From Octopus vulgaris (lineage: Eukaryota), in NCBI GenBank assembly GCA_951406725.2, contig OX597832.1, forward strand, positions 39,184,001-39,248,000: DNA of 64,000 nucleotides, written 5' to 3'. Below are positions 1-64,000 of this stretch, piece by piece; within the stretch, counting starts at the first letter, position 1, and the number at the start of each line of letters is the position of its first letter. A program made the position numbers and the translations under genes. The notes under the pieces were generated by a model. The model did no database searches and was not told the origin of the DNA. It worked only from the letters and a program-made list of their open reading frames with translations.

Positions 1-694
1 TATATATAAACATATATATATATATATATAGTGGGGTGTTCTTTGTATGTAGTTGTGATGTGTATTTACAAGAGTGTTTGTATGTATGTGTTTGTATGTA
101 TATGCGTGCGAGCTTGTTTTGATATGTTTGGTTTTGTGAATGCGAGCGTATGTGTATGTTAATACGTGTCAGCGTGTGTGTGTGTGTGTGTGTTTCTCTA
201 TATATGTGCATATCTGCCGTAATTTTCAAATGCGAAACATGGAGAACCATTAAATGCCTGTCAACTAAATCAAAGTTTTTCTTTGAAATATTATTCTGCT
301 TTATTAAAGGTGTTGAGGTGATGTGACTGGTAAATAATTTGACATATATAACTAGACAGATATCGTTTGTGCCTCTACATAAAGAATCTTTATAATTCTT
401 TTGGAGAGTTTCCTCAACTTCGAGGAATTTTCAGTTTGTATTTTTTTAATGAAAATAACTGAGATTGTTTTGGAGAATTGGTGCGATCGATAAAATATAG
501 TACCTGTCAAGAACTGTGTATTTTCAAAATCCGTATTCACCTCCTTAGTAATAGATGTCATTTTGTGACTAAATAGAACACCGTTATTTAACAAAAGAAA
601 ATGGTGATTAACAGGATGGAAAAAATAATCTGGAGCGTATTAATTCCAACTGAGATCGACTTTGCATGTTGCTTTCATGGTTCTATTAAAATGT

Positions 695-1311
695 GAATTT
701 GAACTCAGAACGTAGCGGCAGACGAAATACCTATTTCTTTACTACCCACAAGGGACTAAACACAGAGGGCAAACAAGGACAGACAAACGGGTTAAATCGA
801 TTATATCGACACCAGTGCGTAACTGGTACTTAATTTAATCGACCCCTATTAAAATGTGAATTTGAACTCAGAACGTAGCGGCAGACGAAATACCTATTTC
901 TTTACTACCCACAAGGGGCTAAACATAGAGAGGACAAACAAGGAAAGACAAACGGATTAAGTCGATTATATCGACCCCAGTGCGTAACTGGTACTTATTT
1001 AATCGACCTCGAAAGGATGAAAGGCAAAGTCGACCTCGGCGGAATTTGAACTCAGAACGTAGCGGCAGACGAAATACCTATTTATTTATTACCCACAATG
1101 GGCTAAACATAGAGAGGACAAACAAGGACAGACAAACGGATTAAGTCGATTATATCGACCCCAGTGCGTAACTGGTACTTATTTAATCGACCCCGAAATG
1201 ATGAAAGGCAAAGTCGACCTCGGGGGAATTTGAACTCGGAACGTAACGACAGACGAAATACCGCAAAGCATTTCGCCCGGCGCGCTAACGATTCTGCCAG
1301 TTCGCCGCCTT
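695..1311 (-). mobile_element. tRNA-derived SINE family A, head-to-tail tandem array (one full copy plus 5'-truncated units)
   Basis: Minus strand starts AGGCGGCGAACTGGCAGAATCGTTAG (A-box-like), then GAGTTCAAATTCC (B-box), then GCCTTTCATCCTTTCGGGGTCGAT...AAGTACCAG, which from memory resembles the Meta-SINE central domain. Unit junctions at 1078/1079, 894/895 and 731/732. Confidence 0.85.
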
Positions 1312-1420
1312 AATGAATCAACATAAGGAACTATGGCTTCCATATCACCAAATATTTTGCTTATCGATAGCAAATCATACAATGCGTTTTTATTATTATT
1401 ATTATATTGAAGAAGAGTAA

Positions 1421-1870
1421 GACTGCGAGCTGGCAGAATCGTTAGCATATCGGACAAAATGATTAGCGGCGGTATTTCTTTCGTCTTTACACCACTCTGA
1501 GTTCAAAAGCAACCGCAGTCGACTTTGTTTTTAATTCTTTCGGTTCGATAAAATAAGTACCAGTTAAACACTGGGGTGGATGTAATCGACTTACCATTTC
1601 CTTCGAAATTGCTGGTGATGTGCCAAAATATGAAACCATTATATTTAAGAACAGTGGGCCGGTTGAATCGTTAGCGTGCTGGTTAAAACGTTTAGTGGTA
1701 TGTTCTCTGTTACTTTATGTCCTGAATTCAAAATCTGTTGATATCCACTTTGCCGTTCATCCTTTCGAAAGTCGATAATGTACCAGTCAAGTAATGAATC
1801 GATATAATCGAATTCAACAAACTCTCCAACCCCTAAAATTGCTGGCCGTGTACCAAGATTCAAAACAGTA
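1421..1870 (+). mobile_element. Two diverged SINE family A copies with the alternative 3' tail (AAATTGCTGG...GTGCCAAAAT)
   Basis: GCGAGCTGGCAGAATCGTTAG head at ~1425 and GAATCGTTAGCG at ~1665; both carry the TTCATCCTTTCG/AAGTACCAG-type core. Confidence 0.75.
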
Positions 1871-2497
1871 ATATTGTAAATAAATATACTCGCAGCATCT
1901 CGCATACCTTCGCTATTTTGACATTTAAGAAACAAAAAACAAAAAGAAATATTATAATATGCCTCTAAAAACAAAATCCATTTTCAAACTATAAATAAAT
2001 GCTTTTAAGACCATTTTTCCGTTTTATTCTCCCTTGAAATAGTTACTTTGACGTAGCTTAATAAAAAGAGCTAATATGTTTTGTTTCTCAAATAAATTCC
2101 ATTCTAAAACTACCGTTTTTCCCTAAAATAGTTATTCCGATGTACCATGATAAAAAAAAGTAAATGCTACCATATGTTTTTCGAATAAACTCACTTTTAA
2201 ATTTGTGAATAAATGTTTTTAAACAGATTTACATATTTTCCTCTATTTCAAACTTTCCAAGTTTTCGTTTTTTTAAGCTTCAGTCTTTTTGCGTTCAGGC
2301 TTACGATACAAACTAGATAAAACGTACTATTGAAATCACGTTTGAATTTATTTGTACGTTGCCTCGCTATTACATTTGTGGTATTATATCCAGCTTTGTT
2401 TGAATTTTTCGCTGCAGTACAGAGACGTTTTCTGCAGAATGTTAGATCAAATGAAGTTGCTAGTCTTTTCTTCAACCCAACAATATTTCTTTGAGAA

Positions 2498-2705
2498 TAG
2501 CACGCCGGGCGAAATGCCTAGCTGTGTTTCGTCTGCCGTTACGTTCCGAGTTCAAATTCCGCTGAGGTCGACTTTACCTTTCATTCTTTCGGGGTCGATT
2601 AAATAAGTACCTGTAAATCACTGGGTCGATATAATCGACTTAATCCCTTTGTCTGTCCTTGTTTGTCCCCTCTATGTTTAGCCGTCTGTGGGCAATAAAG
2701 AAATA
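2498..2705 (+). mobile_element. 5'-truncated SINE family A with 16-bp target-site duplication
   Basis: AATATTTCTTTGAGAA at 2482-2497 and 2706-2721 flanks a copy highly similar to the reverse complement of 1079-1290. Confidence 0.9.
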
Positions 2706-2934
2706 AATATTTCTTTGAGAAGACAAGTTTTGAGTGATCTTCTCACGATCTTCTCACCAATTCTGAAAGAAATCGACTTGAACATTCTTACTTATATTTT
2801 ATTGCCCCCGGAGGTGTGAACGGCAAAAACGGTCACTGCGGAATTTGAACTTAAAACGCAAGGAGCGGAACATATTTGTACAAGAAATTTGAAGAACCTT
2901 TAACGGCTCTCTAAATGAGCGACTTCATTACGTC

Positions 2935-3070
2935 TGGCTTAGAAAGTTGTGTGGTCAAAAGCTCGACTTGCAACCATGTGGATTCTGGTTCAGTCCCACT
3001 GCATGACACCTTGAGAAGGTGTGTTCTGGACGAAATTGATAGATGGAAACTGTATGGAAACCCGTCGTAT

Positions 3071-3131
<61 letters not shown>

Positions 3132-3300
3132 AGTGTGTGTGTGTGCGTGTGTGTGTATGTGTGTGTGTGTGTTCCCCTATCAGTCAACATCTGATACTGG
3201 CCAGTCTACATTCATGTAACTTAGGGATTCAATAAAAAAGACCGATAGGCTAATTAACAGACTTAAATTAAAATAAATGTTGGAGTGAATTTGTAAGACT
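2935..3300 (+). mobile_element. Old SINE family B copy with internal (AGAT)n/(GT)n
   Basis: GGTTCAGTCCCACTGC B-box region, GATGGAAACTG..CCCGTCG, then microsatellite, then decayed 3' half (GTAACTTAG..GACCGATAG). Confidence 0.65.
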
Positions 3301-3444
3301 AATCATAGCTGATTATTTGATGGAGAAATTGTAAAGTACCACAAATAGCTGTGCATTCAAATACATTGTGTTCGATTCTAGTTTCAAATCACAGCCTTCT
3401 TCGTCATAGATCCGTCTAATGTTCTTAAAATAAAGATCAGGATC

Positions 3445-3660
3445 ACTGGTGTTATTTAACACAGGTCATCTGCAGTCGAACAGAGCTAGGCTATTTAACA
3501 ACCTGTTGGTAACAATCCTGTCATTTTTATTGATATGTAGAACTGCAATATCTTATGTTCACTTTTTCTTATTAAGACAGTGGAGTATGTGTTTGAGGGG
3601 CTATTAGCTGCTATTTGTAGCATGTCCATCGAGGACTACATGCTCTTTCGTTTTGCTCGT
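3445..3660 (-). mobile_element. Interspersed repeat family F (short retroposon-like; core CTGCTAGAAATAGCAGCCAAAT, (AAC)n tail)
   Basis: The same core recurs on either strand near 6360, 7665, 9655, 11445, 24545, 26675, 31600, 32270 and 53685. This copy is inverted relative to 32240-32465. Confidence 0.55.
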
Positions 3661-4640
3661 TCGTTCTTTTTGTGACCATCACTACCTCCATCTCCACGTC
3701 TGTTTCTGACAGACGTTGGCACATCTCTCACTGGCGTCAGCTAGTCTTGTCGAAGTATCGTATTCGTTTCACGAAAGACCGTAATTCTTTTCGCGTCGTT
3801 TTCGTGTGATTTCCACTGAAAAATCTGACGTCTAATGGAATTTTAATATTAAACCAGACAAATATTTTTCCAAATATTATATGACATTTTTGACAACTTC
3901 AGAAAAAAAATCGTTATATTTGGTGAAGATCTCTTCTCAACATTAAGTCCCTGCTGTATGTAACTAGCCGAAGTGTTTGCATAAATTTCCTCATATAACG
4001 CTTCACTTGACAATAAATTTAAAATGAGATCTCTTTTACTTTTCCTTTCCGTCTTTTAGTTCTACGTCTATTATTCTTCTTTTCGTTCAGTCGTGTTTTC
4101 TTTTCCTTTCTCTTCTCCAATTTTTTTTCCTCTTCCATTCTGTCTCTCCGCTGTTATAAATGCTATAAAACTGCTATAAAACAAATGAGATTCTCTCTTA
4201 AATCAAAGTAGAAACGGTTTCATATATTACTTCGCCGGCTGAGTTTATTCGGTAAACTAACTGGCTTATAGACTTGTGACGCGATCGTATTTTTGCAAGA
4301 CTTTACATCGGGTTTCAGGACAAGGCATTTAATTCTAACTGCCCCAAATCATCACAAAAGTGTTGTAAGAAAAGTTAGCATAGTTAAACTTGTGTCGTAA
4401 ATGTGTTCTTTACGCAACAGTAACACGAATTAAGTGTAACTCGTAAAACTGCTAATATGATCGTATTCAAATTTTCTCAATGTTTTCCAATCGCTGAGCG
4501 TTCATAATTTACTAAATAGCATTTCTCTGTGTTCTTTGACAAAATATTGTTTGCATTTTTTTCCTTCTGAAGCTTAGTTAACTAAAAAAAAACAATAGAA
4601 TGTTGCTATCCAATGTCTTTTCAGCTTTTAATTGTTCTGC

Positions 4641-4810
4641 CTTTTCTCTTGTTGACTGAGGCCATGCTGGAGTACCATCTTGAAGGGTTTTGGTCGAACA
4701 AATCGACTCCAGTACCTATATTTACTTTTTAAATCTGTTACATATTCTATCGTCTCTCTTGTTTTACAGCTATGATACGGGGACGTAACCATACCAACAC
4801 TGACTGTCAA
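4641..4810 (-). mobile_element. SINE family B 3' half
   Basis: GACTGAGGCCATGCTGGAGTACC...AAATCGAC...ATTCTATCG...CGGGGACGTAA matches the reverse complement of the 30850-31030 tail. Confidence 0.75.
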
Positions 4811-5299
4811 CACACACGCACGTGCGCACACAAACATACACACATACACACACGTATGCATGTACGTATGCGTTTATATATATACAGTTCAAATTTACAG
4901 AAAACAAAGGACGAAGAAATGCGCTCAAGATATAGTGTTGGTTTGGCTCAGAAAGCAAACTAAAGATGATATTGCTGCCAGATCCGGTTCCTCGTAAAGT
5001 CTTGAATGGTCAAATTTCTTTTGATGACGTAGATTATATTCTAGCGAATCGCGGTCATCTTCAGGAGTTATTTCTTTGAAACGGATATCGTAATCCGGGT
5101 TTGATTGCAAAATATTCACGCTGCATTACACAGCAAGCCTTTCTTCCTATCAGTCACCTATTCTTAATAACTCATACCTTATTTTACCTCCTATAAAACC
5201 CACCTCTCACAATCCACACCTCTACTTATATACATAAAGTTGAACGATAATGAAGAAGATAACCCTAGAAAGGCCATTAATGCAACAGAATCCTTGGAC

Positions 5300-5697
5300 A
5301 GGGAGTCAGTAAACAGATAACAATAAACAAAAACAACAACAACAAAAACAAATTACATGAACGTATATAAGCAGAAGATACAAATATTACAGGCATCCCC
5401 CACACACACACACACACTAAATAAACATAGACGCACATAGAGATATAAGCATGCGCAAAAGAAGACATACAATAGAAATACAAAATGGCTGACGGTTAGT
5501 AAGGAGAGACACAAATAAGAAAGAAGAAAACAAAGGACCACTGATGCGGTCACAGGAGTGTGACGAAATAACTCTGGCTGAAATAAGATTAAGATTAATG
5601 TAAAAAAATAAATAACACTGAAGCAAAGTAACACCAAATATATAGTGCATGTGTTTTTATTGGCTAAACTGGCAAAATGACCATTCCGAAATATAGT

Positions 5698-5700
<3 letters not shown>
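5300..5700 (+). mobile_element. (TA)n-tailed repeat (putative PLE 3' end/pLTR) with a decayed hammerhead-like motif at 5536-5579
   Basis: About 230 bp are shared with 45996-46225 and the 3' end is shared with 44870-44916. Contains CCA-CTGATGC-GGTCAC(AGGAGT)GTGAC-GAAA-TAACTC-TGG and abuts (TA)n at 5700. Confidence 0.6.
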
Positions 5701-5776
<76 letters not shown>

Positions 5777-6610
5777 TATATATATATAGTTTTTATCTAC
5801 ATTCTGTCTACCGCTTTGAAACTATTTACTTCATTTCCATTCTTACGGGTCGTTTACAACTCTACTAAACCCCTTTTTTGTCCGAAAAGTTTAACTTTTC
5901 CACACTAACCAAATCACCAATTTCTACATTGCTCTTTATGTGGTTAATGGTTTTTGTCTCTTGCTCATAAGCTCAAATGAAAACCGATTATATACATTTT
6001 TTTATTTTGATCTCGAAAATGTCAGGCTAGGCTGAGATTCGTTTTTGTGAGAGCAACTTTGCGCCATTTTTACATCCCTCACGGAACTTTGTGGAACAGG
6101 CCAATAATTGAATCTCAAGACATCTATAGATGATGGAAATACGAAGAATAAACCGATCAATATAACAAATGTTAATCTGTCTGGCAAAGATAATTGGATT
6201 AACTTAATATCATTTAAGACTCTCTCTAAGACCCAGGATCTAGGTAGCTAATATATATGATATAGAATATTATTTGGTACAATATAATTATTCGTATGAA
6301 TAAAGAATTAGACTACTATGCCATGAATAATGGCACAAAGTGGGAGTCTCTAAATGGTCACTCGACAAGCTAGAGATGGCAGTCAATTTTCTTTAAAGTT
6401 ACATTATTGTCTTTTGTTTTTTTTTTTTTTGTGTGTTTTTTTAGAAGAAACAAGAAATGACATTTTGAAAATATAATCCGAGATAATCTCTTTGTCTCTC
6501 TGTTTCGCTCTATTTCTCTATCTCGCTATCTCTCTGTATATATATATATGTGTGTTAGTGTGTGTGTGTAGTGTGTGTGTATGCAAATAGAGAGAGATAC
6601 AGAAAGTGAT

Positions 6611-6646
<36 letters not shown>

Positions 6647-7719
6647 TTATAAATATATACACATATACTTAAATATATACACATATATATGTATATATAA
6701 TATATATATATGTATGTATGTATTTTTATGTACACATTCACACACACACATATACACAAAAATGCCATGGTTAGAAAATTTTTGGTCATTTGTTTTAATC
6801 AGGTCTGAGACATGGAATAAAACAACAGCAGCAATCAGAAACCAATAAAGAGTTTCCTTTACAGAACAGATCACATTATTCTCCAACAACTTTCTGTGAG
6901 GAATTGCTGTTTATTTAAGACTGACCAAAATCACAACCAGACTACAATTTTTCGACATTACTGCAGCCAACTGCACCGTCATCCAATAAGGCCTGTGACA
7001 CATTTTATCCACGATCGAAGTAGATCCTATTCAGAGAAAAGCTGAAATCAAAGCTACTGCCAACATTGAAATAAAAAGAAATTTAAGACTTCATGAATTA
7101 GTAGCAATGTGCTGGCATTAACTTCATTGTAAGACAACGGAAGGACAATGGATTGCGCAATCGTTGACTAATACTTCTCTATTTCATCACACGGTAGATG
7201 TAAATGTTCCAGTCATTAGAGACGCAGAGATAGTAACTAAGTGCTAAATTACGTTCCTTTATATTTTTATACTGTGATGGTGGATGGCAGAGCTGAAAGA
7301 TAGGCAGAAAAAGTATTTTACAATACCGAATAATGTCTCTTTAAATTCTTACTTCAAAATGGTGATTTTACTGTACGTTCTCCCAGTGTCGTTAAAATAT
7401 GCACAAGTCATTTCCTGGGATCGACGCCACTGATTTTATCCCTGTCCACGCTAATAAGTAAATCTGTTCTCGTATAAAGTAGTGAGGGTATATATCAGCA
7501 ACAAGTAGTCGAAAGAAAATGGTTGTGGTACGTTGAATGGGGGGAAAATATTTTTGACATTTCCTTATTTTGAACTTCAACAGTGAAGATCCTTTTTAAG
7601 AGTTACTAAAACATATCCAGTGTATCCTCCTTTGTTTGAATTGGCAGATTTAAATCTAAATTGAATATAGCTGCTATTTCTTGCAACGGATGTTTATATA
7701 AACACGGGTAAACAAAAAC

Positions 7720-8010
7720 AATAGCTATTAAACAAGAACATAACAAAATTTCCCAGTCGGTGGAGAACCACCCCAGGGTAAATAGGGAAGTCCATAGATT
7801 CAGGGTCATCCCAACCGCCAAGGGCACCACTAGTAGGTGTCCTTCTTCTATCTGTTCTTTTCTGCAAGTACTTGATTAGAGTAGGCTCCCTCACTCTGGC
7901 TATCCTCACCACATTCACGCATTTTTCAATAAATTTATTGGAGGGCAGCATCTCCCTATTCCCCTTACTTTCCAACTGCCTTCGTTCCCCTTTTTTCAAG
8001 AGCTTGCGCC
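7720..8010 (-). mobile_element. Probable 3' end of a Tx1/L1-like non-LTR retrotransposon
   Basis: Minus frame reads ...REMLPSNKFIEKCVNVVRIARVREPTLIKYL, resembling from memory Tx1-type ORF2 C-termini, followed by a GC-richer UTR-like stretch. Not verified by search. Confidence 0.35.
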
Positions 8011-8562
8011 CACGCTCTGACAACAAAATTTTTCTGCTTCGCGCTGAGGAATTGGTCAAGGGTCAATCTTACTGCCTTCATGTCAGTAGCAAGTCCCCAC
8101 AATATTTTTCCTTAGTGCTCCTGCTAAATGCCACGAAAACAACAACAAAATAAACACCAGCTACTAGAACTCGGGGTAGTATTCAACGTGTGACTAAAAC
8201 TATTCCTTCGCAAATTTATGATTCAGTGTCAATGGAACAGAAATTACGTAATCATCCCCGTTGCCTTACAGCCGTTTCTACTATAAGAAGCAGTACAATC
8301 AGAGATGAGAACTTGTGTAACATCTTGTAGCTTCCTCGGAGCCATTAAAGCGAAGTTTATGTTTCTTTCAGAATGCAATTAAAATAAATGTTTAGCTTCT
8401 TACAGCATTAATTGCAGCAGCTAATGTAGTTGATGACGTAAATCCTGCTTACTTGTCATTTAATAATTAATCTTATTCTTTGTACTAGTATAACACTGTA
8501 TTCTAAAGTATATGTATTGAGTCCTGACAAAAGATTTTGCTATCACTAAATCACAATAAATA

Positions 8563-9062
8563 TATGTATGTACGTATTATGTATGTGTGTATGTATGTAT
8601 GTATGTATGTATGTATGAATGTGTGTATGTGTGTATGTGTGTATGTATGTATGTATGTATGTATGTATGAATGTGTATGTATGTATGTATGTATGTATGT
8701 ATGTGTGTATGTATGTATGTATGTATGTATGTGTGTGTATGTATGTACGTATGTATGTATGTATGTATGTATGTATGTATGTATGTATGTATGTATGCAT
8801 GTATGTATTTATGTATGTATGTATGTATGTATGTATGTATGTATGTATGTGTGTGTGTATGTATGTATGTATGTGTGTGTGTATGTATGTATGTATGTAT
8901 GTATGTATGTATGTATGTATGTATGAATGTGTGTACGTATGTATGTATGTATGTATGTATGTATGTGTGTATGTATGCATGTATGTATGTATGAATGTGT
9001 GTATGTTTGTATGTATGTATGTATGTATGTATGTATGTGTATGTATATTTGTGTGTGTATGC
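8563..9062. repeat. Imperfect (ATGT)n microsatellite, ~500 bp
   Basis: Seen directly; it produces the MYVC/HTYI pseudo-ORFs. Confidence 0.98.
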
Positions 9063-10134
9063 ACGGAGAAGGAAAAAAAGAAAAAAATTGACATCGACAC
9101 TCAAACTTTATTTCTCGATCCTGAAAGGTTGCAACGCAAAATTTACCTCGGCGGAATTTGAACGCAGAAGTTTGATATTGCGCAATAGGTAACTGAAGGC
9201 TAATAAGAATAAGGGTAACGAGAAAATATAGATGCTGTTATTGAACTTGTGTAAAGGGTAACACTGATTTTCCTTGTTTTTATCCAGGTCTTCTTGAATA
9301 GGCTGCAGAGATGATGAAATGTATGTCAGCAATGCCCAAGTGGTCTTATATAAAAATTTAGTGTATCTAAAACATCATTAAATACAGTATTAATTTCATA
9401 ATCGTCAGATCGTGGGTTCAATTCTCAGAACGAGAGGTGCATTGTGACCTTCAGCAAGTACACATAACCGATACTGTGTACCAATTCTGCTCAGGGCAGG
9501 ATTAAACCTGACAGAGAGACTGGTGACCCCTTCAGGGTTGCGAAGCTTGTATTATGTGTCGTCGCCAAAGCATCTTAAAAGTCTGAATAAACTCTGGTCT
9601 CGTGAATCTGGAAACTCGAAACAGACATCGAAGTTGTTATTTGAGTGTGATTGCCAGTTATTTCTAGCAGGACGCACCGCCAAATAATGGACCCTTCCGT
9701 CGTCTCCTGGTTGTTTCATTCTTACTCTGAAACTAAGTAGCAACATAAATGATATCAAGGGAAGGTCACTGTCTTGCCATCGACTTCTGTTATCTTTGCT
9801 TGGCTTGTTTGTTTCAATTTTATTTATTTCTAATTTTAGGATATGTATTTGTAATTTCATTTTGATTCTCTCACAAAATCTAATTTAATCAGCAAAATAT
9901 TAATTTGATAATTAATACTTCGCCAAACAAAAATTTAAATAAAAGACAGCTCTTCCTGTTATATCTTTCTCTGAAGTCTATAGGGAGAGTCCACAACTAG
10001 GGACTGTTATGTTGCTGATTTATTATACGTGTGTCTGGAATTACGTATGTATGTATATCTATCTATTACCTATCTTACTCTGTATACAGATATATTTATA
10101 TATGTGTGTGTGTAAGTATAGACTTGTGCCTGTG

Positions 10135-10174
<40 letters not shown>

Positions 10175-10493
10175 GTGTTCTACCCATGAGCAAGGCACTT
10201 CACTTCACTCTGCTCGAGATAACTCAGTTCAAGATGTGTACAAACCTAGTACCTGTACACCACTCACACTCACTCCCCTTCTCTCTCTTTCTGTCTATCT
10301 GTCTCTTTCTTTCTTTCTCTCTCTCTCTCTCTCTCACTCTCTTTCACCTTCATCCTTTTTCTCCTTCCCTTGTTGTCACATCCTCGTTGTTCAACGGGGT
10401 GCAAGGAGCTCAAGACGATATAGGCACCTCAAATAATTAGCAAAAGTGTCGTACGAGCCAACGAGCGTACTCACTTGCGAATCACCACTAAAC

Positions 10494-11062
10494 ATGTATG
10501 TATGTATGTATGTATGTATGTATGTATGTATGTGTGTATGTATGTATGTATGTATGTGTGTATGTATGTATGTATGTATGTATGTATGTATGTATGTGTG
10601 TATGTATGTATGTATGTATGTATGTATGAATGTGTGTATGTATGTATGTATGTATGTATGTATGTATGTATGCATGTATGTATGTGTGTATGTATGTATG
10701 TATGTATGTATGTATGTATGTATGTATGTATGTATGTATGTGTGTATGTATGTATGTGTGAATGTGTGTATGTATGTATGTATGTATGTATGTATGTATG
10801 TATGTATGCATGTGTGTATGCATGTATGTATGTATGTATGTATATATGAATGTATGTATGTATGTATGCATGTATGTATGTATATATGTATGTATGTGTG
10901 TATGTATGTGTGTATGTATGTATGTGTGAATGTGTGTATGTATGTATGTATGTATGTATGTATGTATGTATGCATGTATGTATGCATGTATGTATGCATG
11001 TATGTATGTATGTATGTATAAATATGTATGTATAAGTATGTATGTGTGTATGATTGTATGTA
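10494..11062. repeat. Imperfect (ATGT)n microsatellite abutting a SINE B 5' half (11063-11160, minus)
   Basis: Seen directly. Followed by TACGACAGGTTTCCGTTTACCAAA...GAAGACATTTGCCCAAG. Confidence 0.95.
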
Positions 11063-11894
11063 TACGACAGGTTTCCGTTTACCAAACCCAATTACAAGGC
11101 TTTGGTCGGTCCGCAGCTTTAATAGAAGACATTTGCCCAAGATGGCGCACAGTCAAACTGATTATGATTCTTAAGAAAGCTAGCAAGTCCTCCCTTTCTA
11201 CGACGCCAATTTTTAACCACGGGAAAACTCGTCCACTTTGGGGGATACAACTTCGCATCAGTATCGTCGCAAATGTTTCCATCAGAATGTAAAGAGCAGA
11301 GAAGATACAATGGGGGGATATCTTGCCCGAATTTAGAGGAGAGAGAGTAGAGAACAAATATCATGAGCTATTCTCTCTAGTTCTCTAACGTTTCCGTCAA
11401 TTCACCGCTTTTTATATAAGTCTACTGGATGCGGTTTACGAGAGATTTGGTCGCTATTTCTAGCACGGATAGAGCCTACTATTTGTCTCAGGTGTTCCTA
11501 AATGGAGGATGTATAATTAAGAAATAACCTCTTTTGACAAGGATGCATAAATGATGTTTCCATTTCTGTCATTTCAAGCAAATTAAATATTCCCGAAGAA
11601 AGATGTTCTTGAAAGCATTCGACCTTTCAGTTGATTGTGCATGTTCTATTTTTATCTTTGTCGCTTCTCAATAATTAAATGTTTTAAAGAAAGAATTGAA
11701 ACGTAACTTTAGAAAAGTGATGTGAAGAAAAGGCAAAAAGGATAAAAGAAAAAACAGACCCTCTTCGTATAATGTGAAGAGTTTTTGCAGAAACGTAACT
11801 TCTCGTAAAGATAAGTGATGTGTTTCACAAACATATACACACACACACAAACGCATATGTCTGTACATATTTATATACACACAAAAACACAATC

Positions 11895-11943
<49 letters not shown>

Positions 11944-12014
11944 TGTATGTATGTATGCATGTATGCATATATGTGTGAATAACAGTACATTTAAGTATGG
12001 ATATAGGTATATAC

Positions 12015-12077
<63 letters not shown>

Positions 12078-12093
12078 CGTGTGTGTACGTGTG

Positions 12094-12125
<32 letters not shown>

Positions 12126-12519
12126 TGTATGTATGTATGTATGTATGTATTCGATTGCATATTTAATGCGTATGTGAATATGCATAAAATCCGGAATTGG
12201 CAGAGTTGTTAGAACACGGGATACAGCATGTTGCGAAGCGTGTTGCGATCCGCAATTTTCGCGGTTCAAATCTCACTCGGACCAATGCTGCTTTTTATCA
12301 TTTAGAAGAAGAATAAACTACGAATTGTGGGTATTGAATTGAAGGAATCGTTAGCACATCCTACAGATGTGTCGGTTCTAAGTTCAAGTCTTTATTATCG
12401 TGAATATAAACGCTGACATTCCTGCTAAAATTCTGGCTAATCTTTTATCAACAGCAATTACAGATAAACAGTAGTTCAATTGGAAGATCGTCGCCAATCA
12501 TCCAATCAGACTACTACCT

Positions 12520-12604
<85 letters not shown>

Positions 12605-12711
12605 TATCATGCTGAACCGTTCAAATCTACAAGTCTTTTCATTCTCTCTCTGTCATATATATTTTTTTTTCCATGGGCGCATGTAAGTATTTCATTTATT
12701 TCTTATCGCAT

Positions 12712-12770
12712 TTTCTACTGACGAGGAAAAAATCTATGAGATTAATTCAGAAATTGATTCAATATAGAAA
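12712..12770 (+). ncRNA. Type I hammerhead ribozyme fold inside a ~410-bp cassette (12602-13010) bounded by (TA)n
   Basis: Stem I TTTCTA/TAGAAA; core CTGACGA (12718-12724); stem II GAA..AATCT-atg-AGATT..TTC; GAAA (12750-12753); stem III ATTGA-T-TCAAT; cleavage triplet AUA, cut predicted after 12764. The closing 10.1-11.1 pair is a G.A mismatch. Confidence 0.7.
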
Positions 12771-13009
12771 TAACGAACTTTTTCTTTTTAAATTCTGTTG
12801 ACTAGCTTCCCGATTTCAGCACAATGTATTTCTGTAGTGGGTATATGATATGTGGAAACTGACGATTTAAAAGTCTGTTATCAGCACATTGGCATAGAAA
12901 TAATTTTCTTTTGCCCTTGTTTATAATTTTAACCATTAAAGGTATTTTAATATGCTGCCACTTTTTGATGAAATTTTTTCTGTAAAAAAAATGTCATCCT
13001 ATATTAGTA

Positions 13010-13072
<63 letters not shown>

Positions 13073-13075
<3 letters not shown>

Positions 13076-13290
13076 TTTATTTGTTTCAGTCATTAGACAG
13101 CGACCATTCTTGAAGAATTTTTGGTCGATTGAATCGTCCCCAGTATTTCTCTTTTTTTCTTTTATTTTCTTTTTTTCAGCCTGGTACTTAGTCTATCGGT
13201 CTCCTTGCCGAACTGCTATGTCGCGGGGACATAAACACACAAAACCGGTTGTCAGGCTGTGGTGGGGACAAGCACTGACGCAAAAACGTG
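13073..13290 (-). mobile_element. SINE family B 3' half
   Basis: TTGTTTCAGTCATT...GCCGAACTGCTA...GGGGACATAAACAC...CCGGTTGTCA. Confidence 0.7.
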
Positions 13291-13523
13291 CGCGCATTCA
13301 CATGCATATATATAAATTTTTCGGATTTATATATGTATATGTACAATCTCTTCGGAAGAGAAACTCTGGTGAATGTTTGATGTACTGTCTCTATAAGTTT
13401 GGAAAACAGAAAACAGTAATATTACGCAATGCAATTAACATTTCATGTGGAATAATATAAACATTTCAACGCAACCAAAACTTGTTAAATTCAAATTTAG
13501 TGTGATGTGAGGAATTTCAGTAT

Positions 13524-13558
<35 letters not shown>

Positions 13559-13708
13559 AACACGCACACACATATATATATGCATATGTATGTATGCATC
13601 TATATATATATATATATATATACATATATATGTATATATGCACGTCTATGCATGTATGTATATATACACACATACATGCACACACATGTCTGTATGTACA
13701 TGTATATA

Positions 13709-13775
<67 letters not shown>

Positions 13776-14478
13776 GTATGTATGTATGTATATTACTTGC
13801 ATCCTACCTCTTATAAACTTCAACATTATATATAAGAGCAACTACCGGAAGTTTGTAAGTTTGTGCTGCAATCGCTTGGTTCCTGTTAGTTCCAGAGTAA
13901 ACCAATATAATATATCGTTCCTTCCCCTACCCCACTCCCACACAGACACAAATACACACATAATCTGCTTCTTCCATACTATTTCTATCTTCATCAGCTA
14001 TTCTTTATATCCGTTTGGCATTTTCACTATTACTTTTTTTCTTCTGCTTCCGCTTTGTTTCCATAAACTAAAACCAAAATACTGACTTACTGATGGTATA
14101 ACTACACAAGTATGTTTCACATTTACTCAAATGCGCATGCCCATACTATTTCCTACACCCACGTCACTACCAGACACATGAACAAAATGAATATTTATAG
14201 GTTTGTGTGTGAATTAAACGCGCGGTTGGATGTTGGTTATGAATTTCATTTGATATACATACGAACAGGCTAAAAGTACTCAATACAGGTATTAAAGTAT
14301 AATCCATTCCGTTCGGATAATGCCTTTAGCCAAAACTTCTAAATTTCGTTAGTGTGTAATCACGGAAAATAAGGGTGGAACCGATCCTTCGTACCACATA
14401 TATGTGAGTGTGTGTGTGTGTATGTGTGTGTGAGTGTATGTGCGTGTTTGTTTCTCAGTATATGTGTGTATTTAGGTA

Positions 14479-14590
14479 TACAGAGTCCGCCAAAAACGTG
14501 TATACACACTTCAAGAAATAGCTGTATAAATATTTTAATCCAGTGTTATTGGAATTTATTCAGTATTATAGCATTTGATAAAACATAGAA
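14479..14590 (+). mobile_element. Solo Tc1/mariner-like terminal inverted repeat end
   Basis: TA|CAGAGTCCGCCAAAAACGTGTATACACACTT resembles Tc1/mariner TIRs from memory; I saw no partner end. Confidence 0.35.
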
Positions 14591-14901
14591 AGAAAATAAC
14601 AATATCGCCAAATCAAGAATAAGGTTAAGAACTCACCAATGAAATAATTGGCTCCAAGGGTCAAGAGTTCATCTGGCACCACTGCATCATTTTCTGTCTC
14701 GTTCTGTTTTATTAGATCCCCTTGAGATGTGTTGCAGGTTAGAAATCCTTCATCGGTCACGTGGTAGAAAAGTATGGCGTAACGGGAAGCCCAGTCTTCT
14801 TCTAGGCTGAAACTAGAACAGAATGAATATTTGAGACGCCATTGAGAATATCGTAACTGACAGCAACTGAAGATGTCGTAAAAAGAAAAGAAAAGAAAAG
14901 A

Positions 14902-15186
<285 letters not shown>

Positions 15187-15913
15187 AAAGCATACATACA
15201 CACACATATATATAAGTGTACGAGGTGGGGCCGTTCACTGAGATAATATTTCTCATACTGGTTACTAATTTCATTTGGGTGCACGTGTGTATATAATTTT
15301 CGAGCAAGATTATGAATCTGTTTCTGCACACGCACACACAAAGGCATACACTCACACACTCAAACACACACACTCACTCATACACACACACACGCACATA
15401 CATACGCCTTCACACATGCGCATGAAATAAATATTCTTTAAGCGGAGCAGGAATAATTCCTTGCCAAGTTTAGCAAAGTCGCTCTGTGCTCTTGAACATA
15501 ATAAAATTGCCTGGAATTTCAAAGCTGTAACATAATAATAATAATGCAAACGAAATTATTCTTGTTAATAAATCAAATCTCATATATATTACAATCAATA
15601 AATATATATATTTCATACATTTTACTGCAGAAATATTATTGTTAATCTGGATCAGGCGAGCCCATGTGAATATATATTCAGAAGTCACAATGAGAATGTT
15701 ATAATGAAAGAACTCGAATTATATACCCGGGTAGTTTTTGTGGACAGGAATGAAAGTTCATTCTAAATACCCGGAACGTCGTGAAATCCAGATAACGTCT
15801 CTTTGAGGGTAAAATTTTACAGTATACGAGCTTGATTATCCGAGTGAAGAATAACAATCTTATAAGTGTATTCATAATGCTAACGATATATGTATATTGT
15901 TAGCATGTGTGTA

Positions 15914-15977
<64 letters not shown>

Positions 15978-16699
15978 CGTATATACATATGTACATATAT
16001 ATGTGTGTTTGTTTCTGTGTGTGTATGTATTCGTCAAATATTGTGAGGCTATTTTCGTGCTCCAAGAAACTGAAGATAATAGAATTGCATCAGAATTAGA
16101 TATACAATTGAATATATACTAAATAACGTAGTGTAAACGAAATCGATCGTGGAAATAAATCAAGGCATGTATGTATGCATATATATATATATATTTATAT
16201 TAGGTTATATATATATATTATGTTTACAACACTATCACAAAGAAATTCTATGAGGTACACGATTAATAATTTGGAGGATATTCTAGGATCGAACGCAGTA
16301 TACAGCTGGAATTGAATGTGTTATCGAACCTGAAAATATAAACACTAGATTTTGACCAAAGTGTGATTTGATCTCAGAACATAAAGAAATTCAACCAAAT
16401 TGCAATTTCACCAATCCACCAACCGTGTTTACATTGCTCATTAAAGATTCGCCCATTCTGGCGTCTATCAGAATGGAGGTAAAGTTGGACATTCTGAGGT
16501 AAAAAAAAAAGCTATTTTGTTTTGTTTTATTTTGTTTTTCTATGTAGAGCATCGAAGCAAGATATAATGAGATTAGATTCTTTGAAGAGACACATCAGCA
16601 TCTACGCATAGCGACGTTAATATGCTAATCAGTTAAATATAAATATTCAGTTGCCAAAAGAAGTCATTACCTTTGAGGAGATAATTTCTTCAATTGAAC

Positions 16700-17040
16700 G
16701 GAAAGGACTTCGTGTGGGACTGAGTGTGGGGACGGGACTAACGATGCGTAGACATTTGCTGAGGTTAAGACATATCCAGCATTTCCATGATAGTGAGCAA
16801 TTGTGGTCACCGTTAAGCCAGGCGTGTTTCACTGTCATTTGTACCTTTGATAGAGCTGCAATCCACGAGCAATTCTTGACCGAAGAAAGGTATCTGGCAT
16901 ATAGAGTGCTGTCAACCAGTCAGAACCATTTTCCTGACGAGCGATGTGGTCATTGTATTTTCTATCATGGACTGACCACATCTGATTTTCTTGCTCCACT
17001 ACTATGGTCAATCTTTTCGGACAATCTTTGAGGGTGGTGC
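16700..17040 (-). pseudogene. Heavily decayed mariner-like transposase N-terminal fragment
   Basis: Minus-strand pieces DHSSGARKSD...VRKMVLTG*QHSICQI...R*PQLLT parallel the mariner DDPRSGRP...VxxMVxxDRRxSIxQI...WVPRLLT pattern; many stops and frameshifts. Confidence 0.4.
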
Positions 17041-17138
17041 ATACTGTGCACTTAGTACAATTCCTAGTCCTATCTAAGTTCTGTCGCTCTTAATTACTCT
17101 CATTTTCCTTTTACAGAAAAGGTGCAGAACATCTTATT

Positions 17139-17139
<1 letters not shown>

Positions 17140-17174
<35 letters not shown>

Positions 17175-17188
17175 GCTGTTGTTGTTGC

Positions 17189-17251
<63 letters not shown>
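17140..17251. repeat. (GTT)n microsatellite
   Basis: Seen directly. Confidence 0.98.
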
Positions 17252-17252
<1 letters not shown>

Positions 17253-17255
17253 CTT

Positions 17256-17700
17256 ACGCCAGTGAATTGGCAGAATCGTTACCACGCCGGGATAAAGCTT
17301 AGCGGTATTTCGTCTGCCGTTAGGTTCTGAGTTTAATTTCCGCCGAGGTCGACTTGGCCTTTCATCCTTTCGGGGCCAATAAATTAAGTACCAGTTACGC
17401 ACTGAGGTCGATATGATCGACTTAATCCGTCTGCCTGTCCTTGTTTGTCCTCTCTGTGTTTAGCCCCTTGTGGGTAGTAAAGAAATAGGTACCTCGTCTG
17501 CCGTTAGGTTCTGAGTTCAAATTCCGCCGAGGTTGACTTTGCCTTTCATCCTTTCGGGGTCAATAAATTAAGTACCAGTTACGCATATAATCGACTTAAT
17601 CCGTTTGTCTGTCCTTGTTTCTCCTCTCTGTGTTTAGCCCCGTGTGGGCAGTAAATAAATAGGTATTTCGCGCGCCTTTACGTTCTGAGTTCAAATTTAC
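17256..17700 (+). mobile_element. SINE family A head-to-tail tandem array
   Basis: A full head, then repeat units joined at AAATA|GGTA (17487/17488 and 17661/17662), the same junction as in 695-1311. Confidence 0.85.
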
Positions 17701-18112
17701 CTTTAGGAGGTGATACAATGAGTACCAGTTAATGTAATCAGGTTTCTCTCACCTATAATTTCAGATCCTATGCTTATAATAGAAAAGGTTACTATTATTA
17801 TTTCTATCATCAAATCTATATACACATTTATATATAAAATTATGCGTCTGTATTCCTTATAAATAGTAAATTCTGGGAAACGTGTATTTTTAAGTATCAA
17901 CAGACTTGACAACTTGATATATGCGTATATACATTAGTGTGTGCGTCTATGTTCTAGTACATGTTAATGCATAATTTTATATGTAACCTATTTTAAATTC
18001 TGCCATATTTAGCTTCTCGTCGGCAACTACGACTGTGGCTTTGTTTAAATTTAATATATTTGCGTTACACTCTGACTGTTCATACATAAGGTTACTTGAA
18101 GGAATGTAGACA

Positions 18113-18206
<94 letters not shown>

Positions 18207-18258
18207 TATGTATGTATAAGAGTACATATAAAAATATATATTCTACTTGTATGTATAC

Positions 18259-18331
<73 letters not shown>

Positions 18332-18548
18332 CATATACATACGTATATATACGGATATACATATATATATATATATATATATACACTCACACATACACAG
18401 ATGTGTATGTGTATTTGTGTGTATATTTGTGGCTATGTTCATGTGTGGGTGTATGTATATATCTTTATTCCTGGACGTATATCGATCATGACTTTGTTTT
18501 TGTGAGGTTTCTCTTTGTATATAATATGTAAATAATATATATATATAC

Positions 18549-18600
<52 letters not shown>

Positions 18601-19221
18601 TATATATATATATTATATAATATAAGATATGTGTGTGTATTGATATTCATATTGATGTGTACATGGAATTGATGTTTAAAGCCAAATAAATGACTTTAAC
18701 CTATCTATCAGTATACATGTATGTCTTCAAGGTTCGTTCATGGGATTATATCTATATATCTTTGCGTACATCAGTATTTGAGAGTGTATATGTATTATGC
18801 TATATGTATGCTTATAATTATTTTATAATTATGATGTGTATTTCTACATAAATATTTGTATATACTTACGCAGAGTATATAAATATAGTGACGGGGAGAG
18901 AAAGAGGGAGAAAGAGAGAGAGGGAGAGAGGGAAAGAGAACGGGAGGAAAGAGTGCAGGAGGGAGTGGGAGAGAGAGATAAATATGCATACGCATGTATA
19001 TATATATCTTTAACACCGAGCATATACATTAATGTGAATGTGTGTATATATTTATACACACACATTAATGTGTGTGCCCTGTGTTAAAGATATATATGTA
19101 TACATATATATACCTTTACATATATATATATGCACACTATATATATATACACATATATATATATATATGTATATATCTTTAACATTGCGCACACACATTA
19201 TTGTGAGCGTGTTTATATATA

Positions 19222-19265
<44 letters not shown>

Positions 19266-19280
19266 TATATATATATATAC

Positions 19281-19315
<35 letters not shown>

Positions 19316-19330
19316 CATACATACATAAAT

Positions 19331-19563
19331 AGGAGCATTCCGTCGGTTACGTCGACGAGGGTTCCAGCTGATGCGATCAACGGAACAGCTTGATCGTGAT
19401 ATTAACGCGCATGTGGCTGAGGAATCCACAGACGCGTGTACCGTTAACGTTGTTCTCGGGGAGATTTAATGTGACACAGAGTGTGACAAGACTGGTCCTT
19501 TGAAATACAGGCACAACAGAAACATGAAGAAAGAGGGAGAGAAAGATGTGTACAACAGGGTTC
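19331..19563 (-). mobile_element. SINE family C 3' half
   Basis: Matches 23501-23740 (GCATTCCGTCGGTTACG...TGTGACAAG...GAAATACAGG). Confidence 0.85.
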
Positions 19564-20002
19564 ATATATATATAATACAGATGTTGGCATTCGTCATGAT
19601 AGATCGCTAGACACTAAACCTTTTTCTATTTTCTCTCCCTGTTTATTTCTGTGTTTATCGAAAGACATCTGTTTTTATGTCTTGTTATTTGTATTTGTGT
19701 AACATTCTCCGTTTGTTTCTGTCCTGTTTTCGTATTCATTCGCTGCTTTATTCCAAGAAATCTAATGCTCTTAGGTTAGTTTATCATTGGGGTTGGCCAG
19801 ATTGGAGCAATCCAGAGTATAACCAGCCGAAATTGTAAAGATAATCTGGAACTCGACTGAGGAAAGAAAACTTCAAATGACCCATCTTTGTTTTCTTTGT
19901 ATCTTGTATCTGAATGTTTTGTTGTACCTTTCTTTGTATCACCTGTCTGGAAGTTTTGCGTTCTTGCTCTATTTTGTATTTTATATGTATATATATATAT
20001 AT

Positions 20003-20049
<47 letters not shown>

Positions 20050-20669
20050 CGTGCGTATGTGTGTGTGTGAGTATACGTATATGTGTATACATATGCATAT
20101 ATATGCACACACACACACATATAAATAGAGAGAGACACACACATAGTTTGGAATAGAGAGGGAGACAGATAGAAAGAAAGATTCGCATGTATATTTATTA
20201 TATATGCGTGCGAGTGCGCAAGGTTGCGCGCACGCGTGTGCGTTTGCTCATTTATTCATTGATACACAGAAGTGTGTATGTAGTCGCCAATACCAAATAT
20301 ATTCTCGATTTTCTCACATTCCTCGAGCAGATGCAACACAATCAATAGTAAGTAAATTGAATATCCTATAATAATGAAATGTGGAAGAAATTTCACACAA
20401 GCTTTCAACATCTACATATAAATTTATCTGTTTTCTAACGAATCTATCTGATTGTCGATCTGTGAATCTATAGAGAATCACATTAATATGCCTTTCTCGT
20501 CACAGTCGTCTACAGAATAACACCCACATTGCATATGATGTTTGCGAGTCTTTCTTTTACCTCATCAACCTCCCATCTTTCACCTGCATGTGTTATATTC
20601 TATCTGTGAACAGTTATTCTCGAATATCTTCCTATCTCCAAATGTGTTTCTTCAACAGTATACTGTGTA

Positions 20670-20945
20670 GAAGGCGCACGGCTCGGTGATTAGAGCGTCG
20701 GGCCCACAATCATGAGGTAGTGAGTTTGATTCCAGGACCGGGCTGTCTGTTGTGTTTTTGAGCAAGACATTCTATTTCATGTTACTCCAGTTCAGTCAGC
20801 TCCATGAGCCTTTACTTTTCGTTTGGATAACATTGGTATGTTGAAGAGGGGATGGCTGGTATGCATGCACAAATGCTGGTCTGCTATAAAACAACCTTTC
20901 CCGAGCTTGTGCCTTGGGGTGGGGTACTTTCTAGGTGCAACCCTA
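20670..20945 (+). mobile_element. tRNA-derived SINE family D
   Basis: GGCGCACGGCTCGGTGATTAGAGCG head, GAGTTTGATTCC B-box, TTGAGCAAGACA CORE/V-like motif. Second copy at 23078-23268; fragments near 9405, 10187 and 48320. Confidence 0.75.
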
Positions 20946-21249
20946 TAATCTGTAGAGTTTTGAGAGCAGCATGTCCGAATGGTTCAGCAGTTCGCTTCGA
21001 ATTGATGAGGACATGGGTTCGATCCCATTGGAATCTTGAGGATCTGTATTTTAATATAGGATCGAGTTTAGCCAATACTTGAGAGTGGAAATGGGTAGAC
21101 TGAAACTACAAAGAGCTTGTGACAAAGCAAACAGGTTGAACACGTGGTATAAAACCGACAAATACCAAGGAGTGTTATTTCTAGAGGCTACTCTGGTTTT
21201 GGTTTAAGAATTACATTGAAAGTATCGATAGCATGTTCCTTTATGTCTT

Positions 21250-21712
21250 TTAAGTGCTTCGGTCATTGGACTGCGACCATGTTCGAGCACAGCCTTGAAA
21301 GTTGAGCCGTACAAATAAACCCCAGGACTTATTGCTTTTTTTTTAATTTTGGTATTTATTCTATTGGTTTCCCATTCCGAATCGCAGAGGGAACCAATAG
21401 AATACGTTATGGGGGTGTAAACAAACCAACACCGATCGTCAAGTGGTAGTGGTGGTGGTGGTTTTGGTGATGGTTATGGTGGTGGAGGGCTAGCGCAAAC
21501 GCAAAGACATGTATACGGATAGATATATACATATATGTATATACGACGGATTTCTTTCCGTTTCCGTTTGTCAAATCCACTCACAAGTCTTTGGTCGCCC
21601 CTCCCCTAGCTATAGTAGAACACATTTGCCCAAGGTGCCGTGCAGTGGGACTGAACCCCAAAGCACGTGCTTGGAAAGCAGACCGCTTACTCACGAGACC
21701 ATGACTGCACCT
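21250..21712 (-). mobile_element. SINE family B, near full length, diverged
   Basis: Both halves are present: GGACTGCGACCATG...TAAACAAACCAACACCG and TCCACTCACAAG...GCCCAAGGTGCCGTGCAGTGGGACTGAACCC. Confidence 0.8.
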
Positions 21713-22088
21713 TGTTCAAAGGCTTAACATATAATTCCTGTAGTTCGGACACTTAAAACCTAATGAGCAGATATTTCAGTTGACCGAACTACTGCATGCG
21801 ACTTACTCTCCGTCGAAACGGACGGAAATCCATTTGCTCTTAGTCTTAACACCCACGTCTCATTGTTATTCTGTGAATATCTATTGTCCAATGTCTATCT
21901 TTAAGTGTCTTCATTCAACAGTCTATTCTCTAACACCTTCATGTAATTGTTATTTAATTATGAATCTTTGTTGTTCGATGTCTTCCTTCATAATAAGTGT
22001 CACCAATCTTTAATGTTTTTTTTTGCGAGTTTTAGAAATGTTATAATATACAAATTCTGCTTCTGGTAACAATTCAACACACACACAT

Positions 22089-22132
22089 CATGTATGTATG
22101 TATGTATGTATGTATGTATGTATGTATGTATG

Positions 22133-22163
<31 letters not shown>

Positions 22164-22280
22164 GTATGTACGTATGTATGTACGTACGTATGTATGTATG
22201 TATGTACGTATGTACGTATGTATGTATGAAATTATGAATGTATGTATGTACGAATGTATGTATGTATGTATGTACGTATG

Positions 22281-22312
<32 letters not shown>

Positions 22313-22496
22313 AATGTATGAGTGTATGTATGTACGAATGTATGTATGTATGTACGTATGTATGTATGTATGTATGTACGTTTGTATGTATGTATGTACG
22401 TATGTATGTATGTATGTATGCATGTATGTACGTATGTATGTATGTATGTATGAATGTATGTATGTATGTAAGTATGTATGCATATATGAATGTATG

Positions 22497-22535
<39 letters not shown>

Positions 22536-22701
22536 GTATGTATGTATGTATGTACGTACGTATGTATGTATGTATGTATGTATGAATTTATGTATATATG
22601 AATGTATGTACGTATGTATGTACGTATGTATGTACGTATGTGTGTATGTATGTATGTATGTATGTATGTATGTATGTATGTATGTATGTATGTATGTATG
22701 T
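22089..22701. repeat. Imperfect (ATGT)n microsatellite, ~610 bp
   Basis: Seen directly. Confidence 0.98.
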
Positions 22702-23077
22702 ATTATGGAGATACTGAATGATATAACACAAAATGTTTTTTAAATTAATTCTCAATTTATGGTGAATTTAATTGACTTCATTTAATTTGCTTCATGAAAG
22801 TATAGCACCTATTGTAATGCTTTTGTTCTCTTTGTCCAGTTGACAGACAAATTTCGAATTTTCGATTCCCTAAGGATTTTTTTTTCATTCATTAAGTACA
22901 ATTCTACATGTCTGTTATATCAAACCTCGCCGTTGATTTATTTGAGTTATCTTCCTTGCTTAAATTTTGCTTATATATACAGATATGGAGGTGTATGGAC
23001 ATAGAGTCATGGGTTTGTTGGTAAGAAGTTTGCTTTGCAAACATTTGGTTGGTAGGCGGAAGCTTGTATATGTATGT

Positions 23078-23268
23078 GAGCGTCGTCTGACAATCACGAT
23101 GTAGTGAGTTCGATTCCCGGACCGGACTGTGTTGTGTTCTTGAGCAAGACACTTTATTTCATGTCGCTCCAGATCATTCAGCTGTAGAAATGAGTTGCAG
23201 CATCATTGGTGCCAAGCTGTATCGGCCCCTTTGCCTTTCCCCTGGATAACAATGGTGGTGTGGAGAGG
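23078..23268 (+). mobile_element. SINE family D copy
   Basis: GAGTTCGATTCCCGGACCGG..GTTCTTGAGCAAGACACTTTATTTC, homologous to 20720-20850. Confidence 0.75.
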
Positions 23269-23496
23269 CATAAGGCATTCTGTCCAACGATTAAATAATT
23301 TCCCATATCTCCTGCTCTGGGTTAGTTCTTTATTTCAGTAACCTTTGGAAAGTTGAAAAGCAAGGCTAGTCGTGGCAGAATTTGAACTCAGAAAATGGAA
23401 GCCAGAATAAATATCGTAAAGAACGTTGATTAATAATTTAACGATTCTGTCAGGCTGCTACCTCGGGCGTCAGACGTGTTTCCTTTTGTTTCCATT

Positions 23497-23880
23497 GGAT
23501 GGAAGCACTCCGTTGGTTACGACGACGAGGGTTCCGGTTGATCCGAATCAACGGAACAGCCTGCTCGTGAAATTAACGTGTAAGTGGCTGAGCACTCCAC
23601 ATACACGTGTACCCTTAACGTAGTTCTCGGGGATATTCAGCGTGACACAGAGAGTGACAAGGCCGGCCCTTTGAAATACAGGTACAACAGAAACAGGAAG
23701 AAGAGTGAGAGAAAGTTGTGGTGAAAGAGTACAGCAGGGATCACCACCATCCCCTGCCGGAGCCTCGTGGAGCTTTAGGTGTTTTCGCTCAATAAACACT
23801 CACAACGCCCGGTTTGGGAATCGAAACCGCGATCCTATGACCGCGAGTCCGCTGCCCTAACCACTGGGCCATTGCGCCTC
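23497..23880 (-). mobile_element. Full-length tRNA-derived SINE family C (possibly an octopus OR-type SINE) with 14-bp TSD
   Basis: Head GAGGCGCAATGGCCCAGTGGTTAGGGCAGCGGACTCGCGGTC...GGTTTCGATTCCC. TSD CTTTTGTTTCCATT at 23483-23496 and 23881-23894. Confidence 0.92.
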
Positions 23881-23957
23881 CTTTTGTTTCCATTATTGCT
23901 ATGGACAAAACACAGCCAATATAGAGACAATTGCTTCAGAGTTTCTATTTCTAGCTC

Positions 23958-24143
23958 ATTTAGTACCTGAAAATGAAAACACTGGACTAGTTTTCTCTGA
24001 TATAGTAGGCTACTGTTTAAATTAGGAAATGATGTTATAAAATTAATATTTAGTACGTGAAAATGAAAACACTGGACGAGTTTTCTCCTGTATGATAGGC
24101 TGCTGTTTAAAATAGCAAATATCGTTATAAAATTAATATTTAG
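23958..24143. repeat. Diverged 90-bp tandem duplication
   Basis: ATTTAGTAC[C/G]TGAAAATGAAAACACTGGAC starts at 23958 and 24048; a third ATTTAG is at 24138. Confidence 0.9.
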
Positions 24144-25113
24144 AAATATTTTTCTGCAGGTAATTAGAGGGAATAAAGATTAAAAGATGTATTGTCAACA
24201 ATACAGCTGAGATGAGAAATAATCCACCGCCAACTCCACCCACAAAAAAAACATCGAATAAACCTCATGTTAGAAAACAAATAATGACAGTTATAAGGAT
24301 TTGAGATGAAATGATAATATGAAAGAAGCTTTTGATCAAACCGGAGATATTTGACAAAAATCTAATGCAGCCCAAAATTTACGAGATCAACAGAATTAAT
24401 GAGGTTTAATGCAAAGAAGGTTTAATCCATTAACAGAGACATAGATACAGTGGATACATATCTTTAAGATAATCTAGAACGAGTGATAATTTAATATACA
24501 AAAGGTATGCTTATAAAGAAGCTTCTACGTGGTAACTCGCACGGCCCTAAATAGCAGTTAAATCACAATCAGATCAAACAATGCCACCTGAAAAGAGAGG
24601 ATACATTAAATAATGTCACCTTGACACAGTTTGAAGATACACACAGGTTGATAAGGATACGATTTGATCAACGACTAAAGAGCAAAACACATATGCGAAA
24701 GATGAAGAAAGAAAAATATATAGTATATATAAAGTATATTTGTTAAGTGTGTGAGAGACAGAAGCAAGAAATAAAAGTTATAGCAGGTAGTTCCTAGGAA
24801 AGGATGTAATGTGGATGAATGAGTCCTGTGTGGAAGTAATATGGTCTTGATGTTTAATAAAAACAAAATCACCGATAAATACAGGTGCATACATCTCTGG
24901 AATCCCACACAGTATCCATGTAGCAAATTTTACTATAAAGCAAAGTTCAATCCGAAGCTACAGAAGGAAATACTTAGCCAGTGTATCAGGCGGTGGGATA
25001 GAACCCGTAACTGTATAATCGAGGAACAAACTCCTTAAACCACACAGCTACGCCTAAATCTATGCGCTTAAGGTTTTATGCATATATATATATGAAGATT
25101 ATATACATCATAT

Positions 25114-25456
25114 ACGTGTAGGAGCGGCTGTGGTGGTAAGTAGCTTGCTTACTAACCATATGGTTCCGGGTTCAGTCCCACTGCGTGGAACCTTGGGCAA
25201 GTGTCTTCTACTATAACCTCGGGTCAACCAAAGCCTTGTGAGTGGATTTAGTAGACGGAAACTGAAAGAAGCCCGTCGTATATATGTATACATATATATG
25301 TATGTGTGAGTATATGTTTGTGTGACTGTTTTTGACCCCCCACCCCCAACATTGTTTGACAACAGATTCTGGTGTGTTTACGTCCCCGTCACTTAGCGGC
25401 TCGGCAAAAGAGACCGATAGAATACGTACTAGACTTACAAAGAATAAGTCCTGGGG
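25114..25456 (+). mobile_element. SINE family B, 3'-truncated
   Basis: GGAGCGGCTGTGGTGGTAAGTAGCTTGC...GGGTTCAGTCCCACTGCG...CCTTGGGCAAGTGTCTTCT...AAGAATAAGTCCTGGGG. Confidence 0.9.
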
Positions 25457-26892
25457 CCGAGGATGCACATTAGCTTCCTTTCCTCTTTCTGAGAAAACCT
25501 AAGAATCTATAGGTTTCTATGCAAATCCGTTGCTGCATAGCCTAATGCACTTTTGATGATATCATACTTAAGGACAAAGGAGAAATACTAATTATTTTTA
25601 CATTTACGATTAAATAAATGAAACTTTGATAATATCGATTTCTTGTGTTGTTATAAACTCACAAAATTATCAGAGATCTTTTAACGACAGTGAAGGGTCA
25701 AAATACAATGGTAACACTGATGGGATTTGATCTCACAATATAAGGAAACGGAAGCTAAACAACACAGTACAAAGTTTTCAATGTTACACTCTACCGATTC
25801 TGCCAGCCATGGAAGCCTTTTACTTTAGAAGCCATTATGATAATGTGCCTTAAGCGAAAACATTATCGAATTTCGCAAAGTCTGTAGAATCAATAAGAGA
25901 AACTGAACAAGACCAGATTGTGTTTACTGAAGAAAGCTTATTATGGCGTGACTAGAATTTAAAATTAATGAGAATTGCTATTTTAGTTTCAAAATAATAT
26001 TTTCTAAACTATTCTTCTTTTCTTAAATTCTTCTCCCATAAAATATAAAAGAATAGTAATTTACATAAATATACCCGAAGACTCATGCTGATTTAACTGA
26101 CTTTATCATAAATATCACGCGTGAATGAACAAGCTTCGAACTCACGCTCCAGGAGCTACGAGTCATTAACTGCTGAATCGTCGTTAAATCTTTCCTTCAA
26201 AGAAAACAATTTTTTAAAATTTGCTCTCCAGTCTCATCGAGACAAATTAACCTTCAAATGATGAACACGTAAACAATTCTGTGATCCTAGGACCTGGATT
26301 ACAAATATTAACAATGTAGTTTGTTTTAGTAAGAAGCATTATAAACCACGAACGGTGGAGGAACGCTACCCTTAGCTTTCTTCTGTTCTGATGCAGGGAA
26401 TAACTCCGTGATTGTTTGATATTCTCTTAGCGTTTTAGATGGAAATACTCTCAGTTGAATAGTGGAGAGCTTGTTTTTTACTTAGAGAGGTAGAGTTTTA
26501 GAGCTGTTTGTTGTCTTTTATGTTTAAAGTTCTAGATTAGAACAGATTAGGTATATTTATGATGAGAAAGGTTTTAAAAGTTATCATTTCCACTTTCTTC
26601 AGATACGATTGCTCGATGATTGAAATCTCTTAATATAGACTTCCCAGTAGAAAACTTGATTTGAGAGGATATTCGACTGGTATTTCTAGCAGGACAAGAA
26701 ACTACTTACGGAGCGACCTAGTGCCTCGATGTTAGGAAGAGGAGACGTTAAGGATGGCGTGATGCTGTTGGTCTGATATAAAATGTTAGTTTAGCCCTCG
26801 GAGGAATAAAGTCATGTAGTAATAGCTGAAGGGTCGGAAGCGGTCACACGTTATTAGGACTGTTTCATACACACTTTGATTAGAAACTAACG

Positions 26893-26945
<53 letters not shown>

Positions 26946-27466
26946 TATATATGTGTATATATACACCCACAAACGCGCAGACTCTCACTCAAACACACAT
27001 AATGACTCAATAAAGAGTCCGTGCAGATGAAGACAGAATACTAAAACTTCGTATCACCTGAGATGTGAGTTAAGAATTATATAGAATAAAATATGAAGAG
27101 ATTACCTTGCCAATTTAATGTACCAATCATTTTGAAGCTGTGAAGAAACTTAAAGCCTCCAAAGCTAAAGTAATAAAATATGATAATCAATTATATCAAA
27201 CTAATAGAAAAACAAATGTCAACCAATTTAGCTGTCGGTATAATGTGTAACGGTCATAGATGAAACTTAATACAGCTTTCTGGTTGTCACAGTAACACTT
27301 CACAGGCTGCTGTTGAATAGTAAGCCAGCTATCATGGTTGTTAAATAGCTAACCATCATTCTTGATATCTGAATCTTTCCTTCTTGTATCATTAACGTCG
27401 TGCCCATAAAACTAACGTTTACAAGTTTTAATAACCTTTATTCACACGCACACACACACAGATGCA

Positions 27467-27502
<36 letters not shown>

Positions 27503-28605
27503 TACGAACACTTATGTGTGGGTGTCTGTTTTTGTACACAGAGACACATATATAAAACCACACAAACACACATACACACGTACACACACATGTATATTAC
27601 ATATACATATAAATATATATTTACATTCATATATCTTTATATATACGCATAGGCATACAAGTGATGTGTATATATATATATATTAATGTATACGCGTGTG
27701 TGTGGATATGGGTGTGTCTCTGTGTGTGTACGCATACGCATAAGCATATATAAATATATATTATACATATATACCTTCATGTGTATTTATATACATACAT
27801 ATATATCACACACGTAATAAGTGGATATAGATATGCGTGTGTATGTGTGCCTATGTACGTATAAATGCATTCATAGAGATACATTATATATACAGACACG
27901 CACACATTTATATATATATAAACACGCACATATACCTGTATATAAATATATACGTGTATATGTGTGTGTGTGAGTGTATGTTTGTGTGTGTGTGTGTGTG
28001 TGTGTACAAAAATGAAAGTTGTTGATCTGCCGGTTAGAGCTGCCAAAATGTAAATAAAAGACGTAATGACATGTGACAGGATAAAGCAAGACACGAGAAA
28101 GTATGTAAGATTTAATATATCTTCACAACACATTTTTAACGATAACTACCGTTGGAAGAGAAAAGAAAAAACATGTAGCTTTTGCTGTCTCATATAGTAA
28201 TGTATTACCATCATAGCAACATAATTCGTGGCCAGTAAGCTCGAGAACAAACCAGGGACAACAATCTTCGTTCTACTGAGTTCCATGTTTCGACGTCAGA
28301 CATTTTTTCCACACGGTATTTTAATCTCTTAATCACGTTTGTGTTTTCGCTTTTGTTGAATCTTCATACGATAACATTTTCCCTGCGACATCTTCTACTC
28401 GGTAAATTTTATTCTGGTTCCCAAGGCACCATGTACCCAATGCTTACCTCTAGTTTCTTGACACGTTTATCGGTTGGGAGTTAAATCCCTCCTCTCTACT
28501 GCATAAGAATTTGATTGAGTGATCTAACGTAGGAATGTTTTGCTACAACACGATGAAAGACGGCCATTTATATGTAAAAAATTTAAATTATAAAATGATA
28601 TCTAT

Positions 28606-28654
<49 letters not shown>

Positions 28655-28659
28655 CAGAG

Positions 28660-28890
28660 AACTATTTATTCTTTTAAACGTTTCAGTCATTTGACAGTGG
28701 CCATGCTGGAGCACGGCCTTAAAGGGTTTTAGTAGAAGAAATCGACACCAGGATTTATTCTTTGTAAGTCTAATACTTATTCTGTCGGTTTTTTTTTTTT
28801 TTTGCTGAAACGCTAAGTTAGTGAGACATAAATACAGCAACGTCGGTTGTCAAGCGATGATGAGGGGACAAACAGACACAAAGACACATA
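28660..28890 (-). mobile_element. SINE family B 3' half
   Basis: TTTCAGTCATTTGACAGTGGCCATGCTGGAGCAC...CGGTTGTCAAGCGATG...GGGGACAAACAGACAC. Confidence 0.85.
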
Positions 28891-29014
28891 AATATGTATA
28901 CATATATATTTTTTTTTTCTAATCTAGACCCGAGATTTTGGGGGAGGGAGCCAGTCGATTAGATCCATCCCAGTATGCAACTGGTACTTAACAGTCTATC
29001 GCAGCGTTACTCAT

Positions 29015-29196
29015 GAAACAGGAAGAAAGAGTAAGAGAAAGTTGGGGCGAAAGAGTACAACAGGGTTCACCACCACCCCCTGCCGGAGCCTCGTGGAGTT
29101 TTTAGGTGTTTTCACTCAATAAATACACACAACACCCGGTCAGGGAATGGAAACCGCGAGTCCGCTGCCCTAACCACTGGGCCATTGCACCTCCAC
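29015..29196 (-). mobile_element. SINE family C 5' half
   Basis: Matches 50067-50249, including the same short deletion in the tRNA-like head (GAAACCGCGAGTCC). Confidence 0.88.
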
Positions 29197-29882
29197 CTAC
29201 AGATAGTTTAATCGAAAATAATCACTGGACATTTTATTATATAATACGATTTATATAATATGTTAAAAATTTATGGTGGAGTAGGAAATATATTTTATTT
29301 CAATTACTAGATAAATAAATAAGGCACTAAATTCATTAAAAAAGTTTTCAATTAACGATTCATTTACTCAAAAGTTTCTACTAAATACGCCGATGTTAAA
29401 CAAATGTATTTTTTTACGATGATTATAAACAATACTATTTCTTGATAATGATAATATAAATAAATTAAGTATCAGAATTTTACTTAGTTTTACAGAAAGA
29501 AAGAAATTTGAGTAAACCAATACTTTTATTCTTCTATAAATTTTTAATGTGTATACAAGTTCGAAAGAACATGATTATATATACTAAATATTATAAGAGT
29601 CTACAAGAAATATTCATATATGCATAATTATTCAAAAAGATATATGATTATATATAGTAATTATTCTAATCTATTTATTCGTGCTAACATAAACATTATT
29701 CTTAGTAAATAACAAGTGAAAAACACAAATTTATTTGGTTTATCAGAGGAAAATACCACCGTAAATCAATTAAACAAACGTATAAAGCTACGATTATTAT
29801 AAACTACGCTATTTCTTACATAAAAATGATAATATATGAAGAATATTTATATATATAATATAAAAAAGTATATATAAATAAA

Positions 29883-29920
<38 letters not shown>

Positions 29921-30280
29921 ATACAATATAAATAGAGTATATATATATATATGTGTGTGTGTGTATGTATTAATTATGTATGTATGTATGTATGTATGTA
30001 TGTATATGTATACGACTACGGTATCCGCCCATAAGGATTTGGTCGGTCCGAGGCTATAGTAGAAGAGGCTTGCCCAAGTTGCCACCAGTGGGACTGAACT
30101 CGGAACTATGTGGTTGGGAAGCAAGCTTCTTACCACATAACCACGCCTTGAGTTGATTTGATAATCGGACTTCGGTTTGAGACTAAATGGGAATATATCA
30201 GCCAATTTATTTAGTTAGTTTCTTAGTTACTTATGAGTAACACAAAGTATAACTGTTGTTAAAATATCAAAGAGGTGGCT

Positions 30281-30361
<81 letters not shown>

Positions 30362-30374
30362 CACACTCAAGTCA

Positions 30375-30615
30375 GCTAATGGCATAATGGTCAGTACGCT
30401 AGACAAAGTGCTTAGCCGCATTTTGTACGTCTTTTACGTGCTGAATGCAAATTCCGCTGAGACCGTCTTTGTCTTTCCTCTTTGCGCTATCGACTTTGCC
30501 TTTTACCCTTTCGGGATCGATAAAATAAGGACCAGTTGAACACCGGTGTCGTTGTAACCGACTTATTTCCAGCCCCGAAATTGCTGGCCTTGTGCTAAAA
30601 TTTGAAACTAATATG
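30375..30615 (+). mobile_element. SINE family A (alternative tail)
   Basis: CGACTTTGCCTTTTACCCTTTCGGGATCGATAAAATAAGGACCAG...GAAATTGCTGGCCTTGTGCTAAAATTTGAAAC. Confidence 0.75.
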
Positions 30616-30633
30616 TAACATTCATCTACTATA

Positions 30634-31050
30634 AGGCGCAGGAGTGGCTGTGTGGTAAGTGGCTTGCTAACCAACCATATGGTTCCGGGTTCAGTCCCAC
30701 TGCGTGGCATCTTGGGCAAGTGTCTTCTGCTATAGCCCCGGGCCGACCAATGCCTTGTGAGTGGATTTGGTAGACGGAAACTGAAAGAAGCCTGTCGTAT
30801 ATATGTATATATATAAGTGTGTGTATATATGTTTGTGCGTCTGTGTTTGTCCCCCTAGCATTGCTTGACAACCGATGCTGGTGTGTTTACGTCCCCGTCA
30901 CTTAGCGGTTCGGCAAAAGAGAGACCGATAGAATAAGTAGTGGGCTTACAAAGAATAAGTCCCGGGGTCGATTTGCTCGACTAAAGGCGGTGCTCCAGCA
31001 TGGCCGCAGTGAAATGACTGAAACAAGTAAAAGAGTAAAGAGTAAAGAGT
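30634..31050 (+). mobile_element. Full-length young SINE family B
   Basis: AGGCGCAGGAGTGGCTGTGTGGTAAG head, B-box GGTTCAGTCCC, internal TA/TG tract, tail ...GACTGAAACAAGTAAAAGAGTAAAGAG. Nearly identical to the inverted copies at 35901-36302 and 54306-54753. Confidence 0.93.
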
Positions 31051-31670
31051 ATAATTAAAAATTTAGGAGGGAGCGTAAAAAAAAACCAGTGATTCGCTCG
31101 TCAGTCCAAGTTGCCATCTTGTTCGCTTTAATTTCCCAGAGAGAAGAAATACTTAAGTATATTTATGTATTCATAAGTGATGCTGTATGAATATCCAATA
31201 TGGTCGCACGGTAGATATATTTAGTTTGGAACAAAGAAATACGAAAGTTACCAAAAGTAAACATTCTTCAACGATTAGTACACTTATGTGTTATTCATTC
31301 CACTTCAAAGCCTCTCGCTTTGATAAAACAGTCTTACAGATGATGTGTTTCATGCTTCTTGAGATAGATGCTGCTGGCCAATGTCTCAGGAACTTCCTTT
31401 CTTTGATAGCAATTCTTAATTCCATCAATATGTAAATGAGAAAAGATGGCAGGAATGGAACACAAACAGACTTTGAAGAGAATATTACAGTAAATCAATT
31501 TCGTTGTTTTACTGGTTTAATGTGTCTACTGCAGGGATTCGGTAGTCATGTTAACACCAACAGAAAGACAACCAAATTATTGTACTAGGTTACCTTTCTT
31601 GCTGGAAATAGCAAGCAAATATGCCTCAAATCATATCCTACTGTCTCGAAAAGAAAGAATATTGGATAAT

Positions 31671-31819
31671 AGGCGTAGGAGTGGCTTGCTTACGAACCAC
31701 ATGGTTCCAGGTTCAGTCCCACTGCGTGGCATCTTAGGCAATTGTCTTCTACTATAGCCTCGAGCCGACCAAAGACTTGTGAGTGGATTTGATAGACGGA
31801 AACTGAAAGAAGCCCGTCG

Positions 31820-31872
<53 letters not shown>

Positions 31873-32104
31873 ATGTATGTGTATGTATATGTTTTTGTGT
31901 CTGTGTTTGTCTCCCCAACATCGCTTGACAACAGATGGTGGTGTATTTACGTCCCCGTAAATTAGCAGTTCGGCAAAAGGGACCGATAGAATAAATACTA
32001 GGCATCCAAATAATAAGTCCTGGAGTCGATTTGCTCGATCAAAGGTGGTGTTCCAGCATGGCCACAGTCAAATGATTGAAACAAGTAATAGATTAAAAGA
32101 GAGT
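31671..32104 (+). mobile_element. Full-length SINE family B
   Basis: Same architecture as 30634-31050. Confidence 0.9.
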
Positions 32105-32239
32105 AATATGGTTCAAGATAGAGTGTTTCTAGAAGTCCAAGAGAGGATGGACACGACGGAAAGGAATTTTGGACATAAGTTTTCCTGTTCAAAGCTGACC
32201 TGGGGCTAAATAACAATATAAAGATCAATATCAACAATG

Positions 32240-32465
32240 TACCGAAGATAGCTTCTACATATCTGCCCGACCTGCTTGAAATAGCTGCCAAGTCCCATAG
32301 TGCGCAGCTCACGATTTCTTTAAAGGAAGGACATGTGGAACAGTGTAGTTCTAGATAAAATATTTGTGAAAAGTAAAGAGAGTGGGGCCACACTTGGAAA
32401 GGCTTTGACTTTAATTCTACCCAATCAGCCCTAACCAAGGGTTGAACAATAAACAGCAATAACAA
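32240..32465 (+). mobile_element. Interspersed repeat family F, most complete copy
   Basis: CTACATATCTGCCCGACCTGCTTGAAATAGCTGCCAAG...GGACATGTGG..TGTAGTTCTAGAT...(AAC)n tail. A second 3' end lies at 32120-32218. Confidence 0.55.
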
Positions 32466-32760
32466 CTGGTTTCAAATATTGGTACTGGGCCAGCAATTTC
32501 GGGGAAGTAGGATAGTCCATTACATCGACCTTCAATACTCAGCTGCTACATATTTCAGCGTCTCCGAAAGGCTAAAAAACGATGTCGACCACGGCGGTCA
32601 TTTGAACTCAGAACGCAAAAACCGAGTTGACTTTGCCTTTCATTGTTTCGGGGTTGGTAAAGTAACCAGTTGAGTACAGGGGTTGATGCAATCGACAAAC
32701 CCGACCGCCCCAAACTTACTGGCCTCGTGCCAAAATTTAGAACCAATATTTTTTAACACT

Positions 32761-32812
<52 letters not shown>

Positions 32813-33101
32813 TGTATGTATGTGTGTGCATGTGTGTATGCGTGTATCTTCTAATATACAGTTGCAAGCATTTAAGCTTCAACGTCTGTCCCTATGTTTA
32901 ACATTTTTATTTTCAGTTACTTTTAACACTGTTGCTTCGTTGGGAAAACATTTATGCCATGCTTGTTGAAGCTACGACTACTATGATAACGAAGGCGAGC
33001 ATTTGTTCCTGCTATCTCTCAAGATATTTATCTTGGAACGAGTGTGAATATTGCAATAATGCCAAATAGGGCAACGGATGAAGTCTAAGACCGAAGCAGA
33101 A

Positions 33102-33139
<38 letters not shown>

Positions 33140-33639
33140 ACAGAGGAAGAGAAGAGGGATAGGAATAAGATACAAAGAGCTGAAGCCAATACGGAAACAC
33201 TTCCCATCTGATTATCTTTCAAATCTGTCAATTCACCACCGAGACGACCAATCCTTGAAGGTTGAAAAGCAAAATTGACATCTGTGGTATTTGAATTCAG
33301 AACGCAATAATCCGCATTAAACACAGCTAGTCATTTCGTCTGATACACCTAAAGATTGAACAAGTTCGCCACTGAGAGGCAGAAAAGCGTGGTATGATGT
33401 ATGGTGAATTTTGAAAGAATCAACATTCGTAAAATATTCATTTATGCATTAATGAAATTATCACCTGCCTCAATATATTCCGTGTAGCAGAAGTTGTAGT
33501 AGCAACTTTAATAACAGTTGCTGTATCACAAGTTTTGTAACATGGGATTGAAACCTAACAGTTCGAGCTATAATACATCATAACACTTGAAATCTGTAAA
33601 ATCATCACTTATTACAGAACAAATCGGATATGTAACGAA

Positions 33640-34180
33640 TGTAGAAACTAAGAAGAGAAGATCTCAGGAGAATACTAAGTGTTGGAGAAGAGTTTGAGAA
33701 AACAATTATTCATGTTGCACACATTTGGAATTCAGAAGAAAACCTGCTGCAACCCGTTGCGGAATATGACATCAGGAAAGGTCATAAATCAATCAGGAGG
33801 ACAGCGGAAAACTGTTCACGTGAATTAGAATTAGATATCCAACCAGCAGTGAAATTTTCAAGCCAATGCCGTGATTAATGTGGGCATACAAACAGCGAAT
33901 CTGGTGAGTGTATAGAAATAAAATAGCAACCATCTAGGCTTGTAATGGACAGTTCTTTTGTGACAAACCACATATATAAATAAATAATTCTTCCTTGGAT
34001 AAAAAAAATATGTACAAACATCTTGAAAAACAGAGGTGTAAGTAACACAGTTTCTGAATATTGTACTTGGATATGTAGAAATGATCAGCTAGAGATTATA
34101 TAACGACATTGATAAACACAAGCTTCTAGCGGTCAGCTTCCTGAAAGTACGCGTGATATCGACTATTATACTACTTTACA
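33640..34180 (+). pseudogene. Decayed R4/Dong-like (RLE-type) non-LTR retrotransposon ORF fragment
   Basis: Frame reads KLRREDLRRILSVGEEFEKTIIHVAHIWNSEENLLQPVAEYD, resembling the post-RT GGRGLxSxE...YLxNSEExLL region. Later pieces NGQFF and KLLAVSFLKVR resemble LHGQY and LAxxxYxxRHD. Confidence 0.45.
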
Positions 34181-35354
34181 AAATATACTTGTAGACATAA
34201 CTAAGTAACAAAATAGCATTTTTTATACCCATATGGCAAACATATATGGTGCCTTATGAAATGTCTTCTGTCATAAACTCCATCAATTTGAAGCAGTGAT
34301 ATTCTATAAAACGCCATTTATTTCCTGAACCTAACAATGCAAATATGGAGACGTTTTCAAAAATCAAAGATAATGTCTTAATAATTGACTTAACAATGAC
34401 GAGTAGATATAATGTAGGCTTCCAATGAGCTGCGAGCTTAATTAGCTGTATTGGCTTCTTAGCTTAGTAGAGCAGTACACATAGCCTTCACGCACGGGCG
34501 AATATGGCTTTGGAACATATATGAGGCTTTCCTTAATTGTTTTAGCTGCCCATGTAGTCGCGAGCAGACGAAGGCACTCTCTCGGTCTGCTCATACTTGA
34601 CGCAGATATATCGCATCCAACAAACTACCTTAAAAAGACACATTATTAAAACGAAAATACATCAACAATTGAAACAGAATTTTTGAAAAGAAACGCATGT
34701 GGCAAAGAATGATATGGTTGTAAAGATCAATTACTCTATAACCGAAGACTGCTGAAGAAAAAAAGGTCCTGAGGAGAGCATGGATTGACCACTGGAAGTC
34801 TTTTGATAGTATTCTTCATACATGGATCATGAAGATACTAGTCATGAATAAGACAGAACCAATAACAATAGATAAAACATGTCATGGGTATACGGAAACC
34901 TTTTGTTACAAACAAAAGAGGGAATTGTAAAAACTATGCCTATCTCCTTTATAAGAGAATCATCCCGGGTAGGTTCTCTCTCTCTCCAATCCTTCTGTCT
35001 GGCATTCAAGCTTTCTTTGACGTACATGCTGAACGAAACTGAGTGTTGATATGATACACAATAGAAACGTTACTGCGGATAGTACACGTATTTAGCAAAT
35101 ATGTAGATTAAAACTAAATATGAGATACAGCTTAGAACATAGAAAAGTGACCTTGTAGAGAACATTAATATTATACTAGATAAAATAAAATCGGAAATGA
35201 GAACATTAGACAAAACACAAACATAGAAATACTTAGGAACCAATGAGATAAACAAGGTACAATGCACACAAATAAAGGAAAAGATTAGGAAACCGTTTTT
35301 AGATGTTCAAGCTTAATACTTAAAACAGTACTAAATGCAAAATATAATGTTATA

Positions 35355-35575
35355 TATTTCTTTACTACCCACAAGGGGTTAAACATAGAGGGGACAAACA
35401 AGGACAGACAAACGGATTAAGTCGATTACATCGACCCCAGTGCGAAACTGGTACTTTATTTATCGACCCCGAAAGGATGAAAGGCAAAGTCAACCTCGGC
35501 GGAATTTGAACTCAGAACGTAACGACAGACGAAATACCGCTAAGTATTTCGCCCAGCGTGCTAACGTTTCTGCCA
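35355..35575 (-). mobile_element. Young SINE family A monomer
   Basis: Near-identical to 1079-1300. Confidence 0.92.
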
Positions 35576-35654
35576 TAATAATAATTTTATCTTTTAACAT
35601 TCTCAGTGTTGGATACTAATCAACCTAGCCAGATTAGATGCGAAAACAAGAATC

Positions 35655-35870
35655 CTAATGACTCAGAGTTTCAGCACAAGTTTTACACACTATCCGAGGG
35701 ACCCAGGGTTTGTCTTGATCTCCAAAGTTCATGCCAAAGTAACTAAGGTAAGCATTTTTCCCAAAATCTGTGATTTCGTTTCGCTGCCTAAGTAATGTGT
35801 AACATCCACAAATATAGCAGAGGACATCGTGCAGTTTTTTACATTTTCCTCTATCACAACTTGTCATATT
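35655..35870 (-). pseudogene. N-terminal zinc-finger fragment of a Chapaev3-like (CMC) DNA transposase
   Basis: CKKLHDVLCYICGCYTLLRQRNEITDFGKNAYLSYFGMNFGDQDKPWVPRIVCKTC matches the FCYICG...AYxxYFG...GDQDKxWxP...CxxC motif as I recall it. Truncated and flanked by SINEs. Confidence 0.7.
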
Positions 35871-35900
35871 TCTTAAATGCAAAACATATATTCAAACCAG

Positions 35901-36302
35901 TTACTCTTTTACTCTTTTACTTGTTTCAGTCATTTGACTGCGGCCATGCTGGAGCACCGCCTTTAGTCGATCAAATCGACCCCGGGACTTATTCTTTGTA
36001 AGCACAGTACTTATTCTATCGGTCTCTTTTGCTGAACTGCTAAGTTACGGGGACGTAAACACACCAGCATCGGTTGTCAAGCAATGCTAGGGGGACAAAC
36101 ACAGACACACAAACATATACATACACATACATATATATATATATATGCGACGGGCTTCTTTCAGTTTCCGTCTACCAAATCCACTCTCAAGGCATTGGTC
36201 GGCCCGGCGCTATAGCAGAAGACACTTGCCCAAGATGCCACGCAGTGGGACTGAACCCGGAACCATGTGGCTGGTTAGCAAGCTACTTACCACACAGCCA
36301 CT
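35901..36302 (-). mobile_element. Near full-length young SINE family B
   Basis: Reverse complement of 30642-31045 with shared diagnostic variants (CAATGCC, CCCTAGCATTGC). Confidence 0.93.
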
Positions 36303-37047
36303 TATTGGAATTGATACTTCATGGGTTAACGGGATCGAGTCCGCTGGCTCGGTGTACTGGGGACAACATTTCACATCGATTTAAAGAGTTAAAACCGGTG
36401 GAAGATACTTGCAAGCAGCTTGCTTCCTACCAAAGAGGAAGATATACTTACAGCAACATTGGACAGTTGGACAAAGTACTTATATTGCCACGGGGGAACC
36501 GTTGTTAAACGAAAGATTATCTCACTTTTAACAAAACATTTGTCAATGAAAACCACTGCCAACTCGTGGAACCCAGTTACAACTAAACAGACTGTGGCTT
36601 GAAGCCATTTGGCAACAAGCACTACATTCAATCGATTCAACAAACAAGCTGCAACTATAGAGGAAATTATTATAGTTAATTAATTGTTAACCTTAATTAT
36701 GTAAGGTCAGGGAATATGTGAACGGAAAGAATGGAAGAAAATAAAACACAAAAGATGAAAAAAAAAGTAATGAAAATGCTTTTTTATTCTTTTTCATGGC
36801 AATTGATAACGTTTTCTTAATCTAACATGAAACAAAAACAAGTCAGCGGAAATTGCTTCATGAAATCTTGTGTAATATGCGGAGTGAAAGAAGATGTGTC
36901 TCTGATCACATAGACCGATTATGGCAGTATCGATTAGTTATTAGAATCATAGCTAATTATATGGAAGCCTGTGAATAACGTTTGCTTTTCATACTGTTGT
37001 TTACACCATTTTTTAAAACTATATTATTATCATTTGTTGAAGTTGTC

Positions 37048-37082
<35 letters not shown>

Positions 37083-37479
37083 CAATTTTGATTTTGATTT
37101 CTTATATTGGCACAAGGTTAGATAATGTATCATGCAGAAAAATAAACCATTTAGCCAATTCCCTGTACAATCCCCAATAGATTAGGATTAAAAGTATAAA
37201 AGGATGTATTAAATATAACAAAATCGTTTAAAACTCCTCTCCACTAATTCCACTGCCCTCCAACCCTTTCGTAATAACAATTTCAATGTTTGGTTAGGTG
37301 AGTGGAATTGCAGGATACACTACCAAAATTTAGTTTCGTACATCTAGGTATATTTCTGGTTTCAAATTTGAGAGAGTCTTTTTGTCTGATTTTCGTCATA
37401 TGCTTGATAAAATTAGCATCATTTGTGCTACACACCCATAAATAATACGTGTATAACTATTTCTTTGAAGTATGTATTC

Positions 37480-37855
37480 CCTATCTTTATGTTCTGAGAT
37501 CAAATCCCACCAAAATCAATTTTGCGTTTCATCCTTTCAGAGTTGATAAAATAAGGGACCTTCCAAGTACTGGGGTACAAAAGGTCCTCTCCTTAAATTT
37601 TCTGGCATTGGACCTTTAATTTGAAATTATTCCATGCGATAAGATGGCAGAATCGTTATAGCATCGGACTGACTGCCTTGCTGTATTCTTCTCCGGTTCC
37701 TTATATTCTACGTTCAAATCCTGCCCGAGGCGTCTTTACTTTTCATCCCTCCAAGATAAAAAAATGCAATACTGATCAAGTATTGTTGTATATGGTATCG
37801 ACTAAACTCCTACCCTTAGAACTGCTAGCCTCGTAATTAAAGTAGAAACCACTAT
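37480..37855 (+). mobile_element. Two old SINE family A copies
   Basis: TTTATGTTCTGAGATCAAATCCC...TTTCATCCTTTCAGAGTTGATAAAATAAG and GATGGCAGAATCGTTATAGC...CGTTCAAATCC...TTTTCATCCCTCC. Confidence 0.65.
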
Positions 37856-38011
37856 TGTTCATGGTTTTGGAAGTTAATTGCTTTAGCATTTTTCACGTAT
37901 ATATTGTCGTCGGTTAGAATTGATCAATCGATTAGAGGAAGTTTCTTTTTTCCTGATTGTTTTTGACAACAATATCTGATCGATTTACCTTAATCTCTCA
38001 GTCTATGTGAA

Positions 38012-38310
38012 TTGGCATGTTCCAGACTTTCTTTTCCAAGCTGGTTATCTCTGTTTTCATGTGTCTATATCGGGATAGTTCCGCCATTTATGAAATGCAT
38101 ATTATTGTTGTTCTTGTTATTATTATTGTTGTTCATTTGTATTATGGTAATATTACCTGCTTTCACTGCACTATTGTGTTCGCTTCTCTGTACACTGAGT
38201 GCGTGCATTGTTTTATTGTGGTTTTATTTTCACTGCATAGAAAATATACCCTCCGTAGTAGCGCAATTTTCTGTACATATTTGTAAGTCTTGCGAAAGTG
38301 GTTATGTATT
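38012..38310 (-). mobile_element. Decayed 3' end(s) of an R4/Dong-like LINE
   Basis: Minus strand reads VQKIALLRRVYFL (cf. IQKIALLGTAHIL), then a UTR and an (AAT/AAC)n tail. A separate piece ELSRYRHMKTEITS resembles the EKxxKY RLE motif. Confidence 0.4.
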
Positions 38311-38881
38311 TGCCTGCTTGTTGATCATTTCCAAAGTATTACGCTGGGAACAAGGTTGTTGTTGTTGTTGTTTAGTGTTGGAGACATGTTTCCCAGTAAT
38401 TTTGGGACGCTGATTTCGAAAATGAATTCCATTTTGTTTTATACTCGCAGCCCAGGTGCACCTTTAACTATCTCTTATGAAAATCCCACGTGCAAAGAAG
38501 AAAGGAACACGCAATCCAGCGAGAAAAGTATTCAAAATAACCGTTAACAAATACGGATGTATAAACGCCCTCACGTAAGCTACATGGCACACACGATCGC
38601 AAAGCAAAGTAAATAGCTACTTGATGTTTATAAGAACGGGGAGGTTGAAACTAAACTAAATTCCATCCATACCTGGAAGTAAATTAGGTTAACAGGTACT
38701 CAAATTCATTCCCACTATATTGTTCGAAAGTACACTTATATGCGTATAGACATCTTGTGAGTCTGTCATTTGTTATATATATATGTGTGTGACAATAATA
38801 AAGATATGTCATAGCGAATGTGCATATTTATAGATAGATAGTTACACAGATGATACACACACACATACACACATATATACA

Positions 38882-38937
<56 letters not shown>

Positions 38938-38952
<15 letters not shown>

Positions 38953-39069
38953 TTTTGGAGTATAACTCCAAATTTACAGGGAAAAATTCAATGTAGTATT
39001 AAATCAAATTTCAGAATATAAATATATAAAATATATTAAAATATATAAAATAAAATATATATAAAATAC

Positions 39070-39075
<6 letters not shown>
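38938..39075. mobile_element. Short AT-rich cassette nested in (TA)n, related to 43835-43915
   Basis: CCAAATTTACAGGGAAAAATTCAATGTAGTATTAAATC vs CCAAACTTACAGGGTAAAAATTAGATTTAGGATTAAATC; TA tracts on both sides. Confidence 0.6.
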
Positions 39076-39134
<59 letters not shown>

Positions 39135-39139
<5 letters not shown>

Positions 39140-39298
39140 ACAGGCTTCTTTCAGACTCCATCTACCAAATTCACTTGCAAGACTTTGGTCGGCCCGAGGC
39201 TATATTAAAAGACACTTGCCCAAGATGCCACGCAGTGGGACTGAACACGAAAACATGTGGTTGGTAAGCAAGCTACATACCACACAGCCCCTCCTGCG

Positions 39299-39301
<3 letters not shown>
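39135..39301 (-). mobile_element. SINE family B 5' half between TA tracts
   Basis: GGCTTCTTTCAG...GACACTTGCCCAAGATGCCACGCAGTGGGACTGAAC...CCTGCGCCT. Confidence 0.88.
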
Positions 39302-39340
<39 letters not shown>

Positions 39341-40011
39341 CACACACATACACAGTCGTTTACATGATGTTCAGCGTCTATATCAAATATGATATCTAGT
39401 TAATAAAAACATGTAATATATAAAAAGTGAGTGATATTAAAACAAAAGAATAATGCAAAGGATGATTAATGGTGTCCCTACTTAATTACGGTCAATAATT
39501 AATTAACTCTAGTTAATATCCTCCATTGTTCCCGGAGTACAAAGTAATATGGCGAGAATAATCATATAACATATTACTATTTTAGTAAAGTATCGAACGA
39601 TGGTGATTGCTTTAGTCATGTGTATATGTGTGTGTAAATTTGTATGTATATGTGTGTTGGAATTTATATGTGTGTACGTGTGGTCTTAAATGTATGTATG
39701 TGTGTCTGACTCGATACGTATATGTATGTGTGTCTTTTTATGTGAACTTTGGAAGTATGGGATGGTTGACGGTGAGTGTGTGCGCATCTGCGTTATACAT
39801 GCGTGTACAAGTTTGTGAATCTCTATAAATATCATATTTGTATGCTGATGTATATATGTGCTTATAGATGCGTATATGTGTTTATATGTGCATAATTGAA
39901 TATATCCGAGTACATGGATGCTTCAGTGTGAAGAGATACGTATATGTGGTTGCAATATTTTGTTTGTTTCTTATTTGTATAGAAATGTTTGCATGTATCT
40001 GTTTGTGAATA

Positions 40012-41286
40012 TGAGGATGGGCTGAAAAGAAAATAGGCTGACTATGAAAGAGCAATGCTAGAGCATGTATTATTTCAACCCTTCTTTTTAGGAGCTGGGG
40101 GGGGGGTTTCCAAGTAGACTGATATTTGGTAGTTCAAAGAAGGCTTCAAAAGTAACTAGTATCGATTTCTCTTGAAAACAGACGAAATTTGTCAACTTGA
40201 TATTATAAAGAACCTTAAGACAAAGGGTTTAGCCCCTAAGGACATCCATGCTGTCATGGTTGCTATATTAGAGGATGATGCTTCAGCTTTATCAATAGTG
40301 CAAAAGTGAGTAGTTGAATTTAAGGTCTTGTTAGAATCTTGAAGATGACCCAAGGTTTGGACATCTTGCAACTGCCACCAACGAGGAAAACATTGATCCT
40401 GTTCACCACATAGTGATGATTGTCAGGCTATTGCCTATGAATCAAATAGCCATTTCTAAGAGCATATCGTGTGAGAGGATTGAGAATATTCTGCCGAATG
40501 GACTTGAAATTACTAAGGCTTCTATTCGGTGGGTGTCACGTCATCTGACACCCAATCAAAAGCGCACTGAGCTGATCATATCACAGGAAAACCTTACATT
40601 ATCTCAGCCAGATTCAGCTGGTTTCATAGAAAGTTTTCTCATCTAGGATCAGCGTTGGCTTCATCACTTTCATTCAAAGACAAAGAGAAGATCCATGCAG
40701 TGGAAATACATTCTCCTTACCTGCTCCAAAAAGGCCAAGGTCATATCATCTGCAGAGAAAGTGATGGCCTCAGATTTTTAGGATGTAAAGGACATTGTAT
40801 TTATTGATTATCTTCAAGAGGGCCAGATCATCATGTGGAGTACAATGCCAAGAGCTGCTGAGGCAATTGCGAAAAGCTATCAAGACCAAACTCCCAGGAA
40901 AACTGACGAAAAAGGTCCTGTTTCTTTTTACCAGGAGAATGCTCCACCACACAAGTCCTTGGTTTCAATACTCGCTGTGCGCGACTGTGGCTTTGAACCC
41001 TCCTATTTGCAGAGTTGGTCTCATCAGAATATCATATGTTTCCAAATATGAAAAGGACACTAGGCTGAGAAACAGAAGCATCGCAGTGATGATGGCGTCA
41101 TATCTGCACTTAAAGACTTTTTTGACCAAGATGTTAAAAGCCTCTTCACCAATGGGAACAACGCAGAGCAACACCGTTAGAAGGAGTCTATTAACCGAAG
41201 GTAGGACTATGCTGAAAAATAACTTCACCTGGTCACATTTGATGAGAGTGTTTTGGTAAGCCTATGAACTTCTCAGCCGACCCTTG
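40012..41286 (+). mobile_element. Full-length decayed mariner DNA transposon (~1.27 kb) with transposase pseudogene
   Basis: TIRs TGAGGATGGGCTGAAAAGAAAATAGGCT and AGCCTATGAACTTCTCAGCCGACCCTTG, with a 5' TA. Broken frames give KGLAPKDIHA, EDDPRFG, IRWVSRHLTPNQK (WVPxxL), F*DVKDIVFIDYLQ, LLRQLRKAIKTKLPGKL and QENAPPHKS (DNAxxH). Confidence 0.92.
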
Positions 41287-41429
41287 TGTGAACCATTGTG
41301 CAAAGTTGTGCGTACACTGCCTATATATATTTCTTGAAAGCTATACATATGGACGTGTGTATTTAAATGTCTTTACACATGTGTCCATGTGCATGATGAT
41401 ATATATTACCTATCTATAGATACATACAC

Positions 41430-41517
<88 letters not shown>

Positions 41518-41660
41518 GTATGTATGGGTCACATGGTGTATTTGTGTATTTCTACGTGTCTGTCTTTATGTCTATATATTACCAAATTTGTATGTCTATG
41601 CGTCATTGAGTAAGACTGTGAATAACAAGTATGAATAATGTGTGGGGAATCTACAGTTGC

Positions 41661-41754
41661 GTATGTGTCTCGTGTGTATGTGTCTCGTGTGTATGTGTCT
41701 CGTGTGTATGTGTCTCGTGTGTATGTGTCTCGTGTGTATGTGTCTCGTGTGTAT
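41661..41754. repeat. 15-bp minisatellite (GTATGTGTCTCGTGT) x6
   Basis: Seen directly. Confidence 0.97.
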
Positions 41755-41925
41755 ACGTTCTTCTATAACCCAGTGTTTGTATGTGTAAGAGTGTGAAAGT
41801 ATTTCTGTGTTTATCTTTATTATGGGAATGAATCATGTACAAGTTTGTGTATGTCCAGTGTATGTGTGTCAATGTGTCTATATAAATGTATGCATTTATG
41901 TAAGCAGGCATATATGTAGGTATGC

Positions 41926-41986
<61 letters not shown>

Positions 41987-43049
41987 AATATATATATATA
42001 TACATATATATATATGTATATATAGGTATATATGTATATTTATATATATTTGTTTAAATGTTTGAATGTTTGTAGGTATATATGTGTATACGTTTATATG
42101 TAGGTTTTCACGCTATGTGTGTGTATGTGTGTATATATATATATATGTCTTTATGTATATATGCTGCTATACATATATGCATATATATGTGTGTATAAAT
42201 GTATGTATATATGTGTATGTTTATATACATATATGCTTATATGCATATCTTTGAACGTATGTATGTATACATACAAATAAGTTTGTATGTGTATAAATGT
42301 ATATTTGCTCGCATGCAGGTGTGTATATAAACCATATGTATATGTATGCCTGTATGTATGCATATATGCATTTATATGTCTGCTCGTACGTGTGTGTTTA
42401 TATTCATTTGTGTATGGCCAACGATGGCGATTCCTTTTCTTCGTTTATTCGCCTCGCTATTTTCCACACAATTAACCCTGCAATAAACCCCCTTCACTCT
42501 CATTCAGCCAGAATCATGTGGAGTTGAGATCTTCACAAAAATACATTACAAAATAATTTTATATCAATTTTTTTATTAAGATTGATAGATGATAACGCAT
42601 ATGTTATATTTTTCGCGTATGTTGTTGTTGTTCGTATTTGATTGTTTGTTATTGTTGTTGTTGTTTTTTTTATATTTTAGGGGAAATAAAATATTTAAAA
42701 AAAATCGATCTATCTTTATTGGGTTTATTTATTTCTTTGTTTGTTTATTTGGTAATGGAGTAGAAAATAAGGGAATTTTATTTTACGTCTGTCTCTTCCT
42801 GACGAGGAACACATATATGCACAAGTACATACACAAACACATACAGATACACACACGTAATTACTATCGCACACATGTATACATATACATACATATACAT
42901 AGAGAAAGAGAGAGACCGTGTGAGACAGAGGAAGATAGACAGAGACAGGGAGACAGGGGGAGTGAGAGAGAGTAAGCGAACATATAAAACGTACACTCAC
43001 GTGCGTACACAAACACACAAATATACCTTTGTATTAGTGTATGGATGTG

Positions 43050-43110
<61 letters not shown>

Positions 43111-43301
43111 GTGTGTGTGTGTATGCACACATATATACGCACTGATAGATAGATAGACAGATATATAGATACATACATACATACATAACGAAGCGTTGAG
43201 TTCCCTCTTATAATAAGTATTTTTGTTTTATGTACGTCGTTGATGGTGGCATAAACTGGATATATTATAGACAAATTATGTTATTTATCGCACAACACAC
43301 A

Positions 43302-43343
<42 letters not shown>

Positions 43344-43747
43344 TATATATATATATATATATATATAATCAGCCGGGTTATATTCCAATTAATTCGCTTC
43401 CTAAGGAATGGTTGGCCGCCTCTAAAACGTCTACGTTACGCACAGCATATCTCGTTTGTCTAATAATAAATAATGCATACAACGTTATACATTCGCTCAC
43501 GACTAGTAACAAACAGTAACATCAGCAGTGCAATAAATAATAAAAAAAAAACAATATCTATCAATACATGACATTTTTATATTGGAAGAAATCGGCTCGG
43601 TCCACAGCTGGAAAGAGATGGGCTTTATCAGATTTGATATGACAAAATCACCCCCATGTCACAATAGCAGACTGGAGTATCAGGACCTCCACTATCACCA
43701 CCATCCCCAACAAACTGACACAATACATACATACATACATACATACA

Positions 43748-43841
<94 letters not shown>

Positions 43842-43916
43842 GGGAATAAATCCAAACTTACAGGGTAAAAATTAGATTTAGGATTAAATCCAATTTTATA
43901 TTATAAATATATTATA

Positions 43917-44140
43917 TTATATTAAATTAGAGATAAAACCACTATTAGGCAAATCAAACAGTGAAAAACATAAGCCAATACATAAAATTAATTTAAAAAT
44001 ATAAAAGTTAAAAATTAAAAAATTATTTAAATAATTTTTTAATTTTTAACTTTTATATTTTAAAATTTATTTTATGTATTGGCTTACGTTTTTCACTGTT
44101 TGATTTGCCTAATAGTGGTTTTATCTCTAATTTAATATAT
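43917..44140. repeat. Spacer-less palindrome, ~110-bp arms, within a (TA)n-bounded cassette (43835-44140)
   Basis: 43921-44028 is the reverse complement of 44029-44136 with about 3 mismatches; centre AATTATTT|AAATAATT. Confidence 0.95.
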
Positions 44141-44143
44141 ATG

Positions 44144-44739
<596 letters not shown>

Positions 44740-44742
<3 letters not shown>

Positions 44743-44916
44743 TTGAAGTGACAGAGAGTTTCACAGATGAGGTCGGAAAATGTGTTACGAGAGACTTTGT
44801 CAGACGTATTAACTAAAAACAATACGAACTAAAGTGAAGATCAAATAAATGGAGCTTTTGTTTGATTGGTAAAAAAATATTTAAAAAACCAGTAACCATC
44901 CCCAAGTATAATAACA
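44740..44916 (+). mobile_element. Diverged (TA)n-tailed repeat related to 5530-5700
   Basis: 3' end TTGATTGGT...ACCATCCCCAAGTATAATAACATATA vs TTTATTGGC...ACCATTCCGAAATATAGTAACATATA; CAGATGAGGTC remnant at 44764. Confidence 0.45.
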
Positions 44917-44931
44917 TATATGTTTATGTGC

Positions 44932-44996
<65 letters not shown>

Positions 44997-45704
44997 TATA
45001 TGCTACTACTTGTATGCACACGTACACACACATACATATATATATATATACGGACGTGCATGAATATATTTATAACAGCATATCCACACCTATACCTGTT
45101 CAAGTATGAATTTGTGAATGGACAAATAGCTTAGTGAGTTCGTGTAATGACTTGTACTTGGGAATTTAATAATAATGTTTTTTAAATTTCTTCTTTGTTT
45201 TAATTAATTATCACCTAATGGAATTGAATGCATCGCATTTACTAATTAAACAATAGTCGCAATTAAATATAATTCAATTATCGACCAAGTCAGTGTCTTC
45301 GTGTGGAATTCCTTTAATACATCACATTTTCAGGGGAGATTTTTTTTTCGTGTTTTTTTCTCTTTCGTATTTCATGGTTATTTTGTCTCTGCGTTCTGCG
45401 TTCAGATGCTGTGTTTGACGGCTTTACATTCGCTTTTCACGGTTCGATCCAATCACTTTTGCTTATTCCTCACTCAAAATATCCGGCTGGTTTTGTGCCT
45501 AAGTTAGCAATAACAATGGCGATAGTTTGGCTGAATCGTTAGAGCGTCGAGCACTCTGCATTGTGATGTTTTTAATTACGTCGTTTCAAGATCTGAGTTC
45601 GAAGTTCACCATTTTCGGCTCCGCTTTTCATCCTTTTGGAGTCAATAAAGTAAATAAAGTCAATAAAGTCATTTATGCATGTATTAACGCTATACGAAGG
45701 TATT

Positions 45705-45928
45705 TTATTTTTCTTTACTCGTTTCAGTCATTGGCCTACGGTCATGCTGGGGCACCGCCTTGCAGGGCTTTAGTCGAGGCAGATCAACCCCAATATTATT
45801 TTTTTTTAAGCTGACGGTTATTTTATCGGGTTCTTTATCTAACTGCTATATTACAGGGACACATGCAAACCAACACCGGTTGTCAAGCGGGACTTGGACA
45901 AATGCAGACACAAATACAACACACACAC

Positions 45929-45930
<2 letters not shown>
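45705..45930 (-). mobile_element. SINE family B 3' half (preceded by an old SINE A at 45515-45670)
   Basis: GTTTCAGTCATTGGCCTACGGTCATGCTGGGGCACCGCC...CCAACACCGGTTGTCAAGCG. Confidence 0.75.
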
Positions 45931-45995
<65 letters not shown>

Positions 45996-46001
<6 letters not shown>

Positions 46002-46225
46002 TAATAAGTAGGTATAAAAACATGAACAAAATAAATAAAAACAAATTAAACGAACGTGTATAAACAGGGGGTACAGATAATACAGGCACTTCTCCCCCCC
46101 CCCCAACTAAACATACAGACACATAGGGGTATACGCTTGCGCAAATAAAGACACATACAATAGAATACAAATACAAAATGGCTGACACACAAATAAGAAA
46201 GAAGAAAGCAAAGGACCACTGATGA
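45996..46225 (+). mobile_element. Second copy of the 5300-5700 repeat, truncated at GGACCA-CTGATGA
   Basis: Shares GACA(CA)TACAATAGAA..ATACAAAATGGCTGAC and CACAAATAAGAAAGAAGAAA.CAAAGGACCACTGATG with 5464-5546. Confidence 0.8.
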
Positions 46226-46499
46226 TACATATATGTATGAAGGAAAGAGACATGTACAACAGGTAGAGTCTTGCACTCGTATATATACAATTATTCGTAC
46301 ACATACATATATGCACGCACATACACATTAGGTATATACTATACGCGTATAAATTACACAATTATAAAGGGTGAAAAATAATATACAGAAAAATATATAT
46401 AGCAATAAAATATATATAAGAAATATATAAGAGATGTTAAGACATATGAAAGGCTTGTTCGTGTACATAATATAAAAAGCAGGTTCTATCTGAGATCTG

Positions 46500-46962
46500 G
46501 GGTGGGGAGTCCAAAAACGTAGCAAATGTTTTACCAAATGTGGACATGAGCAAAAAGTTCAGTTCTTGAATTTAGACTTGTAGCGGGGTCTAAAGAACTT
46601 TTCCAGATGAGCCATTTTTCCATATCGCAAAGACCACACTTTCCACTGCCATTGGCGTAAGGCTTACACTTTACCAGGATCTTCCAGTGAGTCATATAGC
46701 TGACACCTTTTTCCTTTAAGGACCATACATAAGTGGATAATTTGGTTGTTTTCCTTTTATCTCAGTGTCTCAAGCTTCAGGTGTGATTGTTGAACCTGGC
46801 TTTTAAATTTCCCTCTGCGAGAGCCACACATTTCTGTGGCGAAGCTATGTACTTAGTGGTTGTAGAGTCTACAGTGGCTTCATAATTGATGGCCTCGGTC
46901 ATACAAGCTCCATTTAGCGGGCACAAATTTTTAACTCTGCAGGAACTGCCGGCTTCATTTTG
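46500..46962 (-). pseudogene. Penelope-like element C-terminal GIY-YIG endonuclease remnant (Naiad-like)
   Basis: Hand translation: SSCRVKNLCPLNGACMTEAINYEATV...KCVALAEGNLKARFNNHT*SLRH*DKRKTTKLSTYVWSLKEKGVSYMTHWKILVKCKPYANGSGKCGLCDMEKWLI...LNSRTELF. This matches the CxC..CPLxGxC / VYxA / YIG / RxxNH / CxLCxxEK / LNxRxE pattern. Two stops and a frameshift; not in the ORF track. Confidence 0.85.
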
Positions 46963-47015
46963 TTGTTTGTGTGTGTGTCCCTAAAACAACATTTTGTTGT
47001 TTTTGTGTGTCCCAC

Positions 47016-47092
<77 letters not shown>

Positions 47093-47684
47093 ATATATAT
47101 ATAATATATATACAATACATGATATATATATATAATATATAATATATTATATATGTGTATATATATATATATATTATTGTGAGCTAATGTGTGTTGATGA
47201 GCGATGTTTTTTGTTGTGTATAGGTGTTTGGAAATGTGATGATAGACCATAACGCTGAATAAACTTGAATACGAGGATTTAATTCTTACATATTTGAATA
47301 CTTATAAATATATTCGGTGCGTTTACATAATTTTCTGGGATAATAGTCTATAAAAATATAAAAAGACAATAAAATCAGGCGATTTCTGTATAAAATTGCA
47401 ATATTCAAATTCAAAAATATTTGCATTGTGTATAGAATGTATAAAAACCGTGTATATATAATGTGTAGTGATATACGTTTTAGTAGGCGTTGGTATTTGT
47501 ATACTGGTGCTTGTATTTAAAGTTTAAAAGCTGTCTATAAACTCATGTGTGTGTTTATTAGTATTTATGCCTCTCTCTCTCTCTCTCTCTCTCTCTCCTT
47601 TTCTCTAATCGGTCATGTATGTTTATATGCATATGTGTATACTATTACATCTATGTGTGTATGTATGTGTGTATATGTGTGTAT

Positions 47685-47969
47685 ACATACATACATACTT
47701 ACATACATGCATACATACATACACACATGCTTACATACATACATACACACATACTTACATACTTACATACATACATACATACTTACATACATACATACAC
47801 ACATACTTACATACATACTTACATACATACATATATACATACACACATGCATATATACATACACACACACATATATACATACACACATACATACATACAT
47901 ACACACACATACACACATACATACATACATACATACATACATACATACATACATACATACATACATACA

Positions 47970-48000
<31 letters not shown>
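47685..48000. repeat. Imperfect (ACAT)n microsatellite
   Basis: Seen directly. Confidence 0.97.
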
Positions 48001-48143
48001 CTAAGTATATGTATGCATAATGATCCTCATAAATATATTTATATAATTTTTGCGTGTGCATATGAATACCTTCTCTGATAAGCAAACATCATGAATAGAC
48101 ACACAAACCGCACGCACACTCGCAAACTCACCACACACATATA

Positions 48144-48189
<46 letters not shown>

Positions 48190-48477
48190 TATACACACAT
48201 ATATGTGTATGTATATGAGTATGTACACATACAGGCATATGTACGTGCTTATATACCTTGTTGGGTGTGCGCGTGTGCATATATTAATACATAAATATGT
48301 GTGATGTGGGAAATAAGGTAACGGCGATGGGCTTACTATCGTAACATCGTAGGTTCAATTCCGAGAATGGAGTCTCCAGCTGTTACATTGAGCAAGGCAC
48401 TTCATGCTGCTCCAATCATTTTAGTTGAAATGAGAAGCAAACAATTTTTTTACTCGGGCCAGCGCTATCTCTGTTTT

Positions 48478-48662
48478 AGGCACAGGAATGGCTGTGTGGT
48501 AAGTAGCTTGCTTACCAACCACATGACTCTGGGTTCAGTTTCTCTGCGTGGTACCTTGGGCAAGTGTCTTCTTCTATAGCATCAGGCCGACCAAAGCCTT
48601 GTGAGTGGATTTGGTAGACGGAAACTGAAAGAAGCCCGTCGTATATATGTGTGTATGTGTTT

Positions 48663-48729
<67 letters not shown>

Positions 48730-48940
48730 TCCCCACCCCGGCCAACATCGTTTGACAACCGATGTTGGTGTGTTCACGTCCACGTAACTTAGCAGATCAG
48801 CAAAAGTGACCGATAGAATAAGCACTAGGCTTACAAAGAGTAAGTCCTGGGGTCGATTTGTTCGACTATAGGTTGTGCTTCAGCATGGCCGCAGTCAACT
48901 GACTGAAACAAGTAAAAGAAAAAGAAAATAAAGAAAGAAG
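48478..48940 (+). mobile_element. Full-length SINE family B with long internal (TG)n
   Basis: AGGCACAGGAATGGCTGTGTGGTAAG...GACTGAAACAAGTAAAAG. Confidence 0.9.
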
Positions 48941-49877
48941 AAGCAAACAGGTGCTGGTGCAGCCCTCCCAGCCCCTAGCTCTCAATCACAAGATCTCCTC
49001 ATGAGTTAAGGACGGGGTGCCTGACAAGGTTTATATGTTTGCCTGCTATTACACAGGCATTAAAACAATTTGCGAAAGCATGGTACCTGCCAACAGATCA
49101 TACTCGCCTGCAAGTGACGGCTACATTTATTTTATACATGCGCAAAAACGTACATCCATATATGTACGTATGAATATATATATACACACACACATAAATA
49201 TATTTGTATATATAAATATATATAAAGCAAGTAAGAGATACGCGCATCTAGATATGCCTATATTTATTGATAAATACGAATATATACATGCATGCACTCA
49301 CATATCCATACACGCGCATAAATACACGCACATGCGCACAAACACACACACACACATGAAGCATTACTATTCATTTCGCCATGTTGCATTGATGTCATCC
49401 TGCTCTATTTAATATTAATATTGCTTTAAATATGTAAATTTAAAACAAAAATCTATTAGCGATACATACCAAACGTATCACTAACTACTCATTATCGATT
49501 AAATACTGTTGTTTATTTACTTTCACTCGACTGGCAAAACAATCACCCATGTGATTAATTCGTTTGCTTTAAGGTGTGTTCCACAATTTGTCTCATAGAC
49601 TTATTTTTAAATCGACAGCATCCATTAGCTTGAACGAATTACGCAGTAAATTTTCGTCGAAACTAGAGAGAAAGCCACATCTGGTTTCAGAAATATAAAA
49701 GTTTGAATGGATCATAGAAGGAAATATTGAGCGAAAGAGATATTGTGAATGAAGTTCATTCACGTATGTATTGGTTAGAAGGTGACTTGAGTAAGGATTA
49801 CCTAAGGTGCATATGAACACTATTTCAAATTATGTTTTTCTTGATAATTCCTCGGTCCCTTTTTCTTGTTTCGTAAT

Positions 49878-50249
49878 GGAAGCACTCCGTCGGTTACGAC
49901 GACGTGGGTTCCGGTTGATCCGAATCAACGGAACAGCCTGCTCGTGAAATTAACGTGTAAGTAGCTGAGCACTCTACAGACACGTGTACCCCTAACGTAG
50001 TTCTCGGGGATATTCAGCGTGACACAGAGAGTGACAAGGCCGGCCCTTTGAAATACAGGTACAACTGAAACAGGAAGAAAGAGTGAGAGAAAGTTGTGGC
50101 AAAAGAGTACAGCAGGGATCACCACCATCCCCTGCCGGAGCCTCGTGGAGCTTTTAGGTGTTTTCACTCAATAAACACTCACAACGCCCGGTCTGGGAAT
50201 CGAAACCGCGAGTCCGCTGCCCTAACCACTGGGCCATTGCACCTCCACA
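49878..50249 (-). mobile_element. Full-length SINE family C with 11-bp TSD
   Basis: TGTTTCGTAAT at 49867-49877 and 50250-50260; near-identical to 23497-23880. Confidence 0.93.
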
Positions 50250-51880
50250 TGTTTCGTAATATTACATTACCCGTCTCAGTCTTATCACTAGCATTTCACC
50301 GTTTATAAGTAGAATAACCATTCTTTCCATGCTACGATAGGATCGGGCGACCTGTTTGGACTAAATGCCTTTCAGTATTTATTATAGGACTTGACATTCT
50401 AATTTCAAATCCCGCTGAGTTTAGTTTGGCGTTTTATCCTTTTACAACTGATATTATGAAGTACCAGTCAAGTATTAGGATTCATGTAATCCACAAAGCC
50501 CTACCTCGCAAAATTGCTGTCCTTATGCGTAAATTAAAGACAAGTATTACTGTTCTGAGCTCACGCTTTTTATGAGTTATATATGATTTAGGAAACGCAT
50601 ATGATTGTTTTCTTAAGAATTAGACGTTATACTTTCAGTGTGATACCGTTGGAACTTATGAAAAAGATGGGAGAGAGTTTATATTAAAATTTTTATCAGT
50701 CTAGAGGGAAACGGTCGTTTTTAACACTTTCTGTTCTACACATTTCGCTAAGTCACAATTCAACATGGCTTCTTGCATTGGAATAGCTGGCAGAGAAGTT
50801 CGCAACAGTAGTGGTAACACGCAATATAAACAAACACACCCCGAGTTAAAGGAAAATTAGACCACAATGGTAGAGTTGTTTGAATTTCTCCAAAAGATCG
50901 GACATCAAATGGCTTGTCAAAAGAGAAAGACTCTAAGATTTATATTCATTCCTTTCAAGTTTAAACTAATCAAAATGTGCTGATATAAAGACATCTGACA
51001 ACGTATGATGTAAAAGGGAATATATAAAATAAATTACATATAACTTTCTTATCTGCAAACTTTATATCTGCCCATTTCGCTTATCCGTTTGATATGTAAA
51101 CATATATCTTCCGTTCAGTTTTTAGATTCCCAAACTGAAATTCAAATTTTAAGACACAAGCACATACATGCATATGTATATATATCATATACATACATAC
51201 ATACAGCATATATATATATATATATATATACATACATACATATATCATATATATATATATATATACATACATATATCATATATATATGTATATATATACA
51301 TTATATCATATATATATATACATATATACTTCAAAAAGACAAATATGCATCAATTTACGTAAGCACACTTTCACACACACACACACTCTCTCACTTTCTT
51401 TGTCTCTCTTTCTTCTTCTCTCACACATATACACACACACATACAAATACAGACACACGTACACACACACACACACACTCACACAGAGGCACACTCTTCT
51501 GCTAAAGTGTAATGGCAGGAGGAAAGGAAACAGAAGGGTGAGAAGTAGATTTAGAGAGGAAGAGGAATGAGAAAAAAAAAGAGAGAAAACAACGAAAAAG
51601 AAAGGCGGAGAAAGATCGGCAAATGATGAAAGGAAGAGGAAATATATGCATACGTATTCACACAGATGCGCGCGCACACGTTTAAACACGGATACACGTG
51701 AGTACATTCACACATGCCGAAAGTTGAAAATTTAGAAATGAAGAGAAATATTGCATGCCAGAAACGTTTAGAGATTTTTATACGTTTATTATTTATTTAT
51801 TTATTTATTTATTTTCTCTACTGCACTAAAGCAAAAATTATATATGTATATATGTGTGTGTGTGTGTGTGTGTTTGTGTA

Positions 51881-52362
51881 GAAAATCTACCTATGCTAAC
51901 TATGGATACAAAAATGTGAAACATTCTAAAAACACATAAATTCATCAAATGCAGAAAGCAACACGAATCGCTGAAAAGACTTCTGACAAATGCTAAGCTT
52001 TACACAACAACCACGAAACCAATGGGTAAAAAATGCGGACGCCCAAACCGTGGAACATGCCCCAACCTGCTGGAAGGCTCGAAATTCCTATTCAAACAAG
52101 GAGAAAGGATCACAATTAAAGCCAACTTCAGTTGTGCTTCCGATAATCCAATTTCTTTTAACTTGTTCAGGTAGTGGACATAATTGTATAGGACGGACAA
52201 GTATGGTACTTAGACGGAGAACCACACTACATAAGGAACAGATCTGTTTTCCACATTAAAGACAGTAGAATCCAACCAAACTTCACATTATTCCCTATAT
52301 GATAAATAATTGAACAATTATTTATCAAAACATACAGAAAATGCCTAAATATGAACGCATAA
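51881..52362 (+). pseudogene. Penelope-like element linker + GIY-YIG endonuclease remnant (Neptune-like)
   Basis: Hand translation: ENLPMLTMDTKM*NILKTHKFIKCRKQHESLKRLLTNAKL...KKCGRPNRGTCPNLLEGSKFLFKQGERITIKANFSCASDNPI/LTCSGSGHNCIGRTSMVLRRRTTLHKEQI...EQLFIKTYRKCLN. This shows a Cys-rich linker, CxSxNxIY..CxxC..YIGxT..LRxR..H and a terminal E..FI..LN. Flanked by microsatellites. Confidence 0.85.
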
Positions 52363-52633
52363 TTAACTTCGGACTCAGTATGTATTTTAATTTGTGTTCA
52401 TATACCCATCACTGTAAACATTTCATCTCACTACTTTAGCTTTTGAGTTGTTGTATATTTATTTAACACCTCCAAAAATTGAGCAACTACCTCCCTGTCA
52501 CGAATAATAACGATAACCAATTACCTTCCCGTAGATTTTCTGCTTCTTGATCCATTCACAAACTCCCATTACCGACATGGAATAACATCTATATGTATAT
52601 ATATATATGTGTATATATATGTGTGTGTACGTT

Positions 52634-52727
<94 letters not shown>

Positions 52728-53146
52728 ATATATGTATATATATACATACATATATGTTTGTGTGTATGTATATATATATATATATATGCATGCATACATA
52801 CACGCACACGCACTCACGCATACACACGCACACACACATATATAGGTGGGGGGTCTTAAGTTTTAATAGGGTTGTAAGTTACTGAGGCAATGTCGTTACA
52901 TTCGGCGTGCTTTGAGTATATAAAAATTTGCCGAAATCACTCCTCTCTAGATTCTGAACCCATAGGTTTCTTCCAGAGACAAGAAGGGTGATAGAAAGTA
53001 AAAATGCAAATAAGGGAGAAGAATCAGCCTGAGTATTTAATTAAGACTGTGTATTTGCACCAAAAGGATGAATGGCGACGTTAATCTTGGTGGAGTTTTG
53101 AACTTAGTAAGCCGGAATGAACACAAGATACTCTCTCCAACATTCA

Positions 53147-53323
53147 AATAAAGAAACAGGTATTTCGTCTGTCTTTACGTTCTGAGTTCAAATTCCGCCG
53201 TGGTCGACTTTGCCTTTCCATCTTTCGGGCTCGATAAACTAATTACCAATTGCGTGCTGGGGTCGATCTAATCGTCTGGCCTCTTCCCCAAAAATTCTAA
53301 TCTAATCGTCTGGCCTCTTCCCC

Positions 53324-53325
<2 letters not shown>
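53147..53325 (+). mobile_element. SINE family A unit starting at the tail|body junction, with a 24-bp local duplication
   Basis: AATAAAGAAACA|GGTATTTCGTCTG...GAGTTCAAATTCCGCC; TCTAATCGTCTGGCCTCTTCCCCA occurs twice. Confidence 0.8.
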
Positions 53326-53354
<29 letters not shown>

Positions 53355-53722
53355 TATCCGTTGTGAATACCTTAAAAGGTAACATAGCTTAGGAAAAGAA
53401 TAAAATATAAATTATGATATTCGTATGATTGATTAAATATTGACACAAGATTTCACTGAACATGAACTGTAAAGGAGAGAGCAATGACCTGAGAATATAT
53501 TTCTTTGATCGTAATACTCAAACATCCTCGTCTTCAACCGTCTGTTCAGATAAATTAACATAAATTTTATTGTGTTTATTCTGCGTGTTTTATGTAACTA
53601 CTTTGGAAATTTAATCAGAAAATCAGTTTAAAACAAACGGTTCTGACCAAACCAGTGAAGGAGACCTCTACACGGCCGTTCCACTTGGTAGAAATAATAA
53701 CCACTTTTCATTATATGTAACA

Positions 53723-54082
53723 GTGGAGGCGCAATGGCCCAGTGGTTAGGGCAGCGGACTCGCGGTCATAGGATCGCGGTTTCGATTCCCAGACCGGGCG
53801 TTGTGAGTGTTTATTGAGCGAAAACACCTAAAGCTCCACGAGGCTCCGGCAGGGGATGGTGGTGATCCCTGCTGTACTCTTTCACCACAACTTTCCCTCA
53901 CTCTTACTTCCTGTTTCTGTTGTACCTGTATTTCAAGGGGCCGGCCTTGTCACGCTGAATATCCCCGAGAACTACGTTAAGGGTACACGTGTCTGTGGAG
54001 TACACGTTAATTTCACGAGCAGGCTGTTCTGTTGATTCGGATCAACCGGAACCCTCGTCGTCATAACCGACGGAGTGCTTCC
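53723..54082 (+). mobile_element. Full-length SINE family C with 10-bp TSD
   Basis: ATATGTAACA at 53713-53722 and 54083-54092; two small internal deletions relative to the other copies. Confidence 0.93.
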
Positions 54083-54305
54083 ATATGTAACACCGGTTGT
54101 CGTAAAATAAAAAAAGCATGCAGTACTATCGAAGTCATGAATATACACGAAACAAGATATACAGTCCTTAAATGTCGCCTTTGGTAATACAACTGTTCTG
54201 GGGTTACAGAACAGAAATGCTGTTGCCATAGACTTATTGGATTTCAAATTGTATTTCAAATTGAAATTGTACAAGAACCCCTTTAATAGTAAGTGTATGA
54301 TGTAT

Positions 54306-54515
54306 CTCTCTTTTACTCTTTTCTCTTTCACTTGTTTCAGTCATTTGACTGCGGCCATGCTGGAGCACCGCCTTTAGTCGAGCAAATCGACCCCGGGACT
54401 TATTCTTTGTAAGCCCACTACTTATTCTATCGGTCTCTTTTGCCGCTAAGTGACGGGGACGTAAACACACCAATACCGGTTGTCAAGCAATGCTAGGGGG
54501 ACAAACACAGACACA

Positions 54516-54591
<76 letters not shown>

Positions 54592-54753
54592 ACAGGCTTC
54601 TTTCAGTTTCCGTCTACCAAATCCACTCACAAGGCATTGGTCGGCCCGGGGCTATAGCAGAAGACACTTGCCCAAGATGCCACGCTGTGGGACTGAACCC
54701 ATAACCATGTGGTTGGTTAGAAAGCTACTTACTACACAGCCACTCCTGCGCCT
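54306..54753 (-). mobile_element. Full-length young SINE family B
   Basis: Reverse complement of 30634-31050. Confidence 0.93.
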
Positions 54754-55013
54754 ATGTGTATGTGTATGTGTCTATGATAATAAGTTTATGTAAAACATTG
54801 AGAATCTGTATAGTTATGTATAAACCTATGAGTTTTATTTATTTTCTATTATAAAATAATATATATATTATTTTATATTTTATTTCATATCAAGATTTCC
54901 AGGTTTCCAGCCGACAACCGTTCAGGCCTTCCCTGTATATTTGGCGGTAAAAATGACGAGGAAGTATCAGTAATTCGGTGCAAAACAAATGTCGCAAAGG
55001 TAGGACTTCAATT

Positions 55014-55045
<32 letters not shown>

Positions 55046-55082
55046 TACAGATAGATAGTTAGATTGATAGATAGATAGACAC

Positions 55083-55155
<73 letters not shown>

Positions 55156-55963
55156 CGACACTCATCCACACAGATTCCGCTTTCCTAACTTACTCTCAAG
55201 GCAGTCCCTTGCCCAACATGTAGTACTGAACCCGAAACCATACAGCCGTGCCTCCCACATGCAAGCACATGACCGCATATGCACACAGCTTATTTTAGTT
55301 TTAAATACTATCCCGACATTCTTATACATCGTTATATTACCGCTCGAATCCGCCATTCATGCTTGTTTATTAAGCGTTTTGCAGCAATATTTCACGGCGA
55401 AATATTGTCGTGATATTTGTGTGGGAGGTTTTATTTCTGTAATCAATATAATACCTCCTCCTTAAAATTTAATAAAATTTTATTCGCTTCTCTTTGAAAG
55501 TAGAAGCATTTAGTGTAAATTATTTATACCTGAGTGATTTGATTTCGGACTTTTATGTTCCAACTTTACTGTCCGACGTTGCAGGTGCGTATAAATTCAA
55601 TATTCTCTTACAAAGATTTATTTCTGTAATGAATAATACATAGATGTATATGCATACATATACGCACATTTGTGTGTGGGTATATATATGTATATATATA
55701 TATATATATAGAAATATATATATGTATGTATATGTCTATGTATATACTCTTTTACTCTTTTACTTGTTGTGGATTATATATATACACACACATATATATA
55801 TATATATGTTATATATATCATATATATATAATCTATATATGTATATATATATATGTATATATATATATGTTATATATATTATATATATAATCTATATATG
55901 TATATATATACATATATATTATATATATTATATATTATATATACATATTTATATATGCATATA

Positions 55964-56246
55964 TACGATGGGCGTCTTTCAGTTTCCGTCTACCAAATCC
56001 ACTCACATGGCTTGAATCGGCCCAAGGCTATAGAGACTTACCCAAGGGGCCACGCAGTGGGACTGAACCAGGAACGATGTGCTTGGTAAGCAAGCTACTA
56101 ATATATATATATACATAAGAACTTTACAGGAACCATGTGCTTGGTAAGCAAGCTACTAATATATATATATACATAAGAACTTTACAGGAACCATGTGCTT
56201 GGTAAGCAAGCTACTAATATATATATATATACATATGAACTTTACA
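55964..56246 (-). repeat. SINE B 5' half whose end is amplified as a 58-bp tandem repeat (x3)
   Basis: Unit CAGGAACCATGTGCTTGGTAAGCAAGCTACTAATATATATATATACATAAGAACTTTA starts at 56069, 56127 and 56185. Confidence 0.9.
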
Positions 56247-56615
56247 CATCGGGCTTCCACACAGTATCCGTCTACGAAAATCCCCTAAATATCTATTAGC
56301 CCCTGACGTTATAGTAGAAGGTATTTTACGAAGGTAACACAAGTTAGAATCGAACCCCAAACCCCGTTGCCTCAAAACGAACTTAACCGCACTGCCATAT
56401 CTACACCCATTTGCAGTTGTATATCTACGCCTATACCCGTTCTTATGCGTGTATGTTCGTATACGTGTGTGTATGTGTGTGAGTTCGTCTTTGACCGTCT
56501 TTGAATTCCCAAACACTTCAAGACTATAAATTTTATTCAATTCACCTTTTACCTATTCCTGGAATTTTATCGAAATACATTTCATGACCAATTCTTATCA
56601 CTTTATCGCCAAATC

Positions 56616-57262
56616 ATGCTCTCCTTGCTCTCCTTCTTATTAATCCATCATTCTCTCCTTTTCTTTCTCCTCTTTTTTTTCTTTCCGTCTTTTTCCTCTT
56701 CTTCCTTATTAGTTTTCTTATTTTCTTTTCATTTGTTTTCTATTCTCTTTCTATTTTGTCTTCATTCTTCACTTCTTATTCTTTCCTTCCCTTCTTCATT
56801 CTTCCGTTTCTTATTCTTTTTATACTACTTCTTTTTTTCCGTTTACTCCTTCTTCTTTTCTTTTCTTATCTTTTTCCTTCTTCTTCTCCTTCAATGTTTT
56901 CATCTATTTCTTCTTTTCCTTCTTCTCCTTGCACTTCTTCCCCTTTCTCTTCTCATTCTTCTTCCTCTTCTTCTACTTCTCTTTCTCCTCAGCTTTTCCA
57001 CTCTCCTTCCTCCTCATTTTTATTCTCTCCACTCCCTTCGCCTACTTTTTCTTCTTCTTCTTCTTCTTCTTCTTCTTCTTCTTCTTCTTCTCCTTCTTCT
57101 TCTTCTTCTTCTCCTTCTTCTTCTCCTCCTTCTTCTTCTCCTTCTTCTTCTTATTGTTATTGTTATTATCATTATTATTATCATCATCCTCATCATCATC
57201 ATCATCATTATTATTATTATTTCTCATCTATTTCTTCCTCTTCTACCTCTTATACTACTTCT
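56616..57262. repeat. Polypyrimidine low-complexity tract with (CTT)n and (ATT/CAT)n
   Basis: Seen directly. Confidence 0.95.
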
Positions 57263-57599
57263 TGTACGATACGAAGAGAGCAAGGAATAAATTGCTCATC
57301 TCAGATTATTGACTCGGCAGCCACAGCCTGGAGACACGCTAGCAGCCGAACACAGGAAATAATGATGGCGATGATGGGTGGTTTGCAATGATGATGATGG
57401 GAGAGAAAAGTAGTTTCGCAGGTTTGAGTAAACTACCAGCTGTTGCACGCTAAATTATCCGTTATCGATTCGATATCCATCGTTATTCATCTCTATCAAT
57501 TCGTTTCGCTAGCAGCAGCTTTATTTTGAATAAGGTCACACAGGAGCGTCAAATAGAAGAAGTCGGGTATGAAACTTAAACGCCATTTTTTTTTTTTTT

Positions 57600-57700
57600 T
57601 GTCACCTTACCTAGCAACTCTGAGACACGTTGATGCGCAGTTCCTTTTTAAATGGTTCGATCTAGGAAAAAAAAAAAAAAGGGGGCGGTTTCCCAATGAC
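57600..57700. promoter_or_regulatory. Candidate cis-regulatory cluster (RFX X-box-like, GC box, CCAAT)
   Basis: CTTACCTAGCAAC at 57606-57618, GGGGGCGG at 57681-57688 and CCAAT at 57693-57697, in a unique CpG-containing island. Motif match only. Confidence 0.25.
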
Positions 57701-57774
57701 CGTCGCAGAAATTCCTTGCTAAGATCGACGCTGTCGCTATTGCTTTTGGACAATTGCAAGTTTCATGATTGCAA

Positions 57775-57826
57775 GAAGGAGAAAGAGAAAGAAGAAGGAG
57801 AAGAAGAAGAAGAAGAAGAAGAAGAA

Positions 57827-57858
<32 letters not shown>

Positions 57859-58207
57859 AGGGTGAGGAGGATAAGAAGAAGAAGAAGAAGAAGAAGAAGG
57901 AAGAAGAAGAAAAAGAAGAAGGAAAAGAAGAAGAAGAAGAAGAAGAAGAAGAAGAAGAAGAAGAAGAAGAAGAAGAAGAAGAAGAAGAAGAAGAAGAAGA
58001 AGAAGAAGAAGAAGAAGAAGAAGAAGAAGAAGAAGAAGAAGAAGAAGAAGAAGAAGAAGAAGAAGAAGAAGAAGAAGAAGAAGAAGAAGAGGAAAAAGAA
58101 GAAGGAAAAGAAGAAGAAGGAAAAAAAGAAGAAGGAAAAAAAGAAGAAGGAAAAAAGAAGAAGAAGAAGAAGAAGAAGAAGAAGAAGAAGAAGAAGAAGA
58201 AGAAGAA
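57775..58207. repeat. (GAA)n polypurine tract, ~430 bp
   Basis: Seen directly. Confidence 0.98.
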
Positions 58208-58208
58208 A

Positions 58209-58760
58209 ATGCTGCCTGAAGTACTGAAGTACCAGACAGTGGCTTCTGATCTTAACTGATTGGAAGTGTTATCATATAATTTGTTTTGTATTGATATAGA
58301 AGACGGGCTACAGCAAATATTCTGCTCAGTTGTTTGACCTTAAGCAATTGAGCATGTCCCTTGGTGGCTGATGATATGAGCATCTCTGATCACGAGCAGA
58401 AGTAGTGGAGGAGCATCATAGCCATATGTTGAGAATGATGCTTTGGGGTTTGGATAATTCATCTCTGGAAACATGGATGTTTCGTTCAACGTCCTTAAAC
58501 AACCCTTATTCAGGGACCGTTTGAACGGGATGGGTATACTCAATCTGAAAAAAATTCTAACTGGGCCCCACCTGCAAGGTCATGCGCTGTTTATCTTGAT
58601 ATGAGATCACCATGTCGCGCACATATGGTTATGATGCATGTGCCTAGTGTACCCTTATCAGACGGGTAGTCATGATGGGTATACTGAGCTTCGTATACTT
58701 TACCCCAGTGTCACTTTGATGGCATGCACTGCTCTCTCACTCAATAATAATGATAATAAT
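58209..58760 (+). mobile_element. Probable 3' end/UTR of a non-LTR retroelement with (AAT)n tail, unclassified
   Basis: GC-richer block ending CTCTCTCACTCAATAATAATGATAATAAT. It looks like a common octopus repeat from memory but is single-copy in this window. Confidence 0.4.
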
Positions 58761-59180
58761 AAACCATGGGCAGAGATTTCTATTTACCTATTTCTCTGTC
58801 TACTTTTCTATGTATTTGTCCATTTATTTATGTATTTATCTATCTATATTCTTTTATTCTGTTACTTGTTGCAGTCATTTCACTGCGGCCATGCTGAAGC
58901 ACCGCCTTAAAGGGGTTTTTTGTCGAAGAAATTGACCCCAGAACCTATTCTTCGTAAGCCTAGTACTTATTCTAATTGGTCTCGTTTGCTAGATTCTTCT
59001 ACTATAAAATTTCGATATAACAGTGCATGCGCTTGATATCACAAGTATGACTTTAAAAATCACGTCTAAGCCTTTTAGAAATGAGTCAAAATAAGGCGGT
59101 TCCATCGGTTGTTAATAAATAAATTGTAATAACAGAAGAAAAAATCAGGGATTATTAATATTATTGGTATTGTTGTTCTC

Positions 59181-59203
59181 AATAATAATAATAATAATAA
59201 TAA

Positions 59204-59234
<31 letters not shown>

Positions 59235-59242
59235 AAGAAGAA

Positions 59243-59289
<47 letters not shown>

Positions 59290-59324
59290 AGAAGAATAGC
59301 AACAACAACAACAGCAACAACAAC

Positions 59325-59379
<55 letters not shown>

Positions 59380-59442
59380 GTAATTGCAACAACAATAGCA
59401 ACAACAACAACAATAACAACAACAATAATAATGATGATGATG

Positions 59443-59505
<63 letters not shown>

Positions 59506-59517
59506 GTAATAATAATA

Positions 59518-59549
<32 letters not shown>

Positions 59550-59551
59550 AA
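59181..59551. repeat. Compound trinucleotide microsatellite (AAT)/(GAA)/(AAC)/(GAT)
   Basis: Seen directly. Confidence 0.98.
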
Positions 59552-59687
59552 TTGACCAGAAATATGTGACACATTGAAATATCAAAATATCATTGCTGAT
59601 GGAATGAGATTTGAAAACAAACGCTGTAGTCGCTAAAATAAACATTATCAAGAGGATATCAGGAAAATGTATGCGATATGAGAACAA

Positions 59688-59749
<62 letters not shown>

Positions 59750-60568
59750 GAATGGAGAGAAAATACTTGAAAAACGACGGAAGCTTAAGTGAATTAGAAT
59801 TCCAAGTCAAAATTAATGTTTTGGACATGAAATTTTATCCTCAGGGTAATTAGGAAATGGATTTCATTTGGCGACATGATTTTTGCGTCGTTTCTGTTTA
59901 ATTTCATAAACGCTTTATTTGTTTGCTTTTAATTATCTGGCCATTGCTTCAAGATAATAAAGTATTTAGGGAATAAATTATATACAGAAGATATTTTGAA
60001 TCATACCAAGGCTCGCATCTACTTGGAATCACGAATCAATTTGCATATGCAATACCATAAATTAAACAGGCATTTGCCGTTCAATCCCCAGGTCAACCAA
60101 CATTAACCATAATTTAATTTCAAAATGCAATATTGCAAAGTGAAATGCAAATATATATTACAACAGTCAGAGAAATGATGTGGAGAATTTGCTAGCAAGT
60201 AATATAGACAAAGGAATAAATTTTATATGGGGAAGAAGGAGAAACGTTTGACGTTTCGGACAGAACATTTCACCAGATTTAAAAGAAATTTCAACTGGTA
60301 ATGCCTGATAATATTTATAATATAATTTTTGTCTCCGATAATACGGTTTCCACCCGAAAGATTACACATTTTTTGAAACTTCTGGCATAAAATATATTTC
60401 ACTGTTTCAACTACAAATAAATTCCTTTAATAGAACACACGCACATAGGCATATTTTATTTTATATTTTATCTAGTTTCAGCTCACGAGCTGTGGCCATG
60501 CTGGGGCACCGCCATATATATATATATATATATATAATCAAAATTAACAACAAGGATATCCAGAGGTA

Positions 60569-60657
60569 ATGCAGTACGATCGTTTCATGCAACTCCATTT
60601 AATTGAACAATGCAATCGTTTCATCAATTTAAAATGCAGAGCAATCCTCAGCTGCAC
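60569..60657 (-). ncRNA. Type I hammerhead ribozyme fold with extended stem II
   Basis: Minus strand reads GTGCAG-CTGAGGA-[58 nt hairpin]-GAAAC-GATC-GTA-CTGCAT. Stem I is 6 bp, stem III has a palindromic GATC loop, and the GUA cut is predicted at 60575. Confidence 0.75.
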
Positions 60658-61167
60658 AAAGACATACAATTTAATTAAATTAAAACAGTTGGACACATTA
60701 CTATAATTATACCGAAAATCTCCAAGAAGTGAAGGAGATAGACAAAGAACATGCCTTCACGCCAGAATAGAAGCTTAAATGAAGGCAGAGGCTTTCATGG
60801 AAATATTCTATATATATGCACACACATACATACGCGCACACACATGTAAACACACACACACACACACACACACACATAATTAATGAGGACAAGTTACCAT
60901 TCCCAGATTAAGATTTTACGATTGAACAAATCTGAGATCAAATTAAACAGCATTGTGACAAAATACACATTTTGTGGCTGAGATGCTTCAGCAGAGTTTC
61001 AAAATTCGATTTATTCTGATAAATCCGTGGTACTACAGTAAGTATGTTCTAGTTGGACCACATATTACACAAGTTGTTTTAGCAAGGCTACAAAGCGAAG
61101 CCGTTCTCATATGACTACTACTGCTCGTATGTGCACGATTTCTGATTCCACACGTGCACAGGGAAGG

Positions 61168-61199
<32 letters not shown>

Positions 61200-61228
61200 C
61201 AAAAGAAAAACAGGATGCAAAGAATTTA

Positions 61229-61316
61229 GCGGTACATATGTTTCTGGCCTTTATTAGACAGTTTATATTAATGCATAATTGATGTAATATGTATGTCAAT
61301 AGACTTCATCAGCCAC
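61229..61316 (-). ncRNA. Type I hammerhead ribozyme fold, second divergent family, extended stem II
   Basis: Minus strand reads GTGG-CTGATGA-[61 nt imperfect hairpin AGTCTATTGACA...TGTCTAATAAAGGCC]-GAAAC-ATAT-GTA-CCGC; cut predicted at 61233. Confidence 0.7.
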
Positions 61317-61419
61317 GCACAATTACCACACCAAGGACATGTATTACATTATAATTTCGGGTAAAAGACGATTTTCGTTGGGGATGCAACGCTTTAATTT
61401 AATTAAATTGTATGTCTTT

Positions 61420-61508
61420 GTGCAGCTGAGGATTGCTCTGCATTTTAAATTGATGAAACGATTGCATTGTTCAATTAAATGAAGTTGCATGAAACGATCG
61501 TACAGCAT
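61420..61508 (+). ncRNA. Type I hammerhead ribozyme fold (mirror copy of 60569-60657)
   Basis: GTGCAG-CTGAGGA(61426-61432)-...-GAAAC(61491)-GATC-GTA-CAGCAT; one mismatch in stem I; cut predicted after 61502. Confidence 0.7.
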
Positions 61509-61536
61509 TACCTCTGGATATCCTTGTTGTTAATTT

Positions 61537-61574
<38 letters not shown>

Positions 61575-61876
61575 CATACATACACGCATACACACCCATA
61601 CATACATATATGCATACTTACATACATACATACATTCATACATAACCACACACGCTCTACGCTCAGCGAAAACAGTCTATTTCTCTTACTCATTTATCAC
61701 TTTCCCTTCCGTGCTGTTAAAGAGAAATTACTCGAAATGTATTTCCTCTGCTTATTTCTTTCATTATTTTAGCATCACTTTTTATTTATGCGCTTTTGTC
61801 TCACCACCTGTTTTTTTTTTTTCTTCTGTCTCTTCCTATATTATTTTCTGTTTCTTACCTCATAACATTATTCGTT

Positions 61877-62149
61877 TATTCTGTTGTGTCTGGGGAGAGT
61901 CATTTTCTTTTTGTGCCTTGTAATATAACACACGCATCGGTAAAATTTTTACTTTTTTCTTATTTTTATTCTCCTAAAATTTTCGTTGCCTCTTGCAAAC
62001 TTTCAAAAGTCAAGACTATTGAAAAGGTTGCAAGACGCAACGAAAATTTTAGGACAATAAAAATAAGAAATAAGTGGAAATTTTACCGGTGAGTGTGTTA
62101 CGTAATAAAGCACAAAAAGAAGATGACTCTCCCCAGACACAACAGAATA
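61877..62149. mobile_element. Foldback MITE-like palindrome (~135-bp imperfect arms, 2-nt loop, TA at both ends)
   Basis: TA|TTCTGTTGTGTCTGGGGAGAGTCAT ... ATGACTCTCCCCAGACACAACAGAA|TA; centre AGTC-AA-GACT at 62008-62017. Confidence 0.85.
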
Positions 62150-62848
62150 TGCTTCAACACACGAATTCATATAAAGAATCTCGGAAACCAAATCCCAAAA
62201 CGAAATTATTCATTTAATTTGTGCGTTTATAATCTATATGTGTGTGTCAAGTGGATGGATGTGTGTTTTACATGTATTGTGCCAGGTGTCGCGTTGTACG
62301 CCACTCCATCCATCCTTTCCAGCACTGATCAGTTTTAATATTACATCAGATTAAGGCGGCGAGCTGGCTTATCCCCTATTTGATTTATCCCCTCCTTGGA
62401 ATTGCTGGTCTTTTACTAAAATTTGAAATCAAAATTTCATCGGAACTCATGATTGCAAGGTGCACTTGTTCATATTTTGGTCATTCAAGAGTCCTGTTAT
62501 ACATATTCTAGTATGTATAAACATTCGTAGACATGCGCTTGTGCTGACATACATGTAACACACATATAAATATACACACGTTGTATATGCCTGTGTATAT
62601 ATATTGTGTGTGTGGGGGGGGAGAGAGAGAGAGAGAAAGAGAGAGATAGATTCAACGTGCTTTTCGTCTGCTCAGTTATGTTGAGAAAGAGCAGCAGAAA
62701 TAGATAGATGGCTGGATGGAAGAATAGATGGACAGACAGACAGACAGGCACACAGACTGACGGACACATAGAAAGACATACAGACAGATGACAGACACAC
62801 ACACAGACATACAGACGGACACACAGACACACAGACGGACAGACACAC

Positions 62849-62880
<32 letters not shown>

Positions 62881-62907
62881 CGAGAGAGAGAGATAGAGAT
62901 AGATAGG

Positions 62908-63036
<129 letters not shown>

Positions 63037-64000
63037 TAGCAGGCAGGTAGGCAGGCACTCGAGAGAAATTAAATGTAATATCGATGGTGTGGACATGAGT
63101 GGCACAGACAGGGAATAACAGTGAGAGACTAGTAGAATAGTAAATTGTATTATGTGATTGCTGTATAGATAAATTGAATGCCATGACAGAAGCACACAAT
63201 AGTAAATTAAACTAAATTAATGCAGATCAAATTAAATTAAGTTAACAAATAGTTTTAGACTCAGAGCCTTTTTGATGCATAAATTGTTAATGTTCAGTCG
63301 TCATCGCTTTCGGATTTAATAACGCATCAACAAACATACTGTTTGTTTTTCCATAGATAACTTACTTAATCCGGAATACAACAATTCTTACAGTTGACAC
63401 ACATAATATATGTATTACTGTATGTCTAGTTCGTTTCGGAATATAAATGAGGATGTTTAAGTTTTTAATAAAGTGCAATGAGGAAATTTATGGCATCGTG
63501 TATTCCAAGATGTTTCTGTCACATGTTACTCTGGGTTCGAACACGGAGCTGGATGTTGTGAGTTGATAAAATTTTCGCTAAACCTCATCACAACTGGTGC
63601 CTTGTGAAACCAGCTTAGTCTTCTCCGTCAATACAAGCTAGTTTCTTATATTGAGATATTGTAATACTCTCTCATCTCAAATATATGATAGCTACACCGA
63701 CTTCGTAGGCAATAATGTATATATGTGTATGGAATACAATGGAAGATGTTCAAGCAGTTACAAGGCATCAAGTTACTTATAGAATATTTATCCGAAATGG
63801 AGTACGAAAATACATAAATTTAGCAGAAAGCAAAAGGGATTCGTAGGGTGAAAATTCATAAACAGGTACAAATCAAGAAAATTTATGAAGTAATGCCGTT
63901 GATGACACAGAAGCGAATTCGAACAGGCCTTCGGGATAGTTCAACCTAGATCGATAAGTAAAATCCATAGGACCATTAATGAAAACATTGTAAGTAATGA

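Follow-up and report, generated by a model that had tools for sequence, protein, structure and literature searches.

The two arms of the inverted repeat at 60537-61540 are, with a probability of about 0.8, truncated 3' ends from an abundant Penelope-like element (PLE) family, likely of the Hydra clade by its protein motifs. Each arm carries a hammerhead motif for which self-cleavage is predicted. The back-to-back layout is likely a by-product of copying and not a regulatory device. The locus itself is ordinary retrotransposon debris, and the ribozyme variant is the useful part.

Layout of the locus and its hammerhead motifs

The window, i.e. the whole 64,000-nucleotide stretch that was analyzed, corresponds to C19:39.18-39.25 Mb of a 2.8-Gb assembly with 227 contigs. 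Microsatellites are abundant across the window, and no host gene was evident among its open frames on inspection by eye. The inverted repeat pairs 60537-60684 with 61393-61540; its arms of 148 nt are 99% complementary and are separated by 708 nt. The following features were assigned.

60515..60536, no strand: (TA)n flanking the left arm on its outer side, as is usual for F1 3' ends
60537..60773, minus strand: left arm, a 5'-truncated 3' end of family F1 (pLTR, short 3' end)
60569..60657, minus strand: left type I hammerhead motif, predicted cut between 60575 and 60574
60774..60787, plus strand: short inverted stub adjoining the left arm on its inner side
60809..60878, no strand: (TA)/(CA) microsatellite
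60880..61167, no strand: single-copy DNA, 288 bp, one match in the assembly
61168..61199, no strand: (TA)n that follows the F2 copy at its 3' end
61200..61389, minus strand: 5'-truncated copy of family F2 with a hammerhead, core from 61312, predicted cut between 61233 and 61232
61393..61540, plus strand: right arm, a 5'-truncated F1 3' end
61420..61508, plus strand: right hammerhead, predicted cut between 61502 and 61503
61540..61567, no strand: (TA)n flanking the right arm on its outer side

A preliminary description of this DNA had reported a 148-bp inverted repeat with a hammerhead motif in each arm, and both were found at the positions it gave. Its reading of the arms as GTGCAG-CTGAGGA-58 nt-GAAAC-GATC-GTA was reproduced, as were the predicted cuts, which follow 61502 and 60575 and lie 38 nt from the end of the arm. 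Both arm hammerheads point outward. The two differences that had been counted between the arms are indeed the only substitutions (61482/60595 and 61504/60573), but a further 1-nt difference had been missed at the (TA)n junction, where the left arm has one base extra compared with the right. The F1 sequence of the left arm exceeds the shared inverted repeat by 89 bp (to ~60773). The adjoining stub, recognized by an 8-bp inverted match (60752-60759 / 60780-60787) flanking a 6-bp palindrome, may represent a 5' inversion. The truncated 5' end of the F2 copy adjoins the right arm directly. The spacer had been taken for ordinary DNA plus a cassette; the cassette is the F2 copy, but the spacer as a whole is mostly repeat, and only 60880-61167 is single-copy.

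The type I hammerhead architecture with a long domain II was confirmed in all three copies of the window, each of which has a complete core (CUGANGA / GAAA / UH). Stem I contains 6/6 pairs in the left arm, 5/6 in the right arm, and 4 in the F2 copy; the T/A difference between the arms creates an A.A mismatch at the second stem I pair of the right arm (61504). The foot of stem II consists of U.U followed by 3 bp in F1 and of A.A followed by 3 bp in F2. A G10.1-C11.1 pair with a short, stable stem II is found in neither family, and their domain II (58-61 nt) folds weakly. The 58-nt hairpin proposed earlier is weak, with domain II z values of -1.0 (left) and -0.3 (right); the fold of the whole motif gave z = -1.5. 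The proposed peculiarity of stem II applies to its length but not to the U.U, which is common in the Hydra clade (core form ..GAT / TGAA in 14/26 rows of the table in PMC8557442). Stem III is palindromic, with a predicted self-duplex of -10.0 (F1) and -7.0 (F2) kcal/mol and no hairpin. An F1-F2 heterodimer was set aside; no stem III duplex between the families is predicted.

A strict hammerhead scan yielded 75 matches in 515 kb, comprising the window and fetched loci picked because they hold these repeats, and 0 matches in one reversed and two shuffled controls. No Rfam hammerhead model was among the 13 matches to E=10 over 60530-61545, nor, for the whole window, among the 150 matches listed of 264. 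All 11 fixed core bases are intact in 50/66 F1 and 25/27 F2 copies. Departures at these bases amount to 16/764 cells in F1 and 4/312 cells in F2. The F1 core departs as much as the 3' flank (2.1% versus 2.3%), as expected of dead copies. The most variable column is N7, the free core position (38 G and 32 A in F1; 9 T, 15 A, and 4 G in F2), which suggests that selection acted in the source elements. Within domain II, two arm-specific changes at 61452-61460 / 60617-60625 yield a second GAAACGAT core word, which could permit an alternative fold or reflect local templating.

Several other repeats were noted in the window. A short, very common repeat lies at 60471-60514 and 58883-58909, one copy adjoining the left (TA)n. 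A MITE-like hairpin element at 61877-62149 has 127-bp arms (89%) with a 19-nt gap and is extremely abundant in sequencing-run contigs. Short tandem duplications are located at 858-1262, 44211-44554, and 56069-56246 with periods of 184, 171, and 58 bp, respectively. Broken frames at 40335-41256 are reminiscent of a mariner-type transposase.

The F1 element and its affiliation

A search with the F1 arm gave 2,143 first-look candidates in the assembly, and scoring of 40 of them gave 93-95% identity to the arm for the best copies elsewhere. F1 copies lack their 5' part to widely varying extents, and most terminate next to (TA)n or a different simple repeat. For 27 3' ends, the distance past the cut was 38-44 nt in 12 cases, 123-132 nt in 10, and more in 5. 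Walking upstream through real F1 copies, a 3' UTR of at least 2.7 kb was followed by a C-terminal endonuclease, an N-rich linker, and a reverse transcriptase (RT). The ORF measures ~2.9 kb and the element ~5.5-6 kb. By its motifs, in broken ORF pieces of L123 and other loci, the ORF encodes the RT followed by a C-terminal GIY-YIG-like endonuclease, and this order in long F1 copies substantiates the earlier link of the hammerheads to PLEs. A long asparagine-rich insert separates the two domains in L104, L105, and L123; an insert of this kind is also described for rotifer Penelope elements (PMC3846280). Long inverted arms between TA runs would also suit a MITE, a DNA transposon whose terminal inverted repeats would here measure 148 bp. 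This was ruled out, with next to no probability left to it, by the single-copy interior, by the whole unit not being repeated in the genome, and by arms that occur singly, have variable 5' truncation points, and lead on into an RT ORF.

Hammerheads were found in both the 5' and the 3' pLTR of F1. In near-full copies such as L161, an inverted pLTR precedes a pLTR with hammerhead, and the ORF starts 186 nt after the cut. The combination of a pLTR with hammerhead, an optional tail, an inverted 5' copy, and (TA)n was observed in L161, L168, L172, L175, L179, L100, and L123. A pyrimidine run plus CAG lies directly before the F1 start codon in L161 (1316-1348); it may be a splice acceptor, which would put the hammerhead into a 5' UTR intron. 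Two 3-kb loci on C13, L020 and L021, lie 26 kb apart in opposite orientation and are 99.8% identical, the result of a recent duplication or an assembly effect.

The F1 protein contains DKT, GLYRDD, CxCX5C, CxxC before E, and CxH after N, and CCHH was absent on inspection by eye. The N-terminal RWK reads RWI (L163, L165-L168, L170, L179). By eye, the RT is much like that of Hydra-1_Obim, and the Atlas lead from the F1 ORF to RT-like clusters was 0.97. For the F1 ORF pieces, nothing above cut-off was obtained from Pfam, no match from PDB, and no homologue from a protein search, which is weak evidence by the search's own note. The Hydra clade is defined in section 11 of PMC8557442 by DKT, CxCX5C, CxxC/CxH, RWK, no CCHH, and a length generally <3 kb. 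The Neptune clade, a first guess for F1, was dropped for Hydra on the published definition and tables. Judged by the motifs and the Atlas lead, F1 likely belongs to the Hydra clade.

In the definition and tables of Craig et al. (2021, PMC8557442), Hydra-clade elements resemble F1 in the order of RT and C-terminal endonuclease, in DKT, CxCX5C, and CxxC/CxH, in (TA)n neighbors, in a hammerhead near the 3' end, and in the U.U core form. Compared with the same entries, F1 differs in its domain II (58 nt versus loops of 3-10 nt), its even, perfect stem III palindrome, its tail (about 85-90 nt versus 30-40), and its length, which is about twice that usual for the clade at ~5.5-6 kb. The 3' UTR of at least 2.7 kb, the N-rich insert, and RWI for RWK are further differences, and the F1 hammerhead is not that of Hydra-1_Obim as given there. 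With the minimal PLE hammerheads of Cervera and de la Pena (2014, PMC4209133), F1 has in common the type I architecture, the palindromic helix III, the extra base after A9, and pairs lying close together on opposite strands. In contrast to F1, the rows of its Fig. S3 that were compared have a short helix II and loop and follow the G10.1-C11.1 rule. The Poseidon element PAc of Anolis, as described by Frangieh et al. (2024, PMC11167929), resembles F1 in having two 3' ends past the hammerhead and AT-rich targets, but its ORF starts within stem II instead of 186 nt after the cut.

For F2, 1,401 first-look candidates were found in the assembly. The layout corresponds to that of F1, with two 3' ends, inverted pairs, and (TA)n, and fits a PLE. 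An RT piece near L150 is separated from F2 by microsatellites, and no ORF could be linked to F2 itself.

Inverted pairs and the origin of the locus

The inverted layout, which had been regarded as special, is neither rare in the two families nor new. Head-to-head pairs were present at 16/56 F1 and 6/22 F2 loci besides the window (17/57 and 6/23 with it), fractions that refer to top search matches and are not genome-wide rates. From these counts, 27/147 loci were excluded (the window's own and overlapping fetches; at a few places both were dropped). PMC4209133 describes dual hammerhead motifs ~100-700 bp apart on opposite strands, and PMC8557442 lists the Hydra-clade element Penelope-13_HM as having one hammerhead per strand and a 5' copy in inverted orientation. 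Only one direct pair (L015) was seen among 28 F1 loci. The non-LTR retrozymes of bioRxiv 10.64898/2026.07.22.740005 likewise have a type I hammerhead and are PLE-derived, but they are arranged head-to-tail and F1 is inverted. A non-LTR retrozyme was ruled out, as the hammerhead units are not head-to-tail.

The F1 pairs other than that of the window have a median divergence of 6.3%, with 0.8% in L108; of all 17 pairs, 11 are adjacent (gap <40 nt). Private variants in common are more frequent in pairs than in random copies (0.84 versus 0.26 per 100 nt, p=4e-6). The arms of L123 are unevenly alike, with 5/371 mismatches in one part and 11/165 in another (p=0.002). An F1-F2 head-to-head junction was detected in 1/121 sequences, namely the window. 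Following published PLE work, such pairs could arise when (TA)n is nicked by the endonuclease, reverse transcription begins inside the RNA at one of two sites that lie 38-44 or 123-132 nt past the cut, 3' of the hammerhead, and another priming event yields the inverted copy. On tandem transcripts, the ribozyme would act weakly, either in dimeric form via its palindromic stem III or assisted by protein.

For a transcript through the whole unit, the duplex between the arms foreseen in the preliminary description was indeed predicted, with 146-147 of 148 nt paired. Because the motifs point outward, the antisense copy is transcribed before the sense copy in either direction. The arm ribozymes are therefore expected to be off in through-transcripts; transcripts initiated in the spacer would escape the duplex effect. 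None of the sequencing runs listed as containing this DNA is of RNA. A dominant predicted duplex and an antisense copy made first either way are also what a selected switch would have, in which the inverted copy holds the ribozyme off in through-transcripts. We consider such a switch very improbable, given the same layout at about three in ten family loci, the stem I mismatch in the right ribozyme, and an arm likeness that also arises from uneven homogenization, as in L123.

Both arms lie 5.0% from the F1 majority and the F2 copy 4.2% from its own (family medians, 4.4% and 3.2%). The arms have 5 departures from the F1 majority in common, two of which were found in one other copy only, and their 2 differences both lie in the right arm. 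Since all three copies are 4-5% from the family majority, the 1.4% difference between the arms dates their last copying or conversion and not the insertion. The event had been called young; this holds for copying or conversion between the arms but not for insertion, and inverted-arm identity alone cannot date an insertion.

The capture of host DNA between the arms, also suggested earlier, is possible and has published precedent, but the unique 288 bp matched the assembly only at the locus itself, and no donor was thus found there. In a second sequencing run with the same species label, this spacer was present at a depth of 14.1, compared with 13-19 in the flanks. Contigs of three other organism labels reach parts of both flanks, none joining them, and zero spacer depth in these proves nothing. 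With no donor found for the spacer, local copying is preferred over capture. At about even odds, a left F1 copy and an F2 copy, both old, lay in host DNA, and the left arm served as the local template from which the right arm was later made or overwritten.

Capture would have proceeded by a single insertion of read-through RNA (F2 piece, host DNA, and F1) into (TA)n, finished by an inverted 5' copy. We regard this as possible, if somewhat unlikely. F2 and the left F1 share a strand, F2 is truncated exactly at the right arm, and the arms have private variants in common, as pairs generally do, but unlike 3' junctions; the one-base difference at the (TA)n junction fits separate priming better than DNA copying. 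Sequence captured between head-to-head pLTRs is documented in PMC3846280. The missing donor and the flank-like depth of the 288 bp in the second run argue against it. A 7-nt match between the right junction and upstream F2 sequence was noticed post hoc and does not decide the origin.

An SINE-like repeat with a 14-bp direct repeat interrupts an F1 inverted pair in L057 (935-1370). An adjacent F1 pair, the prevailing form among F1 pairs, could likewise have been split later in the window by a 610-bp block consisting of F2 and its 3' flank. The inner junctions carry a 7-of-8 direct repeat (60773-60780 and 61391-61398), which agrees with such a split but is short, AT-rich, and was noticed post hoc. 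As the left arm has its own inverted stub and no donor of the block was found in the assembly, we consider this course improbable. Local copying of the left arm remains the preferred account.

Families with a long domain II

Six families with a long arm were distinguished, with domain II lengths of 58 nt in F1, 61 in F2, 55 in F3 (one locus), 65 in F4 (one locus), 50 in F5 (9 loci), and 50-56 in F6 (3 loci). Stem III is palindromic in all six, a property that was demanded by the scans for F2, F3, and F4 and not by those for F1, F5, and F6. Between F2 and F4, which are 68% alike, double changes preserve the palindromic stem III and the paired foot of stem II. F5 was obtained in a further motif scan, with 22 matches versus 7 in the control, most of the others looking like chance. 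Its stem I pair adjoining the core is absent, and the F5 hammerhead may be inactive; the conservation of its core is built into the search pattern.

In the tables of PMC8557442, the two halves of the core are also widely spaced in Selaginella PLE-X hammerheads (loops of 29 and 35 nt) and in the 'HHR_half_core' of cephalopod Naiad elements (35-50 nt apart), as in F1-F4. These motifs belong to other clades and are deviant or incomplete there, whereas F1-F4 combine the entire core with stem I and a palindromic stem III. No description of a domain II of 50-65 nt was found in the text and tables of the PLE hammerhead literature that was searched, although one may be on record. A domain II of this length in six families missed by Rfam would be the sole feature not found in print. 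If it is functional, counts of hammerheads in genomes of this kind fall short by thousands, and the natural variants across the families are a ready test of the role of PLE hammerheads and of their need for protein. Rather doubtful, in our estimate, is a wider proposal that combines thousands of overlooked long-domain-II PLE hammerheads (in six or more families that neither Rfam nor short-stem descriptors detect), an arm serving as a platform on which the element's own protein switches cleavage on, and a locus produced by one reverse-transcription event across two PLE families carrying host DNA.

Three further observations were made on these loci. The 10-mer ATTGATRTAA is common to domain II of F1, F2, and F4 (L005, L032, L086), on the 5' side in F1 and on the 3' side in F2 and F4. 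Besides the long-arm families, ordinary minimal hammerheads whose domain II measures 12 nt are also present (L028 1413, L051 2318). In L128, a zinc-finger and GIY-YIG-like piece lies downstream of an F5 hammerhead.

Follow-up and report, generated by a model that had tools for sequence, protein, structure and literature searches.

The feature under study lies near one end of the window (the whole 64,000-nt stretch of Octopus vulgaris contig OX597832.1 that was analysed), where the end of a repeat that we call family A adjoins, head-to-head and with a clean junction of ~3 nt, the end of a second repeat, family B. A further family B end lies to the left, and the two B arms form an inverted repeat. 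The features of the site, in window coordinates, are as follows.

60537..60773, minus strand: family B end of the left arm, with its core at 60651; over 148 nt it shares 99% identity with the right arm
60882..61165, no strand: single-copy spacer that separates the left B arm from the end of family A (one match, itself)
61167..61194, no strand: (TA)n run that represents the target sequence, next to the 3' end of the element (most family A copies end in TA-rich runs or an optional tail)
61195..61389, minus strand: family A end, probably the 3' end (pseudo-LTR), truncated on its 5' side, of a Hydra-clade Penelope-like element (repeat matches, and a 3' UTR collinear up to a GIY-YIG endonuclease)
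61229..61232, minus strand: stem I 3' strand, CCGC
between 61233 and 61232, minus strand: predicted cut site of the family A copy
61233, minus strand: A17 of the family A motif
61233..61244, minus strand: G12-A13-A14, palindromic stem III ACATATGT and A17
61241-61234, minus strand: the palindrome ACATATGT
61245..61305, minus strand: 61-nt stem II, with A.A at 10.1-11.1, a 4-bp basal helix, an interrupted middle and a 6-bp apical hairpin
61306..61312, minus strand: catalytic box C3-A9, CTGATGA, position 7 being variable in family A
61313..61316, minus strand: stem I 5' strand, GTGG (GCGG in the family)
61393..61540, plus strand: right-arm family B, a 5'-truncated 3' end with a 58-nt stem II hammerhead, core at 61426 and A17 at 61502

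The original prediction was that 61195-61392 holds a hammerhead ribozyme that is a diverged sister of the one in the B arms and shares its long-armed architecture. The hammerhead motif is real, and the element that carries it ends at 61389 rather than 61392. On the minus strand of 61195-61392, GTGG (61316-61313) is followed by CTGATGA (61312-61306), the 61-nt insert (61305-61245), GAA, ACATATGT, A17 and CCGC; that is, the type I core elements CUGANGA, GAAA and UH are present in order, with position 7 free. Every part of the claimed architecture can be read there: the core, a stem II of 61 nt against 58 nt in family B, the palindromic stem III, the GUA triplet, the unpaired 10.1-11.1 position, 37-38 nt to the TA run and the shared terminus. 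The family B motif has its 58-nt insert, a CTGAGGA box and the palindrome ACGATCGT; both motifs share the GUA triplet, a TTTTGAT end and a distance of 37-38 nt from the (TA)n run, and 10.1-11.1 is unpaired in each (A.A in A, U.U in B). The stem I strands given for the two motifs (GTGG/CCGC and GTGCAG/CTGCAT) are present, with two qualifications. GTGG is a variant of the window copy, the family having GCGG, and CTGCAT occurs in the left-arm B copy only, the right-arm copy having CAGCAT, which breaks stem I.

No Rfam family matched the window at the gathering threshold, and no hammerhead family was among the 25 matches with E up to 10 in 60400-61700. A by-eye comparison with the published minimal descriptor for hammerheads of Penelope-like elements (PLEs) likewise placed the motif outside it, the insert being 61 nt long and six bases separating GAAA from UH. 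Among 30 family A and 30 family B copies chosen by likeness to the window, position 7 departs from the majority base in 14/30 and 8/30, respectively, and the other 11 core positions do so in 3/330 cells in each family. In the window copy of the A motif, stem I contains a wobble, the changes at 61303 and 61269 break helices, and the basal stem II is broken. By folding alone neither window motif did better than shuffles (z about -1.1), and the lowest-energy fold contained the hammerhead in a family-typical copy (L010) and not in the window copy. Judged by these changes and by the modelled folds, the window A copy is probably decayed and likely inactive.

The head-to-head contact of families A and B had been taken to form one TA-bounded block of 345 bp. 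A mobile or functional unit of this kind would account for the TA runs on both sides and for the clean junction, but B was found at 0/29 other A loci and A at 0/28 other B loci, 10 of 12 other head-to-head pairs joined ends of the same family, the two motifs lie on opposite strands and have unlike palindromes, and to either side of the junction the contigs of one DNA run pass into normal family sequence. (The junction is known from the assembly; no contig of one DNA run spanned it.) We regard such a unit as extremely improbable, and the contact as likely a chance or template-switch junction. No donor locus that would point to transduction was found for the spacer, which is single-copy. Note that two changes common to both B arms, at 61456-61459 and at the matching spot in the left arm, recreate the catalytic-box sequence found 35 nt downstream, which suggests either that a templated slip preceded the copying of the arms or that conversion took place between them. 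A 127-nt inverted repeat at 61877-62149 (89% complementary, with a 19-nt gap, and with similar sequence in locus L061) is probably a palindromic MITE-like repeat.

A repeat search of the 2.8-Gb genome (227 contigs) with family A gave 1,406 first-look candidates, with 46 matches among the 40 scored, and the same search with family B gave 2,147, of which 40 were scored; the best other copies of either family were 95% identical. Copies of both families are 5'-truncated, are often fused to an inverted copy of the same family, carry TA-rich runs at the end and often run on into a family-specific optional tail of roughly 75-120 nt. Because truncation, inverted joining, TA ends and a tail are among the hallmarks of Penelope-like elements listed in PMC8557442 and PMC11167929, we assign both families to this group. 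Upstream of the A end, a low-complexity 3' UTR of ~2.6 kb leads to a GIY-YIG endonuclease. At locus L136 the endonuclease, the UTR and an A-type motif lie in line, and L061 is collinear with this locus over a stretch of 2.1 kb (86%), as are L143, L138 and L153 in pieces. No intact ORF of family A was found, and the reverse transcriptase (RT) of family A itself was not recovered. Family B is represented by a broken RT, with a DKT motif, and an endonuclease between inverted B ends (locus L140). The A and B endonucleases are 47% identical; thus the two motifs come from related elements, which bears out the idea of a sister hammerhead of the same architecture.

The A endonuclease also led to a young sister, family C (72-74% identical), which has intact 836-aa ORFs and a motif with a 51-nt stem II. 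Its single ORF encodes the RT followed by the GIY-YIG endonuclease at the C terminus. The RT has RWA and DKT motifs (RWK and DKT in the Hydra description), and the endonucleases of the A lineage and of family C, read by eye, have a CxCx5C linker and CxxC and CxH around conserved E and N residues, with no CCHH. Because RWA, DKT, CxCx5C, CxxC, CxH and the missing CCHH agree with the description of the Hydra clade in PMC8557442, the parent proteins of families A, B and C fit this clade by their motifs. The Neptune clade was considered and set aside in favour of Hydra on account of the CxCx5C linker, the DKT motif and the missing CCHH. The published Hydra elements are described as generally under 3 kb in all (PMC8557442), a descriptive rather than diagnostic trait that does not hold here, where the 3' UTR alone, from stop codon to hammerhead, is about 2 kb in family C and 2.6 kb in family A. 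A Pfam scan of four element proteins returned no RT or endonuclease match. A protein homologue search gave 1,177 matches among 8,000 scored candidates; the 120 listed were 29-39% identical, with PF26215 on many of them and PF01541 on a few. A Hydra-type protein could be linked to some of the families only, namely A, B, C, that at L153 and 1/20 loci in one locus set.

Family C (loci L144-L148 and about 150 listed places) retains several ORFs, about 840 codons long, that are intact, its endonucleases are nearly identical, and by this measure it has probably been active recently. There were 18,587 first-look candidates, a number that suggests that Hydra-clade elements are very abundant in the Octopus genome. 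(The remnant of a further Hydra-type endonuclease, 33% identical to that of family C, lies on the minus strand at 46555-46956 of the window.)

In loci L001-L030, any second family A match at a locus was inverted and none was in tandem; at these loci family A thus shows none of the head-to-tail hammerhead units that define non-LTR retrozymes. We consider it probable that 61195-61389 is the 5'-truncated end of a (TA)n-inserted Hydra-type Penelope-like retroelement whose type I hammerhead motif has a 61-nt stem II, is likely to cleave as a dimer in intact elements and is likely to be inactive here. Rather than founding a ribozyme class of its own, as had been proposed, the motif is a length variant of the hammerhead already known from the pseudo-LTRs of such elements, a setting that the original prediction had not named.

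To count such motifs in the genome we used patterns that fix only the core and the outer stem III letters, with no pairing requirement, and compared each with a control (the reversed pattern in the case of 39-61 nt). Inserts of 8-38 nt gave 17,309 matches (1,542 in the control), inserts of 39-61 nt 35,782 (1,314), inserts of 62-90 nt 13,600 (1,174) and, with a narrower pattern, inserts of 91-120 nt 4,264 (338); the total for 39-120 nt is about 53,600 against about 2,800. After subtraction of the control there are about 50,800 long and about 15,800 short motifs, a ratio of about three to one that is valid for this stem III subtype only, since other stem III lengths fall outside the count. Among the first 30 matches with 39-61 nt inserts, stem I had at least 3 bp in 24/30 and at least 4 bp in 13/30 (5% in cross-paired controls), and the palindromic centre was fully Watson-Crick in 18 and in 28 with G-U allowed. 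The 91-120 nt set had a 3-bp stem I in only 9/30 and is thus richer in decayed or false matches. A descriptor that combines the palindrome with stem I gave, in 762 kb of loci (most of them picked by homology), 102 matches with a 6-nt inner palindrome and 0 in five shuffles, which is more than chance would give. Stem II inserts measure 51-66 nt in families A, B and C and reach about 110 nt in others.

Several other arrangements were seen alongside these. Families with 97-110 nt stem II and an AGCT palindrome (L257-L264, L319-L321 and L332-L333) often fold strongly (z down to -5.6) and have a stem I of only 2-3 bp; no parent ORF was found in the flanks examined. Locus L330 (C1:10835000-10840000) has four head-to-tail hammerheads, 593-594 bp apart, in which stem II is 70 nt long, stem I is a perfect helix of 6 bp and G10.1-C11.1 is paired, and resembles a retrozyme array with a long arm. 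Tandem arrays with a period of 545-560 bp (C1:33100416-33105375 and C1:25050050-25052891) contain hammerheads with a stem II of 25-26 nt and are likely non-LTR retrozymes; the corresponding pattern had 2,726 matches genome-wide (16 in the control), many of them in such arrays. At L023 and L058, a common dispersed repeat has compact minimal hammerheads, with 12 nt in stem II and 2 nt in the palindrome, which occur alongside the long forms. Outside the Octopus genome, the comparison extended to partial word matches in four organisms; a metagenome scan returned one locus of 1,659 bases, and a search of sequencing runs listed no RNA run as carrying the motif.

The differences between the A and B motifs had been offered as natural covariation support for a long stem II. 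In the positions that adjoin the core, four double-sided changes separate A from B: stem I and 10.2-11.2 have one each, and the stem III palindrome has two. The pair by itself is only suggestive, because a direct A-B alignment of stem II is unstable, falling out in two incompatible ways, and because the A clade (15 sequences) has 0 double-sided changes in 26 pairs; as evidence for stem II the pair does not suffice, and the support comes instead from many further families. In the B clade (13 sequences), 13/26 pairs change on both sides, a number as high as which was seen in 3/500 shuffles, the structure having been drawn from the same 13-sequence alignment on which it was scored. In its apical helix, 2/8 pairs change on both sides and 86.5% of cells are paired. 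A covariance model of these 13 sequences, close to the check that had been suggested, recovered the A motif (22.4 bits, E 0.02) and further families as well. Run over 94 loci, the B-clade model found A, C and other families among its 21 matches at E up to 0.01, and missed most of the longer families.

Two wider sets were judged by permutation and by controls with slid pairs. The first set, 208 unique matches drawn from the collected loci with no pairing filter and grouped into 76 clusters at 75% identity, paired above permutation at stem I.1-4, stem II.2-7 and both palindrome pairs; slid registers dropped pairing from 0.70 to 0.35-0.43, and the inner palindrome pair was paired in 35/45 clusters (18 expected). 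For the second set, 253 matches were reduced to 47 conservative clusters that share no significant 40-nt similarity, with one random copy taken from each. Here stem I.1-3 was paired in 36, 35 and 36 of 47 clusters (18-21 expected) and stem II.2-5 in 37, 38, 32 and 28 of 47 (18-20 expected), with pairing above chance to about II.8. In the palindrome, with fixed-letter sets dropped, the outer pair formed in 18/19 and the inner in 23/31 clusters (12.0 expected). Note that kinship among the clusters makes the shuffle p-values optimistic. Thus, in these alignments, covariation across many families (47-76 clusters) is seen in stem I, in the basal part of stem II and in the palindrome of stem III, and the covariation that had been predicted is found in these helices. 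It does not extend to 10.1-11.1, which was paired in 25/47 clusters of the second set (20 expected) and so is at chance. This position is A.A in family A, U.U in B and A.C in C, the canonical G10.1-C11.1 being absent. A missing 10.1-11.1 pair usually lowers hammerhead activity.

The palindrome data bear on whether the ribozyme works alone or in pairs. A monomer ribozyme would have a stem III of 2 bp closed by a tetraloop, its palindrome being incidental. Animal non-LTR retrozymes have just such a helix III; those of invertebrates cleave efficiently, and the axolotl HHR_Amex2, which has U.U at the base of helix II as in family B, reaches 22% cleavage as a monomer, according to PMC7229834. However, HHR_Amex2 cleaves more efficiently as a dimer (PMC7229834), and in the octopus motifs the central loop bases covary as Watson-Crick partners, which is of no use to a monomer. 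We consider a monomer unlikely. The two central loop bases covary although a single hairpin would not let them pair; the long-armed motifs therefore likely cleave as dimers, in line with the dimer model put forward for such ribozymes in PMC4209133 and PMC6765202. In such a dimer, a transcript running across two pseudo-LTRs of one family in partial tandem would let its two 8-nt palindromes pair into one long stem III, and each of the paired cores would then cut after GUH and so trim the element RNA. Closure of the first 4-7 pairs of stem II would be enough to join the two catalytic boxes, and the tip could then lengthen or shorten freely, with inserts ranging from about 12 nt to more than 100 nt as the outcome.

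This last step takes the distal arm to be a tolerated extension, as is probably the case given that family C lacks one strand of the apical hairpin of A and yet has intact ORFs, that the distal arm folds weakly (median z -0.69, against -1.83 for the whole arm) and that a stem I extension, which could make a loop contact, was not detected: stem I pairing stops after 3-4 bp, and no distal stem I helix stood above shuffles (p 0.12), although non-canonical contacts between stems I and II may exist. The tip is not wholly unconstrained, since the B-clade apical helix covaries and 13/47 distal parts fold at z below -1.64. A different reading is that the long stem II is a selected functional module, whether a binding site for the RT, a folding aid that replaces loop contacts or a control on the timing of cleavage. 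The apical covariation in the B clade, the above-chance pairing to about II.8 and the excess of long over short forms of this stem III type (about three to one) would agree with it, as would the Poseidon-clade hammerhead that needs its element's protein to cleave (PMC11167929). However, the arm varies from 39 to 120 nt with no common tip sequence apparent in the alignments, young family C has lost one apical-hairpin strand, and the Hydra elements published in PMC8557442 have inserts of 12-26 nt. Moreover, the family C lineage carries Asn-rich ORF insertions in addition to its roughly 2-kb low-complexity 3' UTR, which suggests a general expansion. On balance, we think a selected module doubtful. 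A bolder form of it, in which Hydra-clade elements have radiated into dozens of families with a selected stem II module of 40-110 nt and the 4-nt centre of the palindrome serves as a family barcode, such that only like pseudo-LTRs pair and cleave, strikes us as improbable. (We rejected the idea that stem II is coding sequence, as in the anole Poseidon element, since in family C the predicted cut precedes the start codon by 197 nt.)

For dimer cleavage and a tolerated arm, the preferred reading, traces of the cut itself were sought in RNA and in genomic copies. In three raw RNA runs of one organism, possibly of a different species (about 6% of each run, a weak test), RNA ends did not pile up at the predicted cut and B-like reads crossed it. 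Reads fell on the B part only (259, 285 and 153 per run, in both orientations), with none on the A part at 88% likeness. Among 28 family C loci examined, 0/12 copies reaching the ORF start began at the cut, likewise a weak test, and one of these 12, together with the reference copy, runs through it. It could be argued from these results that the motif is a non-catalytic relic, retained by the pseudo-LTR for its role as a structural signal; A.A or U.U at 10.1-11.1 would fit this idea, and Poseidon inserts in vitro without need for hammerhead cleavage (PMC11167929). Against a relic stand the confinement of polymorphism to the free position 7 within families A and B and the covariation of the three helices that surround the core. 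(By its design, the pattern admits A, C or T at position 17 in the clusters.) The anole Poseidon study likewise saw no read ends at its cut, even though the ribozyme there cleaved with protein (PMC11167929). We hold a relic to be quite unlikely.

The closest relatives of these motifs are the hammerheads of Hydra-clade PLEs (Craig et al. 2021, PMC8557442, File S2, which includes Hydra-1_Obim). In these, as here, a type I core with a short stem I and a self-complementary stem III lies near the 3' end of a (TA)n-targeting element, and 14 of the 26 rows of File S2 have U.U at the base of stem II, as in family B. They differ in the inserts, which are 12-26 nt in those 26 rows and 51-66 nt in families A, B and C. 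Three stem III strings from the Octopus motifs had 0 occurrences in the PMC8557442 supplement. The minimal PLE hammerheads of Cervera and de la Pena (2014, PMC4209133) similarly occur in pseudo-LTRs, mostly as single truncated copies, with opposite-strand pairs 100-700 bp apart, palindromic helix III, proposed dimers and many families per genome. The Octopus motifs exceed the stem II (3-7 bp plus a loop of 3-10 nt) and stem III (GAAANNUH) lengths of the descriptor given there, and families A and B are without the G10.1-C11.1 pair of its consensus. A natural U.U exception to that pair is described in PMC3088659. Long stems II, of about 54 and 48 nt, are present in the hammerheads of PLE-X1 from spike moss (PMC8557442, File S2), where they are marked as deviating from the canonical form; unlike the motifs here, these belong to two plant families of endonuclease-less elements that target 28S, and no covariation analysis was found for them in the text consulted. 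Retrozymes (PMC7229834) form tandem arrays and make loop 1-loop 2 contacts, whereas family A has single or inverted ends linked to an RT gene; an origin of animal non-LTR retrozymes from PLEs is argued in 10.64898/2026.07.22.740005. The "long helix II" of PMC13725137 is 6 bp, and the main text of an octopus repeat annotation (PMC13282606) does not mention ribozymes or hammerheads. Hammerheads with a 40-110 nt stem II in animal Penelope-like elements were not described in the literature consulted; Lunse et al. 2017, Repbase or Dfam entries, or supplements may hold such variants.

The copy in the window adds little when taken alone. As far as sequence comparison can tell, what it represents is a large, covariation-supported length variant of a known retroelement ribozyme. 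PLE hammerheads were already known, and those published for the Hydra clade are compact; in this 2.8-Gb animal genome most motifs of the stem III type in question are long-armed. Because long arms are in the majority and Rfam is silent at the locus, ribozyme counts, and statements that certain elements have no hammerhead, may depend on the limits of the descriptor used. If the barcode reading were true, about 50,000 ribozyme motifs per genome would have been missed by Rfam and by the published descriptor. Arms that range naturally in length from about 12 nt to more than 100 nt, a variety of palindromes and the young family C with its intact ORFs would make it possible to test whether these ribozymes need a partner or a protein, and what role cleavage has in retrotransposition.
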